Shown here: piece after piece, positions 1 to 64,000 of the stretch
Position numbering within the stretch: position 1 is the first letter of the stretch
How the letters are laid out: the number at the start of each line of letters is the position of its first letter
From: Escherichia coli
GTDB taxonomy: Bacteria; Pseudomonadota; Gammaproteobacteria; Enterobacterales; Enterobacteriaceae
Length of the DNA stretch: 64,000 nt
Assembly (NCBI RefSeq): GCF_044647545.1
Contig: NZ_CP172818.1
Reading direction: 5' to 3' (one strand)
Notes under the pieces: generated by a model
Database searches by the model: none
What the model saw: the letters and a program-made list of their open reading frames with translations, nothing else
Told to the model about the DNA's origin: nothing
Made by a program: the position numbers and the translations under genes

Positions 1-440
1 ATTGCCCCCAGCACACCATAAATCAGGCTACCGGTCATAAGCTGGACCACCGTACCCGTAATGGCGTAGTGCCAGTAATTGTAAATATCGACGTTCATCG
101 TTTTGGTCAGACGGGTGACCAGCATGGCGACATTGAGAAGAAAAATAACTGGGATAATCATGGCGCCAATGGCTGTCGCATAACCAACGCCGGAGGCAGG
201 GCCTGCGCCAACGTCAAAGACATGCAGGGCTAGGCCGAAACGCTCAATCATCACTTTGATAGGGGGACTGAGGCTGTCGATCGCCATGACGATCACCAGT
301 CCCATACCGACAAAACCAATCCCAACCGTTACCCCTGCCTTAATCGCCTGCAGCCAGGGGATGCGGAAGATAAGGCCAATCACGATCATGATGATAGGGA
401 CGAAAACGGTACCGCCGAGAGACAGGATGTAATCAAACAT
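1..440 (-). CDS. sgcC: PTS sugar transporter IIC component SgcC, N-terminal part only (gene runs off the window start)
   Basis: Reverse strand translates MFDYILSLGGTVFVPIIMIV... from ATG at 438-440; RBS AGGAGG at 445-450 (minus); followed by sgcB and sgcX as in K-12. Confidence 0.85.
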   Translation of the reverse strand, partial: MFDYILSLGGTVFVPIIMIVIGLIFRIPWLQAIKAGVTVGIGFVGMGLVIVMAIDSLSPPIKVMIERFGLALHVFDVGAGPASGVGYATAIGAMIIPVIFLLNVAMLVTRLTKTMNVDIYNYWHYAITGTVVQLMTGSLIYGVLGA

Positions 441-451
441 AATGCCTCCTT

Positions 452-730
452 TTATTGAGTTAACAGAGCCTTGATTTGTTGTTTTAACGCGTCGTCGTTG
501 ATCCCTGTGAGCAGGGCGGCGCCATTAAGCGTAGGGATGCCGTAATCACTGTTGGTTCGCATGGAGGTTACAATAAGGTCCATACCGTTACAGTTAAGAG
601 GGATCTCATTCAGACAGCATTGGGCGGTAGTGGCTGAAATGCCCTGTTCAGTCAGGAACTCTTGCAGCTTGTGTGCAATCATGGTTGAAGTCGACATGCC
701 GGTACCGCATGCCACAAGGATCTTTTTCAT
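452..730 (-). CDS. sgcB: PTS galactitol-like IIB component
   Basis: 92-aa ORF MKKILVACGTGMSTSTMIA... with the IIB Cys-phosphorylation motif; ATGA overlap with sgcX stop. Confidence 0.9.
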   Translation of the reverse strand: MKKILVACGTGMSTSTMIAHKLQEFLTEQGISATTAQCCLNEIPLNCNGMDLIVTSMRTNSDYGIPTLNGAALLTGINDDALKQQIKALLTQ

Positions 731-1848
731 AATGGATGTGCCTCTTGTGTAGTGCCTGAATCAGGCTCAACGGGGAAATGTGCTGCTGACATACCTGCCA
801 GAGCGGTCAATAGGCGGATGCAATCAGTCAAATCACGCAGGCTGGCAACCTCCGCCGGAGAATGGGTATAGCGACAAGGAATAGAGAGACTGGCGCAGGG
901 AATACCATCCTGCTCAACCTGGATATAACCGGTTTCTGTTATCACGCCGGGAGCCACTTCTCGCTGCACCGGAATGTTGTGTTCAAGAGCCGTCTGTTCC
1001 AACATCCGTATCAGGCGAGGAGGCGTGATTAATCCGGCCAGCGTTCCCCGACCATGGTAGTTCAGGCAGGTGATCCCAACGCCCTGATTAATCCTGACCT
1101 CGGAATAATCGTGTAAATCAGGGGTGTCACACGATGGAGTGATATCAATACCAATCGCCAGGTCAGGTTTTACACGGCGTAATACGGGAACAATGCCGCG
1201 GATATTAAATTCTTCCTGTACCGAAGCCACCAGATAAACGGCGATATCAAGCTCCATAGTACTGATAGCATCCGCTACACCGAGCAGGGCAGTACAGCCT
1301 AGACGATCGTCTAGTGCTTTACTGCACACCAGATCGTTTGCCAGGAGTTGCGGCGGGTTATACAGAGTGACAGGCGTACCGACCTGAATGCCCATCCGTA
1401 TAGCGTCGTCTTTGTCTTTGGCACCAATATCAATCCACAGTTTGTCGACAGAAGGTGACTGCGTGCGCTCGTCGCCTTTGGCAAAGTGGTAGGACTTAAT
1501 GCCGATACACCCCATGACTGGCCCTTTGTCCCCGGTGAGGGTGACGATGGAACCAGCCATAGTGACCTGCGCAGGACCGCCTACGCGTTCAAAGCGTAAA
1601 AATCCAGACGGCTCTATTTTGCGCACCATAAAACCGACTTCATCCATATGCGCAAAAATCATCAGTCGCAGCGCATCGGGTTTATCACTACCGTAGCGCG
1701 CGACGACATTCCCAAGCCTGTCTCGCCAGACCTCTTTTGCCTGACGCCTGAATTCGCACAGCATGACGTCAGCGACAGCGTTTTCGTGTCCTGAAATCGC
1801 ATTGTGCTGCAAAAGCGAGAACAGGGTTTCCTGCACAGAAAATGACAT
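727..1848 (-). CDS. sgcX: M42-family aminopeptidase/endoglucanase-like protein SgcX
   Basis: ORF 727-1878 opens at GTG; the ATG at 1846-1848 (MSFSVQETLF...) has a GGAG RBS and gives 373 aa. Confidence 0.85.
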   Translation of the reverse strand: MSFSVQETLFSLLQHNAISGHENAVADVMLCEFRRQAKEVWRDRLGNVVARYGSDKPDALRLMIFAHMDEVGFMVRKIEPSGFLRFERVGGPAQVTMAGSIVTLTGDKGPVMGCIGIKSYHFAKGDERTQSPSVDKLWIDIGAKDKDDAIRMGIQVGTPVTLYNPPQLLANDLVCSKALDDRLGCTALLGVADAISTMELDIAVYLVASVQEEFNIRGIVPVLRRVKPDLAIGIDITPSCDTPDLHDYSEVRINQGVGITCLNYHGRGTLAGLITPPRLIRMLEQTALEHNIPVQREVAPGVITETGYIQVEQDGIPCASLSIPCRYTHSPAEVASLRDLTDCIRLLTALAGMSAAHFPVEPDSGTTQEAHPL

Positions 1849-2633
1849 AGCTATCTCCGTAGACCGTAAAACAATCACTCGTTGAGCGTTTTATAGGCGC
1901 AGACTGGTCGAATAATTGTGAGAACGTTCACGTGAAAACGCGCAAAGCTGAACAAATAAAAAATTATGTGAGCCGAGTGGAATAAAAGCGCTCAACGTTT
2001 GTGAAAGTTACGGGCTGGAGAGACCAGTGATTATGGTTGAAATAATGAGGATGAATAAAACGCGGTAACTGTTATAGCACCACTTTGTTGCAGGACGCTC
2101 CCTCTTCATTACGTCCTGCACGTGGATACCCCAGCATCTCCATCAGCGGATCTTAGAATGTAATGGCGCGTGGCAGGTCGTTGGTTCCCAGCATAATGTA
2201 AGAAAACATCGGATCTCCTGAATAGATTCAGAGGGAGTATAGATAATCAGCTCAAATCACTCTCCGCTTTATGAGCCCAGGCTGGCATTGCCGTCAGATA
2301 ACGTTTTGCACGCTTATGTGCTTCCTCCGGGCCGACTTTTTGCCAGGAATCAAGGAAGCTGGCTAAACCTGATACCGCTTCTTCCCAGGGTTTGAGATTG
2401 CCGTTGCTGTCGCTGCATTACGCACAATATTGATCACTGGCACTGTGTGCATCTGGTGCCGACATCGGCATTCCGCAAGCCTGACAGAACTGTTCATGTT
2501 GTGACATATGATGCTCCTTATGGTGACATCTTGATTAATAAACATACTGAATATGTATTGTGCAGGTGATACATCAGATCAAAGCAAAGGTAAAGCCTCG
2601 ATATTTCCAGCCAGAAATACCGGGAACCTGTTG

Positions 2634-3380
2634 TTACCGGGCGATGAGTGCGAACACGCCCCAGCCAAAGCATTCCCGCGCGTAGGTCACGTAGCGTTTC
2701 GGCGCGATGTTTAGTTCGGCCCTGACTTCGGCGGCGAAGTCATCGTCAGGATTCGCTTCCAGCCAGCGGCGCATGGTCAGCCATTTTGCGGCTTCATACC
2801 GGTCCCAGCCTTCCTGGTCTGCCAGTACCATTTCCACCACGTCATAGCCGAGATCGTCGAACGCTCCGACAAGTCCTGGCAGCGTCAGGAAATCGCTTGT
2901 CGAGCTGACGCCGCAGGCCTGGGCTATTTCTTCTGTTGCTGGTAGCTGACGCCAGTAGGGTTCGCCGATAAGCATGATCCCGCCCGGTTTCAGGCTTTGC
3001 GCTAGCAGCTCCTCCGCCCCGGCAAACCCACCGGCAATCCATGTCGCGCCGACGCAGGCCGCCACGTCACATTTTTCATTTGCGACGTAACCGGCCGCAT
3101 CGTTATGAATAAAATGTACGCGTTCGCTGACGCCGAGTTCTTCCGCGCGACGCTTTGCCTGCGCGGTGAAGAGCGAACTCATGTCGATGCCAGTCCCCGT
3201 AATGCCATGATCCCTGGCCCAGGTGCAGAGCATCTCGCCCGAGCCGCTGCCGAGGTCAAGAATGCGGGTGCCCGGCTTCATGCGCAGCACGCGACCCAGC
3301 GTGGCGTACTTCTCTTCGGTGAACGGGTTATGGATGCGGTGTTCACTTTCGCTGATGGTAAAAATACGTGGGATATCCAT
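2634..3380 (-). CDS. yjhP: SAM-dependent methyltransferase (KpLE2 remnant)
   Basis: 248-aa ORF with methyltransferase motif ILDLGSGSGEM; position matches K-12 yjhP. Confidence 0.85.
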   Translation of the reverse strand: MDIPRIFTISESEHRIHNPFTEEKYATLGRVLRMKPGTRILDLGSGSGEMLCTWARDHGITGTGIDMSSLFTAQAKRRAEELGVSERVHFIHNDAAGYVANEKCDVAACVGATWIAGGFAGAEELLAQSLKPGGIMLIGEPYWRQLPATEEIAQACGVSSTSDFLTLPGLVGAFDDLGYDVVEMVLADQEGWDRYEAAKWLTMRRWLEANPDDDFAAEVRAELNIAPKRYVTYARECFGWGVFALIAR

Positions 3381-3435
3381 TATTTAATTCCTGTTATTGG
3401 GTTAAGCCTTAAAAAGGACACAACAAGATTGTTAT

Positions 3436-3981
3436 TCACGTCAGTGCTCCGGTTTCATCAGGGTCTGCGCACCGGATGTGGCCGGTCAGGGTCATGGGCT
3501 GAGCGGTGAGTGATTGCATCATCCAGCAGGCTTTGTGCTCCTCCGGGATGGGATAAGGTGCCGGATAGCCTTTGTCTCCGGCACAGGGTTCGAACCCATG
3601 TCGGGGGTAATAGGTGGCGTGGCCGAGAACAAAAACCGTCTGGCAGCCCATCAACCTCAGGTGCTCGATGCCAGTGCGTATCAACCGTCCTCCCACGCCC
3701 ATCCCTTGGTATTCCGGTATGACCGCCAGGGGAGCGAGGATGTGCATCAACGGTGAATCCATTTCTCCTTTGAAGGTTGCCCGGGTAAATAAAATATGCC
3801 CGACGGCTTTGCCTTCATACCGGGCTAGCAGCGATAACGCGGGGCGCGCGCTTTCATCCTCAAGTAAAGAGGCCACTAAATCGGCTTCTTTGCTGAAGCC
3901 AAATGCGCGGGTTTCGACTTCCCGGATATCACTGGCATCACTTTTATCTGTGATATGAAAAGTGAAGTGGTGTACTGTCAT
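3436..3981 (-). CDS. yjhQ: GNAT-family acetyltransferase, cognate antitoxin partner of TopAI
   Basis: 181-aa ORF, GNAT-like; immediately downstream of yjhX on the same strand. Confidence 0.85.
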   Translation of the reverse strand: MTVHHFTFHITDKSDASDIREVETRAFGFSKEADLVASLLEDESARPALSLLARYEGKAVGHILFTRATFKGEMDSPLMHILAPLAVIPEYQGMGVGGRLIRTGIEHLRLMGCQTVFVLGHATYYPRHGFEPCAGDKGYPAPYPIPEEHKACWMMQSLTAQPMTLTGHIRCADPDETGALT

Positions 3982-3992
3982 AGAAACTCTCC

Positions 3993-4250
3993 TTAGCGAT
4001 TATCGAGCTGAGCGCGAACTTTATTCAGCTCGGTGGTGTTGATTCGATAGGGCTGGCCATTGACGGACTTGATAAGTTTTTTGGTTTTGAGTTTTTTGAA
4101 GACGGCGAGCGTGCAGTCGGTCAGCAACAGCCCTTCGCGGCTGTAGCATTCAACGGAAGTGACGCGGCCTGAAGAATCGCGGACGTGCGCAATACGTCTA
4201 CCTTTAGCGAGAACGTGTAAGGTATGTTGTTCCTGACGGGATAAATTCAT
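3993..4250 (-). CDS. topAI: Topoisomerase I inhibitor toxin TopAI (YjhX)
   Basis: 85-aa [28 protein letters not shown]...; small toxin-sized gene upstream of yjhQ. Confidence 0.8.
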
Positions 4251-4740
4251 ACTGAAGAACCTATTTAATCATCATGTGCAAAACGTGCAAACACACCGCG
4301 GTGTCCGCATTCGATTTCGGCGCATTGATAATCAGTCCGGCCTGAAAAGGTCGGGGAACTGATTATCGGATGATTACATTCTCCAGCATCAAAGCCTCGG
4401 GTTGAGTTGAAAGGTATTTACGGAGCGAATATTAACACGTAGTTATAGGAGGGATATGTTTCAGTAGAAAAAGTGTGATGTACTTTGGAAATTGAATGCC
4501 AACCCATTTACTGGAAAAGGCAGATGACACTGACGAATGCATGTTGAAGTACGCCTGAAATGGCCTCATCGGCTTTTCCCTTCGGGAGATTATTCTCCTT
4601 TTGTTAAATCCAGAACATAAATATGCTCACCCATCTTCGATGCTTGAAAAATTGAAGCCAATCCTGATAAGTAATTTTTTTGAAAGGGTATTTTCCGGAT
4701 TCACACCGGCTTTGATGAGTGAAAAACCGTTCTCTTTTAT

Positions 4741-4959
4741 TCAGTCAATCGTGGCGGTAATTGCTTCAATTGCATATCCCTGGCGAGCATAAGCGGGACT
4801 GATGGTATAGCCGAGCCAAAACACATCGCATTGCTGACGTAAATAGATATCACCAATCAAAACCTGCGTCATTTGTTGACAATGGCCAATTGAATATCGC
4901 GAGCAAGTGTAAGAACTCCCAGCAAGACCCTGTAAATAATTCTGTGTAACTGCCCACGA
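4741..4959 (-). pseudogene. 3' fragment of a GNAT (RimL-like) acetyltransferase gene, no plausible full-length ORF
   Basis: Minus-strand translation ...MTQVLIGDIYLRQQCDVFWLGYTISPAYARQGYAIEAITATID*; closed by an in-frame stop at 4960-4962; below the 60-aa ORF-track cutoff. Confidence 0.35.
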
Positions 4960-5035
4960 TTAAAGGTGGTCGCTCAGGCGGTCACCGTATTCGATAATAA
5001 ATGGGTCTGGAAAAAGTGCAGCATCTGGCAGCGTA

Positions 5036-6228
5036 ATGCAGGTAGCCCAGTTCAACTCTCACTACCAGTATGATCCCAAGTTCGAGCGCGGAATGTATCT
5101 GTATGAGCATCGTCGCTGTTTCAATAACATCATCGACTACTGTAACTCACTTTGCTATCACGGTAAGTTGCAGCCTAAAAGAGGGATGGAAAAAGGACGA
5201 TTTTCCCCGCAATGGGATATTTACATATTGATGGTAGAGGCATGAAGCCAAATGGAGGGAGCCGTCATAACCCTCTTGAAGCTGAAACAATAGCAGCATG
5301 GCTGGTGGCACATAAGGATGATATAGAGCGCCATTACGGGGAACCACTGTACAAAGTTGTTGGTGTTGTGACGCCATTTTCGGCGCAGGTTAATGCTATC
5401 AAAATGTCATTGCGTAAGCTGGAAATTAATGGCAAAGACGAGCAGGGTTTACTGACAGTGGGGACTGTGCACTCCTTGCAGGGGGCGGAAAGGGCGATTG
5501 TTCTCTTTTCTCCTGTCTACTCAAAACATGAAGATGGCAGGTTTCTTGATAGCAACAGCACTATCCTCAATGTTGCTGTCTCACGCGCTAAAGATAGTTT
5601 TCTGGTATTTGGCGATATGGACCTTATCGAGATGCAGCCCGCATTTTCGCCGCGAGGGTTATTGGCAAAATATCTCTTTTCTTCAGATAATAATGCGTTG
5701 CAATTTGAGTTTCAGAAACGACAGGATTTAATTTCCGCACATACACAAATTTCAACGCTGCATGGTGTGGAGCAGCATGATGAATTTTTGAACAAGACTC
5801 TTGCCGGAGCTCAAAAGAAAATAACGATTATTTCCCCTTGGTTATCCTGGCAAAAAGTGGAGCAAACGGGATTTCTGGCATCAATGGCTTTGGCCCGTTC
5901 CCGGGGCATTGATATTACCGTGGTGACGGATAAAAACTGCAATATAGCGCATGTCGATGATGATAAGCGTCAGGAGAAACAACATCTGCTGAATGATGCT
6001 GTTGAAAAGCTCAATAAGATGGGTATCGCTACGAAATTGGTTAATCGTGTTCACAGCAAAATTGTGATTGAGGATGAAGAACTGCTGTGTGTCGGATCTT
6101 TTAACTGGTTCAGTGCTACACGGGAAGATAAGTATCAACGATACGATACGTCTTTGGTGTACCGTGGTGAAGGCGTAAAAAATGAAATAAAGGCAATATA
6201 TGGTAGTCTGGATCAACGTCAGCTTTAA
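5036..6228 (+). pseudogene. yjhR: Frameshifted, 5'-truncated SF1 helicase C-terminal domain fused to a PLD-like (HxK) nuclease domain
   Basis: ORF 5036-5245 (..[11 protein letters not shown]..) continues in another frame as ORF 5212-6228 (..[15 protein letters not shown].., ..[20 protein letters not shown]..); no helicase N-terminal motifs upstream. Confidence 0.7.
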
Positions 6229-6810
6229 ATGTGATGAGCCGTTCATGATACAGGAGTAGTAAAGGGCATATTTTACCAATGTTAAGGCGACTTTCCGTTT
6301 TATTGCGAGTCGCCTTTCCTGATTATAAATCTTATTGTTTACCTAATCATTTTCCTTTGCATAATGCGCCTGGGATTAATGGCGGGTGCTTTTAGGAATG
6401 AAAGAAAATGCAAGCAATAATATAATAATGGCCTAATTTCTTTGAACATCATTAAGCATATCATCATCGTCTATTTGCCAGAATCCGTCGACTTATAATC
6501 GCCAGAACGGCATATCAGGACGGTGCTGCGAACGCTGTGGCCCAAAACGTTCCAGTAAACTGTGTAGATGTTCGTAGATTTCCGAGCCATAATCGAAAAG
6601 GCGCGGATGTCTATTAAGGCATCCGGCTAATCTGTAAGCAATAACAACGGTTTATGCGGTGCGCGTTTTTCACCCTTGTGCCAGATTATTATATTGGCAA
6701 TTGCCTGCTGTTCGAGCCCGCAAGTGAAGAGATATTACCTTGATCTCATTTGTTTTTTGTTGTCTACTCTGAGAACGAACAAGGACATCCCCCATGAATA
6801 AACTCCCCGC

Positions 6811-7791
6811 TCACCTTTCGCGCCAAAACTGCAAAATTGCTTCTACAAACCTGTCAGAAATAATCCCTCGACGGGCTGCCGCGCTGAAATGACTGCTTCG
6901 CAGTGCCGTCGTCCAGTTCTCCGGTGACCGGTACGCTGAACCGTAATATCCCGTGCTTAAATCGTCCGGATCTTCATCAGGCGCGTTCGTCAGTCCTCTT
7001 GCACCTTGTTGCTGGAAGTCGACGAAAATAATATTGGCTAGAACATTATTTTGATAATTGCCATAAATAGCTTCATACGCATGAGGGAAATTTTCTTTCC
7101 AGTACCAGGTGGTATCGCCGCAAAACCACGGCGCGTCAGTAATTTTATTAAGCTGAGAATGGTATTGTTTTAGATCCCTACGAAAGGCGTCAACCATATG
7201 ATTAAAGTGTTGAGGGTGTGACGCGTAGTCACTGGTCATTAAGTCAAATTCGCCTTGCATCCAGCATACGCCGAGGAATTTGTTCTGCGGATTTTTTGCC
7301 AGTGCGGCTCGCGTTCTGCTGACTAAATCCTGGTATAGCGGAGTATCCGTTCCCCAACGACAAGCATCATGGCTGGCTCCGTGCCGTTCTGAATATGTCC
7401 CTTCGCTGCCCGCGGTAAAAGCCGATCCGCCACGGCAACACGGAACGATGAGAACCCCTGCATTATCAGGAATAAAGGGCAGTAATTTCCGTGCTATATG
7501 TAGTGCCTGGCCAACGGTGCCGTACTGTGTTTGATGATTCGTTGCCAGAGGATGGTGATAACCCTGCATATCCTGAACATCGTGTGGGCAGTGAGTCAGT
7601 GGAATAATGTCGTTAAAGTGACATGACGGGCCTCCGGGATGTGTATGCGCAAATCTCGCTAATTGTTTAATTCTGGGATGAGGCGCATCTTCCTTGTCCG
7701 GTAATGGTAGTCCTTCGCCATACGCCATGGCATTAGACTGACCAGCAACGGTAAGAACATAGTAATAATCGGGCGATATTATTGCGTTCAT
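6811..7791 (-). CDS. nanS: 9-O-acetyl-N-acetylneuraminate esterase
   Basis: ORF 6811-7818; ATG at 7789-7791 gives MNAIISPDYYYVLTVAGQSNA... (326 aa). Confidence 0.85.
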   Translation of the reverse strand: MNAIISPDYYYVLTVAGQSNAMAYGEGLPLPDKEDAPHPRIKQLARFAHTHPGGPSCHFNDIIPLTHCPHDVQDMQGYHHPLATNHQTQYGTVGQALHIARKLLPFIPDNAGVLIVPCCRGGSAFTAGSEGTYSERHGASHDACRWGTDTPLYQDLVSRTRAALAKNPQNKFLGVCWMQGEFDLMTSDYASHPQHFNHMVDAFRRDLKQYHSQLNKITDAPWFCGDTTWYWKENFPHAYEAIYGNYQNNVLANIIFVDFQQQGARGLTNAPDEDPDDLSTGYYGSAYRSPENWTTALRSSHFSAAARRGIISDRFVEAILQFWRER

Positions 7792-7855
7792 ATAATTTTC
7801 GCGTAATACAAATGACAAATTGATAGCAAGGCCCCTTTACCGGGGCCCTGAAGCG

Positions 7856-8962
7856 TTAGTTTTGTACTGTGACTTTATTATCCTTCACAGAAATTAAAAC
7901 TGAATCCGTCACCGCTTTGCCGCCTGCAGTTTCACCGCCAATAATTAATAAACTATTATTCCAGGGCAATGATACTCCGTAGGCCCGACCTTGCGATAAT
8001 TCGCCCGATTTATCCCATTTCCCGTTATGCCAAAGATGAATATCAGCGCTATATGATTTTTTCAGGCCTTCATGCGCATAGTTCTTACCGTTCTGGTAAT
8101 TTTCTCGTGAACCTTTGAATCCGGCCCCTCCGGCAAATATAAGTGAGTCATTGCTCATGCCTGCAAAACCGCCAGCGACGCCATCTGGTGATGCGACGGG
8201 AGCAAGCTTATTCCATTTTAAATTATTACCGGTGAAATCAAGTTCAAATACGGCATCCGTTCGCAATCCTGGTTTGGCTTCGCCATTAATAAGCCAGGTT
8301 TTATCACCTTTATTCACAACCGCCGCACCAGCCGTTCCGTACCAGGGAGATTCGCCAGCGTAACTCCATTGCTGTGTAGAGGGATCAAAAGACAACAGAA
8401 ACTTATTGAAGAAATAATCTTCTGCTTTTTTGTCAAAATAGTGGGCGTTGATTTTATCTATAGTGGTTGAATCTTTTCCAGCTTCGTTGAGATCTTCAAA
8501 ATAGCCATTGAAGATATTCTGGTTAACACCGCCAGTAACATAAGCCTTGCCGTTGTGTACAAAAGTCACATGGCCCGCCATGCCCATCGGCGCGTGCGAC
8601 ATCAATTTAACCCAGCTATTGGTTTTGGGGTTGTATTTGTGTACGTCATTAAATACCTGAGTCAAGCCCTCGCTGTTTTTGCCAATGCCGCCAAACACAT
8701 ACAGATTACCATCAATAAATGCAGAGGTTGCTTGATCTCTCGGTCCACCAGGGAATGCAGCTAACGCTGTCCATTTTTTATCTTTGGCCTGTGTATCCAG
8801 CTTGTACCATGCTGTACCTGCGCTACCTAAACCAATGTAGACAGTGTCGTTATCAATTGCTCCGGTACCACTTTTAAATGGCACAGGAGTTTCCGGTAAT
8901 ACAGACGCGTTTGCGGCAAATGAAGCCATTATGATAGCAAGCGCCGTTATTGTTTTATTCAT
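7856..8962 (-). CDS. nanM: N-acetylneuraminate mutarotase (Kelch-repeat periplasmic protein)
   Basis: ORF 7856-9070; ATG at 8960-8962 (MNKTITALAIIMASFAANA...) with a signal peptide and GGAGA RBS. Confidence 0.85.
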   Translation of the reverse strand: MNKTITALAIIMASFAANASVLPETPVPFKSGTGAIDNDTVYIGLGSAGTAWYKLDTQAKDKKWTALAAFPGGPRDQATSAFIDGNLYVFGGIGKNSEGLTQVFNDVHKYNPKTNSWVKLMSHAPMGMAGHVTFVHNGKAYVTGGVNQNIFNGYFEDLNEAGKDSTTIDKINAHYFDKKAEDYFFNKFLLSFDPSTQQWSYAGESPWYGTAGAAVVNKGDKTWLINGEAKPGLRTDAVFELDFTGNNLKWNKLAPVASPDGVAGGFAGMSNDSLIFAGGAGFKGSRENYQNGKNYAHEGLKKSYSADIHLWHNGKWDKSGELSQGRAYGVSLPWNNSLLIIGGETAGGKAVTDSVLISVKDNKVTVQN

Positions 8963-8981
8963 TGTGACTGTCTCCTGTCTA

Positions 8982-9698
8982 CTACAGTTTAAATGATACA
9001 CCAATGCGATAACTGTTTTCCGATAAATTATCTCTGCCGTTGTAAACACCCTGACGGTCAAGGTAGTCATATTCTATGTATGGCGTAATATCGGGCGTCA
9101 TATGGTATTGTAGAACAAATGCATTTTCCGTCGCCCATTTCTTATGGTTTGCATAGCGATAATCGTTCTGTTTGCTGTATAGCGTCGTTTGCCATGCGAA
9201 GGTGAAATCACTATTAATATGGTAAGTGACATATCCATCCCAACGATGAACGTTATCACGAGACATATCACCGGATAAGTCTTGTTGTCGGTAAGCTTTC
9301 CAGTCGTAACGATAGCGAATGCCAAAATTAAGATCTTTTGTCGCGTCCCAGGACAGTTTTACGTAGGGTCCGTAGCGGGTGCCGTTGCTGCTAAAATGCG
9401 TTAACATTCCCGGGCGCACCGTCCATTGATCATCAAGTTTAATCGCGTAATTAACTTCAACCTGAACATCATTGAGTGCGGCATTTTCCTTTTTATTATC
9501 ATGAATGGTATTCCAGGTATTACTTTCCATGCTTGCCCACCATCCATTTTGCCATCCCTCACTGACTTTGAGTCGAGTCTCATAGGCATGGCTTCCGCTA
9601 CGATATCCACCACGTACGTCCAGTGTCGCAGCCTGAGAAATTAATGGTGACGAAAAGCACAGTAATAATACGCCAGAAAGTATTTTAGCCTTTTTCAT
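8982..9698 (-). CDS. nanC: N-acetylneuraminic acid outer-membrane channel (KdgM family)
   Basis: ATG at 9696-9698 gives MKKAKILSGVLLLCFSSPLISQA... (238 aa); beta-barrel C-terminal ...IGVSFKL. Confidence 0.9.
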   Translation of the reverse strand: MKKAKILSGVLLLCFSSPLISQAATLDVRGGYRSGSHAYETRLKVSEGWQNGWWASMESNTWNTIHDNKKENAALNDVQVEVNYAIKLDDQWTVRPGMLTHFSSNGTRYGPYVKLSWDATKDLNFGIRYRYDWKAYRQQDLSGDMSRDNVHRWDGYVTYHINSDFTFAWQTTLYSKQNDYRYANHKKWATENAFVLQYHMTPDITPYIEYDYLDRQGVYNGRDNLSENSYRIGVSFKL

Positions 9699-10121
9699 AA
9701 ATTTCACTCATTTGTAGGATACAGAAAGCAATACAAAGCCCGCATAAACAATTAGCATTTATGTTGTGTAATATTTTTTGCCAGGCTTATAGTGTCTTTG
9801 GCAATGGGTAGCTTATTTTATATTTTTTGTATAAGGTCTCCTGTGAAAATTCTCTTTTCACATTATTTAAATAAACAGAGAGCCAGATTAAATACCTGAG
9901 TATAAAATCTCTTCTGATGTTTAATTGATTTGAATGTTCGTAAGCTATATCACTTACTCAATCCATTTTACCCAGAGTCATAAAATAGAGTGTTTGTTGA
10001 TCTCATTTTCATATTCCTTTCAGACTGAAGTGCGTTTTCATCACCCGATGAGAAAGAACTGAAGTGATGTTTGCCATAGATTGCAAGATGCCCTGTCTCA
10101 TTGTCTATCGCGGTGCACCTT

Positions 10122-10136
10122 TATACCTGTTATACC
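10122..10136 (-). promoter_or_regulatory. Candidate NanR operator (two GGTATA hexamers, GGTATAACAGGTATA on the minus strand)
   Basis: Plus strand reads tatacc-tgt-tatacc, about 420 bp upstream of nanC. Confidence 0.5.
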
Positions 10137-10883
10137 AGATCAAAAATCACGCAATCCATACAACAAAACCAGATTTGCAATTCGTGTCACAAAATATGTC
10201 GATCTTTTTCTAAGAGGAAGATGCCATGTGAAGCCAGACGAACACTTGCGGTGGTCTTCAAAAACTAAAGATATTCTTTTAAATATCTGTTTTATAAATA
10301 ATTTATTTAGAGTCTAAATAAGGGAAGCTTTGTAAGCTAACTCAGTGAGCTTGGTGAAAATAAGTGTTTACCCGCCATCAGGCTTAGCATAATTCTCATC
10401 ATGAAATATGTTTCCTGGTTTGTGGCTTGTAACTGGTCACTCCTGAAGCCGATCTGGAGAGGCTTGTTGATGTTGGTGTTTTCAGGGTGATGCCTCACTT
10501 AGTTTGTTTGCCGTATCGCCCGGCGAACAGCTGTGATTGAGGAAGGTTTAAGTCGTAGTGACCAAAGCCATATTTACCAACGGATGCAGATGAAAAAATC
10601 GTTTCCTGCTTTCCCCCATATCTCCATGATAAAAAGGAATGTAACAATCTCATGGTCTAAACTGACGAACCAGCCAGGAATAATCGCTAGGGACCTAAGA
10701 ATTAGCATGATAATAGCCACTAAGAAATTACTGCGTTCCATGAAATAGCCATTTTGTGGCAAATGGAGTTGACTAATAATGTCATATGTGAGACGGCTAG
10801 TTGAGCGAATATTAAATTTTGCTGAATTTTTTATGTTGATTTTACTTGTTACAGAACATATCACATGATATATAGATAATAAG

Positions 10884-11544
10884 AGAAGACAGCGCCGGGG
10901 GCCCGCGGCGCCCGCTCCCAGCGCGGCGGGGGCGGGGGGGGGATATAAGGGAGCCTCGTCCCACACCAGCAAAGGGGACGCGGCTCGAGCCCAGCGGGAA
11001 GGGGCGCGGGGAACGTCCGAAGGCGTCATACGCGTAAAACAGCCAGCGCGCGCGATGCGCACATCCCACGTTCGTCCATTCCGCGCAGGACGTGACGACG
11101 CCGGCGTTGGCGGGTTACCGCGCGGCGGGCTGCGGGGCGTTGAGGAACGCCCATAATGGCGGGCGTGCGGCTCCAACGTTCGGCTCTGTTTGGGCTGGTG
11201 CGTACCGGGTTGAGAAGCGGGTAAGTGAACGCGTTGCCGTTTTACGGCAGTGAGAGCGAGTAGCGCCCGCGCGCGGGGGGGGCGGCGGGGCGCGGCCGGT
11301 GTCCCCGGCGCGGCGCGGGTTCGTGGAGGCCACGCGCCAGTGCGGGAGTGGGCCCGGCATGCGAACGGCCGCACTGGGGGCATTCAATGACGACCTTCTC
11401 GGTTCGTGGTGGAGAGGGGGGGACGGTGGGCAGGGCGGCGGGGCGCGGCCCGGCGGGGCCGCGCACCGGGGGGGGGGGGGGGGGGGGGGGGGCGCACCAC
11501 CCCGCGTGCTGCGGGGCAGCGGTGGGCGGCCCCTCTCTCGGGAA
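10884..11544. other. Non-native GC-rich block with a 32-nt G homopolymer occupying the position of fimB-fimE-fimAICDFG and most of fimH; probable artefact or engineered scar, not a gene
   Basis: Abrupt switch at about 10884 from AT-rich nanC-fimB intergenic DNA to high-GC sequence with G runs (10920-10940, 11273-11281, 11469-11502); ends where the fimH reading frame resumes. Confidence 0.8.
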
Positions 11545-11715
11545 CAGTTGATGCGCAACGGTACGATTATTCCAGCGAATAACACGGTATCGTTAGGAGC
11601 AGTAGGGACTTCGGCGGTAAGTCTGGGATTAACGGCAAATTACGCACGTACCGGAGGGCAGGTGACTGCAGGGAATGTGCAATCGATTATTGGCGTGACT
11701 TTTGTTTATCAATAA
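11545..11715 (+). pseudogene. fimH: 3' remnant of fimH (type 1 fimbrial adhesin); the rest of the fim operon is absent
   Basis: Translation ...RNGTIIPANNTVSLGAVGTSAVSLGLTANYARTGGQVTAGNVQSIIGVTFVYQ* matches the FimH C-terminus; upstream frame dissolves into GC-rich filler. Confidence 0.85.
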
Positions 11716-11785
11716 AGAAATCACAGGGCATTGCTAATGCAGGTACGCAATATTACCTGAAGCTAAAAACCTGCACGTTAGCCCT

Positions 11786-11826
11786 TTGTAGGCCAGATAA
11801 GACGCGTCAGCGTCGCATCTGGCATA
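11786..11826. repeat. REP (repetitive extragenic palindromic) element
   Basis: tgtaggccagataagacgcgtcagcgtcgcatctggcat, canonical REP consensus. Confidence 0.7.
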
Positions 11827-11887
11827 AACAAAGCGCACTTTGCGACAATCCGAACAGAGCCCGCCATTGGCAGGCTCTGGTGTTCTT

Positions 11888-13231
11888 TTACGCTACCATG
11901 CTAATAATCAACACAATAATCAGCCCAACCACGGAGTTGACCAGCTCCAGCAGTCCCCAGGTTTTCAACGTGTCTTTTACCGACAGGTCAAAGTAACCTT
12001 TGAACAGCCAGAATGAGGCATCATTAATGTGGGTGAGGGTGTTGGAACCCGCAGCCGTCGCCAGCACCAGCAGCGCCGGATTCACGCCAACCAGCTGACC
12101 GGTTGCTGGATCAAGGATTGCAGCACTGATAATCCCGGCGGCGGTCATCGCCGAAACGACACCCTGACCCGTCGCCAGACGAATTAGCACAGTGATCAGC
12201 CATGCCATAATGTAGGGCGAGATATTGCCGTGGGACATCAACATGCCGATGGTGTCGCCAATGCCGGTGTCGATGATAGTTTGCTTCAACACGCCACCCG
12301 CACCGATGATCAGAATCACCATTGCAATGCTTTTCACCGCACTTTCAAAAGCGTTCATCACCCACTGCATGTCATGACCACGTGCGGTGCCAAAGAGTAC
12401 GAATGCAACCACCATCGCAATAAACATTGCAATCGGCGAGGAACCGATAAAGTTAACCACTTCCCAGGCAGGGGTATCTTTTACCAGCCAGATATTGGCG
12501 ATGGTGGTGGAGATCATAATGATCGCCGGGATCAGCGGCACCAGAATCGAAACGCCGAAAGAGGGCAGATTGTTCATATCTACCGGTTGATCTGCTTTCA
12601 GGAATGATGGCGTTGGGCGCTCAAGATTGCCGAGGAACTTCGGCAGGATCAGACCTGCGCAGATTACACTTGGGATCGTCACCAGTACGCCATAGATATA
12701 AACCATCCCCATATCTGCGCCATAAGCATTCACCAGCGCCACAGGACCCGGCTGCGGTGGGAACAGTGAATGTGCGGTAGTGGCAGCTGCTACTGCCGGG
12801 ATCGCCAGTTTCAGGAACGGAATTTTAGCTTCGGCGGCAATGACAATAACCAGCGGCGCTAACATGATAAAGGCCACTTCATAGAACATCGCCAGACCAA
12901 AAATCAGGCCGATGATAATCACCGACAGCTGTACATAGCGCAGACCGAGACGCGCCAGCAGCGTATGTGCTATCTGGTGAGCCGCGCCGGAGTCGACCAT
13001 CAATTTACCGATGACCGCACCGAACACCACGATGATAGCCAGTTCCCCCAGCGTGTTGCCGAAGCCCGCTTTCATGGTGTGCAGCAGCGACATCAAATCC
13101 ATGCCCGCCAGCATCCCGACGGACAGCGCCGCCACCAACAAAGCCACCATTGAATTGATTTTGAACTTCAAATTCAGTACCAGCATCAGACCAATGCCGA
13201 ATACCACCCAGAGAATGTTAAGCACATGCAT
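11888..13231 (-). CDS. gntP: Fructuronate/gluconate transporter (GntP family)
   Basis: 447-aa multi-[22 protein letters not shown]... Confidence 0.9.
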
Positions 13232-13284
13232 AACGTTTTACCTTACCTGGTTGAACCGTTGTTATTTTGGGCGACATGTTATGT

Positions 13285-13300
13285 AAATTGGTCAACCATT
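13285..13300. promoter_or_regulatory. Candidate UxuR/ExuR operator
   Basis: aaattggtcaaccatt, close to the AAATTGGTnnACCAATTT palindrome; in the gntP-uxuA divergent region. Confidence 0.5.
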
Positions 13301-13393
13301 GTTGCGATGAATGTCACATCCTCTGATCAATAACCATCGATTACCCTTTGCTGCAATTTGCAGCAACAACCAGGAGAGTGAAATTCTTGTGAT

Positions 13394-13408
13394 GTGGTTA
13401 ACCAATTT
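13394..13408. promoter_or_regulatory. Candidate UxuR/ExuR operator (second site)
   Basis: tggttaaccaatttt, second half-site-type palindrome about 175 bp upstream of uxuA. Confidence 0.5.
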
Positions 13409-13570
13409 TAGAATTCGGGTTGACATGTATTACCAAAAGGTAGAACTTATACGCCATCTCATCCGATGCAACGCCACGGCTGCGGTCTGGTTGTTCATCC
13501 GGATACCTAAACAACTCCAGGGTTCCGCGTCTCTTTGCTGTGGAACCCACTATGTGAAAGAGGAAAAATC

Positions 13571-14755
13571 ATGGAACAGACCTGGCGCTGGTACGGCCCA
13601 AACGATCCGGTTTCTTTAGCTGATGTCCGTCAGGCGGGCGCAACTGGCGTGGTTACCGCGCTGCACCATATCCCGAACGGCGAAGTATGGTCCGTTGAAG
13701 AGATCCTCAAACGCAAGGCGATCGTTGAAGACGCAGGCCTGGTATGGTCTGTCGTAGAAAGCGTGCCAATTCACGAAGATATCAAAACCCACACTGGCAA
13801 CTATGAGCAGTGGATCGCTAACTATCAGCAGACTCTGCGCAACCTGGCGCAGTGCGGCATTCGCACCGTGTGCTACAACTTCATGCCGGTGCTCGACTGG
13901 ACCCGTACTGACCTCGAATACGTGCTGCCAGACGGCTCCAAAGCTCTGCGCTTTGACCAGATCGAATTCGCTGCATTCGAAATGCATATCCTGAAACGTC
14001 CAGGCGCGGAAGCGGATTACACCGAAGAAGAAATTGCTCAGGCAGCTGTTCGCTTCGCCACTATGAGCGACGAAGACAAAGCGCGTCTGACCCGTAACAT
14101 CATTGCTGGTCTTCCGGGCGCGGAAGAAGGGTACACCCTCGACCAGTTCCGTAAGCACCTGGAGCTATATAAAGATATCGACAAAGCCAAACTGCGCGAA
14201 AACTTTGCCGTCTTCCTGAAAGCGATTATTCCGGTTGCCGAAGAAGTTGGCGTCCGTATGGCTGTTCACCCGGACGATCCGCCGCGCCCGATCCTCGGCC
14301 TGCCGCGCATTGTTTCCACCATTGAAGATATGCAGTGGATGGTTGATACCGTAAACAGCATGGCGAACGGTTTCACCATGTGCACCGGTTCCTACGGCGT
14401 GCGTGCTGACAACGATCTGGTTGATATGATCAAGCAGTTCGGTCCGCGTATTTACTTCACCCATCTGCGCTCCACCATGCGTGAAGATAACCCGAAAACC
14501 TTCCACGAAGCGGCGCACCTGAACGGTGACGTTGATATGTACGAAGTGGTGAAAGCGATTGTTGAAGAGGAACACCGTCGTAAAGCGGAAGGCAAAGAAG
14601 ACCTGATCCCGATGCGTCCGGACCACGGTCATCAGATGCTGGACGACCTGAAGAAGAAAACTAACCCAGGTTACTCCGCAATTGGTCGTCTGAAAGGCCT
14701 GGCCGAAGTTCGCGGTGTCGAACTGGCGATCCAGCGCGCTTTCTTTAGCCGTTAA
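13571..14755 (+). CDS. uxuA: Mannonate dehydratase
   Basis: ORF 13535-14755; ATG at 13571 ([19 protein letters not shown]...) with RBS GAGGAAA; 394 aa. Confidence 0.9.
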
Positions 14756-14835
14756 TATCCACCGGCATGGCTGCGCGCCGTGCCGGTTCCTTCTTCCTTG
14801 CCGTCACTCTCTGAAGACGGATTCTGGAGTTTACG

Positions 14836-16296
14836 ATGACTACTATTGTTGACAGCAATCTGCCGGTTGCCCGCCCGTCATGGGTGCATTCTCGTCTGGA
14901 ATCACGCATTGTGCATCTCGGTTGCGGGGCGTTTCACCGCGCGCACCAGGCGCTGTATACCCATCATCTGCTGGAAAGTACCGACAGCGACTGGGGTATC
15001 TGCGAAGTTAACCTGATGCCAGGTAACGACCGTGTGCTGATTGAAAACCTGAAAAAACAGCAACTGCTGTACACCGTGGCGGAAAAAGGCGCGGAAAGCA
15101 CCGAACTGAAAATTATCGGTTCGATGAAAGAAGCGCTGCATCCGGAAATCGACGGCTGCGAAGGTATTCTCAACGCGATGGCGCGTCCGCAGACGGCGAT
15201 TGTCTCTCTGACGGTCACGGAAAAAGGCTACTGCGCTGATGCGGCAAGCGGTCAGTTGGATCTCAATAACCCGCTGATCAAGCACGATCTGGAAAACCCG
15301 ACTGCGCCGAAGTCTGCGATTGGTTACATCGTCGAAGCCCTGCGTCTGCGTCGTGAAAAAGGGCTGAAAGCGTTTACGGTGATGTCCTGCGATAACGTGC
15401 GTGAAAACGGTCATGTGGCGAAGGTCGCGGTACTGGGGCTGGCTCAGGCGCGTGACCCGCAGCTGGCGGCATGGATTGAAGAGAACGTCACCTTCCCGTG
15501 CACCATGGTTGACCGCATCGTTCCGGCGGCGACGCCAGAAACCTTACAGGAAATTGCTGACCAGCTGGGTGTTTATGACCCGTGCGCCATTGCCTGCGAA
15601 CCGTTCCGTCAGTGGGTGATTGAAGATAACTTCGTTAATGGTCGTCCGGACTGGGATAAAGTGGGCGCACAGTTCGTTGCAGACGTTGTGCCGTTCGAAA
15701 TGATGAAGCTGCGTATGCTGAACGGCAGCCACTCTTTCCTGGCATACCTCGGTTACCTCGGCGGCTATGAAACTATTGCCGACACCATGACTAACCCGGA
15801 TTATCGCAAAGCGGCCTTTGCCCTGATGATGCAGGAACAAGCGCCAACGCTGTCGATGCCGGAAGGTACGGACCTGAACGCCTATGCGACGCTGCTGATC
15901 GAGCGTTTCAGCAACCCGTCTCTGCGTCACCGTACCTGGCAGATTGCGATGGACGGCAGCCAGAAGTTACCGCAGCGTCTGCTGGATCCGGTGCGTCTGC
16001 ACCTGCAAAACGGCGGCAGCTGGCGTCACCTGGCGCTGGGCGTGGCTGGCTGGATGCGTTACACCCAGGGCGTGGATGAGCAGGGTAATGCCATTGACGT
16101 GGTCGACCCGATGCTGGCCGAGTTCCAGAAGATTAACGCGCAGTATCAGGGCGCAGACCGCGTGAAAGCGCTGCTGGGCCTGAGCGGTATTTTTGCCGAT
16201 GATCTGCCGCAGAATGCCGACTTTGTTGGCGCGGTGACGGCGGCATATCAGCAGCTGTGCGAACGCGGTGCGCGCGAGTGTGTGGCTGCGCTGTAA
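14836..16296 (+). CDS. uxuB: D-mannonate oxidoreductase
   Basis: 486-aa ORF MTTIVDSNLPVARPSWVHSRLESRIVHLGCGAFHRAHQA... Confidence 0.9.
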   Translation: MTTIVDSNLPVARPSWVHSRLESRIVHLGCGAFHRAHQALYTHHLLESTDSDWGICEVNLMPGNDRVLIENLKKQQLLYTVAEKGAESTELKIIGSMKEALHPEIDGCEGILNAMARPQTAIVSLTVTEKGYCADAASGQLDLNNPLIKHDLENPTAPKSAIGYIVEALRLRREKGLKAFTVMSCDNVRENGHVAKVAVLGLAQARDPQLAAWIEENVTFPCTMVDRIVPAATPETLQEIADQLGVYDPCAIACEPFRQWVIEDNFVNGRPDWDKVGAQFVADVVPFEMMKLRMLNGSHSFLAYLGYLGGYETIADTMTNPDYRKAAFALMMQEQAPTLSMPEGTDLNAYATLLIERFSNPSLRHRTWQIAMDGSQKLPQRLLDPVRLHLQNGGSWRHLALGVAGWMRYTQGVDEQGNAIDVVDPMLAEFQKINAQYQGADRVKALLGLSGIFADDLPQNADFVGAVTAAYQQLCERGARECVAAL

Positions 16297-16320
16297 CTAA
16301 CTGATTACCCTACAGACTTA

Positions 16321-16366
16321 CTGGTCAATCAAACTGATATTTGGTTGACCAGTTTTCGTTTTTTTG
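16321..16366 (+). terminator. Intrinsic terminator after uxuB
   Basis: Hairpin ctggtcaa...ttgaccag followed by ttttcgttttttt. Confidence 0.7.
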
Positions 16367-16439
16367 CCCACCTGTACGTGCCAACTTCCAGTGCTAATGG
16401 TATAGTTTGAGATTAACGGGTGCCGTAAAATTGCCCGTT

Positions 16440-16474
16440 GTAGGCCGGATAAGGCGTTCACGCCGCATCCGGCA
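16440..16474. repeat. REP element
   Basis: gtaggccggataaggcgttcacgccgcatccggca. Confidence 0.7.
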
Positions 16475-16510
16475 AAAATTTGATTAACCGCACCTAACGG
16501 ACACAACACC

Positions 16511-17284
16511 ATGAAATCTGCCACCTCTGCGCAAAGACCTTACCAGGAAGTCGGGGCGATGATCCGCGATCTGATCATAAAGACGCCGTACAATCCTGGC
16601 GAACGGTTGCCGCCGGAGCGTGAAATTGCAGAAATGCTTGATGTCACGCGGACGGTGGTACGTGAAGCGCTGATCATGCTGGAGATCAAAGGGCTGGTGG
16701 AAGTGCGCCGGGGTGCCGGTATCTATGTTCTTGATAGCTCAGGCAGCCACAACACAGACAGTCCGGATGCCAACGTTTGCAATGATGCGGGTCCTTTTGA
16801 GCTGTTGCAGGCGCGACAGCTTCTTGAGAGCAACATCGCCGAGTTTGCCGCCCTGCAGGCTACCCGCGAAGATATCGTCAAAATGCGTCAGGCATTGCAA
16901 CTGGAAGAGCGTGAACTGGCTTCCAGTGCGCCGGGCAGCAGCGAAAGCGGTGACATGCAGTTCCATCTCGCTATTGCCGAAGCAACGCATAACAGCATGC
17001 TGGTGGAGCTGTTCCGTCAGTCCTGGCAGTGGCGGGAAAACAATCCAATGTGGATCCAGTTGCACAGCCATCTGGATGACAGCCTGTATCGCAAAGAGTG
17101 GTTGGGCGATCACAAACAGATCCTCGCCGCGTTAATCAAAAAAGATGCCCGAGCGGCGAAGCTGGCAATGTGGCAGCATCTGGAAAACGTTAAGCAACGT
17201 CTGCTGGAATTCTCGAACGTTGACGATATTTATTTTGATGGCTATCTGTTTGATTCATGGCCGCTGGATAAAGTCGACGCCTGA
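16511..17284 (+). CDS. uxuR: GntR-family repressor of the hexuronate regulon
   Basis: 257-aa ORF with N-terminal winged-HTH (..TRTVVREALIMLEIKGLVEVRRGAGIYV..). Confidence 0.9.
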   Translation: MKSATSAQRPYQEVGAMIRDLIIKTPYNPGERLPPEREIAEMLDVTRTVVREALIMLEIKGLVEVRRGAGIYVLDSSGSHNTDSPDANVCNDAGPFELLQARQLLESNIAEFAALQATREDIVKMRQALQLEERELASSAPGSSESGDMQFHLAIAEATHNSMLVELFRQSWQWRENNPMWIQLHSHLDDSLYRKEWLGDHKQILAALIKKDARAAKLAMWQHLENVKQRLLEFSNVDDIYFDGYLFDSWPLDKVDA

Positions 17285-17424
17285 CTTATTATAATAAGCG
17301 CAAGGGTAAACGTTCCTTGCGCTTTCTTAAATTAAGAAGTCGCAATGAGTATTACTTTGTAAATTGCAGGGGATTGTTTAGCTATCTGTATAACCTGAAT
17401 GTTAGTACTCATTCTTCCTGGTAG

Positions 17425-18099
17425 TTATTTACCAATATAATTCCATTCACCATTTTTTAATTCAAACAGTTCTGGAAGAGATGACGGTTGCAGAGTCATA
17501 CGTTTGAGTGGTGCATTTTCATCACCGGGATAGGCTTCTATACCAATTATTGGGTCATTACCCAACTCAATATTAGCATTAAGTAATGCGGCAAGGGCGA
17601 ATCCGGAAGAATTTGCTACCCCTGTTACCGTCATTATCTGATCAATATAGATATCAATCCTTGGCTGCTCATTGGTCCATCTTTTTGCCTGAGAAGCTGG
17701 AAGGGTTGAAATATATCCTATCGTGGTTCCGGCATAACCAGGAACATTGCAACCAGGGCCTAATGTTATTTCATGAACTGTATAGTCCTCAACAGGATCG
17801 AAAGGGCCTTTCATAAATAAATTTAGCCGTAATCCTTTTGCTAACTCTGTGGCAGCATGCGCCTTTTTACATATACCACCATATATTTCGTCTAAAGCTG
17901 AGGTGATTTTCAAGTTTCGATAGAGCATACGTCCTGTTGTTGTAATACCATTGAATTCTCTGCATGTTTCTGTCACATAATTAAATGGCCAGGACTCTTT
18001 ACTAATATCAAGTTTTCTAATTTCGACAACGCTTTTTCTATCGTAATTATGGTTATTGCCACGAGCAAGAGGCGGAAGATAGATATTTTCCGTATCCAT
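17425..18099 (-). CDS. yjiC: Uncharacterised protein YjiC (N-terminus possibly cut by an in-frame stop)
   Basis: 224-aa ORF from ATG at 18097-18099; the frame stays open upstream to a TAA at 18175-18177. Confidence 0.6.
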   Translation of the reverse strand: MDTENIYLPPLARGNNHNYDRKSVVEIRKLDISKESWPFNYVTETCREFNGITTTGRMLYRNLKITSALDEIYGGICKKAHAATELAKGLRLNLFMKGPFDPVEDYTVHEITLGPGCNVPGYAGTTIGYISTLPASQAKRWTNEQPRIDIYIDQIMTVTGVANSSGFALAALLNANIELGNDPIIGIEAYPGDENAPLKRMTLQPSSLPELFELKNGEWNYIGK

Positions 18100-18881
18100 G
18101 CGTGCACGTTCATGTTTACGTGTTAACTCACTGTCGACTTTTGGATGATGAAGGAAGTGATTATCTGTAATAATTTAACTCTGAAGGGCATTGCTTAATG
18201 GCATAGACATAATAGTTACCTTTATGAGTATTTCACTGATGCTTAGAAAAATAGATAAATTTTTCTGTAGTAAAAAGAGAAGTAAACAAATGACATGCAT
18301 GTTTCTGTTGTAGTGATATCAACTCTACACAGTGATATTAAATGGTGGGAAACACTCTAAAGTATCAAAAAACGCTCATTTAAAATTATTTGCATGCAAT
18401 TTAAAAGCATATCTTATTACTAATTGGAATTTGATGTTGCTATATTGATGTCTATATTAATAATGCCTGTGAATGGTATTTTTGATGTATTTGATATGTT
18501 ATCAATTTATATTATTTACAAACTAATTGTTTTAAATAATACATAGCTGATTATGCGGAAATAAATAATTTCCCACCGGAATTAAGTAGCGGTGGTGACA
18601 AGTATTTTCATCTACGTAACTATTCGGAATATTCAGAATATACTAGCGGTTTTTTTTTGAGTTTGATGATTTTTATCAAATCATGACTTTTTTCCTGAAA
18701 AGTCAGTAGATATTCATAGGCAAGTAAGGTTTTATACTTTGCTGACAGGATTCAGGCCTGTCTCAGACTGACATGGATGTAATGAACAAAAGGGAATGGC
18801 TATGGAAAATGAGCATCAATACAGTGGTGCCCGGTGTTCAGGGCAAGCCGCATATGTTGCTAAACGTCAGGAGTGCGCAAA

Positions 18882-19274
18882 ATGATGCGCCAATCACGTC
18901 AGGCTGTTTTACCTGAAATTTCAGGCAATAAAACGTCATCGCTGCGTAAATCAATATGTAGCGATCTCCTCACTCTTTTTAATTCTCCTCATTCGGCATT
19001 ACCGTCATTACTTGTTTCAGGCATGCCCGAGTGGCAAGTGCATAACCAGAGCGACAAACATCTCCAGAGCTGGTATTGCCGTCAGCTGCGTTCTGCACTG
19101 TTATTTCATGAGCCACGGATTGCGGCGTTGCAGGTCAATCTGAAAGAAGCGTACAGCCACACGCTGGCGATCAGCCTTGAGATAATGCTGTACCACGACG
19201 ATGAACCGCTAACGTTTGATCTGGTCTGGGATAATGGCGGTTGGCGTAGTGCGACGCTCGAGAATGTCAGCTAA
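18882..19274 (+). CDS. iraD: Anti-adaptor protein IraD (RpoS stabiliser)
   Basis: ORF 18873-19274; ATG at 18882 gives [17 protein letters not shown]... (130 aa); RBS AGGAG at 18868-18872. Confidence 0.85.
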
Positions 19275-20178
19275 GTACAATCTCCAGCTCGCGCAGTTCA
19301 CGCCAGAAGCGTTCGGCAACTGGATTCATGCGGGTATTCATTCGGTATGCATAGGCCTGAATCGGGATCACCAGTTCGTCCCGATTCAGTACAACGAGCT
19401 GCCCGCTGCGAATTTCTTGTTGGATGGCGTACTCCGGCAGCCAGGCAATCCCACAGCCGTCGAGGGCAACCTGCTTTAAAAGCTCGCTCATCGAAGAGAC
19501 AAAAAAGGTGCTGAAACTTAACTCACTGTGGCGCGTCAGGGTGCGATTAATCAATCGCCCCATGTAGGAGTTGCGGCTGTAATTCAGTAACGGAAAGTGT
19601 GGCTGCGCGAGGTTAAAAAGTGCTTCTCCGTGTTCGTCACTGGCGCAGACAGGGAACAATTGAGATTCAAATAAGCGAATGTGGTCAAACGGCGCTTCCA
19701 GCAAATCTTCGTCGTGAAAGGAAAAAATACAGTCACTTTGCCCTTCACGCAGTTTATCGACCGCTTCATCGACATCAATAGCTTCAATTGCCCAGGTAAA
19801 GAGCGGCGGCATCTGGCTGATAATGGACGGTAACAGCCCGAGGGAAAGAGAGTGTGCAGCGGCTATTTTAATTTTGCGTTGCGCGTAATCGCTGCCACCA
19901 CGGAGTTCTGCAAGGTTGCTCTCTAACTGTTGCAACAGATGGCGGATCTGCGAATGGAATATTTTACCTTGTTCCGAGAGTTGCAGCGGCGTCACCTGGC
20001 GGTTAAACAATTCAACGCCAATCGCCTGTTCCAGCGCACGGATGCGGCGGCTGAATGCCGGTTGCGAGACGTTGCGACTGACTGCTGCCTGGGAAAAATT
20101 GCGGCATTTTTCCAGGGTCAGAAAATCATAAAGCCATTTAGTTTCAATATTATGCAAAACCGCACCACAGTCATCCAT
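19267..20178 (-). CDS. hypT: LysR-family hypochlorite-responsive regulator
   Basis: 303-aa ORF with N-terminal LysR HTH (..[32 protein letters not shown]..). Confidence 0.85.
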
Positions 20179-20242
20179 TACGTTTTACTCTGTCAGCCGC
20201 CCTTGCGGGCATTCTACGTCCATTCGGGCGGCTGACAACCGT

Positions 20243-21415
20243 TTATGCCGTTTCAAACGTTCCTTTCACGCAGGCTTTGCCGTCTTTGACCATCAGCTTG
20301 CCGCGAGCGTATACCTGCTCAATGCGTAATTCTGGCGTCATGACCAGTAAGTCTGCGTCATTGCCTGGCAGAATTTCGCCTTTCCCGCTCAGGTTAAGGA
20401 AACCGGCTACGCTACTGGTGAGCGGGCGCAGGGCATCGCTGATACTGAAATCATAATCTTTGACCAGCACCTGCACGGTTTCCAGCAACGTTTCAAAACC
20501 GGCAACACCGATATGGGTTAAATTCCCTTCGTCATCGAAGAACGGCTGGCTACCGTTGCCGTCGGAGCTGAGGGTGACGCGTGCCAGCGGAATACCCGCC
20601 TGAACGGCGCGGGCAATACCTTCGGCAGGGGCGACTGGTTCGTCAATGCTGCTGGTGATATCGATGGTGCCGCCTTTGCGCGCGAACTCCAGCGCCTGCT
20701 CAAACAACGGAACGTTGCGGTTAACGTGGGTCGGCAGCAACTTGCTAATCGGCACATCGCAGTTTTCCAGCAGGTCATAGACAGGCTGTAACGCCTTTTT
20801 GCTGTCGCCCATGTGGAACACGGTGACGCCAGGTTTACCGCCGAGCAAACCGCCAACGCGGGATTCCGCCGCCATATTAGCCAGGTGATAAACGTCCGGT
20901 GCGGCAGAACGGTGATCAGAGATGGCGCATTTCACGCCAATCACGCGATCGATAATCGCCACGTCTTTTTCCACGGAACCCGTAATAGTGCGGGAAGGGA
21001 CATGATAAGCGCCGGTCAGCATCCAGGCGCTGATGCCTTCTTCATTGAGCGCACGGGTCTTGGCGAGCAGGGATTCCGGGTGGCGAGAGATAGAGTCGGT
21101 GCCCAGCAGACCAACCACTGACGTGACGCCTGCTTCCGTCAGACGACTTAACGCCACTTCCGGCGTGCGCGTCGTGGGACCTGCTTCGCCGCCACCGCCA
21201 ATCAAATGGACGTGTTGATCAATAAAACCTGGGCAGAGGATCTGCCCGCTGAGATCGACAACCGTGCAGTCCGGTACAATGTCAGAAGGGATATTACTGG
21301 CAACGGCGATAATTTTGCCGTTAGCGACGAGGACATCGCAAATTCCCCGATCTTCCGGCGCATACAAATGCGCTCCCTGCAGCAGGGTAAAACCGGCTGC
21401 GGTATAATCAATCAT
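20243..21415 (-). CDS. iadA: Isoaspartyl dipeptidase
   Basis: 390-aa ORF MIDYTAAGFTLLQGAHLYAPEDRG..., amidohydrolase-type metal ligands. Confidence 0.9.
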   Translation of the reverse strand: MIDYTAAGFTLLQGAHLYAPEDRGICDVLVANGKIIAVASNIPSDIVPDCTVVDLSGQILCPGFIDQHVHLIGGGGEAGPTTRTPEVALSRLTEAGVTSVVGLLGTDSISRHPESLLAKTRALNEEGISAWMLTGAYHVPSRTITGSVEKDVAIIDRVIGVKCAISDHRSAAPDVYHLANMAAESRVGGLLGGKPGVTVFHMGDSKKALQPVYDLLENCDVPISKLLPTHVNRNVPLFEQALEFARKGGTIDITSSIDEPVAPAEGIARAVQAGIPLARVTLSSDGNGSQPFFDDEGNLTHIGVAGFETLLETVQVLVKDYDFSISDALRPLTSSVAGFLNLSGKGEILPGNDADLLVMTPELRIEQVYARGKLMVKDGKACVKGTFETA

Positions 21416-21427
21416 GGTAACTCCTTG

Positions 21428-21889
21428 TTAAACAATAAGCTGCATAACCCAGATCGACAGCAATGCGTTAATCACGCAGACCGTAATGATATGCGGGTAA
21501 TATTTGGCATTCACTTCGGCTGTCCCCAGGCAGCGACCGACATTTTGCACCGGGTTGCCCATTAAATACATCGCGGGCAGTAAAACGGTGACATCGTGAC
21601 CGGTTAATGCGCCAGCGGTTGCCAGACTGGCGGCAACACCGACTGCGCCGCCCATACTCATTAATGCGGCTAAAAGGACGGTTGCCGCTTCACCGGGTAA
21701 TCCCCACAGCGCCATTACGGGTTCACAGATATGCCCCACCCAGTCGAGCAGGCCGGTAATTTTCAGCGCCTGAATGATGACAAACGCCATCACCACGTTT
21801 GGCAGCAGGTTGGTCGTGGCGATAGTAAAGCCACGGCGCGCACCATCGATAAACATATCCATGACGTTTTTGCGGACCTGAGTTGTCAT
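21428..21889 (-). CDS. yjiG: Nucleoside-recognition (Gate) domain inner-membrane protein
   Basis: 153-aa hydrophobic ORF; stop overlaps yjiH start, forming an operon with iadA. Confidence 0.8.
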   Translation of the reverse strand: MTTQVRKNVMDMFIDGARRGFTIATTNLLPNVVMAFVIIQALKITGLLDWVGHICEPVMALWGLPGEAATVLLAALMSMGGAVGVAASLATAGALTGHDVTVLLPAMYLMGNPVQNVGRCLGTAEVNAKYYPHIITVCVINALLSIWVMQLIV

Positions 21890-22569
21890 GCTTGCGCTCC
21901 TTGCGTTGGGTTGCGACGTTCTTCGAAGTTAAGCCAGACGCGCAAAATGTTGGCTCCGACAAATTTAAACACCAGGATGACTGCTAAAGGTACGATTACG
22001 GACGTGCCCAGAAAGGCAAACACCGCGACGCCGGAAGAGAAGTAGTTGGTGATAATGGCGCTACCACTGGTTTGATATGCGGCGAAAATCACTTTATCGC
22101 GTTCGGTAATTTCACCTTCCTGCGCCAGCTCTTTGGTCATACCTGCGGCGGCATCGGTGTTTTGCAGGTTAGCGATCAGCGCCAGCGAGCAGATCCCTGG
22201 AATGCCCAACAACGGTTTTAGCACTGGCGTCATTAACTGCTGCGCGGCGCGTAATCCGCCAAGACCATCGGTAATTGAAATAATCCCCAGAGAGAGAATG
22301 ACTGACGGTGCCAGCTCCAGCGCAAAGAGAAAGCCATCTTTAGCCCCCGCGCCACCCGCGCCGCGAAACGAGGTGGTGGCTCCGTTCGCACCAGGCAGTT
22401 GCCCAAACGATCCGTTCAGAACGGAAAAATCAAAAACGCGCCACCAACTGTCTGTCCCGGAAAAAACACCGGAAAAAAAGATTATGGTGAGAAAAAAAGC
22501 CAGATACCCTTTAATGCCCACTTTTTCTGTCGCCAGCTCCCCGGCTACAGCATCCCCTTGTTGTGTCAT
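21886..22569 (-). CDS. yjiH: Nucleoside-recognition domain inner-membrane protein
   Basis: ORF 21886-22581; preferred start is ATG at 22567-22569 (MTQQGDAVAGE...). Confidence 0.75.
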   Translation of the reverse strand: MTQQGDAVAGELATEKVGIKGYLAFFLTIIFFSGVFSGTDSWWRVFDFSVLNGSFGQLPGANGATTSFRGAGGAGAKDGFLFALELAPSVILSLGIISITDGLGGLRAAQQLMTPVLKPLLGIPGICSLALIANLQNTDAAAGMTKELAQEGEITERDKVIFAAYQTSGSAIITNYFSSGVAVFAFLGTSVIVPLAVILVFKFVGANILRVWLNFEERRNPTQGAQA

Positions 22570-22818
22570 AACAATCCCCATTGTTTTTTTGTGTTTGTGT
22601 GTTGCTTGAGCCAGGAAAATTCCTGGAGCTGAAAAACCTTATCAGCCATGTGGGTATGGGGAAAATGCAAGTATGTTTCTGACTATGCGTTTTTTGCATA
22701 GCGGTAAAATTACGCTGTGTGGAAAAGGTTCTACGCAGGATTGAGTTGCAGAAAATTCATAAACCCAGTGACAATGACATAGTAAATAAAAAACAGATAA
22801 TCCAGGGACGAAAACGCG

Positions 22819-23373
22819 ATGGCAAAGTACAACGAAAAAGAGCTGGCGGATACGAGCAAGTTTTTAAGTTTTGTCCTCCGACACAAACCGGAGGCGATTG
22901 GTATCGTACTGGACCGTGAAGGATGGGCGGATATCGATAAGCTCATACTTTGTGCCCAAAAAGCGGGCAAGCGGTTAACCCGTGCATTGCGGGATACTGT
23001 GGTTGCCACCAGCGATAAAAAGCGTTTTAGTTATTCCAGTGATGGTAGGTGCATCCGCGCGGTTCAGGGGCATTCGACTTCGCAGGTCGCTATTTCCTTT
23101 GCCGAAAAAACACCGCCACAGTTTCTCTACCACGGTACGGCAAGCCGTTTCCTTGACGAGATAAAAAAACAGGGGCTGATTGCAGGTGAGCGTCACTACG
23201 TACATCTCTCTGCTGATGAAGCAACGGCACGCAAAGTGGGAGCAAGACACGGATCGCCGGTTATTTTAACCGTCAAAGCACAGGAAATGGCGAAACGAGG
23301 CCTCCCTTTCTGGCAAGCGGAAAACGGGGTCTGGCTGACATCAACGGTTGCGGTTGAGTTTCTTGAGTGGTAA
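22819..23373 (+). CDS. kptA: RNA 2'-phosphotransferase (Tpt1 family)
   Basis: 184-aa [32 protein letters not shown]... Confidence 0.9.
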
Positions 23374-23385
23374 GGGAAACTTCCC

Positions 23386-24564
23386 TCATGAAGTGACCAC
23401 TTGTAGCTTAAATAATTGCACTGTGCTGATAAGCGCAGCAATAAACAACGCCGCCGCGCCGCAGAGAGTGGCGCTGGCAAGCGCCGATGTTCCATTGCCG
23501 AGCATACTGGTCAGCGCCGGGCCGAGGATTTGCCCAATGCCGTAAATGAGCGTCACAAAGCCTAAAAGATTGAGATTTCCCGGTACGCTCAGTTGGCGGG
23601 CGATAGTCATCACCAGAGATGTCGTGCCCATAAAGGTACCGCCAAAACCAAGACTGCTGATGATAAGCAAGAGAGGCGAGTCGCTGGCGAGAGTAAGCAG
23701 CACACAGATAGCCTGCACCAGCAAATTCGCCGTCAGGCAGGGCAAAGCCCCCCAACGTTTTGCTGCCCATAGCCAGCCAAAGCAACCAGGCACAATTGAT
23801 AAGCCGACTAACGTCCAGAGATGGGCGGTTAACAATGGTGAGCCTGCATCTTTCGCCATGAGCGGCAGGTAAGTCGCGACGATGATATAACCAAATCCCG
23901 CCAGGCCGTACAGAATAGCCAGTAACCACCAGCTCATTATCTGTTGCTCCGTTTTTGCCAATGGCATTGGTGTGATGGCGTGTTTTTTCGAGGGCATTAA
24001 AAGCGTAAGTGCAATCAGCATCATGCCAGAAAGCGCCCCGGCGCCTTGCCATAACGTTTGCGAGGAGAGGTCAAAATGCAGGCCTGCCAGAACATATTCA
24101 TTGCCCAGTGCGATGCCAATGCCAACGCCAGAAAACAAAGCTGCCAGCACAAAAGGATGGCGCGTGTGCTGCATAATCAGCGTCGAACCAAAAATCAGCA
24201 TACCGGCGCTGGCGACACCCGCCAGGACGCGAATCAATAACACCAGAATAAATGGCGGCAACCATGCCATTGCGAGGATCAACAACCCGCTCGCCAGGGC
24301 AGAAGCCAACAGAAATGGGCGCAGGCGCGATGGCTGGTGAAATGCGCCAAAAGAAAATAGCAGACTGCCAGCCAGATACCCCGCATAGTTGCCGCTGGCA
24401 ATCCACGAGAGCTGGCTAAATGAAAACGATCCTTCCGCCATCATGACGGGCAACATAGGCGTATAAAGGAAGCGGCCTAAACCCATACCTAAGGTCAGAA
24501 CCAGCATCCCGAAAAGCGCGGTGCTGAAAGAAAAGCGTTCTACGGGATGCGTGGACGAAGGCAT
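23386..24564 (-). CDS. yjiJ: MFS-type transporter
   Basis: 392-aa, about 12-TM ORF. Confidence 0.8.
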
Positions 24565-24631
24565 GTTTAACCTTGTTTGTCATTTTTGTTGTTAACAAGT
24601 TAATAACAAAAAGGTGAAGCATGCCAGCCTG

Positions 24632-26584
<1,953 letters not shown>

Positions 26585-26587
26585 TCC

Positions 26588-27739
26588 TTACAGCATCTCA
26601 ATAAAGGCCGCGACACGGGTACTGAGCTGCCCGACATCCGAGGTGGAGTAGTCTGTTTCAATAGCGATATAAGGAATGTTGTGCTGCTGGCGCACATGAC
26701 GTTTAATCGCCAGCGATTCCACCGCGTAGGTATGGCACGCCTGCAAAATCACATCAACTACGCCATCGACCTGATATTCCTCCACCATCTGGCTGAGCAT
26801 TTTCAGGCGCTGATCGTTCGGCGAAACACAGGAGCAGCCAATCGCCAGATATTTATCCGCCAGCGCGTCGTAGACATCGCCCGTTTCTGCCACGCATTGC
26901 TCGGTCGCTTTCGCCCCGGTGCAGTTTTCATAACCGACAACCCAGCCGCCATTCTCTTCAATCGCGCGCACCACTTTTTCTGCTGCGCCGCCAATCGGGC
27001 AGCCGGTGATTAAAATGCGCGGACGCGGGTCCAGTCGCTGGCCTTCTTCCCACTGCTGACGAACGCGGGCGGTCATTGCATCCAGTTCATTGATCAACGC
27101 CTCTTTATCGAACCGGAAGGTTGCGCCGTAAACCACTTTCAGAATGTCGCTGCCGCTAAGCGCCGGAGGATTTAACTGCCCAAGATGATAAAAATTAGCC
27201 AGTGCGCGACGTTCGCGGTTTTTCAGCGCAATGGCATCGCGCAGAGCATCTTCGCTAATCTCGTGCCCAAAACGTTCTTCTACCGTTTTTTGCAAGCGCA
27301 GCATCTCGGCTTTCCATAACGCACGCGAGGCATCGTCCTTAACGCTGTTGGGCAATTGCATCACATGAACAGGCTTAAACTCCGCCATGTATTCATACAT
27401 TTTCTTTTTGCCGTCGCAGGTGGTTTCACCGACCACCAGATCCGAAAAGTAGAAGTAGGGGCATTTATCGGTTTTGCCGAAGCCGTAGCTGCTTTTAATC
27501 AGCGGGCAGAGGTTGCGCGGCAGATCTTTCTCCGCTTCTTCAATGGTTTCATCAGAGGTGGAACAGAGCGAAACCACAACCGCACCGGCTGCCATCGGGA
27601 TCTCTTGCGGCATAAAGGTGCAGTAAGTGCCAACCAGCGGAATGCCGCGCTCCTTGAGATCCATGACGGTGAGAAAGCCTGTCTGGCGAGCTTCAGAGAA
27701 CTGATCGAAAATGGCGGGTAGATCGGTGACAAGTGACAT
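26588..27739 (-). CDS. yjiM: 2-hydroxyglutaryl-CoA dehydratase-like (HgdB/HgdC family) protein
   Basis: ORF 26588-27760; ATG at 27737-27739 (MSLVTDLPAIFDQF...) with RBS GGAAGG; conserved Cys residues. Confidence 0.85.
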   Translation of the reverse strand: MSLVTDLPAIFDQFSEARQTGFLTVMDLKERGIPLVGTYCTFMPQEIPMAAGAVVVSLCSTSDETIEEAEKDLPRNLCPLIKSSYGFGKTDKCPYFYFSDLVVGETTCDGKKKMYEYMAEFKPVHVMQLPNSVKDDASRALWKAEMLRLQKTVEERFGHEISEDALRDAIALKNRERRALANFYHLGQLNPPALSGSDILKVVYGATFRFDKEALINELDAMTARVRQQWEEGQRLDPRPRILITGCPIGGAAEKVVRAIEENGGWVVGYENCTGAKATEQCVAETGDVYDALADKYLAIGCSCVSPNDQRLKMLSQMVEEYQVDGVVDVILQACHTYAVESLAIKRHVRQQHNIPYIAIETDYSTSDVGQLSTRVAAFIEML

Positions 27740-27854
27740 GATTTTCCTTCCCCGTACCACGGGAGATAATGAAAAGAGGCCACATTATTACCATTCTTTT
27801 AGTATGGTTTATTTGATCTCTCTCGCGGTTAGCCACTTAGTTTTTCATGGATTT

Positions 27855-29135
27855 CTAAAAATTGCCGAGGGGGAACAAGGCCGGGAGCTGCGACAGCAAA
27901 TATAAAATTAGCCCAATACAACCGCCAACCAGCGTACCGTTGACACGAATAAACTGCAGATCTTTGCCGATATTTAACTCTATTTGCCGCGACATATCCC
28001 GCGCATCCCAGCTTTTTACCGTATCGCTGATGTGGCGCGTCAGGAATGCGGAAAACTCAGGCGCGACGCGGTGCGCGGCTTGTTCAAGATGACCATTTAA
28101 CGACGCCCGCAAGGCATCATCGGCAATTAACGTTTCGCCAAACCATTGACCCGCTCGTGCGATGCGTTCTTTCACACGAGAATCTTCACTGTTGATATCC
28201 ACTTTCAGCCATTCCCGTAAATCCCCCCACAATTCACTGAGATAGCGATTAAAAGCTTCATCTTCTTTCAGATAGCTTTTTACGGCATCGGCTCGCGCTG
28301 CCATTTCCGGATCGTTTTTCAGCTTGTCGATCAGGGCGAAGGTGGCGCGATCAAACGCATGGCGGATCTGATGCGCACGATCGCGACTAATATCATCAAG
28401 CAAAGAATTCACCGCGTCAGAAACCAACTCCGCGCTATGTTCGCCCAACCATTCGGTGGGGAGAATTTTGGCTTTCAGTGGATGCTCGCTCTCCAGCCAG
28501 CGAACAATTTGCTGGGCGATAAACTTGCGCGATTTATCGCGCTGGAGAAGGGCGATCAACTGTGCGATCAGCGTATCCAGCAGCACCTGATGACGATCGT
28601 TTTTGGTCATACTCTCCAGCATCAACGCACTGGTGCCGGAAAGATCGACCTTATCAATCGCCCGATGGACCGCGCGCTTAAGCAGGCGCTGAATACGCGC
28701 ATCATCGGTAAGTTCGAGAAAACCGCTCATGATCTGCAACAGATGCTGACCAACGCGGCGGGCGTTTTCTGGCTGGCTAAACCAGTTGCCAATCAGCAAC
28801 GCCGGTTCGTGGCGTCGAATCAATGCCACCAGGGATTGAGTATCAAGAAATTTTTCCTGCACGAACTGGCCGAGATTTTCGCCAATCCGGTCTTTATTAC
28901 GCGGGATAATCGCCGTATGGCGAGAAATGATCGGAATCGGCACGCGGCGAAACAGCGCCACCACCGCAAACCAGTCCGCCAGCGCGCCGACCATCGCCGC
29001 TTCAGCAATCGCCTTCACGCCGCTCACCCAAAAATTGGGCGGCAAAAACAGCGTAACGACAAAGGTAGCAGCGGCGATAAGCAGTAAAGAGAGCGCCAAC
29101 ATTTTGGCGCGTCTGAGTTCAATGAGTTTATTCAT
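27855..29135 (-). CDS. yjiN: DUF445 inner-membrane protein
   Basis: 426-aa ORF with N-terminal TM segments. Confidence 0.8.
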
Positions 29136-29175
29136 AACGTTAAGAATAGAGCCTGACGGCAGGATCGCGCAAAAA

Positions 29176-30363
29176 TCACTGCTCCTCTGCCAGCTCGGCA
29201 GCCTGATGTTGGCGCACGCGATTAAGCAATCCCGCCAGGGTGAAAACGACGATAACGCCCGCCACGACGGCTAACAGATGAAACGGCAAGCGACCGCCGT
29301 TAAACCACAGCCACCGGCCGATTTCGACCGAGACAGACATCACCATCAGGATCACCATATTCAGCGATGCGGAGACGGTCCCTTTCGGTAAGTTATTGGA
29401 AAACAGCGTAAAGCGGAATAAGGTCGGGAAGATCAAACCAATCCCGAAAGCATACAAACTGGTGCCCAGCACCGACCACAGCCATACGTGCGGTGACAGC
29501 AGATTGCCGATAATCAACAGCGCGAGGCCAACCAGTTGAATGGGTACGGCACGCCAGATAAAGCGCGGTTCGGTCGGATCTTTAACGAAACGCGCCACGA
29601 TGGCATTCGCGACAATCACCGCGCCGAACACCGGAACCTGTGTCCAGGCGAACTGCGAGGTCGTTAAGCCGCCTGCGTCAATCAGGATCACCGGCGAGAC
29701 AGCCACCCAACTCATCATTGGGATATAGCTTAAAGAGATGGTTGCTGCACCAAAGAGGAACTGCCGATTGCAAAAGACATTACGAAAATCGCGCAAGACG
29801 CTTTTGGCGCTAAATGAAACCGCGCCGCGCTTCACCGTCTCTGGCATCGCCAGCAGTAAGCCAACAAATGAGATAAAACCCATAATCGCAATGATGGCAA
29901 AAAGGACTTTCCAGTGTACAAAGTGCATCAGAGCTGCGCCGGAAAGCGGGCCGATAATCGGCGCAATCAGTACGATGGAGGTGATAATCGCCATCAACCT
30001 GATCCCTTTTGTCTGGCCGAACGCCTCCTGCACCGTGACATAACCAACGGTGGCAATAAAACAGATACTGGTGCCCTGAATTGCACGCGCGATAAGAAAC
30101 TGTGTCATAGACGTTGTGAACATTGTCGCAGCGCAGGCAAGGGTAAATATTAGCGCCCCGGTAATCAGCACCGGCCTGCGGCCAATCCTGTCGGAAAGCG
30201 GCCCCAGCAGCCACTGTAACGCCATACCGCCCGCGAGATAGAGACTGACGGCTGCCGGGGCCAGACTGACATCGGCATTAAAATCACGGACCACATTAAT
30301 GATCCCCGGCTGAATCAGGTCCGTCGACAGGTACGCGGCAAAATCATACAAAATCAACGCCAT
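29176..30363 (-). CDS. mdtM: MFS multidrug efflux pump MdtM; 5' end disrupted by the adjacent poly-G block
   Basis: Native-looking frame from ...[24 protein letters not shown]...; the ORF-track start (30453) lies in the G-rich block; first credible in-frame ATG is 30361-30363. Confidence 0.75.
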
Positions 30364-30376
30364 CGGGAAAAACAGC

Positions 30377-31205
<829 letters not shown>

Positions 31206-31332
31206 AGGACGCTGGTGCACTAATGACGAAACAAAGGAGGGGTTCTTCACGTTTGTGAAGGTGCCGAAACTGGATATGGACTATTGAGTGAAATGTCAGG
31301 CCGCAGATGCGGCGCCATCATCCGGCCCAAAA

Positions 31333-32289
31333 TTACTTCCTCAACCCCGCAAACGCTGCCCGAATCTCTTCCTCCGGCAACTGAATCCCGATAAACACCA
31401 TCGTGCTATGCGGTTTTTCATCGCCCCACGGGCGGTCCCAGTCGGCGCTGTAGAGGCGTTGGACGCCCTGGAATAGCAGGCGGTTAGGTTCGCCGTCAAT
31501 CCATAGCATCCCTTTGTAACGCAGTAGTTTATCCGCCGACTCCAGCAGCAGGTTTTCCATCACCCGGGAAACTTCGCTGATATCTACCGGGTAATCCAGT
31601 TCCACCACAATCGACGAAATATCGTTTTGTTTGTCCGCGATAAAGTGGAAACGCGGTTTGGTGCTGACGACGTTTTCTTCCAGCATAAAACCGTTGGTGT
31701 TGAACAGAAGGCCCAGGTCGATATCGCCGTGGGTAACGGTGTAGACCGGTGCGCGGGCGTTGATGCGCGCCAGGCGTTCACGCAGTTTCTCTGCTTCGCC
31801 TGCGACGTCGGTTTTCGTCAGCAGAATACGGTCGGCGTAGCCAACCTGGGACTGGGCGATGGTGAACTGGTTCATCTGCTCATCGGCATGTACCGCATCC
31901 ACCAGCGCAATCACGCCGTCCAGCAGGTAGCGCTGGCATAAAATCTCATGGGAGAAAAAGGTCTGAATAATCGGGCCGGGATCGGCCATGCCGGTGCATT
32001 CAATGACCAGACGGTCGAACTGAATATTGCCCTTGTCGAGATTATCCAGCAGGTCGAGTAGTGCGTCTTCCAGCTCGTTGGAGCGCGAACAGCAGATGCA
32101 GCCGTTGGTCAGCGTTTTGATCTGCGTGGCGCGGTCGCCAATCAGTTGATCATCAACGGAGACTTCGCCGAATTCGTTTTCAATCACGGCAATCTTGTAG
32201 CCGTGTTGTTCGTTAAGAATATGGCGCAGCAGGGTGGTTTTGCCCGCGCCTAAAAAACCGGTGAGTAGGGTAACTGCAATCGGGTTCAT
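31333..32289 (-). CDS. yjiA: GTP-binding metal chaperone of the COG0523 family
   Basis: ORF 31333-32373; ATG at 32287-32289 gives MNPIAVTLLTGFLGAGKTTLLRHILNEQHG... (318 aa); P-loop and CxCC motif. Confidence 0.9.
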   Translation of the reverse strand: MNPIAVTLLTGFLGAGKTTLLRHILNEQHGYKIAVIENEFGEVSVDDQLIGDRATQIKTLTNGCICCSRSNELEDALLDLLDNLDKGNIQFDRLVIECTGMADPGPIIQTFFSHEILCQRYLLDGVIALVDAVHADEQMNQFTIAQSQVGYADRILLTKTDVAGEAEKLRERLARINARAPVYTVTHGDIDLGLLFNTNGFMLEENVVSTKPRFHFIADKQNDISSIVVELDYPVDISEVSRVMENLLLESADKLLRYKGMLWIDGEPNRLLFQGVQRLYSADWDRPWGDEKPHSTMVFIGIQLPEEEIRAAFAGLRK

Positions 32290-32299
32290 GCTCTCTCCA

Positions 32300-32503
32300 T
32301 TAACAACAGCGCATACCGCCTTTACCATCGCCGCCGTAGCGTGCGTTCTGGCGTTCGCGGAAGAATTCTTCATAGCTCATGTACGGCTTGTCGGGATGGT
32401 TGGTCTTCATATGCTCGACGTAGTTGTCGTAGTCTGGAATGCCAATCAACATCTTCGCCGCCTGGCCGAGATATTTTTTTGCCTGTCCTAAGTTACCAAA
32501 CAT
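32300..32503 (-). CDS. yjiX: Small conserved protein YjiX
   Basis: 67-aa [70 protein letters not shown], immediately downstream of btsT. Confidence 0.85.
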
Positions 32504-32552
32504 AGTTCACTCTGATAAGAACAAAGCCCCGCCGAAGCGGGGCTAAACACGG

Positions 32553-34703
32553 TTAGTGGTGCGAAGAGATCTTCACGCCGCCTTCCGGGATTGGAACGTA
32601 CGGTGTTTCTTTGTCAGTACGTTTGTCGCTGTTACGCACCGCAAGCCAGGTTTTGAAACCGTAGAAGATGATGCTGTACACCACAATCAGGAACAGAATA
32701 CTCAGACCTGCGTTGGTGTAGTTGTTCACAACGATGTGGTTCATGTTGGCAATCTGCTGCGCCGTCAGGTCAGTACCGTTAGCAATCTTCTCTTTGTACT
32801 GGCTTGCCATGTAGAAGAAGCCTTCCATCTGCGGGTTGGTGCTGAACAGTTTCAGGCCCAGCGCCCAGGTGGTGCAGATAAGCAGCCATACAGCCGGAAC
32901 AACAGTTACCCAGATGTATTGGGTGCGCTTCATCTTAATCAGCACAACGGTGCCCAGTACCAGCGCTACGGCTGCCAGCATCTGGTTGGAAATACCGAAC
33001 AGCGGCCACAGGCTCTTAACGCCGCCCAGCGGATCGACCACGCCCTGATACAGCAGGTAGCCCCACAGACCCACACAGCCCGCAGTACCGATGATACCGG
33101 CAACCAGAGAGTCGGTTTTTTTCAGGAACGGGATGAAGTTACCCAGCAGGTCTTGCAGCATAAAGCGGCCAGAACGGGTACCCGCATCCAGCGCGGTCAG
33201 GATGAACAGTGCTTCGAACAGAATACCGAAGTGATACCAGAAGCCCATGTCAGCCATCGGCAGCACTTTGTGGAACACGTGAGCGATACCTACCGCCAGC
33301 GTCGGCGCACCACCTGCACGGTTCAGGACAGAAGGCTCACCAATGTCTTTCGCGGTTTGCAGGATCTGCTCTGGCGAAATCACGAAGCCCCAGGAGCTGA
33401 CGGTCGCTGCCGCGTGTGCGGTAACGTCTTTCAGCTGCGCCATGATGATCGGCGCGTTCTCGCCACCCATTTCATGCAGGTTAGGCATGGTGATGCCAAG
33501 GCCAGCAGGCGGGGTGTTCATCGCGAAGTAAAGACCCGGTTCGATGATGGACGCAGCAACCAGCGCCATAATCGCCACGAAGGACTCCATCAGCATTGCG
33601 CCGTAGCCGATGAAACGCGCGTCGGTTTCATTAGCCAGCAGTTTTGGCGTCGTACCGGAAGAGATCAGCGCGTGGAAGCCAGATACCGCACCACAGGCGA
33701 TGGTGATGAACAGGAACGGGAACAGAGCGCCTTTCCACAGCGGGCCAGTACCGTCAATGTACTGGGTCATGGCAGGCATTTTCAGTTCCGGGTTCAGCAC
33801 CACGATACCCAGCGCCAGGCCGACGATAACGCCGATTTTCAGGAAGGTTGCCAGATAGTCGCGCGGTGCGAGGATCAGCCACACCGGCAGCAGTGCGGAA
33901 ACAAACGCATAGCCAATCAGCGCGAAGGTAATGGTGGTGTCTTTAAAGGTCAGTGCCGGACCCCAGTACGGATCGTGAGCAATCACGCCACCGAAGTAGA
34001 TAGAGGCAACCAGCAGCACGATACCAATGACAGAGACTTCACCCACACGCCCCGGACGAATAAAGCGCATGTAGATACCCATAAACAGCGCAATCGGTAC
34101 GGTTGAGCAAACGGTGAAGACACCCCACGGACTTTCGGCCAGGGCTTTAACCACAATCAGCGCCAGGACGGCGAGGATGATGATCATGATTAAGAAACAG
34201 CCAAACAGCGCGATAGTCCCCGGTACTGGTCCCATCTCTTCTTTGATCATCTCACCAAGAGATGCGCCATTACGGCGAGAGGAGATAAACAGCACCATAA
34301 AGTCCTGAACCGCACCGGCCAGCACGACCCCCGCCAGCAGCCACAGCGTGCCAGGCAGGTAGCCCATCTGCGCGGCGAGAACCGGACCCACCAGCGGACC
34401 AGCACCGGCGATAGCGGCGAAGTGGTGACCAAACAACACGTAACGGTTGGTCGGAACGTAGTTCAGACCGTCGTTGTTAATAACCGCAGGCGTCGCGCGC
34501 GTGGGGTCGAGTTTCATCACCTTCTGGGCGATGTACAGACTGTAGTAGCGATACGCCACCAGATACACCGATACAGAGGCGACCACGATCCACAGGGCGC
34601 TGACGTGCTCCCCCCGACGTAATGCAACTACCGCGAGGCAGAATGCACCGATGATTCCGAGAATCACCCAGGGTATGTGCTTGAATATCTTTTTAGTATC
34701 CAT
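32553..34703 (-). CDS. btsT: Pyruvate/H+ symporter BtsT (CstA family)
   Basis: ORF 32553-34718; ATG at 34701-34703 gives MDTKKIFKHIPWVILGIIGAF... (716 aa). Confidence 0.9.
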   Translation of the reverse strand: MDTKKIFKHIPWVILGIIGAFCLAVVALRRGEHVSALWIVVASVSVYLVAYRYYSLYIAQKVMKLDPTRATPAVINNDGLNYVPTNRYVLFGHHFAAIAGAGPLVGPVLAAQMGYLPGTLWLLAGVVLAGAVQDFMVLFISSRRNGASLGEMIKEEMGPVPGTIALFGCFLIMIIILAVLALIVVKALAESPWGVFTVCSTVPIALFMGIYMRFIRPGRVGEVSVIGIVLLVASIYFGGVIAHDPYWGPALTFKDTTITFALIGYAFVSALLPVWLILAPRDYLATFLKIGVIVGLALGIVVLNPELKMPAMTQYIDGTGPLWKGALFPFLFITIACGAVSGFHALISSGTTPKLLANETDARFIGYGAMLMESFVAIMALVAASIIEPGLYFAMNTPPAGLGITMPNLHEMGGENAPIIMAQLKDVTAHAAATVSSWGFVISPEQILQTAKDIGEPSVLNRAGGAPTLAVGIAHVFHKVLPMADMGFWYHFGILFEALFILTALDAGTRSGRFMLQDLLGNFIPFLKKTDSLVAGIIGTAGCVGLWGYLLYQGVVDPLGGVKSLWPLFGISNQMLAAVALVLGTVVLIKMKRTQYIWVTVVPAVWLLICTTWALGLKLFSTNPQMEGFFYMASQYKEKIANGTDLTAQQIANMNHIVVNNYTNAGLSILFLIVVYSIIFYGFKTWLAVRNSDKRTDKETPYVPIPEGGVKISSHH

Positions 34704-34838
34704 AGTAAAACCTGGCATGTATTGATTAATAGTTGGCCGAAGCCGTTCTAGGTTTGCGTTGCGTTTGAGGAGGTAAATTGACCGCTATCCTGTAGTGATG
34801 TTGCCAGAGTTACGCGCGCGTAAAGTAAGGTAAATAAC

Positions 34839-34867
34839 TGAGTGGTTATTTTAGGGATGTAAGCGGT
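34839..34867 (-). promoter_or_regulatory. BtsR (YehT, LytTR-type) binding site: direct repeat ACC(G/A)CT(C/T)A-N13-ACC(G/A)CT(C/T)A
   Basis: Minus strand reads ACCGCTTA-catccctaaaata-ACCACTCA, about 150 bp upstream of btsT. Confidence 0.65.
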
Positions 34868-34912
34868 CAGTTTTGCGGTTGAGCGGCAAAGGCGTCGTTT
34901 AAGTGACGATAA

Positions 34913-34934
34913 ATATGTGATTCATATCACATAT
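34913..34934. promoter_or_regulatory. CRP binding site with a perfect TGTGA-N6-TCACA core
   Basis: atatgTGTGAttcataTCACAtat; the flanks extend it to an 11-bp inverted repeat with a 4-bp spacer (34911-34936). Confidence 0.65.
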
Positions 34935-35022
34935 TTATATTGTGAATAATTTATGTAAATAATGGCTTTTTAAATTCAGAGTGTGAATAAAATTACTCGG
35001 CGTAATCTCCGCGGGATATTCA

Positions 35023-35049
35023 TAAAGTTTTTCCTTTCCAGGCCGAAAA
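35023..35049 (+). promoter_or_regulatory. Sigma-28 (FliA) class 3 flagellar promoter for tsr
   Basis: TAAAGTTT-N11-GCCGAAAA against consensus TAAAGTTT-N11-GCCGATAA, 30 bp upstream of the tsr ATG. Confidence 0.7.
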
Positions 35050-35079
35050 TCTTGCATCGGTCCACAGGAAAGAGAAACC

Positions 35080-36744
35080 ATGTTAAAACGTATCAAAATT
35101 GTGACCAGCTTACTGCTGGTTTTGGCCGTTTTTGGCCTTTTACAACTGACATCAGGCGGTCTGTTCTTTAATGCCTTAAAGAATGACAAAGAAAATTTCA
35201 CTGTTTTACAAACCATTCGCCAGCAGCAATCCACGCTGAATGGCAGCTGGGTCGCGTTGTTGCAGACGCGTAACACCCTCAACCGCGCGGGTATCCGCTA
35301 CATGATGGATCAGAATAATATTGGTAGCGGTTCAACCGTTGCTGAGCTGATGCAGAGTGCCAGTATTTCGCTGAAACAGGCGGAAAAAAACTGGGCGGAT
35401 TACGAAGCGTTGCCGCGTGACCCGCGTCAGAGCACCGCCGCAGCGGCAGAGATCAAACGTAATTACGATATTTATCACAATGCGCTGGCGGAGCTGATCC
35501 AACTGTTAGGTGCAGGCAAAATCAACGAGTTCTTTGATCAGCCGACTCAGGGATATCAGGACGGTTTCGAGAAGCAGTATGTGGCTTACATGGAACAAAA
35601 CGATCGGCTCCATGATATCGCCGTCAGCGATAACAATGCCTCCTACAGCCAGGCGATGTGGATTCTGGTGGGCGTGATGATCGTCGTACTGGCGGTCATC
35701 TTCGCCGTCTGGTTCGGTATTAAAGCCTCGCTGGTAGCGCCAATGAATCGCCTGATTGACAGCATTCGTCATATTGCAGGCGGCGATCTGGTGAAACCGA
35801 TTGAGGTGGATGGCTCTAATGAGATGGGGCAACTGGCAGAGAGTTTGCGCCATATGCAGGGAGAGCTGATGCGTACCGTCGGTGATGTGCGCAACGGGGC
35901 CAATGCCATCTATAGCGGTGCCAGCGAAATCGCTACCGGCAATAACGATCTCTCTTCGCGCACCGAGCAACAGGCTGCTTCGCTGGAAGAGACGGCAGCC
36001 AGCATGGAGCAACTGACCGCAACGGTGAAACAGAACGCCGAGAATGCGCGCCAGGCCAGCCACCTGGCGTTAAGTGCTTCTGAAACGGCGCAACGCGGCG
36101 GCAAAGTGGTAGATAACGTGGTGCAGACTATGCGTGATATCTCCACCAGTTCGCAGAAAATCGCCGATATTATCAGCGTAATTGACGGCATTGCCTTCCA
36201 GACCAATATTCTGGCTTTGAACGCGGCGGTTGAAGCAGCGCGTGCGGGTGAGCAAGGACGTGGTTTTGCGGTGGTTGCGGGAGAAGTGCGTAATCTGGCC
36301 CAGCGTAGCGCCCAGGCGGCTCGTGAAATTAAAAGCCTGATTGAAGACTCGGTGGGGAAAGTGGATGTTGGCTCTACGCTGGTCGAAAGCGCCGGGGAAA
36401 CAATGGCGGAGATTGTCAGTGCTGTGACCCGCGTGACGGACATTATGGGCGAAATTGCTTCTGCTTCTGATGAGCAGAGCCGTGGTATCGATCAGGTTGG
36501 CTTAGCGGTTGCTGAGATGGACCGGGTAACTCAACAGAACGCCGCGCTGGTGGAAGAATCTGCCGCCGCCGCCGCCGCGCTGGAAGAGCAGGCCAGTCGC
36601 CTGACCGAAGCAGTGGCAGTGTTCCGGATTCAGCAACAGCAGCAACAGCAGCGTGAAACATCGGCTGTGGTAAAAACCGTGATGCCAGCTGCGCCGCGTA
36701 AAATGGCCGTGGCAGATAGCGGTGAGAACTGGGAAACGTTTTAA
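35080..36744 (+). CDS. tsr: Methyl-accepting chemotaxis protein I (serine chemoreceptor)
   Basis: 554-aa [30 protein letters not shown]... with HAMP, methylation helices and C-terminal NWETF pentapeptide. Confidence 0.9.
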
Positions 36745-36792
36745 TCGCCATAAAAATGCCCGATAAGCAAAATGTTATCGGGCATAGGGAGA

Positions 36793-38154
36793 TTAATCTT
36801 TCCGTGGGTCGTTGATCGGCTGACGAACCAGGAAGATGTACGCCAGTGCCCCCGCTGCGGTGACGCAACCGCAGATGATTAGTGCCAGACGGAATGAGTG
36901 GGTGGTATCAACAATAAAACCAGTAATGATCGGCGCAAAAGAGGCGCAGATGAAGCTGGCAAAGTTCTGGATACTGCCCACCGACGCAGTCATGCGAGAA
37001 GCAACTGCGACGTGGATCAAGCCCCAGCAGGATGTTCCGGCAAAGTGAATACAGAACAGTGCCATACCAATCAGCAGAACCGCTGTCATGGATGTTGTCG
37101 CTTGCGGTACGACCAGCGTAAAGGCGGCAGAACAGAACATCCCGGCAATAATGCAGATCTTACGGCTTTTAATCGGAGCCATTCCCCCTTTGACCAGCCA
37201 GTCAGTAACGTAACCGTTGACCAGCATCCCGGCAGCCCCAAACAGGAAAGGGATAGCCGCCATCAACCCTGTGCTTTTTAAATCCAGGTTATAGGCTGTT
37301 TGCAGGTAACCAGGAAGCCAGGCCAGATACAGCCACGCAGTGTAGTTGATGCCACTGAATCCGAGCATCATTCCCCACATTGTGCGGTTACGGAACAAGC
37401 TGCGCCATTCGGCAAAACTGAGCGGATCTCGGCGGGCATTGACGCTACCTGCATTGAGATAAGCTTGTTCAACGGCAGTCAGTTCTACGTGCTCGCGGTT
37501 GCGATAGAGCATATACCAGCCGATGGCGAGAAAAATCCCCAGTACACCAATGGTAATAAACATCCCGCGCCAGCCCATCACCAGCATCATCGCCGCCAGA
37601 ATCGGTGGGCTTACGGCAACGCCAATGGTAGAAGCTGCGTTGAAGAAGCCCATCGGGCGTCCGCGCTCTTTGATGTTGAACCAGTCGTTAATGACTTTTA
37701 CACCGCATGGGTTCATCGGCGCTTCACCAATTCCCATACCGATACGCACCAACACGAACTGCGTAAAGCTGTGCACCATGCCAGACATTGCCTGGAACAG
37801 TGACCAGAAGAACATCCCCAGTCCCAACATCAGGCGCGGGCCTTTACGATCCAATAGTGGGCCGCAAGGAAGTTGCGCAATCCCGTAAGCGAGTGAAAAC
37901 ACGGAGAGCAAAGCGCCGATTTCGGTGGCACTTAATCCCAATTCTTCACGAATCGTTAAATTTGCTACCGACAGCGAACTGCGGTCGAGATAATTGATTA
38001 CCGCCGCAAAAAATAATAACAACATGGCGGTGGTTTGAATGCGTTTAATTCGGGTACTGCGTTGAACTAATCCATCTGGTGGCACGGGAATATCTGCCGA
38101 CGAAGATGGAGTAAATGAAGAACGCGGATCGAGGGTGATATTTTCTTTTTCCAC
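36793..38154 (-). CDS. lgoT: L-galactonate:H+ symporter (MFS)
   Basis: 453-aa MFS ORF. Confidence 0.8.
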   Translation of the reverse strand: MEKENITLDPRSSFTPSSSADIPVPPDGLVQRSTRIKRIQTTAMLLLFFAAVINYLDRSSLSVANLTIREELGLSATEIGALLSVFSLAYGIAQLPCGPLLDRKGPRLMLGLGMFFWSLFQAMSGMVHSFTQFVLVRIGMGIGEAPMNPCGVKVINDWFNIKERGRPMGFFNAASTIGVAVSPPILAAMMLVMGWRGMFITIGVLGIFLAIGWYMLYRNREHVELTAVEQAYLNAGSVNARRDPLSFAEWRSLFRNRTMWGMMLGFSGINYTAWLYLAWLPGYLQTAYNLDLKSTGLMAAIPFLFGAAGMLVNGYVTDWLVKGGMAPIKSRKICIIAGMFCSAAFTLVVPQATTSMTAVLLIGMALFCIHFAGTSCWGLIHVAVASRMTASVGSIQNFASFICASFAPIITGFIVDTTHSFRLALIICGCVTAAGALAYIFLVRQPINDPRKD

Positions 38155-38370
38155 GCCGGACTCCTGTATTTATAATTTTAATTGTTTACGTAATTGTGCA
38201 TTACGCAAGGTTGACATTAACGGCAGGTTAAAGTTTTAGGACTTTACTACCGCTCACAAAAAAACATTTTTAGTCGACTGATTGTGAGCATAGGTAAGCG
38301 GGAATTTTCCGGTATTTATCTTTTGATAAAACCGTGCACCCGCTAATAGTTTGCTGTTTTTAATCCGTAC

Positions 38371-39285
38371 TTAATGAGCATAACGCATGTTCTCATTAAT
38401 GGATCGAATCATTGATTGTTTAGCTGAATTCAAATGGTTACGGAGCGCAAGGGTGGCATCAAGGTCACTGCGGCAAATCAGAGCGCTGAGAATGGTCATA
38501 TGCTCATCGACGGCAATGATATTGCGCTGTTTAAGATCGCTTTCGTCCCATTGATAGTGAAAATGAAAGATGACTGATATGATCTCAAGCGATTGTTCAA
38601 AAAAGATATTGTCGGCAGCTGAAAGCAGTAAGGAGTGAAAATCTCTGTCAAGTTGCGAGAACATGCGAAAGCTATTGCCGATGTTGTCACGCAGTAGCCT
38701 GTGACGTTCGAGCATGGTTTTCGCCTGCAGCCAGCGGGGATCATGATCAGGCAGGTTGAGAAAGTGCTGAAGTGAATGTGTTTCGAGCATTTCGCGTAGC
38801 TCAAACAGCTGCTCGGCGTAGGATTGATCGAATTGCTTCATGCTCCACTGGCCGCGCTTTTCGCTTTGAATAAGATTATAACGGCCGAATTTTAAAAGAT
38901 ATTCTCTTACAACCACCGGGCTGACACCCGCGGCCCGAGCCAGTTGCAGTTCAGAAAAAGTTTCCCCTGGGCGTAACTGGCGCTGGTTTATCATCGTGAA
39001 AAAAGCCTGCTCAAACACTTTGTTTTGTTCACTCATTGAAGCGGTAGTACAGGCGAAACCGTCATCATGGTCAGGTTTACGCGCAATAACATAGTCGTTT
39101 CCAACCTGCGTTAAGACGCCGCATTCGCGTAAGTGGCTGAGAATATGACGCACTGTAGTGCGGCTGATGTTGTACATTTCCGCCAGCGCACTTTGCGATG
39201 GAAGTGGGGAAGGGATATGACCCCGCGCCATATCATCAATGACCTGGTTAATCACATTGTGGCGTAAATTTTGTGAACGACTCAT
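38371..39285 (-). CDS. lgoR: GntR-family transcriptional regulator of L-galactonate catabolism
   Basis: 304-aa ORF with N-terminal HTH (..MYNISRTTVRHILSHL..). Confidence 0.8.
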   Translation of the reverse strand: MSRSQNLRHNVINQVIDDMARGHIPSPLPSQSALAEMYNISRTTVRHILSHLRECGVLTQVGNDYVIARKPDHDDGFACTTASMSEQNKVFEQAFFTMINQRQLRPGETFSELQLARAAGVSPVVVREYLLKFGRYNLIQSEKRGQWSMKQFDQSYAEQLFELREMLETHSLQHFLNLPDHDPRWLQAKTMLERHRLLRDNIGNSFRMFSQLDRDFHSLLLSAADNIFFEQSLEIISVIFHFHYQWDESDLKQRNIIAVDEHMTILSALICRSDLDATLALRNHLNSAKQSMIRSINENMRYAH

Positions 39286-39423
39286 ATTTTCCTCCTTGTG
39301 AGTCCATTAAAACCCGATTTAAAACATTTTTATGCGCGTGTTTTCACAAAACAGATTTTCCGTTCCGCTGCCATTTTTCATTTTCATTGATATCTAAGGC
39401 AACAAAAAATGGAGAGCCGAATC

Positions 39424-40446
39424 ATGTCTACGATGAATGTTTTAATTTGCCAGCAGCCGAAAGAATTAGTCTGGAAACAACGCGAGATTCCTATTCCGGG
39501 TGACAATGAAGCATTAATAAAAATTAAGTCTGTCGGGATTTGCGGTACCGATATTCATGCCTGGGGTGGAAATCAACCATTTTTTAATTATCCACGGGTT
39601 TTAGGCCATGAAATATGTGGGGAGGTTGTTGGGCTGGGTAAAAATATTGCTGATCTTAAAAATGGTCAGCAAGTTGCTGTGATCCCTTATGTTGCCTGTC
39701 AGCAATGCCCGGCGTGTAAAAGCGGGCGTACCAATTGCTGTGAAAAAATTTCAGTCATTGGCGTGCATCAGGATGGCGGTTTTAGTGAGTATTTGAGCGT
39801 GCCGGTGGCGAACATTTTGCCCGCAGACGGTATTGACCCGCAGGCGGCCGCATTGATTGAACCTTTCGCTATTAGCGCTCATGCGGTGCGTCGCGCAGCC
39901 ATTGCTCCCGGCGAGCAGGTGCTGGTGGTCGGAGCGGGGCCAATCGGTCTGGGCGCGGCGGCAATCGCTAAAGCCGATGGCGCACAGGTGGTGGTGGCGG
40001 ATACCAGTCCGGCGCGCCGTGAACATGTGGCAACGCGTCTGGAGTTGCCCGTGCTGGACCCGTCAGCCGAAGATTTTGACGCGCAGCTGCGGGCGCAGTT
40101 TGGTGGTTCGCTGGCGCAGAAAGTGATCGACGCGACAGGTAATCAACATGCGATGAATAACACCGTGAATCTGATTCGTCACGGCGGCACGGTGGTATTT
40201 GTCGGCCTGTTTAAAGGTGAGTTGCAGTTCTCCGATCCGGAATTCCATAAAAAAGAAACGACGATGATGGGCAGCCGCAACGCCACGCCGGAAGATTTCG
40301 CTAAAGTCGGTCGACTTATGGCGGAAGGGAAAATCACTGCCGACATGATGTTAACCCATCGCTATCCGTTCGCCACGCTGGCAGAAACCTACGAGCGCGA
40401 TGTGATTAACAATCGTGAGTTAATTAAAGGCGTAATTACTTTCTGA
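39424..40446 (+). CDS. lgoD: L-galactonate 5-dehydrogenase (zinc-dependent MDR family)
   Basis: ORF 39409-40446; ATG at 39424 (MSTMNVLICQQ...) with RBS GGAGAG; GHEICGEV zinc motif and GAGPIG Rossmann motif. Confidence 0.85.
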   Translation: MSTMNVLICQQPKELVWKQREIPIPGDNEALIKIKSVGICGTDIHAWGGNQPFFNYPRVLGHEICGEVVGLGKNIADLKNGQQVAVIPYVACQQCPACKSGRTNCCEKISVIGVHQDGGFSEYLSVPVANILPADGIDPQAAALIEPFAISAHAVRRAAIAPGEQVLVVGAGPIGLGAAAIAKADGAQVVVADTSPARREHVATRLELPVLDPSAEDFDAQLRAQFGGSLAQKVIDATGNQHAMNNTVNLIRHGGTVVFVGLFKGELQFSDPEFHKKETTMMGSRNATPEDFAKVGRLMAEGKITADMMLTHRYPFATLAETYERDVINNRELIKGVITF

Positions 40447-40473
40447 TAAGGCGAGATTATTAAAGTTGCCATG

Positions 40474-40508
40474 CAGCGTCCGGGGAAGTGTTGGGCGCTG
40501 TTTTTTTT
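40474..40508 (+). terminator. Intrinsic terminator after lgoD
   Basis: Hairpin cagcgtcc...gggcgctg followed by tttttttt. Confidence 0.7.
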
Positions 40509-40527
40509 CTGTTTCTCAATGATGTTT

Positions 40528-40576
40528 TGTAGGCCGGAGAAGGTGTGTAGGTCGCACCTTATGCGACCTACACATC
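40528..40576. repeat. REP-like palindromic element
   Basis: tgtaggccggagaaggtgtgtaggtcgcaccttatgcgacctacacatc, between the convergent lgoD and opgB. Confidence 0.55.
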
Positions 40577-40585
40577 AGTCAGGAA

Positions 40586-42877
40586 TTACCCTTCACGTTC
40601 CACAACTTTAATTTCCACCATGCCGATCCCGAGCTTACGCGGCGAGTGTCCGAGGATATTCCCTTCGTTGGTTGAGACAGGTTCCGGCGGCACAATTACC
40701 AGTGTGTCGGCATCGGTTGGGTTATCGAAATGCAGTGTGGTGGTGGTCACTTCATTGCCCAGCACAAGAGTTTGTTCTTCATTGCCTACGCGTACCGGAA
40801 TAGGACGGCTGGCGTTATTGCCGTATGCTTTGGCGGTAATCACCAGGTCAAATTTCTTCGGCAGCGGATGCTTGTACTCGATTTTTACTTCATCGCCCAG
40901 CTGCGCGTTGGACCAGCGGCCCCACGACTCCGGACGGGAAATCCCGCTAAACTGTTTCACCTCTTCTGGCGCACCGGCGACGTTAAAGATGAAACTGTCG
41001 GCTTTGTAGCGAATATCGTTATCAACAATCTTCAGCGTATCGACATTGCCTTTGTAACGCGCCATGTCGATGACCGTATCTTTAAATGCCGTCTTGCTCT
41101 TCCATGTTGTTTTGTCAACATGCTGGACAATTTGCTGACCGCCAAGCTGCCCCTGCGAGACACACCAGTCGGTGGAAAGTGCCAGTTCCGGAGCCCAGAG
41201 TTGTGCCATCTTATAGCAACGGTCAACCCAGACGAAATTGTCGCGTGGAGCGAAATCGGCCAGCTGGAAACGCAGCGGTGCTGAGTATTCGCTTTCCGGC
41301 AGCGGTTCCACGCGTTTGTCTGAAACCCGCAACAGCAGCGGCAAACGGAAATGGCTACCCGAGAAGGCAATCATGTTTTTCTGCTGGTCGATGGTGAACT
41401 CTTTCATCTCTTTAGGGAATTTCCACAGGCGGATGATATCTGGCTTCCACGCCAATGTTTTCTCTTTGATATTGAGGAAGATTTCCGACATCGACTGCCC
41501 GGATAAACTGCTACGACCAAGTCCGAGATAGTTATCGCCACCGAGAATGTCCAGCACCGTCGCGCCGTTATCCATCGTGTTACGCTTCACTGCCAGCGTC
41601 TCTTGCTGCGGCTTGTCGCCACGAATGACAAAAAACAGGTTATTGCGATCCTGCTTATTGAGGTATTTCCACGCCGTGTTGTTCATCGCTAAATGGTCAG
41701 AAGAGACGACGATGACAGTATCTTTAAACCACGGTGACGCTTTGATTTTGTTGATAAACGTCGCGATATTCTCCTGGCTGCAACTTACCGCGCTGAATGA
41801 CTGATTCGGTTTACCGTCAAAATCATATTTTTTGCGGTTACAGGTACGAGAAATAAAACCATCCGGGTGATGGGTATCGACTGTCAGGGTAAACAGTGAG
41901 AATCGCTGACCTGAGCGGGAAAGCTCTTCAAACTTTTTCCACGCTTCATCGAGAACGGTATCGTCGTAGAATCCCCAGTCGTTGCGATAGTGCGGGTCGG
42001 CTACCACGCTTTTCAGCTCTTCTGAGCCGTATAAGTGGTCGAAGCCGTGCGATTTCAGGAACACATCTTTACCGGCAAAACGCAGATTTGCGCCCTGCAC
42101 GAAATAGTTCTGATAACCCGAGTTTTTCAGGATATCGCCCAGACAGATGTTCTGCGGGAAGAAGCTGGAGACAGAGGCGGAGGCGTTGCCTTCAAAGGGG
42201 GCAAACAGCGGTATGCCGCACTGAGAAGCCACCATGCCCGCAATCGTGTAATCCGTTCCTGGCAGCTGCTGCGTGTGGCTGAAATCCAGGCCTTCATTTT
42301 TCAACGCGCCCAGTTCAGGCGTGAGATCCGGGAAAGCCTCGTTATCAAAATAGGTTCGCTCGAGACTTTCGCCATAGATATAAACCAGGTTGAGTTTCGG
42401 GTCAGGGATAGTTTTCGACGGCTCTTTATAATAAGCCGCAAAGTCCGGGTCGCCATCGCGTGACTGGGATTTCACCAGTTCCGTTATCTGACGAAATGCC
42501 GGGCTGGCGTCCACCGAACCCAGCGCCAGTAAGAGCGCCAGCAGGCTGTAACCAAAATGGTGCGGATGATGGCGACGACGGCGCAGGATCCAGCCCAGCG
42601 CACCGAACACCGCTGTCAGCCCCAGCACAATGCCGATACCCGGCAGGATGTATTTGCTGACGCCAGCACCGGTCAGGCTGTTGGTTAAGGTATAGAGAAC
42701 CGCGTCGTTAATACCATCGCCAGTAAAATAGTCGCTGGCAAACAGGGTGATATTTAAAACGACAAATAGCCCCAGCACTGTTAATGTGGCTGCAAACCAC
42801 CAGGTGTTACGTCCCGCTTTCCATGCGTAAATCAGCACAGAGGCGAGAAAAAGGGCGAAAGAGAGTAGTTCTGACAA
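40586..42877 (-). CDS. opgB: Phosphoglycerol transferase I (osmoregulated periplasmic glucan biosynthesis)
   Basis: 763-aa ORF with N-terminal TM domain and sulfatase-like domain. Confidence 0.9.
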
Positions 42878-43130
42878 CGGGCGATCCTCACTAAACCGGG
42901 CCGTTTAGCCAACGTTTAAGCTTTTTGAGAAGCACAATGTAATGGCGTCGCCATATTGCTGCAATTCTAGTGTCAAAAAAATGCGATGTTGTTAGGAATT
43001 AGTTTATAAACAGACTTTTTTGATCGCGGTCGCTTCCCGTGTAACAGGGGGAAAACCGTCCAGGAGCAGGGAAAAGGGCAGGAGAGAGCCGCGTCAGCCG
43101 GGTAACAGCTAAAACGCGGCGTTTCGCGGT

Positions 43131-43628
43131 TCAGGAAATGAAGTTCAGCCCCTGCTTTAACACCAGATCGCAGGCTTTGGTTTTCACCTTTTCTGCCAGC
43201 GGAGTCGTTCCGATGTTATCCAGATTGAGTTGCTGACCATCTTTGGTTTTCAGCAAACCCTGAATGCCATCCAGATAGTTGGTGTCTTCTTTTTGCTCTT
43301 CACTGTTCAGGCCCAGCTTTTCCAGCACCTGGTTCTTGATGTTTTCGGCATCGGTTACCGAAGCCAGCTTTTGCTTCGCGCAGTATTGCAGAATGCCTGC
43401 GGCGTTGTTCATGTTATCTGCGCTTAAGCCCTGGTTCCCGCTGCTAAGCAAGTTAGTTAATGACGCGAGCGACCAACCGCCTTCCTGTGTCGTGCTGTTT
43501 TGGTTGCCAAGTTCGCTGGCGGCGCTGGAGAGCGCATCTTTCCAGGACGCAGCATGCACCCCGGTGGAAATTAATGCGCTGGCGGCAATGGCACAGCACA
43601 GAAGATGTTTAACAGTTTTCATCATCAT
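43131..43628 (-). CDS. yjjA: DUF2501 periplasmic protein
   Basis: 165-aa ORF with signal peptide MMMKTVKHLLCCAIAASALISTGVHA; exact start Met uncertain. Confidence 0.75.
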   Translation of the reverse strand: MMMKTVKHLLCCAIAASALISTGVHAASWKDALSSAASELGNQNSTTQEGGWSLASLTNLLSSGNQGLSADNMNNAAGILQYCAKQKLASVTDAENIKNQVLEKLGLNSEEQKEDTNYLDGIQGLLKTKDGQQLNLDNIGTTPLAEKVKTKACDLVLKQGLNFIS

Positions 43629-43673
43629 TACTCAAGGTGGAATTGTGTAGCAGTATACCGCCAGAAACGGGGA

Positions 43674-44411
43674 TTAATACTCTTTACCTGTTACACGGCT
43701 ACGGTAGCTATCCCAGTTGAAGATCACCCACAAACTGTTACCCAGGCGCATACGGTCCATCACGCGTTCGCCCAGCAACTTGGTCATCTCTTCCATATTA
43801 CTGTTGGTCAGCATCCCGGTTGGGCGTTTGGAAGAAGAGCGGCGATCGACGATCTGGTTGATGATCACTTTTTCGTATTTCGATTCGGTCTGCACGCCGA
43901 TCTCATCGATCACCAGCAGATCAACGTTGCTCAGATCGTTAAGCAGTTGTTCTTCGCTGGTACCGCTATTCCTGAAGGTATCTTTCATCGCCGACATAAT
44001 ATCGGCCACGGTGATGATCAATACGGATTTACCGCGTAGCAGCAGCTCGTTGCAGATTGCCGCCGCCAGATGGTTTTTGCCGGTTCCTGGCTTACCAGAA
44101 AAGATGAAGCTGGCGATGTTGCCGTCAAACTCTTCGACATACTGGCGCGCTTTGCTTAACGCATTCATCTGCCCTTCACACTCAACGCGATAGTTCTCAA
44201 AGGAGCAGTTCTGATGCAGTGGACGAATACCGGAGCGGTTAAAGGTGCGCTGCATTTTCATCGCCCGATTTTCACGTTCGAGAGCGGCGGAGCGGATCGC
44301 TCCTTGTTCTTTTTGCCAGGCCAGTAGTTCTTCACCCGTTTTGAATGCGGGTTTGATATGGGCAGGCATCATCTTTTGCAGGCGTTGCATCAGGTCGCCA
44401 ACGTTTTTCAT
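43674..44411 (-). CDS. dnaC: Helicase loader DnaC
   Basis: 245-aa ORF with Walker A GKPGTGKNHLAAA. Confidence 0.95.
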   Translation of the reverse strand: MKNVGDLMQRLQKMMPAHIKPAFKTGEELLAWQKEQGAIRSAALERENRAMKMQRTFNRSGIRPLHQNCSFENYRVECEGQMNALSKARQYVEEFDGNIASFIFSGKPGTGKNHLAAAICNELLLRGKSVLIITVADIMSAMKDTFRNSGTSEEQLLNDLSNVDLLVIDEIGVQTESKYEKVIINQIVDRRSSSKRPTGMLTNSNMEEMTKLLGERVMDRMRLGNSLWVIFNWDSYRSRVTGKEY

Positions 44412-44413
44412 CG

Positions 44414-44953
44414 TTACCCTCTGAATCCTGGTGGAATTTGGCTGTCAGGTTCACTGACCGTATTCACATCTCGTTTCGGCAGTCCGCCGTTGCTGGCACG
44501 ACCGATTTGCAGGCTGCGCGCCAGTTTTTGTTGCCACTGTACATGGTGAAAGACTTTACCTTCCGCCTGCCAGTAGGCAATGAATGAGGCCAGTTCTTCG
44601 GTGGTCACCGGCTCTCTTAGTGCCACGCCCCATAGCGCCGCCAGGCGGATAAAGTCGGCATCGGGTTGCCAGTCCGGATACATGGCGAATTTCCCCATGG
44701 GTACAGCAACGGGAGCGGCTTGCGGTTCCTGATAGAGTTGATCGTCCAGAGCGACATCGCTTCCCGGACGCGCCAGCTTTTCTTCCAGCGCCAGCAGTTC
44801 AGCCAGGCGTGCAGGCGTGACGGCATAAAACGCCGGGGCATTGTTAGCAAATACGGCAACCACACCGCCTTCAGCTTTTGCCAGAACGGTTTGGTGATCC
44901 TGTACCAGGGCGTCAATACCAACGACGTCCGGGGTCAAAACTCTGGAAGACAT
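44414..44953 (-). CDS. dnaT: Primosomal protein DnaT
   Basis: ORF 44414-44965; ATG at 44951-44953 ([17 protein letters not shown]...); ends 2 bp before the dnaC start. Confidence 0.9.
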
Positions 44954-45060
44954 ACTGTTTCTCAAATATGGAACGATGAACGAGAAGGGAGATAACTTTT
45001 ATAGTAACACACGGAGGAGAGGAGGCTGTCTCTCATCCGCGTGCTTTAAGTGAGGCAATT

Positions 45061-45534
45061 TTATACGCGAGGGCGCTTGCGGTACAACCATAATCCAGGA
45101 ATGGAAAGACCGATGGATAACGCACCAACAATTGATGAAGCTGTAAGAAAGTTGGTTAACAGGGTAATCATCAACGGTTCGCTGTAGCCTAGCTGACTGA
45201 TTTTTACCGCCGAAATCATTGCAGTATAAGCTGATATGCCAGGAAACATAGGGATAACAGCCGCCACGGTAAACACTTTCGGATGCGCCAGATACCAGCG
45301 CGACCATTGAATACCAATGGTGCCGACCAGCATAGAAGCCATAAAGGTTGACCACTCAATATTCAGCCCGCTGGTCATTAAGATCATTCGGGAACCATGA
45401 CCAATCGCGCCAAGCAGCGCACACCAGCGTAATGCCCGAACGGGAACGTTGAACACCATCGCAAAGCCGACCGCTGGAATGGCGGCGAGGATCATATCCT
45501 GCGCCAATGCAAACAGAAACTCGATCACACCCAT
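45061..45534 (-). CDS. yjjB: Succinate exporter subunit YjjB (DUF3815)
   Basis: ORF 45061-45549; start [20 protein letters not shown]...; overlaps the yjjP 3' end. Confidence 0.75.
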
Positions 45535-46295
45535 CCGCGTAGCCCCCAAATCGTCAGTGCCATCACCACGCCGACGCAGGTAGCCAGTGTCAGCAGACTG
45601 GCGATCGCCCAGCGTGCCAGTCCGGTATTGATGTGGCCTTTAAACATATCGGCGACGGCATTAATCAACGGAAAGCCCGGCACCAGCAGCAGAACGCTGG
45701 CGGCCATTGCAATGGTGGGTGTATTGCTGAAGGTGGGAAGTTGCAAAAGCAAACCGGAAATAGTGGTGGCGGCGAAAGCGGTGAGGCAAAAGTTGATCTG
45801 TGGATGAAGATGACGTTGTGCCAGTAGCTGGCGGATATACATCGCGGCCGTACTGGCAAAGAAGGTGATGACGGCACCATCCCAGCCACCGTTATTGAGT
45901 TTACAGAAACAGGCGCAAGAAAGGCCAACCATTAAGGCTACCAGCCATCTTGGGTAACGTAATGGCTGAATTTGGCTAAATCGTTTCTCTACGCCTTTGT
46001 AATCCAGCAGATGGTGCTCCGCCAGAATCACAATGTGCTGGACTTCAGTCACCACATGCATATTAATGCCGCGATCGTGATTTTTACGTGTCGATGTCAG
46101 GCATTGCCCATCTTTAATGGTTGTCAGCACTATGGCGTTCGAAGAGATAGAACTTTCGACGCTGTCCATTCCCAGCGCCCGACCCAGTCGTGAGGAAAGC
46201 TCATCAACCAACGCGCTTTCCGCACCATGTTGCAAAAGAAATAATCCACACTGGATACAAAGCCGTGTTACGGCTCGCTGTTGCTCAGTTTGCAT
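45525..46295 (-). CDS. yjjP: Succinate exporter subunit YjjP (ThrE/DUF1212 family)
   Basis: ORF 45525-46358; ATG at 46293-46295 ([17 protein letters not shown]...) gives 256 aa. Confidence 0.75.
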
Positions 46296-46379
46296 AACTC
46301 GCCCTTTGTCATAGACGTGCTGCGTATTGTTCAGATAATGAGAATTCATTTGTATCATGAAGCACGGTTGTTTTGCGGT

Positions 46380-46910
46380 AGGTTAAGATCAAAATTGCGC
46401 TGATTAATCCTGGTTATCGGGAGAAGCTCGGTGATAAAAAGCGAATTATCTCTCGCCGCAAACAAATTATCACATGAATATTATCACCATAATGAATTTA
46501 TTGTTTGGCCTTTACGAATCAGGATAATAGATAACTGGGCGCGTTTTTTAATGCCAACAAGTTAAAACAATCAGATTTTATTGAATAAATATTGGTTGTG
46601 TGATTTTGCATTTTGCGGGAAGAGGTATCATTGAATTATAAATTAAATGAATGATATTTCTGTTTTTCATTAAGTATTTCTAACAACTTAATGTAGATAT
46701 TTTAAATGTCTCCAGGCTATTTCACCAGATTATCATTTGATGCTAACCTTCTGACACATGCAGTGGAGTTGTTGTGCAGCAGGAGTATGCTGATATGAAA
46801 GTGAATGCTAAGGATAATTTATTCGCTTAATCTATTAATTTGCTGGAAACATTTAAGGAATGAATATCCTGAATAAACCATCATGATTTTTAGACAGTGG
46901 ATGTGGAGGA
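46380..46910. promoter_or_regulatory. AT-rich yjjP-yjjQ intergenic region (candidate H-NS-silenced, LeuO-activated yjjQ-bglJ promoter region)
   Basis: About 530 bp of strongly AT-rich DNA with A/T tracts upstream of yjjQ. Confidence 0.5.
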
Positions 46911-46913
46911 AAT

Positions 46914-47639
46914 ATGTTGCCAGGATGCTGCAAAAATGGAATTGTTATCAGTAAAATACCTGTTATGCAAGCAGGGTTAAAAGAGGTCATGAGGACTCAC
47001 TTCCCTGAATATGAAATAATATCCAGCGCCTCTGCGGAGGACCTTACCTTATTACAATTACGTCGTTCCGGATTAGTCATTGCTGATTTAGCCGGTGAAA
47101 GTGAAGATCCACGTTCTGTTTGTGAACATTATTATTCTTTAATCTCACAATATCGGGAAATTCACTGGGTTTTCATGGTGTCACGCTCCTGGTATTCCCA
47201 GGCAGTAGAATTGCTCATGTGCCCTACGGCGACGTTATTGTCTGATGTTGAACCCATTGAGAATCTGGTCAAGACCGTACGTTCCGGCAATACGCACGCA
47301 GAGCGTATCAGCGCCATGCTGACCTCTCCGGCAATGACTGAAACTCATGATTTTAGCTATCGCTCCGTCATTCTTACTCTTTCAGAGCGCAAGGTACTGC
47401 GGCTATTAGGTAAAGGATGGGGCATCAACCAGATAGCTTCGTTGCTTAAGAAAAGTAATAAAACTATCAGCGCCCAAAAAAACAGTGCGATGCGTCGACT
47501 GGCAATTCACAGCAACGCTGAAATGTATGCATGGATAAATAGCGCGCAGGGTGCAAGAGAACTTAACTTGCCTTCTGTTTATGGAGATGCCGCAGAATGG
47601 AACACAGCCGAATTAAGAAGAGAAATGTCGCACTCATAG
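46914..47639 (+). CDS. yjjQ: LuxR/FixJ-type transcriptional regulator
   Basis: 241-aa ORF with C-terminal LuxR HTH (..[41 protein letters not shown]..). Confidence 0.85.
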
Positions 47640-48274
47640 AAAAATGCGTCATGAGCAGTATCGGTATTGAGAGTTTATTCAGAAAGTTTGCGGGTAACCC
47701 TTATAAGCTCCATACCTATACCAGTCAGGAGTCATTTCAGGATGCCATGTCGCGGATCTCGTTTGCGGCGGTCATTTTTTCTTTTTCTGCCATGAGAAGT
47801 GAGCGCAGAGAGGGATTATCTTGCCTGACTGAACTGGCGATTAAGTTTCCGCGTACCCGGCGTTTAGTTATTGCGGATGATGATATTGAAGCTCGGCTGA
47901 TTGGTTCATTGTCGCCATCACCGCTGGACGGTGTATTAAGTAAAGCGTCAACGCTGGAGATTTTTCATCAGGAACTCTTTTTGTCATTAAATGGTGTACG
48001 TCAGGCGACCGACCGACTGAACAATCAGTGGTACATTAACCAAAGCCGGACGCTAAGTCCGACGGAGAGAGAAATATTGCGCTTTATGTCGCGTGGCTAC
48101 TCAATGACACAAATTGCCGAGCAGCTTAAACGTAATATCAAAACGATCCGCGCGCATAAATTTAATGTGATGTCGAAACTGGGCGTCAGTTCTGATGCAG
48201 GGTTGTTGGAGGCCGCAGATATTCTGTTATGTATGCGGCATTGTGAAACAAGTAATGTGTTGCATCCCTATTAA
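47597..48274 (+). CDS. bglJ: LuxR/FixJ-type regulator BglJ
   Basis: 225-aa ORF overlapping the yjjQ 3' end by 43 bp; C-terminal HTH (..[44 protein letters not shown]..). Confidence 0.85.
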
Positions 48275-48311
48275 TCCACATGATGCCGGGTTTACTTCCC
48301 CGGCAGTGCTT

Positions 48312-49100
48312 TCATTTCAGCGTACAATCGCCACATTGCTGCACATCCGGTAAGCGATAACGCTGGCAGCAAGTGCGGCGCACCAGCAGGCCGTCGCGTA
48401 GCACCACGGTACGCCAGAGTGGATTATCTTCACCGTTCGTGAGCGTTTTCTCAAAAAAGAGGGCATGGCGCAGCGATTCAACCGTCGCCTCGCCGAGCAG
48501 TTGCTTCATCTCAGTGAGATACCAGTTGATCAAATAACCGGTATTACTCCAGATAAGTTTGCCGTTGATCTCTCCGGTCGCTTCTAGTGCCTGCACAACC
48601 GGAACCAGCGCCTGGCTGATTAACGTTTCCATTCGCTGCTGCGGCGAATGTGGTGTTGCGTTTTTATCTTCACACACATCGACCCAGAAACAGGCGGCAC
48701 GGCCGGTTTCGTGAAACTCAGCATGGAAATGTTCCGGCGACACATCTAATGCTTTTTCCTGCGTCAGTAGCGCCAGCATTAATGGTGGCACCATCAGGCC
48801 GATATACCATTGTGCCCATAGTGAGATCAGCGGTTTGTTCTCGCGGATCATCGTTGGTTGGTTGCGATAGATATGATCGGAATAGACCGCCAGTAGAGAA
48901 CTTAGCGCATTCGGTGATGACCATTGCGCCAGCGTCATGGCGTTAAGCGGAGCGGGTTCATCCAGGCGGATAAACTCCAGCAAATGTTCACGATGTTCGG
49001 CGATCGTCGCACGTACGGCTTGTGCAAGCCCAGCATCCTGCGGCTGGAGATGCGTTCGCCAGATGATATCTTCATAGAGCGGTGCGGAACGATAGGCCAT
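48312..49100 (-). CDS. fhuF: Ferric-siderophore reductase FhuF (2Fe-2S)
   Basis: 262-aa ORF ending in a C-terminal Cys cluster (..TCCQRYRLPDVQQCGDCTLK). Confidence 0.9.
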   Translation of the reverse strand: MAYRSAPLYEDIIWRTHLQPQDAGLAQAVRATIAEHREHLLEFIRLDEPAPLNAMTLAQWSSPNALSSLLAVYSDHIYRNQPTMIRENKPLISLWAQWYIGLMVPPLMLALLTQEKALDVSPEHFHAEFHETGRAACFWVDVCEDKNATPHSPQQRMETLISQALVPVVQALEATGEINGKLIWSNTGYLINWYLTEMKQLLGEATVESLRHALFFEKTLTNGEDNPLWRTVVLRDGLLVRRTCCQRYRLPDVQQCGDCTLK

Positions 49101-49120
49101 AATCGTGATAGTAATCTAAA

Positions 49121-49225
49121 TGATAATGATTGCTAATCATAGCGATAGGTTTACCCGATAGCAAGGGATTTCCCTGGCTTGCAAATGATAAAAATTATCA
49201 TATGATATTGGTTATCATTATCAAT
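49121..49225. promoter_or_regulatory. Fur boxes in the divergent fhuF/yjjZ promoter region
   Basis: tgataatgattgctaatcat (49121-49140) and atgataaaaattatcatatgatattggttatcattatc (49185-49222) resemble GATAATGATAATCATTATC. Confidence 0.7.
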
Positions 49226-49240
49226 GAAAGAGATGAAACC

Positions 49241-49477
49241 ATGTTGCAACGTACGCTGGGCAGTGGCTGGGGAGTGTTGCTGCCAGGATTGCTGATTGCA
49301 GGGCTGATGTATGCGGATTTATCGCCGGATCAGTGGCGGATTGTCATTCTGATGGGATTAGTATTGACGCCGGTGATGCTGTATCACAAACAGTTACGGC
49401 ATTACGTTTTGCTACCATCGTGCCTGGCGCTTATTGCTGGCATCATGCTGATGATAATGAATTTGAATCAGGGATGA
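49241..49477 (+). CDS. yjjZ: Small Fur-regulated inner-membrane protein
   Basis: ORF 49130-49477; start at 49241 (MLQRTLGSGWGVLLPGLLIAG...) gives 78 aa downstream of the Fur boxes. Confidence 0.7.
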   Translation: MLQRTLGSGWGVLLPGLLIAGLMYADLSPDQWRIVILMGLVLTPVMLYHKQLRHYVLLPSCLALIAGIMLMIMNLNQG

Positions 49478-49515
49478 AAAATCAAGGAAGAAACAAGAAA
49501 GGAAGTAAAGATAAT

Positions 49516-49602
49516 TGGTGCGAGGGGGGGGACTTGAACCCCCACGTCCGTAAGGACACTAACACCTGAAGCTAGCGCGTCTACCAATTCCGCCACCTTC
49601 GC
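49516..49602 (-). tRNA. leuV: tRNA-Leu (anticodon CAG)
   Basis: 87-nt complement reads GCGAAGGTGGCGGAATTGGTAGACGCGCTAGCTTCAGGTG...CACCA. Confidence 0.9.
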
Positions 49603-49636
49603 ACAGTCATCTTACTTTTTTTGATATCGCCTCGTT

Positions 49637-49723
49637 TGGTGCGAGGGGGGGGACTTGAACCCCCACGTCCGTAAGAACACTAACACCTGAAGCTAGCGCG
49701 TCTACCAATTCCGCCACCTTCGC
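49637..49723 (-). tRNA. leuP: tRNA-Leu (anticodon CAG), one-base variant in the variable arm
   Basis: Same 87-nt tRNA as leuV except gtaagaacac for gtaaggacac; 34-bp spacer from leuV. Confidence 0.9.
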
Positions 49724-49751
49724 CCAGTGCGAGCAATATCAACGTGGTTTT

Positions 49752-49838
49752 TGGTGCGAGGGGGGGGACTTGAACCCCCACGTCCGTAAGGACACTAACA
49801 CCTGAAGCTAGCGCGTCTACCAATTCCGCCACCTTCGC
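49752..49838 (-). tRNA. leuQ: tRNA-Leu (anticodon CAG)
   Basis: Third 87-nt copy; 28-bp spacer from leuP; copy names assigned by K-12 map order. Confidence 0.9.
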
Positions 49839-49993
49839 ATACCATCAATTCTTAAAAAGAATTGCTACCACGGAGGCGCATTCTAGTGGTTTTCAGCTTT
49901 TCGTCAATAGTTAATTATCGCCGGAGGTGTAATTGCTGGAAAAATGTCCATCAGGAAACTAGCGTGCAGGTTTGGTAGGCATGCGGGGGCAGA

Positions 49994-50087
<94 letters not shown>

Positions 50088-50105
50088 CGGTATTCGGCGA
50101 GATAA

Positions 50106-51137
50106 TTAACCTTTCTTCGCCTGGCGGGTCATAATGGCGCGATACACCTTGAAACGCCCGGTTTGCGCAATCACTTCATGGAAGCCAAATGTCTCATCCA
50201 GCACGTCCGGGTAAGGCAGGAAGGCGTTCGCTACAATTCGCAGCTCGCCGCCGCTATTAAGATGACGCACCGCGCCGCGAATCAGCGTTTGCGCCGCATC
50301 CAGGCTGGTTTGCATCCCATCGTGGAACGGCGGGTTGGAGATGATCATATCAAAACGACCTTTCACCTCGGAAAAGACGTTGCTGGCAAAGACTTCACCT
50401 TCAACACCGTTGGCCGCAAGTGTTGCGCGGCTGGCTTCTACCGCTGGCGCAGAGACATCGCACAAGGTGAGACGAATTTTCGGCGAATGGCGCGCAAAGG
50501 CAACTGAAAGCACACCCGCGCCACAGCCGACATCCAGCACTTTACCTTTCGTGTGCGGGGTTAACGTCGAGAGCAGCAACTGGCTACCGACATCCAGACC
50601 GTCGCGGCTAAACACGCCAGGCAGCGTTTTGACCGTCAGGCCATCGACGCTGTATTCGCCCCAGAATTTATCGGCATCAAATACCGGCTGTTTTTCCAGA
50701 CGACCAAAATAGAGGCCACAGCGACGAGCGCTGTCGACTTTATTCAACGGCGCATAATCTGCCAGCATCTGCTCGGCGCTGCGCACGCCGCTGCGGTTCT
50801 CGCCAACGACAAAAATATCTGTCCCCACTGGCAGCAGAGAAAGTAAATTCATCAACTGGAACTGGGCTTCCGGTTTGTTCTTCGGCCAGTAGTAAATCAG
50901 CGTATCGCAATCTGCGACGTCATCCACCGTGGCGACCAGACTGAAACGGGCGTTATCCCCCATCTGGCGGCTTAATACCTGCCAGTGGTGGAATTGCTGG
51001 GTATGAGCACGGCTGGCCGCGGTATCTAAACGCGCGGGCAGGTCATCCTGTAAGTCTCCGGCAAACAGAATACGGCTTTGTTCGAAATCATCACTGTGAC
51101 GCAGCAAGACTTCACTTGCCGGGGTAAATGCAGACAT
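50106..51137 (-). CDS. rsmC: 16S rRNA m2G1207 methyltransferase
   Basis: 343-aa ORF with SAM-binding motif [11 protein letters not shown]. Confidence 0.9.
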
Positions 51138-51239
51138 GGAATGCTCCTCAATTGATACTGGCGGCGATTATAGCCATATGTTGGCGCGGTATCGACGAAT
51201 TTGCTATATTTGCGCCCCTGACAACAGGAGCGATTCGCT

Positions 51240-51653
51240 ATGACATCCCGACGAGACTGGCAGTTACAGCAACTGGGCATTACCCAGTGGTCGCTGCGTC
51301 GCCCTGGCGCGTTGCAGGGGGAGATTGCCATTGCGATCCCGGCACACGTCCGTCTGGTGATGGTGGCAAACGATCTTCCCGCCCTGACCGATCCTTTAGT
51401 GAGCGATGTTCTGCGCGCATTAACCGTCAGCCCCGATCAAGTGCTGCAACTGACGCCAGAAAAAATCGCGATGCTGCCGCAAGGCAGTCGCTGCAACAGC
51501 TGGCGGTTGGGTACTGACGAACCGCTATCACTGGAAGGCGCTCAGGTGGCATCACCGGCGCTCACCGAATTACGGGCAAACCCAACGGCACGCGCCGCGT
51601 TATGGCAACAGATTTGCACATATGAACACGATTTCTTCCCTCGAAACGACTGA
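51240..51653 (+). CDS. holD: DNA polymerase III psi subunit
   Basis: 137-aa ORF MTSRRDWQLQQLGITQWSLRRPGALQGEIA... Confidence 0.9.
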   Translation: MTSRRDWQLQQLGITQWSLRRPGALQGEIAIAIPAHVRLVMVANDLPALTDPLVSDVLRALTVSPDQVLQLTPEKIAMLPQGSRCNSWRLGTDEPLSLEGAQVASPALTELRANPTARAALWQQICTYEHDFFPRND

Positions 51654-52068
51654 TTTACCAGCGGCTTACCACATTGAACAACGCGCCCACGCCTTTCCGT
51701 GGAGTGAAAAAACCTTTGCCAGCAACCAGGGCGAGCGTTATCTCAACTTTCAGTTAACGCAAAACGGCAAAATGGCGGCGTTTGCGATTACGCAAGTGGT
51801 GCTGGATGAAGCTACATTGTTCAATATTGCGGTCGATCCTGACTATCAGCGTCAGGGATTGGGAAGGGTGCTGCTGGAACATCTGATCGACGAACTGGAA
51901 AAACGCGGCGTGGCGACGCTCTGGCTGGAAGTCCGTGCCTCAAATGCTGCCGCCATTGCCCTGTACGAAAGTTTAGGCTTTAACGAGGCGACGATTCGCC
52001 GCAATTACTACCCCACCACGGACGGTCGCGAAGACGCCATCATCATGGCGTTGCCAATCAGTATGTAA
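51622..52068 (+). CDS. rimI: Ribosomal protein S18 alanine N-acetyltransferase
   Basis: 148-aa GNAT ORF overlapping the holD 3' end. Confidence 0.9.
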
Positions 52069-52082
52069 GACAAGGTGGAATA

Positions 52083-52760
52083 ATGAAGTGGGACTGGATT
52101 TTCTTTGATGCCGATGAAACGCTGTTTACCTTTGACTCATTCACCGGCCTGCAGCGGATGTTTCTTGATTACAGCGTCACCTTTACCGCTGAAGATTTTC
52201 AGGACTATCAGGCCGTTAACAAGCCACTGTGGGTGGATTATCAAAACGGCGCGATCACTTCATTACAGCTTCAGCACGGGCGTTTCGAGAGCTGGGCCGA
52301 ACGGCTGAAAGTTGAAGCAGGCTTGCTTAACGATGCCTTTATTAATGCGATGGCGGAAATCTGCACGCCGCTGCCGGGCGCGGTTTCTCTGCTTAACGCC
52401 ATTCGTGGCAACGCCAAAATCGGCATCATCACCAACGGCTTTAGCGCCTTGCAGCAAGTGCGTCTGGAACGCACGGGCCTGCGTGATTACTTCGATTTGC
52501 TGGTGATTTCCGAAGAAGTTGGCGTTGCTAAACCGAATAAGAAAATTTTCGATTATGCGCTGGAACAGGCGGGCAATCCTGACCGTTCACGCGTGCTGAT
52601 GGTTGGCGACACTGCCGAGTCCGATATTCTCGGTGGCATCAACGCCGGGCTTGCGACCTGCTGGCTGAATGCGCACAATCGCGAGCAACCAGAAGGCATC
52701 GCGCCCACCTTGACCGTTTCTTCGTTGCACGAACTGGAGCAGCTCCTGTGTAAACACTGA
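52083..52760 (+). CDS. yjjG: HAD-family pyrimidine 5'-nucleotidase
   Basis: 225-aa ORF with HAD motif I ([11 protein letters not shown]). Confidence 0.9.
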
Positions 52761-52850
52761 TTGCCTCCCCCCCGTTGATGGGTAAAATAGCCGCAATTTT
52801 TCGTTTTCAACAAGCGCGGCGCGATGCCGCTTACTCAAGAAGAAAGAATT

Positions 52851-54440
52851 ATGACGTTGTCTCCTTATTTGCAAGAGGTGGCTAAGCGCCGCACTTTTGC
52901 CATTATTTCTCACCCGGACGCCGGTAAGACTACCATCACCGAGAAGGTGCTGCTGTTCGGACAGGCCATTCAGACCGCCGGTACAGTAAAAGGCCGTGGT
53001 TCCAACCAGCACGCTAAGTCGGACTGGATGGAGATGGAAAAGCAGCGTGGGATCTCCATTACTACGTCTGTGATGCAGTTTCCGTATCACGATTGCCTGG
53101 TTAACCTGCTAGACACCCCGGGGCACGAAGACTTCTCGGAAGATACCTATCGTACCCTGACGGCGGTGGACTGCTGCCTGATGGTTATCGACGCCGCAAA
53201 AGGTGTTGAAGATCGTACCCGTAAGCTGATGGAAGTTACCCGTCTGCGCGACACGCCGATCCTCACCTTTATGAACAAACTTGACCGTGATATCCGCGAC
53301 CCGATGGAACTGCTCGATGAAGTTGAGAACGAGCTGAAAATCGGCTGCGCACCGATCACCTGGCCGATTGGCTGCGGCAAGCTGTTTAAAGGCGTTTACC
53401 ACCTTTATAAAGACGAAACCTATCTCTATCAGAGCGGTAAAGGTCACACCATTCAGGAAGTCCGCATTGTTAAAGGGCTGAATAACCCGGATCTCGATGC
53501 TGCGGTTGGTGAAGATCTGGCGCAGCAGCTGCGTGACGAACTGGAACTGGTGAAAGGCGCGTCTAACGAGTTCGACAAAGAATTGTTCCTTGCGGGCGAA
53601 ATCACTCCGGTATTCTTCGGTACTGCGCTGGGTAACTTCGGTGTCGATCATATGCTGGATGGCCTGGTGGAGTGGGCTCCTGCGCCGATGCCGCGTCAGA
53701 CTGATACCCGTACCGTAGAAGCGAGCGAAGACAAATTTACCGGCTTCGTATTTAAAATTCAGGCCAACATGGACCCGAAACACCGCGACCGCGTGGCGTT
53801 TATGCGCGTGGTATCCGGTAAATATGAAAAAGGCATGAAGCTGCGCCAGGTGCGCACCGCGAAAGACGTGGTGATCTCTGACGCGCTGACCTTTATGGCG
53901 GGTGACCGTTCGCACGTTGAAGAAGCGTATCCTGGCGATATCCTCGGCCTGCACAACCACGGCACCATTCAGATCGGCGACACCTTTACCCAGGGTGAGA
54001 TGATGAAGTTCACCGGTATTCCGAACTTCGCACCAGAACTGTTCCGTCGTATCCGCCTGAAAGATCCGCTGAAGCAAAAACAGCTGCTCAAAGGGCTGGT
54101 ACAGCTTTCCGAAGAGGGCGCGGTGCAGGTGTTCCGTCCGATCTCCAACAACGATCTGATCGTTGGTGCAGTTGGTGTGCTGCAGTTTGATGTAGTGGTA
54201 TCGCGCCTGAAGAGCGAATACAACGTTGAAGCAGTATATGAATCAGTCAACGTTGCCACCGCCCGCTGGGTAGAATGTGCAGACGCGAAGAAATTCGAAG
54301 AGTTCAAGCGTAAGAACGAAAGCCAACTGGCGCTTGATGGCGGCGATAACCTCGCTTACATCGCTACCAGCATGGTCAACCTGCGCCTGGCGCAGGAACG
54401 TTATCCGGACGTTCAGTTCCACCAGACCCGCGAGCATTAA
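52851..54440 (+). CDS. prfC: Peptide chain release factor 3 (GTPase)
   Basis: ORF 52824-54440; ATG at 52851 gives [31 protein letters not shown]... (529 aa). Confidence 0.95.
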
Positions 54441-54832
54441 TTCTTGCCTCCAGGGCGCGGTAGCCGCTGCGCCCTGTCAATTTCCCTTCCTTATTAGCCG
54501 CTTACGGAATGTTCTTAAAACATTCACTTTTGCTTATGTTTTCGCTGATATCCCGAGCGGTTTCAAAATTGTGATCTATATTTAACAAAGTAATGACATT
54601 TCTGACGGCGTTAAATACCGTTCAATGCGTAGATATCAGTATCTAAAGCCGTCGATTGTCATTCTACCGATATTAATAACTGATTCAGAGGCTGTAATGG
54701 TCGTTATTCATCACCCATCGCTTTTGTGATGGCGACCATTGACTTCTGTAGAGGGTGAAGTCTCTCCCTATTCAGCAATGCAACCTCGTGTTGCCAGGCT
54801 CAAATTACGAGCAAACATACAGGAATAAATCG

Positions 54833-55438
54833 ATGACTATGACAAGACTGAAGATTTCGAAAACTCTGCTGGCTGTAATGTTGACCTCTGCCGTCGCGAC
54901 CGGCTCTGCCTACGCGGAAAACAACGCACAGACTACCAATGAAAGCGCAGGGCAAAAAGTCGATAGCTCTATGAATAAAGTCGGTAATTTCATGGATGAC
55001 AGCGCCATCACCGCGAAAGTGAAGGCGGCGCTGGTGGATCATGACAACATCAAGAGCACCGATATCTCTGTCAAAACCGATCAAAAAGTCGTGACCCTGA
55101 GCGGTTTCGTTGAAAGCCAGGCTCAGGCCGAAGAGGCAGTGAAAGTGGCGAAAGGCGTTGAAGGGGTGACCTCTGTCAGCGACAAACTGCACGTTCGCGA
55201 CGCTAAAGAAGGCTCTGTGAAGGGCTACGCGGGTGACACCGCCACCACCAGTGAAATCAAAGCCAAACTGCTGGCGGACGATATCGTCCCTTCCCGTCAT
55301 GTGAAAGTTGAAACCACCGACGGCGTGGTTCAGCTCTCCGGTACCGTCGATTCCCAGGCACAGAGCGACCGTGCTGAAAGTATCGCCAAAGCGGTAGATG
55401 GTGTGAAAAGCGTTAAAAATGATCTGAAAACTAAGTAA
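54833..55438 (+). CDS. osmY: Osmotically inducible periplasmic protein (two BON domains)
   Basis: ORF 54755-55438; ATG at 54833 gives [28 protein letters not shown]... (201 aa). Confidence 0.9.
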
Positions 55439-55566
55439 TTCGTCGTAATTCGTCCTCCCGAACTTTGTCGGGAGGCGCGATGTGCACCACACTAAAAATA
55501 TCGCATTGAGTGATTTTCACGCTCATATCAAGCGGTGACATTAACTATGGTAAAGGAGACGCTTAT

Positions 55567-55728
55567 ATGTTTCGTTGGGGCATCATATTTCTGGTTATCG
55601 CGTTAATCGCCGCCGCACTTGGGTTTGGTGGTCTGGCCGGTACTGCTGCAGGCGCAGCTAAAATTGTCTTTGTCGTCGGGATTATTCTGTTCCTGGTGAG
55701 TTTGTTCATGGGCCGAAAACGACCCTAG
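55567..55728 (+). CDS. ytjA: Small membrane protein (DUF1328)
   Basis: ATG at 55567 gives [53 protein letters not shown]; RBS AAAGGAG. Confidence 0.75.
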
Positions 55729-55848
55729 ATTTCAGACCATTAAGAAAATTTTATCCAAAGCCAGTCCAGCGGACTGGCTTTTGCGGTTTTAGCGAATAAT
55801 AAATTGCGTTACTTTGTCATTCTTTCACAACAAAACAGGAAGGCAGAG

Positions 55849-56922
55849 GTGGGGCAGCGAATACCTGTAACGCTTGGTAATATTGCGCCGTTGTCGCTAA
55901 GGCCGTTCCAGCCTGGACGAATAGCTCTGGTGTGCGAAGGCGGCGGGCAGCGTGGAATTTTCACAGCTGGCGTGCTGGATGAGTTTATGCGCGCGCAGTT
56001 TAATCCTTTCGATCTTTATCTCGGCACATCTGCCGGGGCGCAGAACCTCTCGGCGTATATCTGCAATCAGCCCGGTTACGCGCGCAAAGTCATCATGCGC
56101 TATACCACAAAACGCGAATTTTTCGATCCATTGCGCTTTGTCCGTGGAGGAAATCTTATCGATCTCGACTGGCTGGTGGAGGCCACCGCAAGCCAGATGC
56201 CGTTGCAAATGGACACCGCAGCGCGGCTATTTGACAGCGGCAAATCGTTTTATATGTGCGCCTGTCGTCAGGATGACTACGCGCCGAATTACTTTTTACC
56301 AACCAAACAAAACTGGCTGGATGTGATTCGCGCCTCCAGTGCAATACCTGGCTTTTATCGTAGCGGAGTGTCGCTGGAAGGCATTAATTACCTGGATGGC
56401 GGGATCAGTGATGCGATCCCGGTTAAAGAGGCGGCAAGGCAGGGCGCAAAAACGTTGGTCGTTATCCGCACTGTGCCGTCACAAATGTACTATACGCCGC
56501 AGTGGTTCAAACGCATGGAACGCTGGCTGGGTGACAGTAGCCTGCAGCCGCTGGTCAATCTGGTGCAGCATCATGAAACCAGCTATCGTGAGATTCAGCA
56601 ATTTATTGAGAAACCACCGGGCCAGTTGAGGATATTCGAAATTTATCCGCCGAAGCCATTACATAGTATCGCGCTCGGCAGTCGGATTCCGGCGCTGCGT
56701 GAAGACTATAAACTTGGGCGTTTATGCGGGCGTTATTTTCTGGCAACGGTCGGTAAGTTATTGACTGAAAAAGCGCCGCTGAGCCGCCATCTGGTGCCGG
56801 TGGTGACGCCGGAGTCGATCGTTATTCCGCCTGCACCCGTCGCCAACGATACGCTGGTTACCGAGGTGATAGACGCTCCACAGGCGAACGACCCGACATT
56901 TAACAATGAGGATTTGGCTTGA
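55849..56922 (+). CDS. yjjU: Patatin-like phospholipase
   Basis: ORF 55804-56922; GTG at 55849 with RBS AGGAAGG gives 357 aa; GxSxG motif GTSAG and N-terminal GGGQRG. Confidence 0.8.
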   Translation: MGQRIPVTLGNIAPLSLRPFQPGRIALVCEGGGQRGIFTAGVLDEFMRAQFNPFDLYLGTSAGAQNLSAYICNQPGYARKVIMRYTTKREFFDPLRFVRGGNLIDLDWLVEATASQMPLQMDTAARLFDSGKSFYMCACRQDDYAPNYFLPTKQNWLDVIRASSAIPGFYRSGVSLEGINYLDGGISDAIPVKEAARQGAKTLVVIRTVPSQMYYTPQWFKRMERWLGDSSLQPLVNLVQHHETSYREIQQFIEKPPGQLRIFEIYPPKPLHSIALGSRIPALREDYKLGRLCGRYFLATVGKLLTEKAPLSRHLVPVVTPESIVIPPAPVANDTLVTEVIDAPQANDPTFNNEDLA

Positions 56923-57803
56923 TTTGCCGTTTTATCGACACCCACTGCCATTTTGATTTCCCGCCGTTTAGTGGCGATGAAGAGGCCAGCCTGCAACGCG
57001 CGGCACAAGCGGGCGTAGGCAAGATCATTGTTCCGGCCACCGAGGCGGCAAATTTTGCCCGCGTGCAGGCGTTAGCGGAAAATTATCAACCGCTGTATGC
57101 CGCTTTAGGGTTGCATCCGGGGATGTTGGAAAAACATAGCGATGTGTCTCTTGATCAGTTACAGCAGGCGTTGGGAAGACGTCCGACGAAGGTGGTGGCG
57201 GTGGGGGAGATCGGCCTGGATCTCTTTGGTGACGATCCGCAATTTGAGAGGCAGCAGTGGTTGCTTGATGAACAACTGAAACTGGCGAAACGCTACGATC
57301 TGCCGGTGATCCTTCATTCACGGCGCACGCACGACAAACTGGCGATGCATCTTAAACGCCAAAATTTGCCACGCACTGGTGTGGTTCATGGTTTTTCTGG
57401 CAGCCTGCAACAGGCCGAACGGTTTGTGCAGCTGGGCTACAAAATTGGCGTAGGCGGTACTATCACCTATCCACGCGCCAGTAAAACCCGCGATGTCATC
57501 GCAAAGCTGCCGCTGGCATCGATGTTGCTGGAGACCGACGCACCAGATATGCCGCTCAATGGTTTTCAGGGGCAGCCTAATCGCCCTGAACAGGCCGCCC
57601 GTGTGTTTGCCGTGCTGTGCGAGTTACGCCCGGAACCCGCGGATGAGATTGCCGAAGTGTTGCTTAATAACACGTATGCGGTGTTTAACGTTCGTGGAGC
57701 CGAGCCGAAGCGCACGCACGCAGCACAACGAGCCCCTAGTCTGCCCTTCGTAAGCCGGATAAGGCGTTCACACCGCATCCGGCAGTCGACGCACAATGCC
57801 TGA
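56919..57803 (+). CDS. yjjV: TatD-family metal-dependent hydrolase/DNase with an apparent C-terminal extension into REP repeats
   Basis: TTG start overlapping the yjjU stop; MICRFIDTHCHFDFPPF...; TatD-like body ends near 57692, but the frame stays open to TGA at 57801-57803. Confidence 0.7.
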   Translation: MICRFIDTHCHFDFPPFSGDEEASLQRAAQAGVGKIIVPATEAANFARVQALAENYQPLYAALGLHPGMLEKHSDVSLDQLQQALGRRPTKVVAVGEIGLDLFGDDPQFERQQWLLDEQLKLAKRYDLPVILHSRRTHDKLAMHLKRQNLPRTGVVHGFSGSLQQAERFVQLGYKIGVGGTITYPRASKTRDVIAKLPLASMLLETDAPDMPLNGFQGQPNRPEQAARVFAVLCELRPEPADEIAEVLLNNTYAVFNVRGAEPKRTHAAQRAPSLPFVSRIRRSHRIRQSTHNA

Positions 57804-57953
57804 TGCGACGCTGACGCGTCTTATCATGCCTACAAGTCTGTGCCGAACCGTAGGCCGGATAAGGCGTTCACGCCGCATCCGGCAGTTGGCGCACAATGCC
57901 TGATGCGACGCTGACGCGTCTTATCATGCCTACAGGTCTGTGCCGAACCGTAG
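57754..57953. repeat. Tandem duplication (2 x 100 bp) of a REP-containing BIME unit
   Basis: Two near-identical 100-bp units starting at 57754 and 57854. Confidence 0.8.
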
Positions 57954-57957
57954 GCTG

Positions 57958-58821
57958 TCACAAATACAGCGCCGGAAATATCAACCGGCTCACCCCGTGC
58001 TCCCGTAACGCATCAGCCAATTGCTCAACGTCTTCCGGCGTGGCGCTCGCCCAGCTTTGCGCCTCGCCATACACGCCGTGGGCATGAAACGCGTTCAGGC
58101 GTACCGGAACATCGCCAAGTCCCTTGATAAACGCCGCCAGCTCATCGATATGCTGCAAATAATCCACGTGGCCTGGGATTACCAGCAAACGCAGTTCTGC
58201 CAGTTTGCCGCGCTCGGCAAGCAGACTAATGCTGCGCTTGATCTGCTGATTATCGCGTCCGGTTAGCTGTTGATGGCACGCGCCACCCCACGCTTTGAGG
58301 TCGAGCATCGCGCCGTCGCATACCGGGAGTAATTTTTCCCAGCCGGTTTCGCTCAACATGCCGTTACTGTCCACCAGACAGGTGAGATGACACAGTTGTG
58401 GATCATTTTTGATAGCAGTAAACAGCGCCACCACAAACGGCAACTGGGTCGTGGCTTCACCGCCGCTTACCGTTATCCCTTCAATAAACAGCACCGCTTT
58501 GCGGACGTGACTAAGCACCTCGTCCACGTTCATGGATTGCGCCATCGGCGTAGCGTGTTGTGGACACATCTTCAGGCAGGTATCACACTGCTCGCAGACG
58601 GCTGCGTTCCACACTACTTTGCTGTTAACAATCTGCAACGCCTGATGCGGACACTGTGGCACGCACTCCCCGCAATCATTACAGCGCCCCATTGTCCACG
58701 GATTGTGACAGTTTTTGCAGCGCAGATTACAGCCCTGTAAAAACAGAGCCAGACGACTGCCTGGCCCGTCAACGCAGGAGAAGGGGATAATCTTACTGAC
58801 TAAAGCGCATCTGCTGTTCAT
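57958..58821 (-). CDS. yjjW: Glycyl-radical enzyme activating enzyme (radical SAM, PflA-like)
   Basis: 287-aa ORF with Cys-rich motifs (..[12 protein letters not shown].., ..[12 protein letters not shown]..). Confidence 0.85.
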
Positions 58822-60343
58822 GGCTTATCACGCGCGACTGGCGTTCCAGAATACGAGTGTTGCGTGCGGCTTCTTCTCCCAGCCAGGTGGTATTGGTACG
58901 TGAACCTTCGGCACGATATTTTTCTAAATCCGACAAACGCACCATATAACCGGTAACGCGAACCAGATCGTTACCGCTGACATTGGCGGTAAATTCACGC
59001 ATTCCGGCTTTAAAGGCACCGAGGCAAAGCTGTACCAGCGCCTGCGGATTACGTTTGATGGTTTCGTCGAGCGTCAAAATGTCGCTGATGCCGGAATAAT
59101 AATAAGCATGATGCGGGGCGACAGTTTGCAGATGGGTGATCGGATCTGGCTCATCGCCATACGGCAAACGCGCGCCCGGCGTGGTGCCGATATCGGAACT
59201 TATCCCCGACTGTGCGTGTAGCATGGCGCGATTTTGCCAGCCATATTTCACGGGGGTATTGGCGACAAACTCCGCCAGTTGCGCGCTGATGCGATAACCC
59301 ACTTCATTTGCAGCGGCTTCTTTACCGTAACGTGCGGCAATTCCTTCTTTCTCACACAACAAGTTAACCGCTTCTGCCAGTCCGTACATGCCAAACATTG
59401 GCACAAAACGTTCAGGGTTAATCAGCCCTTCTTTCACCAGGAAGCTATTCTCAAAGAAGTGTGATTGTTGATAGAGGAATTCACACCGCGCATCGATGAT
59501 GGCGATTTGCTGCTGGCAGTAGTGCGGTAGAGTGCGCGTAAAGAAATCATCCAGCGATTCACTGCGCTCGGCAATGGCTTTCAGGTTAAGGCGTACCAGC
59601 GTGCTGCCACCACCCGCCAGCGGCAGTGAGTTGTAACAGCTCACAATCCCGTAGCCCCCTTTTGTGAAAATTTTATCATGCACGGGACCGTTGGCGATGT
59701 GCGGTTTGCTACATTCACAGATGTTTTTCGCCACTTCCAGCAGCAGGTCATCAGGGGTGATTTCAGGATCGTAGATAAAAGTCAGGTTCGGTGAAACCTG
59801 CTTCAGCTCTGAATCTGCCCGTAAAATCGCACGGGTAATGGGCGAATCAGACGGGCCAATATTGGCGTGCATAAAGGCATCTGGCAGGGTTCTATCGAGG
59901 TAACGCCAGAAACGTTTTATTCGAATATCGATCTCGTTTTGTGTTAGAATTCTAACATACGGTTGCAACAACGCATCCAGTTGCCCCAGGTAGACCGGCA
60001 TCGATGTGACCGAAGGAACGTGGTGGTAAAGAATGGTCAGCAGAGAGAGTGCGTCATCAAGATCTTTTGCGCCTTCCAGCTCCAGCCATTCGGAACCGTT
60101 GGCCAAAAAACGGGCGTAATCGGGTAAGACATAGCGCGGTTTATACGGCGCATGACCTTCAAACATATCGCAGATTACACCTTCATCCAGCGCGCGGCGG
60201 GCTTCGGCAGGAAGCTGTGGGTAAGGCAGATTGTTTTCTGCTTCCAGCGCCAGAAAATGGCGCTTCTGCTCCGGGCTAAGTACCGGACTGGTGACAATTT
60301 GCTGGCAACGTTGTTGCAGTGCATTTTCATGAGAAGTGGGCAT
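58793..60343 (-). CDS. yjjI: Uncharacterised glycine-radical-enzyme-like protein (DUF3029)
   Basis: ORF 58793-60472; ATG at 60341-60343 ([17 protein letters not shown]...) with RBS AAGGAA gives 516 aa; 3' end overlaps yjjW. Confidence 0.8.
59663..59678. promoter_or_regulatory. Candidate DeoR operator OE (degenerate)
   Basis: tgtgaaaattttatca, 12/16 match to TGTTAGAATTCTAACA, 278 bp upstream of O1. Confidence 0.4.
59941..59956. promoter_or_regulatory. DeoR operator O1 (deoP1), inside the yjjI coding region
   Basis: Perfect 16-bp palindrome TGTTAGAATTCTAACA. Confidence 0.75.
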
Positions 60344-60541
60344 CTTCTGTTCCTTTTTATGCCGAAGGTGATGCGCCATTGTAAGAAGTTTCGTGATGTT
60401 CACTTTGATCCTGATGCGTTTGCCACCACTGACGCATTCATTTGAAAGTGAATTATTTGAACCAGATCGCATTACAGTAATGCAATTTTGTAAGTAGATT
60501 TCCTTAATTGTGATGTATATCGAAGTGTGTTGCGGAGTCGA

Positions 60542-60557
60542 TGTTAGAATACTAACA
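60542..60557. promoter_or_regulatory. DeoR operator O2 (deoP2)
   Basis: TGTTAGAATACTAACA, 45 bp upstream of the deoC ATG and 601 bp from O1; TGTGA-containing CRP/CytR-type motifs lie just upstream (60440-60540). Confidence 0.75.
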
Positions 60558-60601
60558 AACTCGCAAGGTGAATTTTATTGGCGACAAGCCAGGAGAATGA
60601 A

Positions 60602-61381
60602 ATGACTGATCTGAAAGCAAGCAGCCTGCGTGCACTGAAATTGATGGACCTGACCACCCTGAATGACGACGATACCGACGAGAAAGTGATCGCTCTGTGT
60701 CATCAGGCCAAAACTCCGGTCGGTAATACCGCCGCTATCTGTATCTATCCTCGCTTTATCCCGATTGCTCGCAAAACGCTGAAAGAGCAGGGCACCCCGG
60801 AAATCCGTATCGCTACGGTAACTAACTTCCCACACGGTAACGACGACATCGAAATCGCGCTGGCAGAAACCCGTGCGGCAATCGCCTACGGTGCCGATGA
60901 AGTTGATGTGGTGTTCCCGTACCGTGCACTGATGGCGGGTAACGAGCAGGTTGGTTTTGATCTGGTGAAAGCCTGTAAAGAGGCTTGCGCAGCAGCGAAT
61001 GTACTGCTGAAAGTGATCATCGAAACCGGCGAACTGAAAGACGAAGCGCTGATCCGCAAAGCGTCTGAAATATCCATTAAAGCGGGTGCTGATTTCATCA
61101 AAACCTCTACCGGTAAAGTAGCAGTGAACGCGACGCCGGAAAGCGCGCGCATCATGATGGAAGTGATCCGTGATATGGGCGTAGAGAAAACCGTTGGTTT
61201 CAAACCGGCGGGCGGCGTGCGTACTGCGGAAGATGCGCAGAAATATCTCGCGATTGCAGATGAACTGTTCGGTGCTGACTGGGCTGATGCGCGTCACTAC
61301 CGCTTTGGTGCTTCCAGCCTGCTGGCAAGCCTGCTGAAAGCGCTGGGCCACGGCGACGGTAAGAGCGCCAGCAGCTACTAA
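60602..61381 (+). CDS. deoC: Deoxyribose-phosphate aldolase
   Basis: ORF 60578-61381; ATG at 60602 with RBS AGGAGA gives [29 protein letters not shown]... (259 aa). Confidence 0.95.
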
Positions 61382-61423
61382 GCTGCCTTTTGCCAGAGGG
61401 TGGATGCTATGGGTCGAGTACCC

Positions 61424-61463
61424 CTGTAGGCCTGATAAGATGCGTCAGCATTGCATCAGGCAA
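61424..61463. repeat. REP element
   Basis: ctgtaggcctgataagatgcgtcagcattgcatcaggcaa. Confidence 0.7.
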
Positions 61464-61520
61464 TAACAACATCCGCCATCTGGCAACAACGCCTTCAAAC
61501 TTATTCCACGGGAGGTTACC

Positions 61521-62843
61521 TTGTTTCTCGCACAAGAAATTATTCGTAAAAAACGTGATGGTCATGCGCTGAGCGATGAAGAAATTCGCTTCTTTATCAA
61601 CGGCATTCGCGACAACACTATCTCCGAAGGGCAGATTGCCGCCCTCGCGATGACCATTTTCTTCCACGATATGACAATGCCGGAGCGTGTCTCGCTGACC
61701 ATGGCGATGCGAGATTCAGGAACCGTTCTCGACTGGAAAAGCCTGCATCTGAATGGCCCGATTGTTGATAAACACTCCACCGGCGGCGTCGGCGATGTGA
61801 CTTCGCTGATGTTAGGGCCGATGGTGGCTGCCTGCGGCGGCTATATTCCGATGATCTCCGGTCGCGGCCTCGGCCATACTGGCGGTACGCTCGACAAACT
61901 GGAATCCATCCCTGGCTTCGACATCTTCCCGGATGACAACCGTTTCCGCGAAATTATTAAAGATGTTGGCGTGGCGATTATCGGCCAGACCAGCTCGCTG
62001 GCTCCGGCGGATAAACGTTTCTATGCGACCCGCGACATTACCGCAACCGTGGATTCCATCCCGCTTATCACCGCCTCGATCCTGGCGAAGAAACTGGCGG
62101 AAGGTCTGGATGCGCTGGTGATGGACGTGAAAGTCGGTAGCGGCGCGTTTATGCCGACCTACGAACTCTCTGAAGCCCTTGCCGAAGCGATTGTTGGCGT
62201 GGCTAACGGTGCTGGCGTGCGCACCACCGCGCTACTCACCGACATGAATCAGGTGCTGGCCTCCAGTGCCGGTAACGCGGTTGAAGTTCGTGAAGCGGTG
62301 CAGTTCCTGACTGGTGAGTATCGTAACCCGCGTCTGTTTGATGTCACGATGGCACTGTGCGTGGAGATGTTGATCTCCGGCAAACTGGCGAAAGATGACG
62401 CCGAAGCGCGCGCGAAATTGCAGGCGGTGCTGGACAACGGTAAAGCGGCAGAAGTCTTTGGTCGTATGGTAGCGGCACAAAAAGGCCCGACCGACTTCGT
62501 TGAGAACTACGCGAAGTATCTGCCGACAGCGATGCTGACGAAAGCAGTCTATGCTGATACCGAAGGTTTTGTCAGTGAAATGGATACCCGCGCGCTGGGA
62601 ATGGCAGTGGTTGCAATGGGCGGCGGTCGCCGTCAGGCATCTGACACCATCGATTACAGCGTCGGCTTTACTGATATGGCGCGTCTGGGCGACCAGGTAG
62701 ACGGTCAGCGTCCGCTGGCGGTTATCCACGCGAAAGACGAAAACAGCTGGCAGGAAGCGGCGAAAGCGGTGAAAGCGGCAATTAAACTTGCCGATAAAGC
62801 ACCGGAAAGCACACCGACTGTCTATCGCCGTATCAGCGAATAA
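61521..62843 (+). CDS. deoA: Thymidine phosphorylase
   Basis: 440-aa ORF from TTG at 61521 with RBS GGGAGG; [21 protein letters not shown]... Confidence 0.95.
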
Positions 62844-62873
62844 CGGTATACTGATCTGATCATTTAAATTTGA

Positions 62874-64000
<1,127 letters not shown>

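What the first reader, a model, noticed from the sequence alone, without database searches (positions are those of the whole stretch)
3436..4250. TopAI-YjhQ toxin-antitoxin module with adjacent methyltransferase yjhP
A small toxin-sized gene (yjhX/topAI, 85 aa) sits immediately upstream of a GNAT acetyltransferase (yjhQ), followed by the SAM methyltransferase yjhP, inside prophage-remnant DNA. Established knowledge names the first two a topoisomerase I inhibitor and its antitoxin. The role of yjhP and the separate GNAT fragment at 4741-4959 is not explained.
Basis: established knowledge. Interest (0 to 1): 0.3.

Follow-up and report, generated by a model that had tools for sequence, protein, structure and literature searches.

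The report
Known antibiotic-sensing topAI-yjhQ-yjhP operon
This is the already characterised E. coli K-12 topAI-yjhQ-yjhP operon, switched on by ribosome-targeting antibiotics through a tiny upstream reading frame. Comparison with other bacteria shows the supposed antitoxin YjhQ is an optional passenger, not a fixed partner.

Summary
**Observation: confirmed.** The genes are real and lie at the stated coordinates, all on the minus strand:
- topAI/yjhX: 4250-3993
- yjhQ: 3981-3436
- yjhP: 3380-2634

The DNA is 100% identical to E. coli K-12.

**Already published**
- TopAI inhibits topoisomerase I, and YjhQ counteracts it.
- All three genes form one operon.

- The 171-nt leader carries the 8-codon uORF toiL (4389-4363). 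toiL gates topAI translation and Rho termination in response to ribosome-targeting antibiotics.

**New here**
- In 80 other species (one genome each), all 79 loci with upstream DNA carry toiL, and topAI is intact in all 80.
- Intact YjhQ follows topAI in only about 9 of them.
- The usual follower is one of three SAM-methyltransferase families, joined at the same TAAGGAG junction. In 12 loci none of these enzyme genes follows.
- 117 E. coli genomes have topAI but no yjhQ.
- The distant homologues examined are solitary genes, yet they keep a similar uORF and leader hairpin.

**Verdict**
- The conserved unit is uORF + leader + yjhX.
- "Toxin-antitoxin" describes the K-12 overexpression phenotype, not the family.
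- The GNAT fragment is an unrelated pseudogene.
- This is a known system of low interest, with one modest new angle.

The parts
4429..4434 (-). -10-like hexamer TAATAT of the topAI promoter
   Evidence: Read from the sequence. It lies 7 nt upstream of the transcription start implied by the published 171-nt upstream region. This is inference: the consensus promoter scan did not call a promoter on this strand.
4251..4421 (-). 5' upstream region (leader) of the topAI-yjhQ-yjhP transcript, 171 nt
   Evidence: Length comes from PMC12121999. Folding of 4230-4421 (this leader plus the first 21 nt of topAI) gives MFE -59.3 kcal/mol, z -3.75 against shuffles. No Rfam family matches.
4395..4421 (-). Pyrimidine-rich 5' end of the leader (GUAAAUACCUUUCAACUCAACCC...), the Rho loading site
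   Evidence: PMC12121999 reports that mutating four C residues here relieves Rho termination. The CCTTTCAACTCAACCC stretch is conserved in most Enterobacterales leaders. The exact extent is not defined.
4363..4389 (-). toiL uORF: ATG CTG GAG AAT GTA ATC ATC CGA TAA = MLENVIIR*
   Evidence: Read from the sequence. It starts 139 nt upstream of the topAI ATG, as published. A toiL-like uORF is present 135-142 nt upstream of topAI in 79 of 79 related loci that have upstream DNA.
4369..4392 (-). 5' arm of the repressive hairpin (covers the toiL start and first codons)
   Evidence: Single-sequence MFE folds. In the consensus fold of 39 species, AUGCUGG pairs with CCAGUAU, with a both-sides change in the Janthinobacterium locus.
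4245..4272 (-). 3' arm of the repressive hairpin (covers the topAI Shine-Dalgarno-like AGG at 4262-4260 and the start codon)
   Evidence: Folds. The published model is that this pairing occludes the topAI ribosome-binding site.
3993..4250 (-). topAI (yjhX), 85 aa, topoisomerase I inhibitor
   Evidence: - PF09857, E 2.5e-37; RefSeq calls it 'YjhX family toxin'.
- dN/dS about 0.10 against 80 species, and the ORF is intact in all 80.
- Function comes from PMC4666372 and PMC11695965.
3982..3995 (-). Junction TAA-GGAG-N7: topAI stop codon abutted by the Shine-Dalgarno of the next gene
   Evidence: The same TAAGGAG junction, followed after 6-11 nt by the start codon, precedes whichever gene follows topAI in other species: YjhQ, YjhP, MT2 or MT3.
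3436..3981 (-). yjhQ, 181 aa GNAT acetyltransferase (published antitoxin of TopAI)
   Evidence: - PF00583, E 4.8e-12. Nearest PDB entries are 4ZBG and 4RS2, both uncharacterised.
- Motif A QGxG[VI]G and YYxRxGF are invariant in 10 orthologues.
- dN/dS about 0.09.
- Intact next to topAI in only about 9 of 80 species.
2634..3380 (-). yjhP, 248 aa class I SAM-dependent methyltransferase, third gene of the operon
   Evidence: - Pfam methyltransferase domains. PDB 1NKV is this protein.
- More distant PDB relatives are mostly natural-product and other small-molecule methyltransferases.
- Operonic and tetracycline-induced.
- It is the commonest gene after topAI in other species.
4627..4959 (-). Remnant of a different GNAT (Acetyltransf_3 type). 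Neighbour only, not part of the operon.
   Evidence: - In-frame TGA at 4743-4741, and the N-terminal third is missing.
- RefSeq annotates only 4741-4872, as a hypothetical protein.
- The sequence is shared only with two loci whose DNA here is E. coli-like (L002, L033). It is absent upstream of toiL in the other species.

Best explanation
The stretch is the middle of the E. coli K-12 topAI-yjhQ-yjhP operon. Its functional unit runs from the transcription start (about 4421) to the end of yjhP (2634), on the minus strand.

**How it works**
1. [quoted passage not shown]
2. topAI is then not translated, and Rho terminates transcription within its first 10-42 nt. The whole operon stays silent.
3. 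Ribosome-targeting antibiotics stall ribosomes in toiL and open the hairpin.
4. topAI is translated and Rho is blocked, so the downstream genes are expressed. They start a few nucleotides after the topAI stop, at a TAAGGAG junction.
5. TopAI binds the topoisomerase I-DNA complex and blocks relaxation. In K-12, YjhQ binds TopAI and blunts its effect.

Steps 1-3, the Rho part of step 4 and step 5 are published results. The junction in step 4 is shown by sequence here; translational coupling through it is inferred.

**What this analysis adds**
- The conserved unit is uORF + leader hairpin + yjhX. It is found in the Enterobacterales loci, one Janthinobacterium (betaproteobacterium) locus and distant metagenomic homologues whose few named members are alphaproteobacteria.
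- YjhQ and three families of SAM methyltransferases (YjhP, MT2, MT3) are interchangeable cargo attached downstream of that unit, restricted to some lineages.

**Inference**
TopAI is best read as the translation-stress-gated effector of this leader, a modulator of topoisomerase I kept silent by tight attenuation. It is not an addiction-type toxin that needs a dedicated antitoxin. YjhQ is an active-looking acetyltransferase whose neutralising role is a K-12-lineage add-on. YjhP most likely methylates a small molecule.
For: **Identity**
- 100% match to K-12, with gene annotation. Pfam assignments.

**Regulation (literature)**
- toiL, the hairpin, Rho termination, induction by five antibiotic classes, and operonic co-induction of yjhQ and yjhP.

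**Regulation (checked here)**
- toiL sits at -139.
- The leader fold has z -3.75 and pairs toiL with the topAI initiation region.
- The consensus fold of 39 species keeps that helix, with a compensatory change.

**Comparative evidence**
- toiL is present in 79 of 79 loci, and topAI is intact in 80 of 80.
- Genes found downstream of topAI in the 80 loci:

| Downstream genes | Loci |
|---|---|
| YjhP alone | 28 |
| none of these | 12 |
| MT3 | 11 |
| MT2-YjhP | 7 |
| MT3-MT2 | 3 |
| any arrangement with intact YjhQ | 9 |
| fragmentary, contig-truncated or rarer arrangements | 10 |

- A profile-HMM search finds YjhQ-family sequence in only 14 of 93 loci. Four of these are decayed fragments beside an intact topAI.
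- The same TAAGGAG junction precedes all four cargo types.
- E. coli pan-genome: toiL-topAI is in 1772 genomes and yjhQ in 1655, even at blastn sensitivity.
- A second E. coli locus has toiL, a topAI variant and a truncated methyltransferase, with no GNAT.
- Nine distant yjhX loci on contigs long enough to show neighbours have no adjacent partner gene.
- Eleven of 12 distinct loci outside Enterobacterales keep an M-x-E-I-A-x-R-type uORF 115-157 nt upstream, against 0.03 expected by shuffling. The twelfth has the related MPGIVAR.
- Four of the five such leaders folded show a uORF-to-start-site hairpin, z -2.6 to -5.6.

**Selection and mobility**
- All three genes are under purifying selection, dN/dS about 0.1.
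- The genomic context upstream is highly variable: 73 loci fall into 53 neighbour clusters.

**Target**
- TopA as the target is independently supported by co-IP and BiFC in PMC11695965.
Against: - Published experiments do show TopAI toxicity, rescue by YjhQ and a TopAI-YjhQ pull-down. YjhQ co-expression also lowered mortality in another study. In K-12 the pair therefore behaves operationally like a toxin and antitoxin.
- The 80 loci are the best-scoring matches, one genome per species, with only ±6 kb of sequence. A neutraliser encoded elsewhere in those genomes cannot be excluded, except at DNA level in E. coli.
- The methyltransferases might themselves neutralise TopAI. This was not tested.
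- The distant sample is small: about 11 distinct loci, mostly metagenomic.
- Some yjhQ 'fragments' (L033, L039) could be assembly frameshifts.
- No substrate is known for YjhQ or YjhP.
Confidence: 0.7

Rival explanations
1. Canonical type II toxin-antitoxin module. TopAI is a growth-arresting toxin and YjhQ its dedicated protein antitoxin. The pair serves stress-induced dormancy or persistence, or stabilises the island. yjhP is a passenger.
For: - Overexpression toxicity, rescue by YjhQ and a pull-down.
- Pfam and RefSeq name the family 'YjhX toxin'.
- The genes are adjacent and co-transcribed with an 11-nt spacer.
- YjhQ co-expression lowers mortality.
Against: - YjhQ is intact beside topAI in only about 9 of 80 species, and decayed beside an intact topAI in 4.
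- 117 E. coli genomes have topAI without yjhQ.
- Distant family members are solitary.
- YjhQ has no DNA-binding domain, and neither YjhQ nor the TopAI-YjhQ complex bound the promoter palindromes.
- YjhQ keeps its catalytic GNAT motifs under purifying selection, which a mere binding partner would not need.
- Control of the operon is by uORF and Rho attenuation, not by antitoxin autoregulation or proteolysis.
- No PADLOC hit for TopAI or YjhQ.
Confidence: 0.2
2. Cryptic drug- or xenobiotic-modifying operon. The enzymes downstream of topAI (GNAT YjhQ; methyltransferases YjhP, MT2, MT3) modify the small molecule that toiL evolved to sense, as with leader-peptide-controlled erm and cat genes. TopAI's toxicity would be secondary or an overexpression artefact.
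For: - Almost all known antibiotic-sensing uORFs control resistance genes, and the eLife authors speculate about such a link.
- The cargo is always a group-transfer enzyme and is swapped at a fixed junction.
- The nearest solved relatives of YjhP, MT2 and MT3 are mostly small-molecule and natural-product methyltransferases, with a few tRNA, RNA or ribosomal-protein methyltransferases among the weak hits.
- YjhQ keeps its catalytic motifs.
Against: - No substrate or resistance phenotype is reported.
- 12 of 80 close loci, and all distant loci, have yjhX with no enzyme at all, yet keep the uORF and leader. The regulated output common to the family is therefore YjhX itself.
- TopAI is under strong purifying selection, and TopA binding has been confirmed independently.
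Confidence: 0.2
3. Abortive-infection-type phage defence. Phage-induced translation shut-off stalls ribosomes on toiL, releasing TopAI to poison topoisomerase I and stop the infected cell. The module sits in a defence-rich island.
For: - It lies in an accessory island next to the remnant of a Mokosh type II defence gene (yjhR matches the MkoC C-terminus, E 3.8e-139) and a restriction-endonuclease fragment.
- It is carried by only a third of E. coli genomes.
Against: - No PADLOC model matches TopAI or YjhQ.
- No phage family matches TopAI.
- Related loci sit in many unrelated, mostly housekeeping contexts.
- There is no experimental hint.
Confidence: 0.05
4. topAI is merely a long regulatory reading frame whose translation controls Rho access. 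The encoded protein is irrelevant.
For: - Rho termination inside topAI depends on its translation.
- Downstream genes start right at its stop codon.
Against: - dN/dS is 0.10 over 80 species and the ORF is intact in 80 of 80.
- It belongs to a Pfam family found in several proteobacterial lineages, including solitary genes.
- The fold prediction is confident.
- Biochemical TopA binding is published.
Confidence: 0.02

Closest known systems
TopAI-YjhQ of E. coli K-12 (Yamaguchi & Inouye 2015, PMC4666372)
   Same: It is this very locus, with identical sequence. The toxin gene comes first and the GNAT second. TopAI targets topoisomerase I.
   Different: Nothing differs in sequence. The comparative data here show the pairing is confined to a minority of lineages, so the toxin-antitoxin label does not describe the YjhX family as a whole.
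toiL-controlled attenuation of topAI (Baniulyte & Wade 2025, PMC12121999)
   Same: The same uORF, the same leader hairpin and the same Rho-dependent termination. My folds and alignment reproduce the toiL-to-RBS pairing.
   Different: The paper reports ToiL conservation among bacteria with the topAI-yjhQP operon. Here a related uORF and hairpin are also seen upstream of solitary yjhX genes in distant (about 50% identical) homologues, and upstream of loci whose cargo is not yjhQP.
Leader-peptide-controlled resistance genes (ermCL-ermC, cat/cmlA leaders)
   Same: A short uORF stalls ribosomes in the presence of an antibiotic and frees the ribosome-binding site of the next gene. The downstream genes include methyltransferases and an acetyltransferase.
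   Different: The first regulated gene is a topoisomerase I inhibitor, not a resistance enzyme. Several drug classes are sensed. Rho termination adds a transcriptional layer. The methyltransferases resemble small-molecule enzymes, not Erm rRNA methylases, and no resistance phenotype is known.
whiB7 uORF-regulator circuit of actinobacteria
   Same: A uORF that responds to many ribosome-targeting drugs controls a small protein. The associated genes include a methyltransferase (erm) and a GNAT (eis). TopAI's predicted fold is winged-helix-like. The comparison with whiB7 is drawn in PMC12121999.
   Different: WhiB7 is an Fe-S transcription activator that binds sigma factor. TopAI binds topoisomerase I and reportedly does not bind DNA. 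The enzymes here are in cis, in the same operon. The analogy is functional only. The details of the whiB7 regulon come from my own knowledge and were not checked here.
GNAT/RHH toxin-antitoxin systems (TacAT, AtaRT, KacAT)
   Same: A GNAT acetyltransferase is paired with a small protein in a two-gene module called a toxin-antitoxin system.
   Different: The roles are reversed: in those systems the GNAT is the toxin (it acetylates aminoacyl-tRNA) and the small RHH protein is a DNA-binding antitoxin encoded first. Here the small protein is the toxin and comes first, and nothing resembles an RHH domain. The description of those systems is from my own knowledge.

Membership tests
YjhX/TopAI family (Pfam PF09857, NCBIfam NF010240) | Full-length match to the family profile above the curated cut-off | tested here: met
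   PF09857: 127.2 bits against a cut-off of 27, residues 1-85 of 85. NF010240: 148.6 bits against a cut-off of 99.
Type II toxin-antitoxin system | Two adjacent, co-transcribed genes | tested here: met
   11-nt spacer containing GGAG. The literature describes the genes as operonic.
Type II toxin-antitoxin system | Toxin arrests growth; antitoxin neutralises it by direct protein binding | not testable with these tools
   Reported from overexpression and a pull-down with PrS-tagged fusions. Partly echoed in PMC11695965.
Type II toxin-antitoxin system | Antitoxin carries a DNA-binding domain and autoregulates the operon | tested here: not met
   YjhQ consists only of a GNAT domain. The literature found no binding of YjhQ or the complex to the promoter palindromes. 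Control is by toiL and Rho.
Type II toxin-antitoxin system | Toxin and antitoxin genes are co-inherited as a pair across genomes | tested here: not met
   - Intact YjhQ next to topAI in about 9 of 80 species, and fragments in 4.
- 117 E. coli genomes have topAI without yjhQ.
- None of about 11 distinct distant loci has a GNAT partner.
Type II toxin-antitoxin system | Antitoxin is proteolytically labile relative to the toxin | not tested
   No data found in the papers read, and not computable.
Antibiotic-sensing uORF attenuator (toiL type) | Short uORF in the leader, at a conserved distance from the regulated start codon | tested here: met
   MLENVIIR* at 4389-4363, 139 nt upstream. Present in 79 of 79 related loci at 135-142 nt. 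Related uORFs occur in 11 of 12 distinct loci outside Enterobacterales.
Antibiotic-sensing uORF attenuator (toiL type) | uORF sequence base-pairs with the ribosome-binding site of the downstream gene | tested here: met
   MFE folds with z -3.75 and -4.48. Consensus fold of 39 species, with one compensatory pair. Covariation is limited because the helix is highly conserved.
Antibiotic-sensing uORF attenuator (toiL type) | Ribosome stalling in the uORF induces the downstream gene; Rho terminates when it is untranslated | not testable with these tools
   Shown experimentally in PMC12121999.
GNAT acetyltransferase (YjhQ) | Acetyl-CoA-binding motif A (Q/R-x-x-G-x-G/A) and conserved motif B tyrosine region | tested here: met
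   QGMGVG and YYPRHGF are invariant across 10 orthologues, including a 30%-identical Janthinobacterium GNAT. Catalytic activity itself was not tested.
GNAT/RHH toxin-antitoxin (TacAT-like) | GNAT is the toxin, and the partner is a small RHH DNA-binding antitoxin encoded upstream | tested here: not met
   - The upstream partner TopAI is PF09857, with no RHH hit.
- It is predicted to have a winged-helix-like fold.
- The published roles are the reverse.
Known anti-phage defence systems (PADLOC-DB) | Match of the component proteins to a defence-system model | tested here: not met
   No hit for TopAI or YjhQ. YjhP gives only a generic methyltransferase-domain match to mad2.

The most novel reading that the evidence does not exclude
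The YjhX/TopAI family is not a toxin-antitoxin toxin. It is the conserved output of a translation-stress sensor found in several classes of proteobacteria: an M-x-E-I-A-x-R-type uORF plus a leader hairpin. The small winged-helix-like protein reprogrammes topoisomerase I, and hence supercoiling and transcription, when ribosomes stall. In Enterobacterales this unit has become a docking site (the TAAGGAG junction) for swappable acetyl- and methyltransferases. These enzymes act on the sensed small molecule or on TopAI itself.
Probability: 0.4. Interest if true: 0.55.

Novelty: already known. Interest (0 to 1): 0.25.

Why it matters
The locus itself is textbook K-12 and adds nothing new.

What could matter is the correction of a database label. 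'YjhX family toxin' and 'TopAI-YjhQ TA system' are propagated through annotation. Yet the supposed antitoxin is missing from most genomes that carry an intact, well-conserved topAI.

If the conserved unit really is uORF + leader + yjhX, the family is an example of a translation-stress sensor wired to DNA topology. The variable enzymes behind it would then be candidates for unrecognised drug- or metabolite-modifying activities that antibiotics induce.

Tried and rejected
- **The search for related loci with the 33-sequence alignment A1** failed because the alignment was too divergent. A 13-sequence alignment worked, but its best 80 loci were nearly all Enterobacterales.
- **Context look-ups for three distant representatives** (P0129, P0138, P0153) gave only short contigs of 0.75-3 kb, with little context. 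I switched to homologues on long contigs.
- **PDB sequence search for TopAI** found nothing meaningful.
- **Rfam** has no family for the leader.
- **The consensus promoter and terminator scan** did not recover the published promoter on the minus strand, nor a terminator after yjhP.
- **PADLOC and PHROGs** gave no support for a defence or phage origin of TopAI and YjhQ.
- **A tblastn of the GNAT remnant** was first run in the wrong frame and then corrected. It still showed that the region is shared only with two loci whose DNA here is E. coli-like.
- **Modelling a TopAI-YjhQ complex** was considered and dropped. The structure tool returns no coordinates or interface scores.
- **'topAI is only a regulatory ORF'** was rejected on dN/dS and family conservation.
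- **'YjhP is an rRNA methylase of the Erm type'** was rejected as unsupported by the nearest structural relatives.
- **The Christensen 2018 lysine-acetyltransferase screen** included YjhQ. The text retrieved shows only strain lists, so it was not used as evidence.
Full report
**1. What is there**

The window region is 100% identical to E. coli K-12 MG1655 and many other E. coli genomes. The RefSeq annotation of that stretch reads sgcX, two pseudogene fragments, yjhP, yjhQ, topAI, a small hypothetical ORF, the yjhR pseudogene, a restriction-endonuclease fragment, ythB, a fragment annotated sialate O-acetylesterase, nanM and nanC.

The genes of the finding are all on the minus strand:

| Gene | Window coordinates | Length | Best family match |
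|---|---|---|---|
| topAI/yjhX | 4250-3993 | 85 aa | PF09857 YjhX_toxin, E 2.5e-37 |
| yjhQ | 3981-3436 | 181 aa | GNAT PF00583, E 4.8e-12 |
| yjhP | 3380-2634 | 248 aa | class I SAM-methyltransferase domains |

PDB 1NKV is YjhP itself. The topAI stop and yjhQ start are 11 nt apart (TAAGGAGAGTTTCTATG). yjhQ and yjhP are 55 nt apart.

**2. What is already known**

- *TopAI and YjhQ.* Yamaguchi & Inouye (PMC4666372) showed the following:
  - TopAI overexpressed from a T7 promoter stops growth.
  - Co-induced YjhQ rescues growth, and tagged TopAI pulls down tagged YjhQ.
  - TopAI binds the TopA-DNA complex and inhibits topoisomerase I, but not topoisomerases III or IV.
  - Neither YjhQ nor the complex bound the promoter palindromes.
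- *Independent support.* A 2025 study confirmed TopAI-TopoI binding by co-IP and BiFC. It found that YjhQ co-expression lowers mortality but does not restore doubling time (PMC11695965).
- *Regulation.* Baniulyte & Wade (PMC12121999) showed the following:
  - topAI, yjhQ and yjhP are operonic.
  - The 171-nt upstream region contains an 8-codon uORF, toiL, 139 nt upstream of topAI.
  - Untranslated topAI is terminated by Rho between nucleotides 10 and 42.
  - All three genes are among those most strongly induced by tetracycline.

**3. Locating and checking the leader in the window**

- Reading the minus strand, toiL is ATG CTG GAG AAT GTA ATC ATC CGA TAA at 4389-4363. This is exactly 139 nt upstream of the topAI ATG at 4250.
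- The published 171-nt leader puts the transcription start at about 4421, 7 nt downstream of a TAATAT hexamer (4434-4429).
- The leader folds more stably than shuffles (-59.3 kcal/mol, z -3.75). The toiL codons pair with the stretch that holds the topAI Shine-Dalgarno and start codon.
- No Rfam family covers it.

**4. Comparative genomics: close relatives**

A scan of one genome per species (100,044 species) found 587 places encoding a YjhX relative. The best 80 loci are nearly all Enterobacterales, plus one Janthinobacterium.

- topAI is an intact 80-90-codon ORF in 80 of 80 loci. Median identity to E. coli is 91% and dN/dS is 0.10.
- A toiL-like uORF (MLENVIIR, MLENVII, MLENVFIR and similar) lies 135-142 nt upstream in 79 of 79 loci that have upstream DNA.
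- A consensus fold of 39 leaders keeps the toiL-start / topAI-start helix. The Janthinobacterium sequence shows a both-sides change.

What follows topAI on the same strand varies:

| Genes after topAI | Loci (of 80) |
|---|---|
| YjhP alone | 28 |
| none of these families | 12 |
| MT3 (a 236-aa class I methyltransferase) | 11 |
| MT2 (about 290 aa, another class I methyltransferase) then YjhP | 7 |
| MT3-MT2 | 3 |
| any arrangement with an intact YjhQ | 9 |
| fragmentary, contig-truncated or rarer arrangements | 10 |

- Pfam confirms MT2 and MT3 as methyltransferases.
- A profile HMM built from YjhQ orthologues was searched against all reading frames of 93 loci. It finds YjhQ-family sequence in only 14:
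  - 9 are intact.
  - 1 is cut by a contig end.
  - 4 are decayed fragments beside an intact topAI. Two of these (Serratia rubidaea L036, Yersinia vastinensis L072) are short remnants rather than simple frameshifts.
- Whatever gene comes next starts 6-11 nt after the topAI stop, behind the same TAAGGAG. The cargo is exchanged at a fixed junction and is probably translationally coupled to topAI. The coupling is inferred.
- The gene upstream of the leader differs widely: 73 loci fall into 53 clusters. The cassette therefore sits in many genomic contexts.

**5. Within E. coli**

- toiL-topAI is found in 1772 of 5426 complete genomes, at 1917 places.
- yjhQ is found in 1655 genomes, always as a single copy. 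The count is unchanged with the more sensitive blastn mode.
- About 108 genomes carry only an 82%-identical variant next to the lsr operon. There toiL (MLENVIIR) precedes a GTG-initiated topAI, followed by an MT2-type methyltransferase cut by IS21. No GNAT is present.

**6. Distant relatives**

HMMER against 1.84 billion cluster representatives finds only 201 clusters. This is a small family. Homologues about 50% identical were examined on long contigs. The few that carry organism names are alphaproteobacteria (Sphingomonas, Hyphomonadaceae).

- In each of the nine distinct contexts on long contigs, yjhX stands alone. The next gene is convergent or unrelated (thiC, an SNase-domain gene, a hydrolase). 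No GNAT is present.
- Eleven of 12 distinct loci outside Enterobacterales have a 3-8-codon uORF 115-157 nt upstream with a shared core. Examples are MPEIAAR, MKEIATR, MQEIATR, MQEIAIR, MTEIAAR, MTTEIA, MPSEIA, MEIL and MEF. The twelfth has MPGIVAR.
- Shuffling predicts 0.03 such loci. The pattern was defined after seeing the data, but the excess is very large.
- In four of the five such leaders folded, the minimum-energy structure closes the uORF onto the sequence just before the yjhX start (z -2.6 to -5.6). The fifth (L088) is weaker.
- Many of these genes start with GTG or TTG.

The unit common to the whole family is therefore uORF + hairpin + yjhX.

**7. The proteins**

- *YjhQ.* Orthologues keep the acetyl-CoA motif QGxG[VI]G and YYxRxGF invariant, and show dN/dS of 0.09. 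It looks like a working enzyme rather than a mere binding partner. Its nearest solved relatives are uncharacterised.
- *YjhP, MT2 and MT3.* Their nearest solved relatives are mostly small-molecule and natural-product methyltransferases (MitM, MppJ, UbiG-like, phosphoethanolamine N-methyltransferases) rather than Erm-type rRNA methylases. A few tRNA, RNA or ribosomal-protein methyltransferases appear among the weak hits.
- *Defence or phage origin.* Neither PADLOC nor PHROGs links TopAI or YjhQ to defence systems or phages.

**8. Interpretation**

The regulatory mechanism and the TopA target are published, and I take them as shown. The sequence features behind the regulation are all present and conserved.

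My inference is that TopAI is the stress-gated effector of the leader. Silence through attenuation, not a dedicated antitoxin, is what normally keeps it harmless. YjhQ and the methyltransferases are optional cargo.

The K-12 toxin-antitoxin phenotype is real but lineage-specific. Two defining features of type II TA systems are not met:
- an autoregulating, DNA-binding antitoxin;
- co-inheritance of the pair.

The main rival readings are as follows:
- *A bona fide TA module.* It cannot be excluded for K-12 itself.
- *A cryptic drug-modifying operon.* It fits the cargo but not the solitary yjhX genes.
- *A defence role.* It has only weak contextual support.
- *A 'regulatory ORF only' reading.* It is refuted by protein-level conservation.

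**9. The GNAT fragment**

- The frame is open from 4959 to 4744. It is interrupted by TGA at 4743-4741 and continues to a stop at 4629-4627.
- Joined, it matches Acetyltransf_3 positions 52-138 of 138, E 4.4e-11. It is therefore a 5'-truncated pseudogene from a different GNAT subfamily than YjhQ.
- It lies upstream of the topAI promoter. Among the 80 loci it is found only in two whose DNA here is E. coli-like.
- It is island debris, like the neighbouring yjhR remnant, and is not part of the module.

**10. Limits**

- The close sample is the 80 best matches with ±6 kb each.
- The distant sample is about 11 distinct, mostly metagenomic loci.
- Neutralisers encoded elsewhere could be tested only at DNA level, and only in E. 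coli.
- No biochemical step was testable here.

**11. Verdict**

The finding is a correctly located, already characterised system. It rates as already known and of low interest. The one modest new angle is that the toxin-antitoxin label does not hold across the family, whereas the uORF-gated yjhX unit does.

Noticed in passing
window 5212-6228 (+); RefSeq pseudogene yjhR = window 4988-6228: The YjhR fragment matches the C-terminal 325 residues (812-1135 of 1136) of the PADLOC MkoC model, E 3.8e-139. MkoC is the Mokosh type II anti-phage defence protein. yjhR is therefore the 3' remnant of a Mokosh defence gene that has lost about 800 N-terminal codons.
   Followed up: partly
window 3436-3465 (-), 3' end of yjhQ: The last 9 residues of E. 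coli YjhQ (DPDETGALT) differ from the tail of all other orthologues, which end ...ALMKPEHWRE. Reading the E. coli DNA in another frame gives TLMKPEH*. K-12-type yjhQ therefore carries a terminal frameshift plus a TGG-to-TGA change relative to Klebsiella, Hafnia, Citrobacter, Providencia and Serratia.
   Followed up: partly
L095 3200-3950 (E. coli WCHEC005215, next to the lsr operon): This is a second E. coli locus. toiL (MLENVIIR) precedes an 82%-identical topAI that starts with GTG. An MT2-type methyltransferase follows, truncated by IS21, and there is no GNAT. About 108 complete E. coli genomes carry only this variant, and some carry both loci.
   Followed up: partly
window 3993-4250 versus 2634-3981: Synonymous divergence from E. 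coli is much lower in topAI (median dS 0.55, n=80) than in yjhQ (1.36, n=8) or yjhP (1.46, n=43). This may reflect different species sets, nucleotide-level constraint in topAI (Rho or RNA structure), or more recent spread of the toiL-topAI core. It was not resolved.
   Followed up: no
window 2400-4000 versus 4400-6600: The composition is mosaic. yjhP-yjhQ have 54-58% G+C, while the leader, GNAT-remnant and yjhR region has 40-46%. This fits an island assembled from pieces of different origin.
   Followed up: no
window 6496-6701 (-) and 6794-6892 (+): RefSeq annotates a frameshifted restriction-endonuclease fragment and the small protein YthB between yjhR and nanS (coordinates converted from L001). 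Together with the Mokosh remnant, this suggests a decayed defence islet.
   Followed up: no
window 2093-2465 (-): Downstream of yjhP lie a VOC-family protein fragment and a hypothetical ORF with an internal stop. A VOC-family fragment also lies beside the variant topAI locus in L095, on its upstream side. This hints at a shared ancestral neighbourhood.
   Followed up: no
L002 (contig labelled 'MAG: Collinsella sp.'): A 3.2-kb contig binned as Collinsella (Actinomycetota) carries a topAI-yjhQ locus, GNAT remnant and yjhR-like sequence 92-97% identical at protein level to E. coli. This is most likely binning contamination.
   Followed up: no
L053, L066, L034, L074 (downstream of topAI): In several species MT2 and YjhP appear as one continuous reading frame of about 545-553 codons. 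They may be a fused double methyltransferase, or a very short or absent intergenic gap. This was not examined further.
   Followed up: no
L096 3504-3623 (E. coli plasmid pOHT76-1_1): A 373-kb plasmid carries a 3'-truncated topAI with its leader, flanked by IS100 and IS66 elements, fecIR and a yjhR fragment. Part of this island has therefore been mobilised onto a plasmid.
   Followed up: no

Follow-up and report, generated by a model that had tools for sequence, protein, structure and literature searches.

The yjhR Pseudogene of Escherichia coli, Very Probably a Relic of the Type II Mokosh Gene mkoC

Introduction

The pseudogene yjhR of Escherichia coli raises the questions of which gene it descends from, how that gene was broken and whether what is left of it still functions. 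They were addressed in a stretch of 64,000 nucleotides of the E. coli contig NZ_CP172818.1 (hereafter the window). A first-pass annotation, made from the letters of the window alone, had described at this place a decayed gene joining a helicase C-terminal domain to a phospholipase D (PLD)-type nuclease domain, an architecture that it regarded as typical of defence nucleases. We conclude with high confidence that positions 5003–6228 hold, in inactivated form, the C-terminal 35% of mkoC, the one gene of the anti-phage system type II Mokosh, and that the gene is dead in this genome. Mokosh associates an RNA helicase (COG1112, Upf1-like) with a PLD nuclease; in type II the two are fused, the helicase being N-terminal and the PLD domain C-terminal (Millman et al. 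2022). Defence is abolished by mutation of either the helicase ATP-binding site or the PLD site (Millman et al. preprint). The type II variant that was tested is a 132-kDa monomer protecting against an ssDNA phage only (bioRxiv 2025.07.10.664194).

Both the annotation of yjhR as a pseudogene and its identification as Mokosh precede this work; the locus represents an ordinary gene fossil rather than a new system. The elements added here are descriptive, namely the exact mapping of the lesions, a rare intact allele, its position relative to the attR site and the decay of three adjacent genes.

Results and Discussion

The yjhR Remnant

Window positions 5003–6228 of the plus strand align to the C-terminal 408 codons of an intact allele of the helicase-PLD gene yjhR (see below). 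They contain two overlapping ORFs in different frames of that strand, 5036–5245 (69 aa) and 5212–6228 (338 aa), exactly as the first-pass annotation had it. The segment 4300–6400 is 100% identical to E. coli K-12 BW25113, in which PGAP annotates the equivalent of 4988–6228 as a yjhR pseudogene (“helicase YjhR; frameshifted; incomplete; missing N-terminus”). The features of the region are listed in Table 1. Segment A was delimited by DNA alignment to the intact yjhR of NZ_AP027764.1 (locus L006, from position 9947), which is 97.6% identical over 2,900 nt, and a tblastn search with the intact YjhR protein matched residues 759–832 to window 4988–5209.

Table 1. Coordinates of yjhR segments and neighbouring features in the window.
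Feature	Position	Strand	Remarks
yjhQ	3436–3981	−	Upstream of yjhR
topAI	3993–4250	−	Upstream of yjhR
Acetyltransferase (GNAT) gene debris, adjoined by the IS256-family element	4627–4926	−	Pfam Acetyltransf_3 7e-4, under the Pfam cutoff
IS256-family (ISEc39-like) terminal fragment, 77 bp	4926–5002	−	IS end (inverted repeat) at the 4926 side
yjhR′ segment A	5003–5194	+	Codons 764–827 of the ancestral 1,171-codon mkoC, in the frame of ORF 5036–5245
Frameshift lesion	5195–5196	+	GG versus GGG of the intact allele
yjhR′ segment B	5197–6228	+	Codons 829–1171 and stop; annotated 338-aa YjhR ORF from ATG 5212
PLD nuclease domain within segment B	about 5794–6111	+	Pfam PLDc_2/PLDc
PLD catalytic signature, intact	6052–6105	+	HSKIVIED (HxKx4D) 6052–6075, GSFN 6094–6105
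N-terminal remnant of the phosphorothioated DNA-binding restriction endonuclease gene, HNH part gone	6465–6711	−	90% identity to L007 12090–12337, within an intact 290-aa gene
Upstream region and first ~10 codons of the 216-aa HNH endonuclease gene	6705–6822	+	86% identity to L007 12404–12522

A domain search of the translation, the check suggested in the first-pass annotation, returned both a helicase and a PLD domain in Pfam, along with the MkoC model of PADLOC (2.4e-179; see below), all with scores well outside what chance would produce. The 338-aa ORF matches PLDc_2 (2.9e-11, 43.8 bits, cutoff 27) and the PLDc active-site motif (7.4e-07, 29.4 bits, cutoff 21.9), both above the Pfam gathering thresholds as expected for a nuclease of the PLD superfamily. 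The proposed HxK nuclease domain is therefore present with its HSKIVIED motif intact, and the 20-aa peptide quoted for it, encoded by 6052–6111, contains both this motif and GSFN. The same ORF matches the helicase family AAA_12 (6.7e-19) at profile positions 81–194 of 195. A helicase C-terminal domain was thus correctly recognized, but its extent was overstated: judging by the aligned profile positions, the helicase part is only a portion, the tail, of the second RecA-like domain of a DNA2/NAM7/Upf1-type SF1 enzyme. It includes the sequences TVHSLQGAE (5464–5490) and LNVAVSRAK (5566–5592), which we take to be SF1 helicase motifs V and VI.

Intact Alleles and Assignment to Type II Mokosh

One protein returned by a large protein search, P0002, is 96% identical and 310 residues longer at its N-terminus; its DNA is a 2.2-kb contig. 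Full-length proteins were absent from this search, which returned partial or truncated relatives of at most 723 aa. Probing of 5,426 complete E. coli genomes with the upstream DNA of the P0002 contig then identified an intact yjhR at the same chromosomal locus in 13 of them. The full-length homologues that the first-pass annotation proposed to look for hence exist within E. coli itself, as a 1,171-aa allele. The uninterrupted CDS of 3,516 nt is annotated “helicase YjhR” in strains 2017-02-2CC and N1420, where it is found upstream of nanS-nanM-nanC-fimB, and an E. coli metagenome-assembled contig has the same synteny around yjhR. Intact alleles of this length occupy 4330772–4334287 of NZ_AP027764.1 and 4064640–4068155 of NZ_CP176489.1.

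The intact protein aligns to PADLOC MkoC over profile positions 1–1135 of 1136 (1,468 bits). Pfam delineates in it AAA_11 (273–347), AAA_12 (795–969) and PLDc_2 (1028–1153); its sequence carries a Walker A motif (GPPGTGKT at 294), motif II (DEAG at 697) and an HKD motif (H1114-x-K-x4-D). It is 66% identical to the verified MkoC of E. coli 5-366-08_S1_C1 over the first 398 aa, the residues printed in the table of Millman et al., and phage protection was demonstrated for that homologue (Millman et al.). A sequence-only search of the PDB with intact YjhR gave marginal matches (E about 1e-4) to DNA2, IGHMBP2 and a 5′-3′ RNA helicase-like protein, in agreement with an Upf1/DNA2-like class; a solved Mokosh structure was not found among these matches.

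The two-frame conceptual translation of the remnant is matched by the MkoC model with an E-value of 2.4e-179 (597 bits) at profile positions 736–1135 of 1136. All other PADLOC models score 1e-18 or weaker, including those of type I Mokosh (MkoA 3.5e-18, MkoB 2.5e-14), and NCBIfam yields only local matches below threshold (NucT, 0.0048, far under its cutoff). The earlier reading as a defence nuclease can accordingly be refined to a family, type II Mokosh, and a gene, mkoC. The complete SF1 helicase followed by a PLD domain that characterizes type II Mokosh is found in the intact allele and not in the window copy, in which the PLD active site (HxKx4D) is nevertheless preserved.

Weak matches of the remnant to DrmC (5.6e-05), PDC-S37, the PLuB helicase-like protein (1.1e-13) and ProA (1.1e-08), together with DNA2 and IGHMBP2 as best solved-structure sequence matches, might suggest a helicase-PLD gene of another family, such as a DrmC-type PLD of DISARM accompanied by a helicase, a helicase of the ProA or PLuB type, or a repair enzyme resembling DNA2. 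However, these similarities are local, far below NCBIfam cutoffs and more than 150 orders of magnitude weaker than the one to MkoC, whose profile the intact allele matches end to end besides its 66% identity to a verified member. Descent from another family is highly improbable and effectively refuted.

Truncation and Frameshift

Homology to the intact allele begins at window 5002/5003 (L006 position 9947), which corresponds to codon 764 and is situated 33 nt before the ATG at 5036. Codons 1–763, or 65% of the protein, are missing. Both Walker A (G294PPGTGKT) and DEAG (697–700) fall within the missing part, so that the ATP-binding signature of type II Mokosh, which precedes the break at codon 764, is not found in the window copy. 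The loss of the N-terminus inferred in the first-pass annotation can therefore be given an exact boundary. That annotation also considered that an upstream piece might restore the gene; tblastn with the intact protein identified no N-terminal part of YjhR in the whole 64-kb window. Because the DNA found upstream of the intact alleles is absent in the window, we infer that the native promoter was lost together with the 5′ part of yjhR. A promoter scan of the plus strand detected no sigma-70-like promoter in the ~570 nt before 5036, which is a weak negative.

The second lesion affects a run of G at 5195–5196, where GGG has lost one base to become GG (GAAAAAGGGACG in the intact allele and GAAAAAGGACG in the window). 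It is the sole gap (1 bp at 5194/5195) in the alignment of the remnant coding sequence to L006 and changes the frame 17 nt upstream of the ATG at 5212. A frameshift had been proposed near 5212–5245: the frameshift is real, but that interval is merely the overlap between the two ORFs.

Its location in a homopolymer run, and the presence of corrupted G-rich stretches elsewhere in the window (10880–11545 and 30400–31240), could raise the suspicion that the frameshift is a sequencing or assembly error, or else a programmed one, the true product being the 397-aa ORF. This is barely credible. The segment 4300–6400 is 100% identical not only to BW25113 but also to other independent assemblies, the exact 81-nt sequence across the lesion is found in 922 complete genomes, and PGAP flags the same frameshift in K-12. 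A sequencing error is refuted by these identities, and a repaired ORF would still be devoid of 763 codons. The frameshift is taken hereafter as a genuine second lesion of a truncated mkoC.

The G-rich stretches themselves deserve a comment. Positions 10880–11545 form a block of ~660 bp with very high G+C content and a ~30-nt poly-G run, found where the fim operon (fimB to most of fimH) is expected. Its core (11016–11266) has about 76% identity to IS1, which several E. coli genomes carry at exactly the junction between the region upstream of fimB and the 3′ end of fimH, and the block as written is found in no complete E. coli genome. It looks like an IS1-mediated fim deletion whose IS1 copy was corrupted in assembly, unrelated to yjhR. 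The second stretch, 30400–31240, is composed of about 800 bp of almost pure G (GC 0.73 and GC skew 0.53 in the 1-kb bin) with runs longer than 100 G; it resembles an artefact of sequencing or assembly rather than biology, and calls in or beside it are to be distrusted. Window 1–10879 aligns to BW25113 with 4 gaps. Because the identity over this length is only 99.0%, although that of 4300–6400 is 100%, the source strain is K-12-like and not K-12 itself.

The Break Point

At position 5002 the yjhR sequence abuts the interior of an IS256-family fragment, which contains the last transposase codons (minus strand), is severed there and directly adjoins codon 764. The segment 4925–5002 is 100% identical to an IS256-family transposase pseudogene found elsewhere in E. 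coli, where the IS sequence runs on. The fragment shares 90% identity with the end of ISEc39, and a matching inverted repeat is found at the other ISEc39 end. Since the junction with yjhR is inside the IS, the end-points of the deletion are IS-internal on one side and gene-internal on the other. A simple IS-mediated adjacent deletion was considered and rejected, the yjhR junction not being at the IS terminus.

The acetyltransferase debris is represented in the window by a 43-aa ORF (4741–4872) and in other strains by a 99-aa ORF; in strain EC5931 (L003 6328–6627) PGAP annotates its equivalent as “GNAT family N-acetyltransferase”. This debris and the IS fragment occupy the space between yjhR and the upstream topAI and yjhQ, the TopAI-YjhQ neighbourhood to which the first-pass annotation had rightly drawn attention.

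Position Relative to leuX and attR

KpLE2, in a remnant of which yjhR had been placed, has been described as an element associated with leuX, with a P4-type integrase and the fec and sgc genes among its contents (PMC3032704). In BW25113, leuX and then the integrase are found about 38 kb upstream of yjhR. Both intact-allele strains feature, about 250 nt before mkoC, a ~70-nt copy of the leuX 3′ end and terminator (attR). To the left of this repeat their islands are wholly different, one being a complete P4-like satellite with a reverse-transcriptase gene beside the integrase and the other consisting of methyltransferases and IS debris, and their homology starts exactly at the repeat, which puts mkoC outside attR. 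On the basis of this comparison, mkoC and its two partner nucleases (see below) would lie immediately beyond attR, outside the leuX islands that the intact-allele strains carry at present, and would not be cargo of these islands. The attribution to KpLE2 consequently needs a caveat: the intact gene is about 250 nt outside the attR copy of leuX, and the window has no att copy, a search of positions 1–12000 with the leuX repeat having returned only chance matches of 9–13 nt.

Two further observations were made in the leuX–yjhR interval. The leuX att repeat, about 70 nt long, takes in the tRNA terminator hairpin. The complete P4-like satellite (integrase, delta, psu, sid, an icd-like gene and primase) is found in both L006 and L010, with a gene for a 961-aa RNA-directed DNA polymerase and a small ORF between integrase and delta. 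Defence cargo of P4-like elements sits between integrase and delta, and the polymerase gene is, by analogy, possibly a reverse-transcriptase defence system.

Two Further Decayed Nuclease Genes Downstream of yjhR

In strain N1420 the intact mkoC is followed by an intact gene for a 290-aa “phosphorothioated DNA-binding restriction endonuclease” and by one for a 216-aa HNH endonuclease. The two genes match PADLOC restriction and HNH models, the first of them matching PADLOC HNH models as well as Pfam HNH_2. Both have left traces downstream of the yjhR remnant (Table 1), and PGAP marks the K-12 copy of the 290-aa endonuclease gene as a frameshifted, truncated pseudogene. The pseudogene yjhR is hence one of three decayed defence nucleases in a row, a point missed by the first-pass annotation.

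The small ORF YthB (32 aa, 6794–6892, plus strand) opens with the start codon of the lost HNH gene (MNKLPAHLSR compared to MNKLPDHLPR); its remainder is read from sequence past the deletion junction near 6822. Its sequence suggests that YthB is a chimeric ORF, left behind by a lost defence gene and still opening with the start of that gene. Homology common to nearly all E. coli starts only at window 6808, the 3′ end of nanS, and other strains have different content in the yjhR–nanS interval, for example BREX genes or other nucleases. The nanS gene itself (6811–7818, minus strand) is a full 335-aa ORF in the window and is annotated as truncated in BW25113.

Distribution in the Population and Signs of Decay

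The segment around the frameshift, as detected with an 81-nt probe spanning the lesion, is carried by 1,708 of the 5,426 complete genomes. The probe is matched at 100% identity in 922 genomes, to which the frameshift is therefore common. The band of 95–99% identity holds 780 genomes (98.8%), and every listed match spans 82 nt, one base more than the probe; strains without the frameshift would read a truncated ORF of 397 aa (P0003). At least 80% of window 4300–6400, a segment to which the IS/yjhR junction belongs, is covered in 1,475 genomes. From these counts, the order of events would most simply be that truncation came first and the frameshift later, on a sub-lineage.

Only 10 changes fall on the truncated branch when N1420 serves as outgroup, 3 of them synonymous and 7 non-synonymous; between two intact alleles, 129 codons differ synonymously and 68 non-synonymously. 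These counts are consistent with relaxed constraint on the truncated branch. In other strains the remnant has been hit independently by IS1, IS3, IS5, IS66 and ISEc52. The 338-aa and 397-aa ORFs belong to clusters of identical sequences with 1,335 (P0005) and 695 (P0003) members, respectively.

The size of these clusters, hundreds of identical sequences each, and a complete PLD domain with intact HxKx4D and GSFN are what would be expected if the remnant were alive. In that case a promoter arisen by chance would drive the truncated ORF, 338 aa in the window and 397 aa where the frameshift is absent, and its product would dimerise like Nuc or Zucchini and serve in a new role as a single-HKD nuclease acting alone. 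We consider this very unlikely. Clonal sampling of K-12 and lineages related to it accounts for the many identical copies, the native promoter region is presumably lost with no promoter-like site upstream, and in other strains the remnant is interrupted by several IS insertions of independent origin. The ratio of 7 non-synonymous to 3 synonymous changes on its branch stands against 68 to 129 between intact alleles. Moreover, mutation of the ATP-binding site alone abolishes Mokosh defence (Millman et al.), and here the whole ATP-binding half is missing. There is an equally slender chance that an exapted fragment is made at low level and either cuts on its own as a single-HKD nuclease or acts on an incoming Mokosh as a decoy or dominant-negative partner. 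The reading of the locus as a dead mkoC is retained in what follows.

Proposed Function of the Ancestor and History of the Locus

The ancestral protein of 1,171 aa was composed of an N-terminal region, an SF1 Upf1/DNA2-like helicase core and one C-terminal PLD domain. Its helicase may load onto nucleic acid of the phage, whether RNA, ssDNA or a replication intermediate; translocation powered by ATP could then license the PLD domain to cut. With one HKD motif per PLD domain, cleavage may depend on the pairing of two molecules on the substrate. A deletion running from within the IS256-family element into yjhR removed codons 1–763, probably the native promoter, and the adjacent attR copy of leuX, thereby welding island DNA to the yjhR remnant. 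The 1-bp deletion in the G run, later or on a sub-lineage, split the 397-aa ORF into pieces of 69 and 338 aa, and the two downstream defence genes decayed likewise. As a result of the truncation, the G-run deletion and the decay of the downstream genes, the locus is probably inactive today and records, as a scar, how defence genes turn over at the hotspot of integration in leuX.

The general importance of the yjhR result is little, yet it bears on the choice of a Mokosh reference. Cury et al. compared the piRNA factors MOV10L1 and PLD6 with the AlphaFold model of K-12 YjhR and reported TM-scores of 0.74 and 0.63, respectively (bioRxiv 10.1101/2022.12.12.520048). The “Mokosh from E. coli K12 (yjhR)” of Fig. 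2 and Table S7 in that work is the 338-aa AF-P39369, and the MOV10L1 helicase alignment in Table S7 covers only YjhR residues 2–154. K-12 YjhR (UniProt P39369, 338 aa), used as a representative fused Mokosh, is a frameshifted C-terminal fragment without the ATPase half; the proper reference is provided by intact 1,171-aa alleles such as WP_338387444.1 and WP_033555724.1. The remnant also explains why K-12 scores Mokosh-negative despite a recognisable sequence. The locus is a clean, datable case of defence-gene decay beside the leuX integration hotspot: its three neighbouring nuclease genes survive intact in a few strains, and about a third of E. coli genomes have them in eroded form.

Comparison with Known Systems

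The closest known system is the type II MkoC of E. coli 5-366-08_S1_C1, with which the intact allele shares its length of 1,171 aa and the order helicase then PLD. The window copy differs from it by the loss of 65% of the protein, including the ATP-binding half, and by the frameshift, and it is no working MkoC. The helicase and PLD domains of the remnant are also homologous to those of type I Mokosh (MkoA kinase-helicase and MkoB PLD), but type I is made of two genes with a serine/threonine kinase domain, and the similarity to them is local and far below that to MkoC. The same pairing of domains is found in the animal piRNA factors MOV10L1/Armitage (helicase) and PLD6/Zucchini (PLD nuclease) and in Upf1; homology to these is at the domain level only, the eukaryotic ones being separate proteins with extra domains. 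The single-HKD PLD nucleases Nuc, NucT and BfiI are small stand-alone homodimers. Like them, YjhR has one HxKx4D followed by GSxN, but in its case the PLD domain forms the C-terminal part of a helicase reported to be monomeric (bioRxiv 2025.07.10.664194).

Follow-up and report, generated by a model that had tools for sequence, protein, structure and literature searches.

A predicted NanR operator upstream of nanC, retained with the fimB control region beside an IS1-associated fim deletion in Escherichia coli

The DNA analysed is a 64,000-nucleotide stretch of an Escherichia coli genome (contig NZ_CP172818.1 of assembly GCF_044647545.1), referred to here as the window. The part of interest runs from the sialic acid genes nanCMS, across the former nanC–fimB spacer, to a remnant of fimH and gntP. 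The features of this segment, by window position and strand, are as follows.

6811–7791, minus strand: nanS, sialate O-acetylesterase, intact, 326 aa; collinear with K-12 b4309, with 9 amino acid differences and no internal stops
7856–8962, minus strand: nanM, N-acetylneuraminate mutarotase, intact, 368 aa; 6 differences from K-12 and no internal stops
8982–9698, minus strand: nanC, sialic acid outer-membrane channel, intact, 238 aa; 100% identical to K-12 NanC and annotated as nanC in matching genomes
10114–10136, minus strand: predicted NanR operator (O_NR), with perfect GGTATA repeats at 10131–10136 and 10122–10127 and a degenerate third repeat
10138–10141, either strand: GATC (Dam site), 1 nt from the first GGTATA repeat
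10176–10198, plus strand: NagC operator O_NC1 ("fimB1"), an exact match to the published TGCAATTCGTGTCACAAAATATG, with a GATC at 10201–10204
10388–10410, plus strand: NagC operator O_NC2 ("fimB2"), an exact match to the published CATAATTCTCATCATGAAATATG
10687–10698 and 10702–10713, plus strand: SlyA operators O_SA2 and O_SA1, exact matches to CTAGGGACCTAA and TTAGCATGATAA, respectively (PMC3173223)
10846–10874, plus strand: fimB core promoter, the top-scoring sigma-70 candidate in 10700–10889
10880–11544, minus strand: what is almost certainly a garbled IS1 copy, 665 bp and 74% GC, with a run of 25 G at 11468–11492; transposase on the minus strand
11545–11715, plus strand: fimH 3′ remnant, the last 56 codons and stop, reading ...GVTFVYQ*; annotated as a partial "fimbrial protein" in a matching genome
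11888–13231, minus strand: gntP, 447 aa, identical to K-12 GntP and convergent with the lost fim operon

Downstream of the fimH remnant the order is gntP, on the minus strand, and then uxuAB. The orientation of gntP means that it cannot be driven from the nanC–fimB control region. A scan for a terminator after the fimH stub found none, and a scan of 8900–12000 against Rfam returned nothing at gathering score. Between the fimH stub and gntP, at 11791–11865, Rfam gives a weak naRNA4/REP-like hit of 31 bits (the gathering score being 59.5), which probably represents an ordinary REP element.

Over 4197–10879 the window follows K-12 collinearly at 98.4% identity, and collinearity resumes from 11538 (the 3′ end of fimH, at 11545). 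Within this segment, positions 9699–10879 align end to end with the K-12 nanC–fimB intergenic region; the overall identity is 96.1% over 1,181 bp, nanCMS being intact at the left, and the control region shows the same elements, in the same order and at the same spacing, with the exact published sequences. The initial annotation, which was made from the letters and open reading frames, had described a long AT-rich region upstream of nanC, a retained NanR-type operator built of GGTATA repeats, and the absence of fimB. All three were borne out: the GC content is 0.36–0.39 over 9501–10500, as against about 0.5 in the flanking coding DNA; the operator is an exact K-12 match and unique in the window; and K-12 homology stops at 10879 and resumes at 11545, in fimH. 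The comparison which that annotation had proposed, of 9699–10883 with the K-12 spacer in order to place the breakpoint, was carried out, and puts the end of homology 273 bp upstream of the fimB ATG. O_NR (10114–10136), O_NC1 (10176–10198) and O_NC2 (10388–10410) all lie upstream of this breakpoint, as does every SlyA site. A breakpoint upstream of the NanR/NagC sites was what the initial annotation had named as refuting it; the alignment shows the reverse order, and its reading is supported.

The fimB promoter comprises a −35 hexamer, TTGTTA, at 10846–10851, a 17-nt spacer and an extended −10 element, TGaTATATA, at 10866–10874. A first promoter scan, which required T at the last −10 position, missed it; a relaxed scan ranked it top. 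The transcription start of fimB maps to 10880–10881 (best estimate 10881), equivalent to K-12 4540685–4540686. This placement was anchored on distances to the start given in a single paper (PMC3173223), for the SlyA sites (−194 to −167) and for the two fim03 amplicon ends (−45 and −327), and carries an uncertainty of about 1–2 nt; up to three fimB promoters are reported in other literature (PMC11316696). K-12 homology thus ends about 2 nt before the mapped +1, and on these published distances the window breakpoint is placed essentially at the fimB transcription start. The promoter has no fimB coding sequence to drive, fimB having been deleted.

Compared with K-12, the segment that is missing corresponds to 4540694–4549538, i.e. 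8,845 bp comprising the fimB leader, fimB, fimE, fimA–G and most of fimH, of which a 3′ remnant of 171 bp is left. The cut falls near +8 of the fimB transcript, or near −2 in the garbled window, so that the fimB 5′ UTR is absent together with fimB, fimE, fimS and fimA–G. This allele is not new. A fimH remnant scored as a "171 bp hit", with IS1 between gntP and nanC, has already been published (PMC8281228, Clark & Maresso 2021), and the strains listed there as carrying it are EAEC 042, B1 EAEC/EAHEC (O104:H4), an ST648 strain and ETEC 90-9281. The E. coli 042 genome paper does not mention the fim deletion.

E. coli 042 provides the cleanest view of the junctions. Its left flank is 100% identical to the window over 8900–10879 and 99.98% identical from 6808; after the equivalent of 10879 it continues for nine further K-12-like bases, GATTAGTTG, and then enters the IS1 inverted repeat, GGTAATGACTCC. 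The same junction, GATAAGATTAGTTG followed directly by GGTAATGACTCC, is present in E. coli 042 and two other genomes. The IS1 of E. coli 042 is intact (767 bp), has its transposase on the minus strand, and ends exactly where the window resumes at 11545; from that very base onward the two are 99.8% identical. The right junction of the window is thus that of the 042-type allele, in which 171 bp from the 3′ end of fimH precede gntP. At the left, the window is garbled from 10880, 9 bp short of the junction of GATTAGTTG with GGTAATGACTCC known from 042-type genomes, and shows a garbled 665 bp in place of the 9 bp plus 767-bp IS1 found in E. coli 042. For the source strain of the window, the IS1 junction would accordingly lie at about +8 of the fimB transcript, as judged from these other genomes. 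No target-site duplication was found in the flanks of the E. coli 042-type IS1, consistent with either an adjacent deletion driven by IS1 or recombination of one IS1 copy with another.

Of 5,426 complete genomes, 324 (about 6%) contain a full match to a 300-bp query across the junction; three genomes inspected individually have an identical junction. The spacer haplotype is of similar frequency: 314 of the 5,426 genomes are at least 99% identical to the window over 9699–10879, and the next best allele is only 97.5% identical. The two least similar members of this class that were inspected both carry IS1, and no fim-retaining relative of the deletion haplotype was found in the class of at least 99% identity. 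Divergence within the deletion haplotype is no more than 0.2%. These figures suggest that the deletion allele is a haplotype of single origin which has spread across lineages; its published carriers belong to phylogroups D, F and B1 (PMC8281228), an indication that recombination spread it. To judge from sequence comparison, the DNA to the left of this fim deletion varies: the window has a K-12-like left flank with a full-length nanS, but nanS is truncated in E. coli 042. To the left of the equivalent of 6808, E. coli 042 carries different genes, among them an HNH endonuclease and a fragment of a restriction endonuclease for phosphorothioated DNA.

Upstream of the breakpoint, the published operators were located in the window by exact sequence matching. 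The two 23-bp NagC operators, TGCAATTCGTGTCACAAAATATG and CATAATTCTCATCATGAAATATG, were taken from Table 1 of PMC3098098; both are present, with a centre-to-centre distance of 212 bp, and are positioned for looping. The H-NS2 and H-NS3 sites (PMC3173223) are likewise matched exactly, at 10678–10716, and overlap the SlyA operators. NagC acts on nanC as well as on fimB (PMC3098098, citing Condemine 2005), and NanR and NagC bound at these sites activate K-12 fimB from a distance (PMC3173223), the activating sites being described as lying "between around 760 and 470 bp upstream" (PMC3173223). Measured from a +1 at 10881, O_NR spans −767 to −745 and O_NC2 spans −493 to −471, in agreement with the published "around 760 and 470". 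A minus-strand sequence at about 10176–10195, TGTGACACGAATTGCA, was considered as a CRP-like site of a class II nanC promoter and was rejected, being the published O_NC1.

Whether the region stranded by the deletion has begun to decay was assessed from an alignment of eight alleles: those of the window and of K-12, and six diverse alleles from genomes which retain fimB. The spacer as a whole is very polymorphic within the species, with 142 polymorphic columns and pairwise identities of 93–98%, and the window haplotype is no more than 97.5% identical to any fim-retaining allele. Both facts would suit a decaying relic under relaxed selection, in which even the NanR and NagC sites may be non-functional. 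The distribution of the variation nevertheless argues against such a relic. O_NC2 and the fimB core promoter are invariant across the eight alleles, and O_NR, O_NC1 and the SlyA/H-NS block have one or two variable columns each; in the window neither the published operators nor the core promoter deviate by a single letter, and the 9 private substitutions of its allele all fall outside them. The identity of the window allele to the others (94.2–97.5%) is within the range among the fim-retaining alleles (93.0–98.1%). In addition, the NanR and NagC sites are still under selection through nanC, and the divergence of no more than 0.2% within the deletion haplotype implies that too little time has elapsed for decay. 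The orphaned fimB-side region shows no sign of decay, and we regard a decaying relic as very unlikely.

The block at 10880–11544, which takes the place of fim in the window, required separate consideration. In the genomes with a clean sequence at this position, the corresponding DNA is the 9 bp of fimB leader followed by the intact 767-bp IS1. The block aligns collinearly with the IS1 of E. coli 042, in the same orientation, in patches of 80–91% identity, and relative to IS1 it has suffered a massive loss of A and T and gain of G and C. The corruption overwrites 9 bp of unique flank at the left and stops exactly at the IS1 boundary at the right. A second G-saturated block was observed at about 30390–31170. 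Its GC content reaches 95% and it has runs of 116, 38, 22 and 17 G; it is flanked by mdtM and yjiA/brnTA, at exactly the place of an IS1 in related genomes, and its sequence is in none of the complete genomes searched. Because both IS1 sites of the window are garbled alike and 9 bp of unique flank are lost, the block at 10880–11544 is almost certainly an artefact that assembly or sequencing produced at a repeat, and not a biological insert.

The initial annotation had spoken of a replacement of fim, and the block could be taken for genuine foreign DNA, either a high-GC fragment or a hypermutated IS1, which would place a new functional element next to the control region. Its GC content is 74%, where that of the genome is about 50%, its sequence was absent from all complete E. 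coli genomes searched, and it contains long open reading frames, such as that of 269 aa at 10574–11383 on the minus strand. Long open reading frames are, however, expected by chance in sequence of 74% GC. A foreign origin also fits poorly with the collinearity with IS1 in the orientation seen in E. coli 042, with differences that consist mostly of A/T deletions and G insertions, with the run of 25 G, with a second garbled block that again falls at an IS1 site of related genomes, and with a left end that has eaten into 9 bp of unique flank while the right end sits exactly at the IS1 boundary. We know of no bacterial process which yields such a mutation spectrum of A/T deletion and G insertion. 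Foreign DNA is thus highly improbable here, and the word "replacement" has to be given up: nothing foreign was found, and the lesion is the published IS1-associated deletion with a filler of garbled IS1. The 269-aa open reading frame, which extends out of the garbled block as far as the fimB promoter region, is almost certainly spurious, a product of the 74% GC artefact which a gene caller could annotate as a hypothetical protein.

No biological reading of 10880–11544, or of the block at about 30390–31170, is warranted. The two serve as a warning about the repeat regions of this assembly, and this warning is the most useful practical output of an analysis whose importance outside annotation is small.

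The element from which the study set out is O_NR. Read on the minus strand, 10136–10122 is GGTATA-ACA-GGTATA (GGTATAacaGGTATA), and after an AA spacer a third, degenerate repeat follows, GGTGCA, at 10119–10114. NanR operators are defined by at least two GGTATA repeats spaced 2–3 nt apart (PMC3658417, PMC8012715), and O_NR has this structure. In all three operators of the sialoregulon NanR binds within 5 bp of a GATC (PMC5155068), and O_NR has its Dam site 1 nt from the first repeat. The operator is situated 416–438 bp upstream of the nanC ATG (9698), hence upstream of a sialoregulon operon, nanCMS. Its 40-nt context, CGTGATTTTTGATCTGGTATAACAGGTATAAAGGTGCACC, is the same as that of the K-12 nanC-side operator, letter for letter, and a 27-nt core, TTGATCTGGTATAACAGGTATAAAGGT, is common to it and the K-12 operators of nanA and nanX (yjhB). 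The operators of nanATEK-yhcH and nanXY (yjhBC) have, like it, the core TTGATCTGGTATAACAGGTATAAAGGT with a GATC beside the repeats and spacers of 3 nt and 2 nt. The nanA and nanX operators have a perfect third repeat, whereas O_NR has GGTGCA in that place and therefore two perfect repeats only, in which it is like the K-12 nanC operator.

In both strands of the 64-kb window, the pattern GGTATAN{2,3}GGTATA occurs a single time. Among 100 dinucleotide-preserving shuffles of the window the mean was 0.01 occurrences per window, one shuffle in 100 containing any. Short as the motif is, and AT-rich as the region is, a chance repeat devoid of regulatory meaning has practically no standing in view of that expectation, of the identity of the 40-nt context with the K-12 operator and of the 27-nt core with nanA and nanX, and of the near invariance of the operator region (1 of 30 columns polymorphic) within a polymorphic spacer. 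Positions 10122–10136 are accordingly assigned to a predicted NanR operator of nanC, the activity of NanR at the site being transferred from K-12. In published work, two close repeats are bound by NanR cooperatively with a KD of about 25 nM and a single repeat is not bound, and Neu5Ac relieves the action of NanR (PMC8012715); genomic SELEX has located NanR on the nanC/fimB spacer (PMC5934670).

The T which precedes the first GGTATA repeat forms with it, at 10129–10137 on the minus strand, the sequence TGGTATAAC, a good extended −10 element (TGnTATAAc), and this extended −10-like pattern TGGTATAAC is kept in all three NanR-controlled operons (nanC, and K-12 nanA and nanX). The best nanC promoter candidate in the region is the extended −10 TGgTATAAC inside this first repeat, identified by its match to the consensus. 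By the same consensus match, the arrangement suggests that the first repeat of the NanR operator may double as the −10 element of a promoter.

Taken together, the site is very probably O_NR of the divergent nanC–fimB region, in an allele in which the whole fimB control region has been kept, fim has been lost through an IS1 deletion, and the GC-rich block is a corrupted IS1. In the working proposed for such a region, cooperative binding of NanR dimers to the close GGTATA repeats would keep the nanCMS promoter blocked, Neu5Ac would lift this repression, and NagC at O_NC1 and O_NC2 would add responsiveness to GlcNAc. In K-12, O_NR, O_NC1 and O_NC2 in addition activate the fimB promoter from about 470–760 bp away. 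By alignment, the IS1-associated deletion took out all the DNA between about +9 of the fimB transcript and the end of codon 244 of fimH. The fimB upstream control region survives it unchanged, with its SlyA/H-NS sites, −35, −10 and +1, and no fim gene is left to receive the output.

The initial annotation had called the region upstream of nanC orphaned, and had held that any remaining output could act only on nanCMS. The first description does not suit the NanR and NagC sites, which are nanC's own operators (PMC8012715, PMC3098098), and is apt for 10411–10879, a stretch which has no published nanC role and in which the SlyA/H-NS sites lie together with the core promoter. The NanR and NagC sites would be expected to keep working for the intact nanCMS; nanR and nagC are outside the window and their presence is assumed, nanR being carried by >99% of E. 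coli isolates (PMC10088187). Their fimB-activating role, on the other hand, would be without a coding target. The second statement holds for genes and not necessarily for transcripts, in that an intact fimB promoter points into IS1. If active, this promoter would transcribe only into IS1, antisense to insAB, and into the fimH stub. It is conceivable, if improbable, that the geneless fimB promoter acts as a source of antisense RNA over the IS1 transposase which responds to sialic acid and GlcNAc, and that by damping IS1 or stabilising the allele it has aided the spread of the latter.

Earlier literature describes the NanR operator and the sites that partner it, as well as the IS1-associated deletion of fim. 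What is added here is the position of the deletion endpoint, about 8 nt into the fimB transcript, so that the full promoter and the upstream operators are kept, together with the frequency of the allele, about 6% of complete genomes, and the spacer haplotype that is tied to the deletion. In such strains, nanCMS are the only coding genes within reach of sialic acid and GlcNAc signalling at this locus. With the whole fim operon gone, Neu5Ac and GlcNAc cannot act on type 1 fimbriation via fimB.

A fim deletion of a different kind was noted in strain WB61 (NZ_CP020025.1, positions 2952–3633). This deletion is independent and lacks an IS element: a 228-bp fragment from the 5′ end of fimB adjoins a 453-bp fragment from the 3′ end of fimH, and the nanC–fimB control region is whole.

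Follow-up and report, generated by a model that had tools for sequence, protein, structure and literature searches.

The stretch of Escherichia coli DNA analysed here, 64,000 nucleotides in length (the window), carries the divergent genes gntP and uxuA. The 340-bp intergenic region that separates them had a match in 5,404 of 5,426 complete E. coli genomes, with identities of 90-100%. The features of the locus were as follows:

11888-13231, minus strand: gntP (fructuronate transporter, 447 aa), open reading frame annotated in K-12 with the same layout
13285-13300: UxuR/ExuR-type box 1, AAATTGGTCAACCATT, core TGGTCAACCA at 13289-13298, centre 13293.5
13303-13318: CRP site, TGCGATGAATGTCACA, centre 13310.5, also conserved in Citrobacter
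13348-13356: left arm of the palindrome, TTGCTGCAA, 100% complementary to the right arm, with 1 nt between the arms
13358-13366: right arm of the palindrome, TTGCAGCAA, 100% complementary to the left arm
13367-13373: hypervariable 7 nt abutting the right arm, CAACCAG here, 0 of 7 columns invariant among six Escherichia lineages
13388-13403: CRP-like TGTGA-N6-TAACC, overlapping box 2
13394-13408: UxuR/ExuR-type box 2, GTGGTTAACCAATTT, core TGGTTAACCA at 13395-13404, centre 13399.5
13414-13450, plus strand: uxuA core promoter region, -35 TTGACA at 13420-13425 and weak -10 GAACTT at 13443-13448
13431-13442: conserved 12-bp palindrome TACCAAAAGGTA within the uxuA core promoter region
13571-14755, plus strand: uxuA (mannonate dehydratase, 394 aa), open reading frame annotated in K-12 with the same layout

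Boxes 1 and 2 are complementary to each other (93% over 14 nt), and box 1 was conserved in all Escherichia and Citrobacter loci compared. UxuR genomic SELEX maps two sites to this spacer (PMC5934670), the same 16-mer TGCGATGAATGTCACA is the CRP ChIP-seq site for gntP/uxuA in ETEC H10407 (PMC4287617), and CRP SELEX reports multiple CRP sites in the interval. The gntP promoter would be of the class II CRP-dependent type, with a minus-strand -10 TAACAT and a start near 13269, which would put box 1 at about -20 to -29. The uxuA transcript would start near 13455, and the TTGACA-N17-GAAYTT pattern of its promoter was kept from Escherichia to Cedecea and Shimwellia. The palindrome thus located would lie some 88 bp upstream of the gntP start and some 98 bp upstream of the uxuA start, so that neither mRNA should contain it. 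Its centre is 46.5 and 38.5 bp away from the two CRP-type sites, which are themselves 85 bp apart.

Measured from centre to centre, the boxes of Escherichia were always exactly 106 bp apart (30 or more sequences), and those of Citrobacter 104-105 bp. Elsewhere the distance was 115 bp (Klebsiella huaxiensis) or 86 bp (Atlantibacter), and the sequence between the boxes was not conserved. Such a constant spacing around freely varying sequence suggests a constraint of helical phase or looping. The palindrome centre falls 10.5 bp off the midpoint of the two boxes (13346.5).

The initial annotation had described the segment 13348-13366 as a perfect inverted repeat placed between two candidate UxuR/ExuR operators and different from the UxuR consensus. 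These descriptive statements were borne out: TTGCTGCAA-T-TTGCAGCAA, centred on 13357, has a 9-1-9 layout with fully complementary arms, both boxes were found on either side of it and no TGGT-NN-ACCA core occurs within it. The role that the annotation had proposed, namely a site for a different regulator or a structural element, was neither borne out nor refuted. K-12 carries the identical 19-mer in its gntP-uxuA spacer (4,551,413-4,551,431). Both 9-nt arms are palindromic in their own right, with a 4-1-4 layout (TTGC-T-GCAA and TTGC-A-GCAA), and the 19-mer can therefore be read as four TTGC/GCAA tetramers alternating every 5 bp; this nested symmetry, read from the sequence and remarked post hoc, has a chance of 1/256 for a given arm.

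Perfect palindromes with arms of at least 9 nt and a spacer of at most 1 nt numbered two in the window, against 0.65 expected from first-order Markov shuffles. With spacers of up to 6 nt, six distinct palindromes (eight arm/spacer listings) were obtained, against about two expected from the shuffled window. By extrapolation from the window, a 5-Mb genome should hold dozens of them. The palindrome by itself is not beyond chance, and context and conservation therefore had to decide. Other perfect palindromes of the window, with arms of 9-13 nt, were located at 10303-10321, 11443-11464, 34909-34938, 40544-40574 and 55757-55781; ATAAATATGTGAT-TCAT-ATCACATATTTAT and TGTGTAGGTCGCA-CCTTA-TGCGACCTACACA are two examples of such sequences.

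It is possible, if doubtful, that the palindrome serves as an operator for an Escherichia-restricted or re-targeted DNA-binding protein modulating the gntP and/or uxuA promoter. The putative ligand would be a dimer, or two dimers sitting one helical turn apart on the TTGC-N-GCAA units, and gntP would be the more likely target of the two genes. Perfect dyad symmetry and the nested 10-bp periodicity argue for this explanation. Against it, the motif had no second copy: the exact 19-mer occurred once in the 64-kb window, and E. coli genomes showed a median of one place per genome and no near-identical second copy. The nested pattern TTGCNGCAANTTGCNGCAA gave at least 120 metagenome and 26 viral matches with heterogeneous cores and contexts, the E. 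coli locus appearing once among those sampled. These numbers are, by our estimate, roughly at chance level, which also counts against an operator, and a wider motif family for TTGCNGCAANTTGCNGCAA was rejected on account of both the heterogeneous contexts and the near-chance numbers. In the window, TTGCNGCAA occurred five times versus 2.6 expected.

Comparison with known regulators and elements, the motif search suggested with the initial annotation, gave no fit to UxuR/ExuR, CRP, OxyR, the uidA operator region, terminators or Rfam. The operators of UxuR/ExuR (GntR/FadR family) resemble the palindrome in being inverted repeats of the same intergenic region, the palindrome lying between the two. 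They require, however, an even-centred TGGT-NN-ACCA core inside AAATTGGT..ACCAATTT and have been kept in genera from Escherichia to Klebsiella and Atlantibacter, whereas the palindrome is odd-centred, has a TTGC/GCAA core without GGT/ACC and was found in Escherichia only. With the 16-bp CRP pattern TGTGA-N6-TCACA, the best register of the palindrome (TGCAA-TTTGCA-GCAAC) matched 3/5 and 2/5 of the half-sites.

OxyR sites were scanned for with a simple consensus, ATAGnTnnnAnCTAT-N7-ATAGnTnnnAnCTAT (four ATAG-type elements), rather than with the published weight matrix. The 37-mers overlapping the palindrome reached at most 10/20, a score attained at 801 window positions, and an OxyR site at the palindrome was rejected, the best consensus match of the spacer falling on the uxuA promoter instead (13414-13450, with 13/20, a score that ranks among the 11 best of the 64,000 positions in the window). 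According to secondary citations, an OxyR site lies in the uxuAB/gntP promoter region and OxyR represses uxuA and gntP; the segment 13414-13450 is probably that site.

UidR/GusR was likewise rejected: in a comparison made against the K-12 uidR-uidA region rather than the published GusR operator, the palindrome upstream of uidA (CTGTGT-GCA-ACACAG, beside a UxuR-type box) proved unrelated. TGCAA-type repeats are the recognition core of CytR, and CytR-controlled promoters have a pair of CRP sites some 52-53 bp apart. The palindrome shares inverted TGCAA/TTGCA pentamers (TGCAA-T-TTGCA) between CRP-type sites with CytR operators such as that of deoP2. Nevertheless, the 85 bp between its flanking CRP-type sites, and its distances of 46.5 and 38.5 bp to each of them, differ from this geometry as generally known, and gntP and uxuA are unrelated to nucleoside metabolism. 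The searchable literature contained no report of the gntP-uxuA locus as a CytR target. UxuR/ExuR, CRP, OxyR, UidR/GusR and CytR all work on hexuronate genes or at promoters flanked by CRP sites, which speaks for an additional site of one of them, but this reading of the palindrome is hardly credible, given the missing core, the poor CRP and OxyR scores, the unrelated uidA palindrome and the CRP spacing.

We know of no fit between the palindrome and the motifs of Cra, Fis, Lrp, IHF, LexA, PurR, FNR, NsrR, MarR or PutA. By geometry alone, the 19-bp 9-1-9 operators such as the Fur box and tetO share its length and odd-centred dyad, and the Fur box can also be re-read as shorter repeated units; neither shows sequence similarity to the palindrome, which, unlike them, comes with no associated regulator gene. 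The 19-mer or a degenerate form of it appeared in no paper of the searchable literature, where papers naming both gntP and uxuA placed only CRP, UxuR, OxyR and the RpoH holoenzyme at the spacer. That no regulator beyond CRP, UxuR/ExuR and OxyR is reported there for the spacer speaks against an operator for a further protein.

Genomic SELEX with the RpoH holoenzyme lists a peak in the gntP/uxuA spacer. The sequence CCCTTTGC beside the palindrome resembles a sigma-32 -35 element, yet a sigma-32 promoter was rejected because the sole -10-like CCAT is 16 nt away and polymorphic (CCAGG, CCATG, CCGTG). An open reading frame spanning the palindrome (13311-13619) was considered spurious, since its ATG is ATA in E. 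albertii.

Within E. coli, the 19-mer was intact in at least 5,301 of 5,401 genomes (at least 98%), a figure obtained by adding the five 37-mer haplotypes (13339-13375) that contain it unchanged (1,522 + 2,688 + 500 + 18 + 573). The five common polymorphisms, at 13342, 13345, 13346, 13372 and 13373, all affect the flanks, that is, 0 of 19 palindrome positions versus 5 of the 18 flank positions of the 37-mer (hypergeometric p ~0.02); two of them, 13372 and 13373, fall in the hypervariable 7 nt. This intactness amid polymorphic flanks is an argument for an operator. In other Escherichia lineages, the core took the following forms:

Escherichia sp. 93.0816: E. coli form (perfect); gntP present
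E. albertii-type, 15 assemblies: TTGTTGCAA-T-TTGCAGCAA, 18/19 identical to E. coli; gntP present
E. marmotae-type, 4 contigs: TTGCTGTAA-T-TTGCATCAA; gntP present
L260: TTGCTGTAA-T-TTGCAACAA; gntP present
E. coli strains 6EVA and ET201: TTGTTGTCA-T-TTGCATCAA; gntP lost
GTDB representative L002: TAGTTGTCA-T-TTGCAGCGA; gntP lost

The E. albertii core was invariant in 15 of 15 spacers, its sole difference from E. coli being a T-G pair on the plus strand, while two of the nine pairs were broken in each of the E. marmotae-type and L260 cores. Loci without gntP (L087, from 6EVA, 1443-1900; L088, from ET201; L002, 2584-3000) represent a rare haplotype in which nanM directly abuts uxuA, with nanC, fim and gntP all missing. 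Among roughly 5,400 complete E. coli genomes, three have this junction, and so does the collection representative L002. UTME-7 has the same nanM-uxuA junction as 6EVA and ET201 and is included here for the junction only, not for its spacer sequence. In 6EVA, uxuA is E. coli-like (3% third-position divergence) and the spacer is about 25-29% diverged; this haplotype looks like the introgression of a deletion from a cryptic Escherichia lineage.

Outside Escherichia, four Citrobacter gntP-uxuA loci kept the divergent genes, both boxes, the CRP site and the uxuA promoter. Their spacer was unalignable with that of Escherichia and no palindrome was found in it. None was found either in the uxuA upstream regions of Salmonella, Klebsiella and Atlantibacter, where the upstream genes are others and UxuR-type boxes occur, two or three of them in the case of Klebsiella and Atlantibacter. 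The boxes were conserved in Citrobacter, Klebsiella, Atlantibacter, Cedecea and Shimwellia, and the palindrome in Escherichia only. As judged from these sequences, it is confined to Escherichia; it matches no known regulator site. The initial annotation had proposed conservation across the gntP-uxuA regions of Enterobacteriaceae as a check, and had regarded loss in close relatives without regulatory change as evidence against its reading. Such conservation was not observed, and loss in close relatives was largely what was found, the palindrome being absent from Citrobacter and broken in E. marmotae and L260; the reading is weakened by the annotation's own standard. On the other hand, a sequence intact in nearly all E. 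coli, 18/19 identical in E. albertii and with fewer variable columns than the spacer around it should not simply be dismissed. Absence from Citrobacter despite the same gntP-uxuA architecture weighs against an operator, and an essential one is disfavoured because of this absence, the lack of a reported binder and the base rate of palindromes.

Substitution rates were compared between the palindrome and the remainder of the spacer. Outside the palindrome, the segment 13320-13387 was 27-31% different from E. coli in every lineage, close to the third-codon-position divergence of gntP (30% in E. albertii, 25% in E. marmotae). Apart from its fixed length, the spacer therefore behaves like neutral DNA. 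Compared with E. coli, the palindrome had 1 change among its 19 positions in E. albertii, 2 in E. marmotae, 4 in 6EVA and 5 in L002. Between E. coli and E. albertii, the single palindrome change compares with 15/49 in the rest of the spacer (binomial p ~0.01). Among the four gntP-carrying lineages, 3/19 columns were variable in the palindrome versus 22/49 in the spacer (Fisher p = 0.022), whereas the two gntP-less haplotypes showed no difference (6/19 versus 19/49, p = 0.40). The block of the gntP promoter had 7-9/73 changes in these haplotypes versus 3-4/73 otherwise.

An operator tied to gntP would account for this pattern: 16 of 19 positions were invariant across four species-level lineages that carry the gene, a protein site would tolerate the three variable ones, and the palindrome decayed at the neutral rate of the spacer only where gntP was missing and its promoter block was also less conserved. 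More broadly, an Escherichia-specific operator or supercoil-sensitive cruciform, tied to gntP, bound by a regulator new to the locus and added to an ancient divergent promoter pair under UxuR/CRP control, might be proposed, a suggestion that we regard as tenable and nonetheless clearly on the unlikely side. If true, E. coli and E. albertii would have gained an extra input to fructuronate uptake and mannonate catabolism that is absent in Citrobacter. The conservation statistics, however, reached p values of only ~0.01-0.02 each and were partly chosen post hoc. Much of the contrast between palindrome and spacer arises because 13367-13373 differs in every lineage; once these 7 nt were removed, about 16% of palindrome columns versus 36% of spacer columns were variable and significance was lost. 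In addition, the left flank TAC-CTTTG was about as conserved as the palindrome.

Folding predictions gave the E. coli palindrome a hairpin of -8.6 kcal/mol as DNA and -12.1 kcal/mol as RNA (z = -3.7). For the 29-bp near-perfect palindrome of E. albertii, the values were -11 kcal/mol (z = -6) and -17.5 kcal/mol (z = -5.5), respectively. In the two decayed lineages that were folded, E. marmotae-type and 6EVA-type, the DNA hairpin was lost (-0.8 and -1.8 kcal/mol, z ~0), and the E. marmotae RNA fold was -4.0 kcal/mol (z = -0.8). Pair 4-16 was C-G, T-G, C-T, C-A or T-T depending on the lineage and pair 7-13 was C-G or T-G. No compensatory double change was observed for these two pairs in six lineages, the changes being one-sided and some of them breaking the pair; pairing was lost in E. 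marmotae, L260, 6EVA and L002. A hairpin under selection, whether of RNA or of DNA, is disfavoured on three counts: covariation is missing, the hairpin is lost in E. marmotae, and the palindrome lies upstream of the two promoters.

A stable predicted stem-loop is a feature that the palindrome shares with intrinsic terminators and hairpin RNA elements, and it could be imagined as an RNA hairpin in an unannotated transcript across the spacer, for instance as a stem-loop stabilising the 5' end of a uxuA or gntP transcript that starts upstream. The predicted RNA energies and the G-U pairs retained on the plus strand by the C-to-T changes at positions 4 and 7 are in line with this idea. It is nevertheless very improbable. 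Besides the loss in E. marmotae and the lack of compensatory changes, the palindrome lies upstream of both presumed starts, and the only promoter-like site of the scanned region was downstream of it, so that it has none of its own. Unlike intrinsic terminators, in which a G+C-rich stem-loop precedes a T-run, it is not followed by a U-tract (the stem gives way to caacaacc on the plus strand and to agggtaat on the minus strand), and a scan of 13150-13650 returned no terminator-like site. The covariance models of Rfam 15 gave no match at E <= 10 in 12800-14000.

At the level of DNA structure, the palindrome could act as a hinge, flexible or prone to cruciform formation, close to the apex of a loop of about 106 bp between the UxuR/ExuR operators, or as a sink for negative supercoils between the divergent promoters. 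The operator spacing held in Escherichia and nearly so in Citrobacter (104-105 bp) around freely varying sequence, with its hint of phasing or looping, agrees with such a role, as do the position 10.5 bp from the box midpoint and the stronger DNA hairpin predicted for the 29-bp E. albertii version. However, 9-bp arms are short for cruciform extrusion, the spacing is also kept in E. marmotae, L260 and Citrobacter, where the palindrome is missing, no covariation preserves pairing, and UxuR/ExuR looping at gntP-uxuA would itself be an assumption. We consider this role improbable, if less so than that of an RNA hairpin.

The right side of the palindrome in E. albertii displayed a peculiar replacement. 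CAACC has become AGAGT, which matches the left flank ACTCT exactly in reverse complement, and the resulting ACTCT...AGAGT extends the palindrome to 14-1-14 in 13 of 15 E. albertii-type spacers, with a box spacing still of 106 bp. The other two strains have one mismatch in the extension (AAAGT in L255 and TGAGT in L257). Five added pairs have a chance of 1/1024, counted as one event. Adjacent substitutions that copy the opposite flank in this way, the length staying the same, are typical of strand switching templated by a hairpin. In the known quasi-palindrome hotspots of E. coli, hairpin-templated strand switching perfects or lengthens imperfect inverted repeats. We infer the same process for the E. 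albertii extension. The palindrome resembles these hotspots in being a short inverted repeat in non-coding DNA with a hypervariable arm boundary, which fits a mutational hotspot, and in that a single change perfects the E. coli repeat relative to its presumed ancestor, next to the five-base complement of E. albertii. It differs in that the remaining lineages of Escherichia carry point changes of the ordinary kind, left uncorrected, which would make any self-correction weak.

Reverse-complement or direct donors for template switching were sought for the right flank of each lineage, and only the CAACCAGG of E. coli (13367-13374) had a reverse-complement copy. This copy is CCTGGTTG (13246-13253), in the gntP 5' leader 121 nt away, and both are part of a 17-nt inverted repeat of 76% (13237-13253 with 13367-13383). 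CAACCAGG is polymorphic, being CAACCATG in K-12, and its complementarity to CCTGGTTG is probably due to chance.

The base rate of palindromes, the location in the spacer, the decay, the absence of covariation, the signature of template switching and the lack of a known binder together favour a lineage-specific quasi-palindrome with no essential role, situated in a spacer constrained in length and free in sequence, and extended at least once by template switching. We adopt this as our preferred explanation, with a confidence that stays a little short of an even chance. Most likely, the palindrome is nothing out of the ordinary, a neutral or weakly constrained stretch of a spacer that is free to vary; its position and distribution, like the missing match to known sites and the missing covariation, are observed, and its neutrality we infer. 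According to this scenario, the palindrome sits in the one part of the gntP-uxuA control region that varies freely in sequence, a spacer of about 70 bp that separates the CRP/UxuR module next to gntP from the CRP-like/UxuR module next to uxuA. The length of this spacer is held constant, with 106 bp, some ten helical turns, from one operator centre to the other. The palindrome would have been born in an Escherichia ancestor as a near-perfect inverted repeat, which one C/T change would have made perfect in E. coli. In E. albertii, a clustered five-base replacement, produced by hairpin-templated strand switching at replication, would have lengthened it, and in the other Escherichia lineages the repeat would be decaying. 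Two observations go against this neutral origin: in the lineages with gntP, the palindrome appears modestly more conserved than the sequence around it, and its nested TTGC/GCAA symmetry is unlikely in a random palindrome (the 1/256 mentioned above). Together with the near-fixation in E. coli, they leave an operator linked to gntP as the foremost alternative.

If neutral, the palindrome would provide a small and clean example of a regulatory spacer fixed in length and free in sequence. It would also illustrate that hairpin-templated mutation can create or lengthen perfect palindromes that look like operators, which calls for caution in motif hunting. If a protein does bind it, the well-studied hexuronate regulon, with its importance for gut colonisation, would turn out to receive an input that is specific to Escherichia and has so far been overlooked. 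The stakes are modest either way, and the finding is an ordinary one unless a binder is found.

Two further observations concern the surroundings of the palindrome. The uxuA ATG lies 151 nt from the -35 element in Escherichia and 72-73 nt from it in Citrobacter. The extra Escherichia leader (13455-13570) was almost invariant, identical in 6EVA and near-identical in L002, even where the upstream spacer was 25% diverged. It contains a 10-bp stem, GGGUUCCGCG...UGUGGAACCC, its RNA fold was predicted at -39.4 kcal/mol (z = -1.8) and it had no match in Rfam; it may represent a candidate cis-regulatory leader.

On the gntP side, the type 1 fimbrial operon is absent from the window (10880-11543, in the context 6197-11935). 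Homology to K-12 covers nanS, nanM and nanC, breaks off shortly ahead of fimB (6197-10879) and is found again within the 3' end of fimH (11544-11843). The intervening ~0.66 kb does not belong to the K-12 region and is weakly IS1-like, with 72% identity over 317 nt to the IS1A of SK1144, a strain that carries an IS1 at the same fimH junction.

Follow-up and report, generated by a model that had tools for sequence, protein, structure and literature searches.

Does the yjiC gene of this Escherichia coli strain still encode a protein, and where would that protein begin? In the window (the whole stretch of 64,000 nucleotides that was analysed), the yjiC locus lies on the minus strand at 17425–18210. 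An ATG at 18099–18097 opens a 224-codon open reading frame (ORF; 17425–18099), and its frame stays open upstream as far as a TAA at 18177–18175. Further upstream, an ATG at 18300–18298 opens a 41-codon ORF (18175–18300, minus strand), which reads MHVICLLLFLLQKNLSIFLSISEILIKVTIMSMPLSNALQS and ends at the same TAA. Each of these features was found in the window sequence where an earlier note had placed it; that note had proposed either a longer, exported YjiC interrupted by a nonsense codon or a genuine internal start. A stop codon that precedes an ORF in the same frame means little by itself. What goes beyond chance, as judged from the alignments, is that homology to YjiC runs across the stop and into the 11 codons before it (MSMPLSNALQS).

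The locus was identified as a degraded allele of yjiC, with a premature stop codon and a deletion inside the gene, by end-to-end alignment with b4325 of strain K-12, by synteny and by the PGAP annotation. yjiC is an Escherichia-specific gene of 276 codons that belongs to the DUF2686 (YjfZ/YjiC) family. The window gene aligns with b4325 from end to end at approximately 96% DNA identity, with 93% protein identity over shared residues, and it sits between uxuR and iraD, as the orthologue should, within the gene order uxuB-uxuR-yjiC-iraD-hypT that is common to the window, K-12, E. albertii and a divergent E. coli. The translated 224-codon ORF matched the DUF2686 profile (PF10887) with an E-value of 2.1e-123 and a score of 411 bits, where the gathering cut-off is 25. 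Residues 1–276 of K-12 YjiC cover profile positions 1–285 in Pfam; in the window no one ORF spans the full profile, the 224-codon ORF covering positions 46–285 of 285 with 15 residues deleted internally, and the codon 12 TAA cutting away positions 1–45. The stretch of 25 codons from the TAA to ATG 18099 is homologous to K-12 yjiC codons 13–37; it resembles protein-coding DNA for the simple reason that it is genuine yjiC sequence. The first 11 codons survive as a remnant at 18178–18210 (minus strand) that is the same as K-12 residues 1–11.

The start codon of the ancestral gene was placed at ATG 18210 (18208–18210, minus strand; MSMPLS...) using the annotated K-12 start, the homologues and Pfam. 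The K-12 start, MSMPLSNALQSQ..., aligns with this ATG, and position 1 of the DUF2686 profile maps to its Met. An equivalent start is common to K-12, E. albertii, a divergent E. coli and the K-12 paralogue YjfZ: all full-length homologues recovered begin MS[MVI]P..., including E. albertii (61% identity) and two divergent Escherichia forms (63–69%), and YjfZ begins MTLP... at the position aligned to the YjiC start. A Shine-Dalgarno-like AAGG lies 8 nt upstream of ATG 18210 (18219–18222, minus strand), and E. albertii has AGGA at the equivalent position. The calculated free energy of the duplex with the 3' end of 16S rRNA was -3.9 kcal/mol for ATG 18210, +0.2 kcal/mol for ATG 18300 and +0.4 kcal/mol for ATG 18099. 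Within residues 1–37, M1, P4, H18, F19, H22 and P23 are invariant or nearly invariant in the homologue alignment. A consensus scan for promoters and terminators over 17300–18900 returned 5 promoter-like sites, compared with 7.4 expected by shuffling, and was uninformative for the position of the transcription start relative to ATG 18300. A scan of 17000–19500 against Rfam, at E-values up to 1, returned only sub-threshold chance matches to eukaryotic families.

The TAA occupies codon 12 of yjiC (18175–18177, minus strand), which is CAA (Gln) in K-12. To type this codon, 55-nt queries with the variable base at their midpoint were run with 28-mer seeding against 5,426 complete E. coli genomes, in 4,902 of which the yjiC locus was found; approximately 500 locus-bearing genomes went untyped. 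TAA was present in 818 of the 5,426 genomes and CAA in 3,580. Alignment with K-12 and other strains, the check that the earlier note had suggested, thus showed that the stop is not universal; it is carried by about one in six sequenced E. coli strains, among them Nissle 1917, Seattle 1946 and ST131-type strains such as MS14385. Codon 12 is CAA in the divergent E. coli and CTT in E. albertii, and TAA is therefore derived. The idea that a longer YjiC had been cut by a nonsense codon was in this sense correct, as most E. coli have Gln12 and a 276-aa protein. The codon 12 TAA is an ordinary inactivating mutation of yjiC. A C-to-T transition converted CAA to TAA, and with TAA at codon 12 translation from the conserved ATG 18210 and its AAGG Shine-Dalgarno sequence would end after 11 residues. 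We put at roughly 90% the probability that the window yjiC is a decayed allele, a lineage-specific pseudogene with a TAA and a deletion, whose open upstream frame is accidental. A lineage-specific yjiC pseudogene is of a kind already known, sister genomes having been flagged by PGAP.

The other lesion lies near the 3' end of the gene. Relative to K-12, the window is without 45 bp encoding GTAEIHAKMGYKVIP (residues 230–244), made up of a 44-bp deletion shared by the lineage and one further G, missing from a GGG run in the window alone. In K-12 the deleted stretch is bracketed by two direct repeats of the 8-nt sequence TATCCCGG, 44 nt apart (4592–4643 of the K-12 locus, L001, where the YjiC coding region is 4494–5321); alignment with K-12 places the single surviving repeat at the deletion junction in the window, 17525–17532 (minus strand). 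The junction was found in 813 complete genomes, and 813/813 have GGG, that is, the 44-bp form. In the nearest genomes, JE86-ST05 and ESY002, 44 bp are missing, the frame hits a TGA right after ...AYPG, and the ORF from Met38 comprises 192 aa. PGAP annotates the locus in these two genomes and in WP4-S18-ESBL-09 as a pseudogene ("DUF2686 family protein, frameshifted"). Slippage or recombination between the TATCCCGG repeats removed the 44 bp, and in the nearest relatives this loss shifts the frame into the immediate TGA. Truncated YjiC products are also present in the protein collection (P0018, P0028 and P0032), of which P0018 is a 229-aa product ending after YPG. An allele of a different kind, P0001 (296 aa, E. 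coli), carries an internal tandem duplication of 20 residues, KEPWPFNYVTGACRESDGI being repeated.

The two lesions do not always occur together. P0029 (264 aa, 112 contigs) is an allele that has the TAA but lacks the deletion; SK1144 and 2012C-4227 combine CAA with the 44-bp deletion, 2012C-4227 on a K-12-like backbone with AAAA in the leader. Counting codon 12 together with the state of the leader A-run, the 44-bp deletion is found on at least three allele backgrounds: TAA/AAA, CAA/AAA and CAA/AAAA. The TAA and the deletion each occur alone, and the deletion therefore either arose more than once, by recurrent slippage, or was moved by recombination. Within the deleted 15-residue block, G238 is invariant and A231, H234, Y239, V241 and I242 are nearly invariant in the homologue alignment.

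The intact 3' end of the 224-codon ORF depends on one base. At 17525–17526 the window has GG where the lineage allele has GGG, which converts the 44-bp frameshift into an in-frame loss of 45 bp. In the window alone, then, the GGG run is shorter by one G and the ORF reaches the native C-terminus; the G was lost through a mutation private to this strain, or it is missing through a homopolymer error in the assembly. Among the alternatives to simple decay, the one that survives best is that the loss of this G is a real compensatory mutation, selected because this strain thereby regains the YjiC C-terminus. The frame could have been restored by selection, as the change does turn a frameshift into an in-frame loss and the exact 224-aa product is on record, from a single 4.5-Mb NCBI genome contig among approximately 15 billion proteins. 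Against this, the variant is present in 0 of the 5,426 complete genomes, the TAA at codon 12 remains, and the only other difference within aligned blocks is a private, intergenic, 1-nt homopolymer contraction, and we regard a selected compensatory change as possible though unlikely. Over the 12 kb around yjiC, a single base separates the window from several ST131-type genomes, and the 33.6 kb aligned with WP4-S18-ESBL-09 show only three differences: two gaps of 1 nt in homopolymers, and a mismatch where an aligned block ends. The second private contraction, CC to C at about 11842–11843 (plus strand), is intergenic and lies downstream of gntP. Neither homopolymer gap was found in any of the 5,426 complete E. 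coli genomes. Two private homopolymer contractions in 33.6 kb that are otherwise free of internal substitutions, a pattern typical of assembly error, suggest homopolymer errors in the source assembly; from these alignments the pair looks more like assembly error than evolution, and the missing G itself may be such an error. Whether the missing G is real or not, the codon 12 TAA stays. The alignment to WP4-S18-ESBL-09 also breaks at window positions 10879–11545 and 30381–31327; IS1 copies or remnants are present there in WP4-S18-ESBL-09, and the two genomes therefore differ in insertion-sequence content at these points.

A less probable alternative is that ATG 18099 is a genuine internal start, from which the lineage makes a functional, N-terminally shortened YjiC of 224 aa in this strain. 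Met38, the codon concerned, is present in K-12 as well as in this lineage, the window ORF is open to the native stop, and gene callers list products that begin at Met38 (P0015, 239 aa; P0026, 224 aa). However, there is no Shine-Dalgarno sequence at ATG 18099 (+0.4 kcal/mol, as against -3.9 kcal/mol at ATG 18210), and residue 38 is Leu in most homologues, 2012C-4227 included, so that neither the internal start that had been suggested nor a conserved start at codon 38 was upheld. A protein beginning here would also lose the conserved H18, F19, H22 and P23, the Met38 frame stops after 192 aa in 813/813 of the junction-bearing complete genomes as a result of the 44-bp frameshift, and the locus is called a pseudogene by PGAP. 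We consider a functional internal start very improbable. From what is generally known of initiation in bacteria, reinitiation at ATG 18099, which lies 75 nt past the stop and has no ribosome-binding site, should be inefficient, and may occur at a low level. We infer from sequence and model that little or no functional YjiC would be made from the window allele, because ATG 18099 is without a ribosome-binding site, 37 partly conserved N-terminal residues are lost, and so is a conserved 15-residue segment. A more speculative proposal, to which only a small probability can be given, is that E. coli lineages have inactivated yjiC again and again by independent lesions (the codon 12 nonsense mutation, the 44-bp repeat-mediated deletion, further truncations and a duplication), or else that the window strain truly regained the frame and expresses a shortened YjiC from Met38. 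If the first is true, loss of a biofilm-associated, DNA-damage-induced gene would be advantageous in extraintestinal lineages such as ST131 and ST73.

Far less credible is an exported ancestral YjiC that started at ATG 18300 with a signal peptide and was interrupted by the TAA. Its appeal lies in the sequence VICLLLFLL, which has a mean Kyte-Doolittle value of 2.98 over 10 residues, the highest window in the intergenic region in all six frames, and which has the length of a signal-peptide hydrophobic core (approximately 7–15 residues); moreover, genomes with the AAA run are open from ATG 18300 into yjiC. Codons 1–30 of the 41-codon ORF are, however, the 5' leader and promoter DNA of yjiC, and only codons 31–41 are the true YjiC N-terminus. 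The leader contains an A-run (18221–18223, minus strand), identified from alignments and genome counts, that is AAA here and AAAA in K-12. Its state decides the frame of ATG 18300 relative to yjiC, the two being in frame only with AAA. Typing used short queries, so placed that each 28-mer seed covered the run; by this count 1,229 complete genomes have AAA and 3,637, including K-12, have AAAA, which is also the state in a divergent E. coli (L011). The frame that would carry the extension is thus broken in 3,637 genomes. In K-12 the upstream ATG is in another frame and opens a 57-codon ORF that overlaps the yjiC start (L001 5241–5411, minus strand), and in both K-12 and L011 stop codons close the yjiC frame a short way before its start. 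The in-frame stop lies 4 codons before the start in L011, 18 codons before it in E. albertii (L009) and 6 codons before it in yjfZ; an equivalent of ATG 18300 was not found in L009. No extension like MHVIC... is present in any of the homologous proteins compared, YjfZ included, and the Pfam profile begins at MSMPLS, which is also where PGAP starts an intact AAA-run allele (PRO_A-1490).

The hydrophobic segment MHVICLLLFLL... is without a basic N-terminal region, there being no Lys or Arg among its first 8 residues, and ATG 18300 is without a Shine-Dalgarno sequence. A Pfam search with the 41-aa upstream ORF gave no match, and the intergenic region upstream of yjiC is AT-rich (26–33% GC). A longer YjiC starting at ATG 18300 is not borne out, the conserved start being ATG 18210, and neither is export by means of a signal peptide; we regard this history as highly improbable. 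The MHVIC... segment is best read, from the comparison of genomes, as leader or promoter DNA that is in frame by happenstance in this lineage. Contraction of the leader A-run by 1 nt (AAAA to AAA) puts the unrelated ATG 18300 in the yjiC frame, and the in-frame ATG then gives the illusion of a hydrophobic N-terminal extension. The upstream ATG (MHVIC.../MYVIC...) also opens a separate-frame ORF in other genomes, of 57 codons in K-12 and 39 codons in the divergent E. coli (L011, approximately 1110–1230). This was considered as a conserved small ORF and rejected: it has no Shine-Dalgarno sequence, the K-12 annotation does not list it and E. albertii lacks it, and it is probably non-coding.

Readthrough or recoding of the TAA, such that full-length YjiC is still made, is extremely improbable, and homology on both sides of the stop is all that speaks for it. 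There is no sign of a recoding signal, and of the three stop codons TAA terminates most efficiently in E. coli. The second lesion of this lineage, which shifts the frame, is what one would expect once a gene has fallen out of use. A role for the 11-codon remnant as a leader peptide was likewise rejected, as no feature supports it and the second lesion is present.

The name YjiC is attached in the literature mostly to an unrelated Bacillus glycosyltransferase, and "DUF2686" occurs there in a single paper, on yjfZ as an E. coli marker. For the E. coli gene, a transposon insertion in yjiC gave a biofilm-deficient mutant of an atypical EPEC strain (PMC4100040), and AZT induces a set of K-12 genes, yjiC included, in a LexA-independent manner (PMC11228462). 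A small ORF in the yjiC-iraD spacer, now named ytiC in K-12 (ytiB in the paper), was validated by tagging (PMC6001520). It is on the opposite strand and is unrelated to the 41-codon upstream ORF. ytiC, which encodes 33 aa in K-12, lies at 18463–18546 (plus strand) in the window, where TGG to TAG at 18544–18546 leaves 27 aa in this lineage; at the ytiC position of relatives, PGAP calls only a short "hypothetical protein".

For annotation, these results mean that the 224-aa ORF should not be taken for an intact yjiC, and that it should be kept separate from the hydrophobic ORF upstream. The two private contractions also suggest that the source assembly contains homopolymer errors, of a kind that can create or repair ORFs. 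The allele with the TAA and the 44-bp deletion, present in approximately 15% of complete genomes, makes yjiC usable as a lineage marker.

The possible nature of the protein was approached with an AlphaFold2 model of K-12 YjiC, built from an alignment of 12 sequences, which has a mean pLDDT of 58.6, with values of 60–90 in the C-terminal half. In a Foldseek search of the PDB with this model, all of the top 50 matches (50/50) were enzymes or toxins of the GNAT (GCN5-related N-acetyltransferase) fold; the matches were weak, with E-values from 4e-4 to 3e-2 and, for this low-confidence model, TM-scores of approximately 0.4–0.5 normalised by target. A phmmer search of K-12 YjiC against PDB sequences found nothing significant. 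The C-terminal beta-alpha-beta pattern of the model fits the GNAT fold, and DUF2686 may be a divergent GNAT-like family, which we offer as a lead and not as a claim of membership; as such it could guide study of YjiC, a protein of uncharacterised function. In the same low-confidence model the deleted block corresponds to a helix (231–236) and the start of the next strand, and the 44/45-bp deletion would tentatively remove a core element of a GNAT-like fold.

The intact counterpart of the window allele is K-12 yjiC (b4325, NP_418745.3; DUF2686 domain-containing protein YjiC), a gene of 831 nt encoding 276 aa and starting MSMPLSNALQSQIITD.... The two genes have the same neighbours (uxuR, ytiC/ytiD, idlP-iraD and hypT), and they differ in that the window has TAA at codon 12, is without residues 230–244 (15 codons) and has AAA, not AAAA, in the leader. 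The K-12 paralogue YjfZ (b4204) has 39% identity to YjiC and the same start motif, M-x-x-P. It is intact, at a different locus (rplI-yjfZ-ytfA), and is also without an upstream in-frame extension, but retains the segment that is deleted in the window YjiC. A close likeness is to the yjiC pseudogenes of ST131-type and other genomes (JE86-ST05, ESY002, WP4-S18-ESBL-09, Nissle 1917 and Seattle 1946), in which the TAA, the A-run and the deletion junction are as in the window; those pseudogenes have GGG at the junction, with 44 bp lost and the frame shifted, whereas the window has GG, with 45 bp lost and the frame kept.

Follow-up and report, generated by a model that had tools for sequence, protein, structure and literature searches.

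In the stretch of Escherichia coli DNA analysed here (64,000 nucleotides, 64 kb; hereafter the window), btsT and tsr are transcribed divergently from a spacer in which a single CRP site lies between two promoters. The question that this locus raises is whether the site serves both of these promoters, a point that the first-pass annotation of the region, made from the sequence alone, had called unclear.

The genes at either side of the spacer are the following.

32553-34703, minus strand: btsT (yjiY) coding sequence, pyruvate/H+ symporter, 716 aa (open reading frame; identical RefSeq locus annotated btsT)
35080-36744, plus strand: tsr coding sequence, serine chemoreceptor, 554 aa (NCBIfam NF011615; identical RefSeq locus annotated tsr)

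In RefSeq E. coli genomes the identical stretch carries the annotation yjiA–yjiX–btsT / tsr / lgoT. Tsr scored 1221 bits against the NCBIfam equivalog NF011615 (cut-off 947), and the top match of BtsT in the NCBIfam profile search was the CstA equivalog, under its cut-off, as expected because BtsT is a paralogue. The spacer measures 376 bp (34704-35079) and matches that of E. coli K-12 MG1655 but for a single deleted nucleotide, located between the CRP site and tsr in the AT-rich segment 34939-35022. The 554-aa Tsr of the window corresponds to WP_000919571.1, identical in O157 strains; the Tsr of K-12 MG1655 has 551 aa.

Six elements were located between the putative btsT promoter and the start of tsr; column identities refer to a 16-genus alignment of compact spacers.

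34839-34846, minus strand: BtsR (YehT) box 1, promoter-proximal, ACCACTCA (column identity 0.88; published oligonucleotide, PMC4847170)
34860-34867, minus strand: BtsR box 2, ACCGCTTA (column identity 0.95; published oligonucleotide, PMC4847170)
34880-34887, minus strand: BtsR-like box 3, GCCGCTCA, 12 bp upstream of box 2 (column identity 0.91)
34909-34938, no strand: CRP site, TGTGA at 34916-34920 and TCACA at 34927-34931, centre 34923.5, within a 30-bp palindrome
34939-35022, no strand: non-conserved AT-rich spacer, insertion point of cargo genes in other strains and genera (column identity 0.42)
35023-35049, plus strand: sigma-28 (FliA) class 3 tsr promoter, -35 element TAAAGTTT at 35023-35030 and -10 element GCCGAAAA at 35042-35049

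The direct repeat ACCGCTTA-N13-ACCACTCA (34839-34867, minus strand) agrees with the BtsR/YehT operator pattern ACC[G/A]CT[C/T]A-N13-ACC[G/A]CT[C/T]A at 0 mismatches, and the 'yjiY YehT bs' oligonucleotide used for SPR (PMC4847170) is the exact reverse complement of window 34836-34893. The 22-bp CRP site (34913-34934) has the two-fold symmetric core of the consensus AAATGTGATCTAGATCACATTT, from which it departs at only five positions (17/22 match, including the flanking T and A, TGTGAT...ATCACA), and its core, TGTGATTCATATCACA (34916-34931), is the sole perfect TGTGA-N6-TCACA in the window. The sigma-28 promoter, TAAAGTTT-N11-GCCGAAAA, differs by 1 mismatch from TAAAGTTT-N11-GCCGATAA (15/16 specified bases). 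Each of the three motifs occurs a single time in 64 kb against 0.03-0.04 occurrences expected by chance, namely 0.03 for the BtsR repeat, which has no second match even at 1 mismatch, and 0.04 for both the CRP core and the sigma-28 promoter. The first-pass annotation had reported precisely these three motifs, and this observation is correct and far above chance, as is its description of the btsT and tsr promoters as back to back, which agrees with published K-12 work. It had also placed the CRP site inside a 26-bp palindrome; the palindrome is real, and its length is 30 bp, with perfect 13-nt arms (34909-34921 and 34926-34938) around a 4-nt centre.

The tsr promoter is well documented. A SELEX peak of the sigma-28 holoenzyme has been reported in the yjiY/tsr spacer at 4589632 in the older MG1655 numbering (PMC5493296), about window position 35033 by our own coordinate conversion, and tsr is FliA-dependent, with a 5.4-fold drop in sigma-F microarray data (PMC1935009). 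The sigma-28 hexamers are invariant or nearly so across the 16 genera. A generic sigma-70 scan returned three weak AT-rich matches against 1.3 ± 1.1 expected, and thus no support for a sigma-70 tsr promoter adjoining the CRP site. Most genera also share a moderately conserved AGCACGA about 5-8 nt upstream of TAAAGTTT (approximately columns 393-410 of the spacer alignment), where E. coli has CCGCGGGAT instead; it could be an additional tsr-promoter element in those other genera. In E. albertii NBRC 107761 an intact-looking sigma-28 promoter precedes a short Tsr-like fragment of 52% identity whose frame seems broken early, so that its tsr is probably a pseudogene.

CRP binds this region in vitro. 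By EMSA, Hollands et al. 2010 found that CRP binds the MG1655 tsr/btsT fragment 'much tighter' than the aer fragment (PMC2859248), which answers at fragment level the question of occupancy that the first-pass annotation had raised; a literature search for CRP ChIP or SELEX data at yjiY/tsr found nothing useful. In the same study the sigma-28 tsr promoter lies 132.5 bp downstream of the CRP site; this position, -132.5 relative to the MG1655 tsr start, corresponds to -131.5 in the window. The authors saw no direct influence of CRP on the expression of tsr (PMC2859248; cited there as unpublished data). One explanation to be weighed is that this single site is a shared bidirectional activator, directly serving both btsT and tsr. 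It is suggested by the position of the site between both promoters, about 132 bp from each start (that of btsT being predicted, see below), and by two other sigma-28 promoters, aer and trg, at which CRP directly activates sigma-28 RNA polymerase (PMC2859248). At aer and trg, however, activation requires CRP at -49.5, whereas the tsr site, at -132.5, is without detected direct effect. Measured from the tsr start, the centre of the CRP site falls at about -131.5/-132.5, and from the predicted btsT start at about -132.5, outside class I and class II geometry (-41.5, -61.5, -71.5, -82.5, -92.5) for both promoters.

A second line of evidence on the shared-activator explanation comes from structural variation within E. 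coli. Of 5389 complete genomes that gave a match, 2751 contained the compact K-12-type spacer of the window, with at least 80% of its length covered; the homology of this spacer with other alleles breaks at 34886/34887 and near 35019. The term 'compact' used by the first-pass annotation consequently suits this allele, found in about half of complete E. coli genomes, and not the others. In the O157-type allele (363-366 genomes), about 0.8 kb of differing sequence replaces the approximately 130-bp K-12-type middle segment and encodes a 180-aa open reading frame, WP_000934391.1, which gave sub-threshold matches only in Pfam and PADLOC and is also found in Citrobacter and Phytobacter at 76-80% amino-acid identity. 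In the hpa-type allele (about 2066-2261 genomes), the hpa cluster, of approximately 12 kb, separates btsT from tsr. The 28 nt adjoining box 3 are unrelated between the three alleles, and each carries a perfect TGTGA-N6-TCACA at the identical offset. The O157-type CRP site is 778 nt from the tsr -35 element; in the hpa-type, where about 12 kb separates it from tsr, the site is flanked by the hpaC terminator on one side and the BtsR boxes on the other. The sigma-28 promoter remains with tsr in all three. HB101 could not be used as an hpa-type example for the btsT side, an IS1-associated deletion having taken btsT; this strain lacks btsT and the whole hsd-mrr side, and its hpa cluster terminates in a truncated hpaB beside IS1 and a truncated Rpn gene.

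The same pattern extends across the family. A single search of species-representative genomes, queried with the N-terminal part of BtsT, yielded 80 Enterobacteriaceae loci. A CRP core with no more than 1 mismatch precedes btsT at 78 of these, and of the two others one offered only 121 nt of upstream sequence. BtsR-type boxes lie at offsets of 28, 48 and 68-70 nt from the CRP core, and 27-29 nt separate the core from box 3 in 77 species of the 78 with a CRP core as well as in the three E. coli alleles. At the other side, tsr is the divergent neighbour at about half of the 80 loci. The gap between the CRP core and the sigma-28 -35 element takes values of 53, 63-66, 75-76, 82-88, 91 and 96-97 nt in compact spacers and of 739-1502 nt where genes are inserted, reaching about 12 kb with the hpa cluster and more than 12 kb overall; at the other loci no sigma-28 promoter was found within 2.5 kb. 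The inserted or neighbouring genes are mutually unrelated (among them hpaBC, the O157-type open reading frame, Ldh_2 dehydrogenases, WYL regulators, DUF3289/DUF943 proteins, a LysR regulator, a capsule-synthesis gene and a molybdo-hydroxylase). Column identity follows the same division: it is high in the BtsR boxes (0.88-0.95), the CRP half-sites (0.94) and the sigma-28 hexamers (0.95-1.0), and falls to 0.42 in the spacer 34939-35022. The O157-type and hpa-type alleles and other genera have this spacer replaced or interrupted. The spacer past the CRP site is a recurrent point of cargo insertion across strains and genera.

These distances weigh heavily against one site activating in both directions. 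Neither the length nor the helical phase between CRP and the tsr promoter is conserved, the gap varying over 53-97 nt among compact spacers and by 1 nt even between the window and MG1655, and about half of E. coli genomes, along with many genera, have whole genes or the 12-kb hpa cluster between the two. An activator position constrained towards both promoters and an effect on both, as a bidirectional pair would have, were not observed. What the first-pass annotation had called unclear is thus answered, since there is no direct tsr effect (PMC2859248) and the tsr-side spacing is unconstrained; the shared-activator explanation is largely refuted already and we regard it as very unlikely. Because the spacing is fixed on the btsT side and unconstrained on the tsr side, the data point to independent back-to-back modules and not to a shared switch.

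The fixed side of this geometry includes a third box. Of the 78 species having the CRP core, 77 have box 3 at a constant offset and with no more than 1 mismatch; the box falls within the published SPR oligonucleotide (PMC4847170). The K-12-type allele and E. albertii have GCCGCTCA at this box, and other E. coli alleles and most genera have ACCGCTCA or ACCGCTTA; the first base of the box is the exact point at which K-12-type homology breaks. The spacer between boxes 1 and 2 measures 12 or 13 bp across genera. A search with the strict 13-bp repeat pattern was dropped, as it missed Salmonella, Citrobacter and Klebsiella, in which this spacer is 12 bp.

The extended palindrome around the CRP core could itself suggest another function, either mainly as the operator of another dimeric regulator or as a recombination target behind the insertion hot spot, given that perfect 13-nt arms are longer than CRP needs and that the variable junction begins directly beside the palindrome. 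The long arms are, however, peculiar to the K-12-type allele, and only the ATGTGAT-N4-ATCAC core is kept in E. albertii, the other alleles and the other genera; CRP binding has been demonstrated in vitro (PMC2859248); and the insertions sit between the site and tsr, with end points that differ. We consider such a function scarcely credible. The non-conserved spacer nearby also holds an imperfect 17-nt direct repeat, ATTTATATTGTGAATAA (34933-34949) and ATTCAGAGTGTGAATAA (34974-34990), 41 bp apart, with a TGTGA half-site inside each copy; the second copy is not kept in E. albertii.

On the btsT side, the position of the CRP site must be read from a promoter predicted as follows.

34798-34808, minus strand: putative extended -10 element of btsT, TCTGGCAACAT, fitting TnTGn + CAnnAT (column identity 0.85)
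34704-34791, minus strand: predicted btsT 5' leader, about 88 nt, its 5' end placed from the putative -10 element

The motif T[CT]TGnCAnnAT, which also fits the general extended -10 form TnTGn + nAnnnT, was found in 80 of 81 btsT upstream regions, with 122.5-125.5 bp between its last T and the CRP centre. A transcription start about 7 nt beyond this element would place the btsT 5' end near 34791, which our conversion puts at MG1655 4591367; the boxes would then be centred at about -51.5, -72.5 and -92.5 and the CRP site at about -132.5. Searches of Cappable-seq, SMRT-Cappable-seq and Rend-seq data for a measured btsT start returned none. The box centres are 40, 60 and 81 bp from the CRP centre (successive centre-to-centre spacings of 21, 20 and 40 bp), and all three boxes and the CRP site lie roughly on one face of the helix. 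Two other readings of this stretch were rejected: TTTACC-N16-TAACTC, a btsT promoter candidate specific to E. coli whose -10 hexamer falls in non-conserved columns, and a sigma-54 reading of the conserved TGGCA, which comes without a -12 element. Since the putative btsT core promoter (about 34798-34808) falls to the left of 34839-35049, the interval of the first-pass annotation, the full control region is wider and runs from about 34791 to about 35056.

Published work ties btsT to CRP genetically. btsT is the sole target of BtsS/BtsR and is further controlled by cAMP-CRP, by LeuO repression and by CsrA at the level of translation (PMC5431176; PMC5936718), the control of btsT mRNA by CsrA being reported in PMC5431176 and that of yjiY by cAMP/CRP in both studies; deletion of crp abolishes expression of a btsT-lux fusion (PMC7730263). 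An alternative in which CRP binds but affects btsT indirectly, through btsSR expression or pyruvate excretion, leaving the site non-regulatory or architectural, draws on the fact that this literature consists of crp-deletion and catabolite-repression phenotypes only (PMC5431176; PMC7730263; PMC5936718), and on a position near -132.5 that is unusual for a direct activator. Set against it is the position-locked conservation of the site (half-sites at 0.94, a box 3 gap of 27-29 nt, about 78 species and three unrelated E. coli flanks), which is hard to explain without a function linked to the BtsR boxes. We therefore judge an indirect effect unlikely as a full account and infer a direct action of CRP at btsT, although the loss of expression in crp mutants could be partly indirect.

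Taken together, two independent abutting promoter modules, with a CRP site that serves btsT as co-activator and leaves tsr without direct effect, very probably describe this locus. The first module, on the minus strand, would consist of the CRP site followed by three LytTR-type BtsR boxes, the extended -10 element and the leader of about 88 nt leading into btsT. Pyruvate-activated BtsS/BtsR would occupy the boxes, with cAMP-CRP as an obligatory co-activator. From near the predicted -132.5, CRP could not reach RNA polymerase in the class I or class II manner, and co-activation would probably proceed via DNA bending, aid to BtsR occupancy, or the alpha C-terminal domain, in what is at most a class III-like co-activator arrangement. 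The second module, on the plus strand, would be a self-sufficient sigma-28 class 3 promoter leading into tsr, and the approximately 90 bp from the CRP site to the sigma-28 -35 element would be an unconstrained spacer. CRP activates flhDC, and flhDC activates fliA; through flhDC and then fliA, the influence of CRP on tsr would be indirect only.

Several known systems share features with this arrangement. CRP acts from a distal position at the co-dependent promoters rhaSR (at -111.5, upstream of RhaR), araBAD, melAB and malK. By analogy, btsT would share with these promoters a CRP site upstream of the sites of a specific activator and a requirement for both, and would differ from them in its LytTR-type regulator, its three in-phase boxes and a CRP site further out, at about -132.5 by prediction. 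The divergent promoters malEp and malKp truly share one CRP site, and such sharing needs a geometry constrained towards both promoters. The btsT–tsr pair resembles them in having back-to-back promoters with CRP between, and differs in that the constraint applies to the btsT side only. The tsr region studied by Hollands, Lee, Lloyd and Busby (2010; PMC2859248) has the identical CRP site and sigma-28 promoter; it is aer and trg, directly activated by CRP at -49.5, that differ. With the K-12 yjiY (btsT) promoter (Kraxenberger et al. 2012 and later work of the Jung laboratory), the locus of the window shares the sequence, the 13-bp-spaced repeat and the dependence on cAMP-CRP, CsrA and LeuO, with no material difference beyond one deleted spacer base.

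The locus is, in consequence, a well-characterised case of textbook-level K-12 regulation, largely published already, and what the present comparison adds is small: the third BtsR box, the locked CRP-to-box geometry at an unusually distal position and the cargo-insertion point. Box 3 and its fixed offset of four helical turns from the CRP site do not figure in the later K-12 yjiY papers cited here; both could stand already in Kraxenberger et al. 2012, and an explicit prior description of this conserved third box may be lacking. The insertion hot spot, for its part, may be without an explicit earlier description. A combined reading of these additions is possible, and we put it forward tentatively, as somewhat short of probable. 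The btsT side would be a deeply conserved enhancer-like array, three in-phase BtsR boxes, 20-21 bp apart, being preceded at about four helical turns by a CRP dimer near -132.5, and the spacer beyond the CRP site would be a hot spot where cargo is inserted and exchanged throughout the Enterobacteriaceae (among others the hpa cluster, the 180-aa open reading frame of O157 and Citrobacter, Ldh_2 dehydrogenases and WYL regulators), with the btsT and tsr modules as homology anchors for exchange. In annotations this CRP site should go with btsT, as a co-activator alongside BtsR, rather than with tsr, and the two promoters should be treated as independent. The three E. coli alleles and about 78 species constitute a natural experiment in which the CRP-to-BtsR geometry is held and the tsr side varies freely.

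The btsT leader contains one further element.

34734-34745, minus strand: UUCG hairpin in the btsT leader, CGGCTTCGGCCA (G-C to A-T covariation, E. coli vs Salmonella)

This UUCG-tetraloop hairpin is missing from Kosakonia and Phytobacter leaders and shows the compensatory change CAGCTTCGGCTG in Salmonella and other genera. Some btsT 5' leaders, in certain E. coli, an Escherichia clade, E. albertii and Citrobacter, carry an insertion of about 123 bp that by eye resembles an ERIC/IRU repeat (…CACTTACTGTTGTAAGCTCCCGGGGATTCAC…) and leaves the putative -10 element and the ATG 218 nt apart instead of 95.
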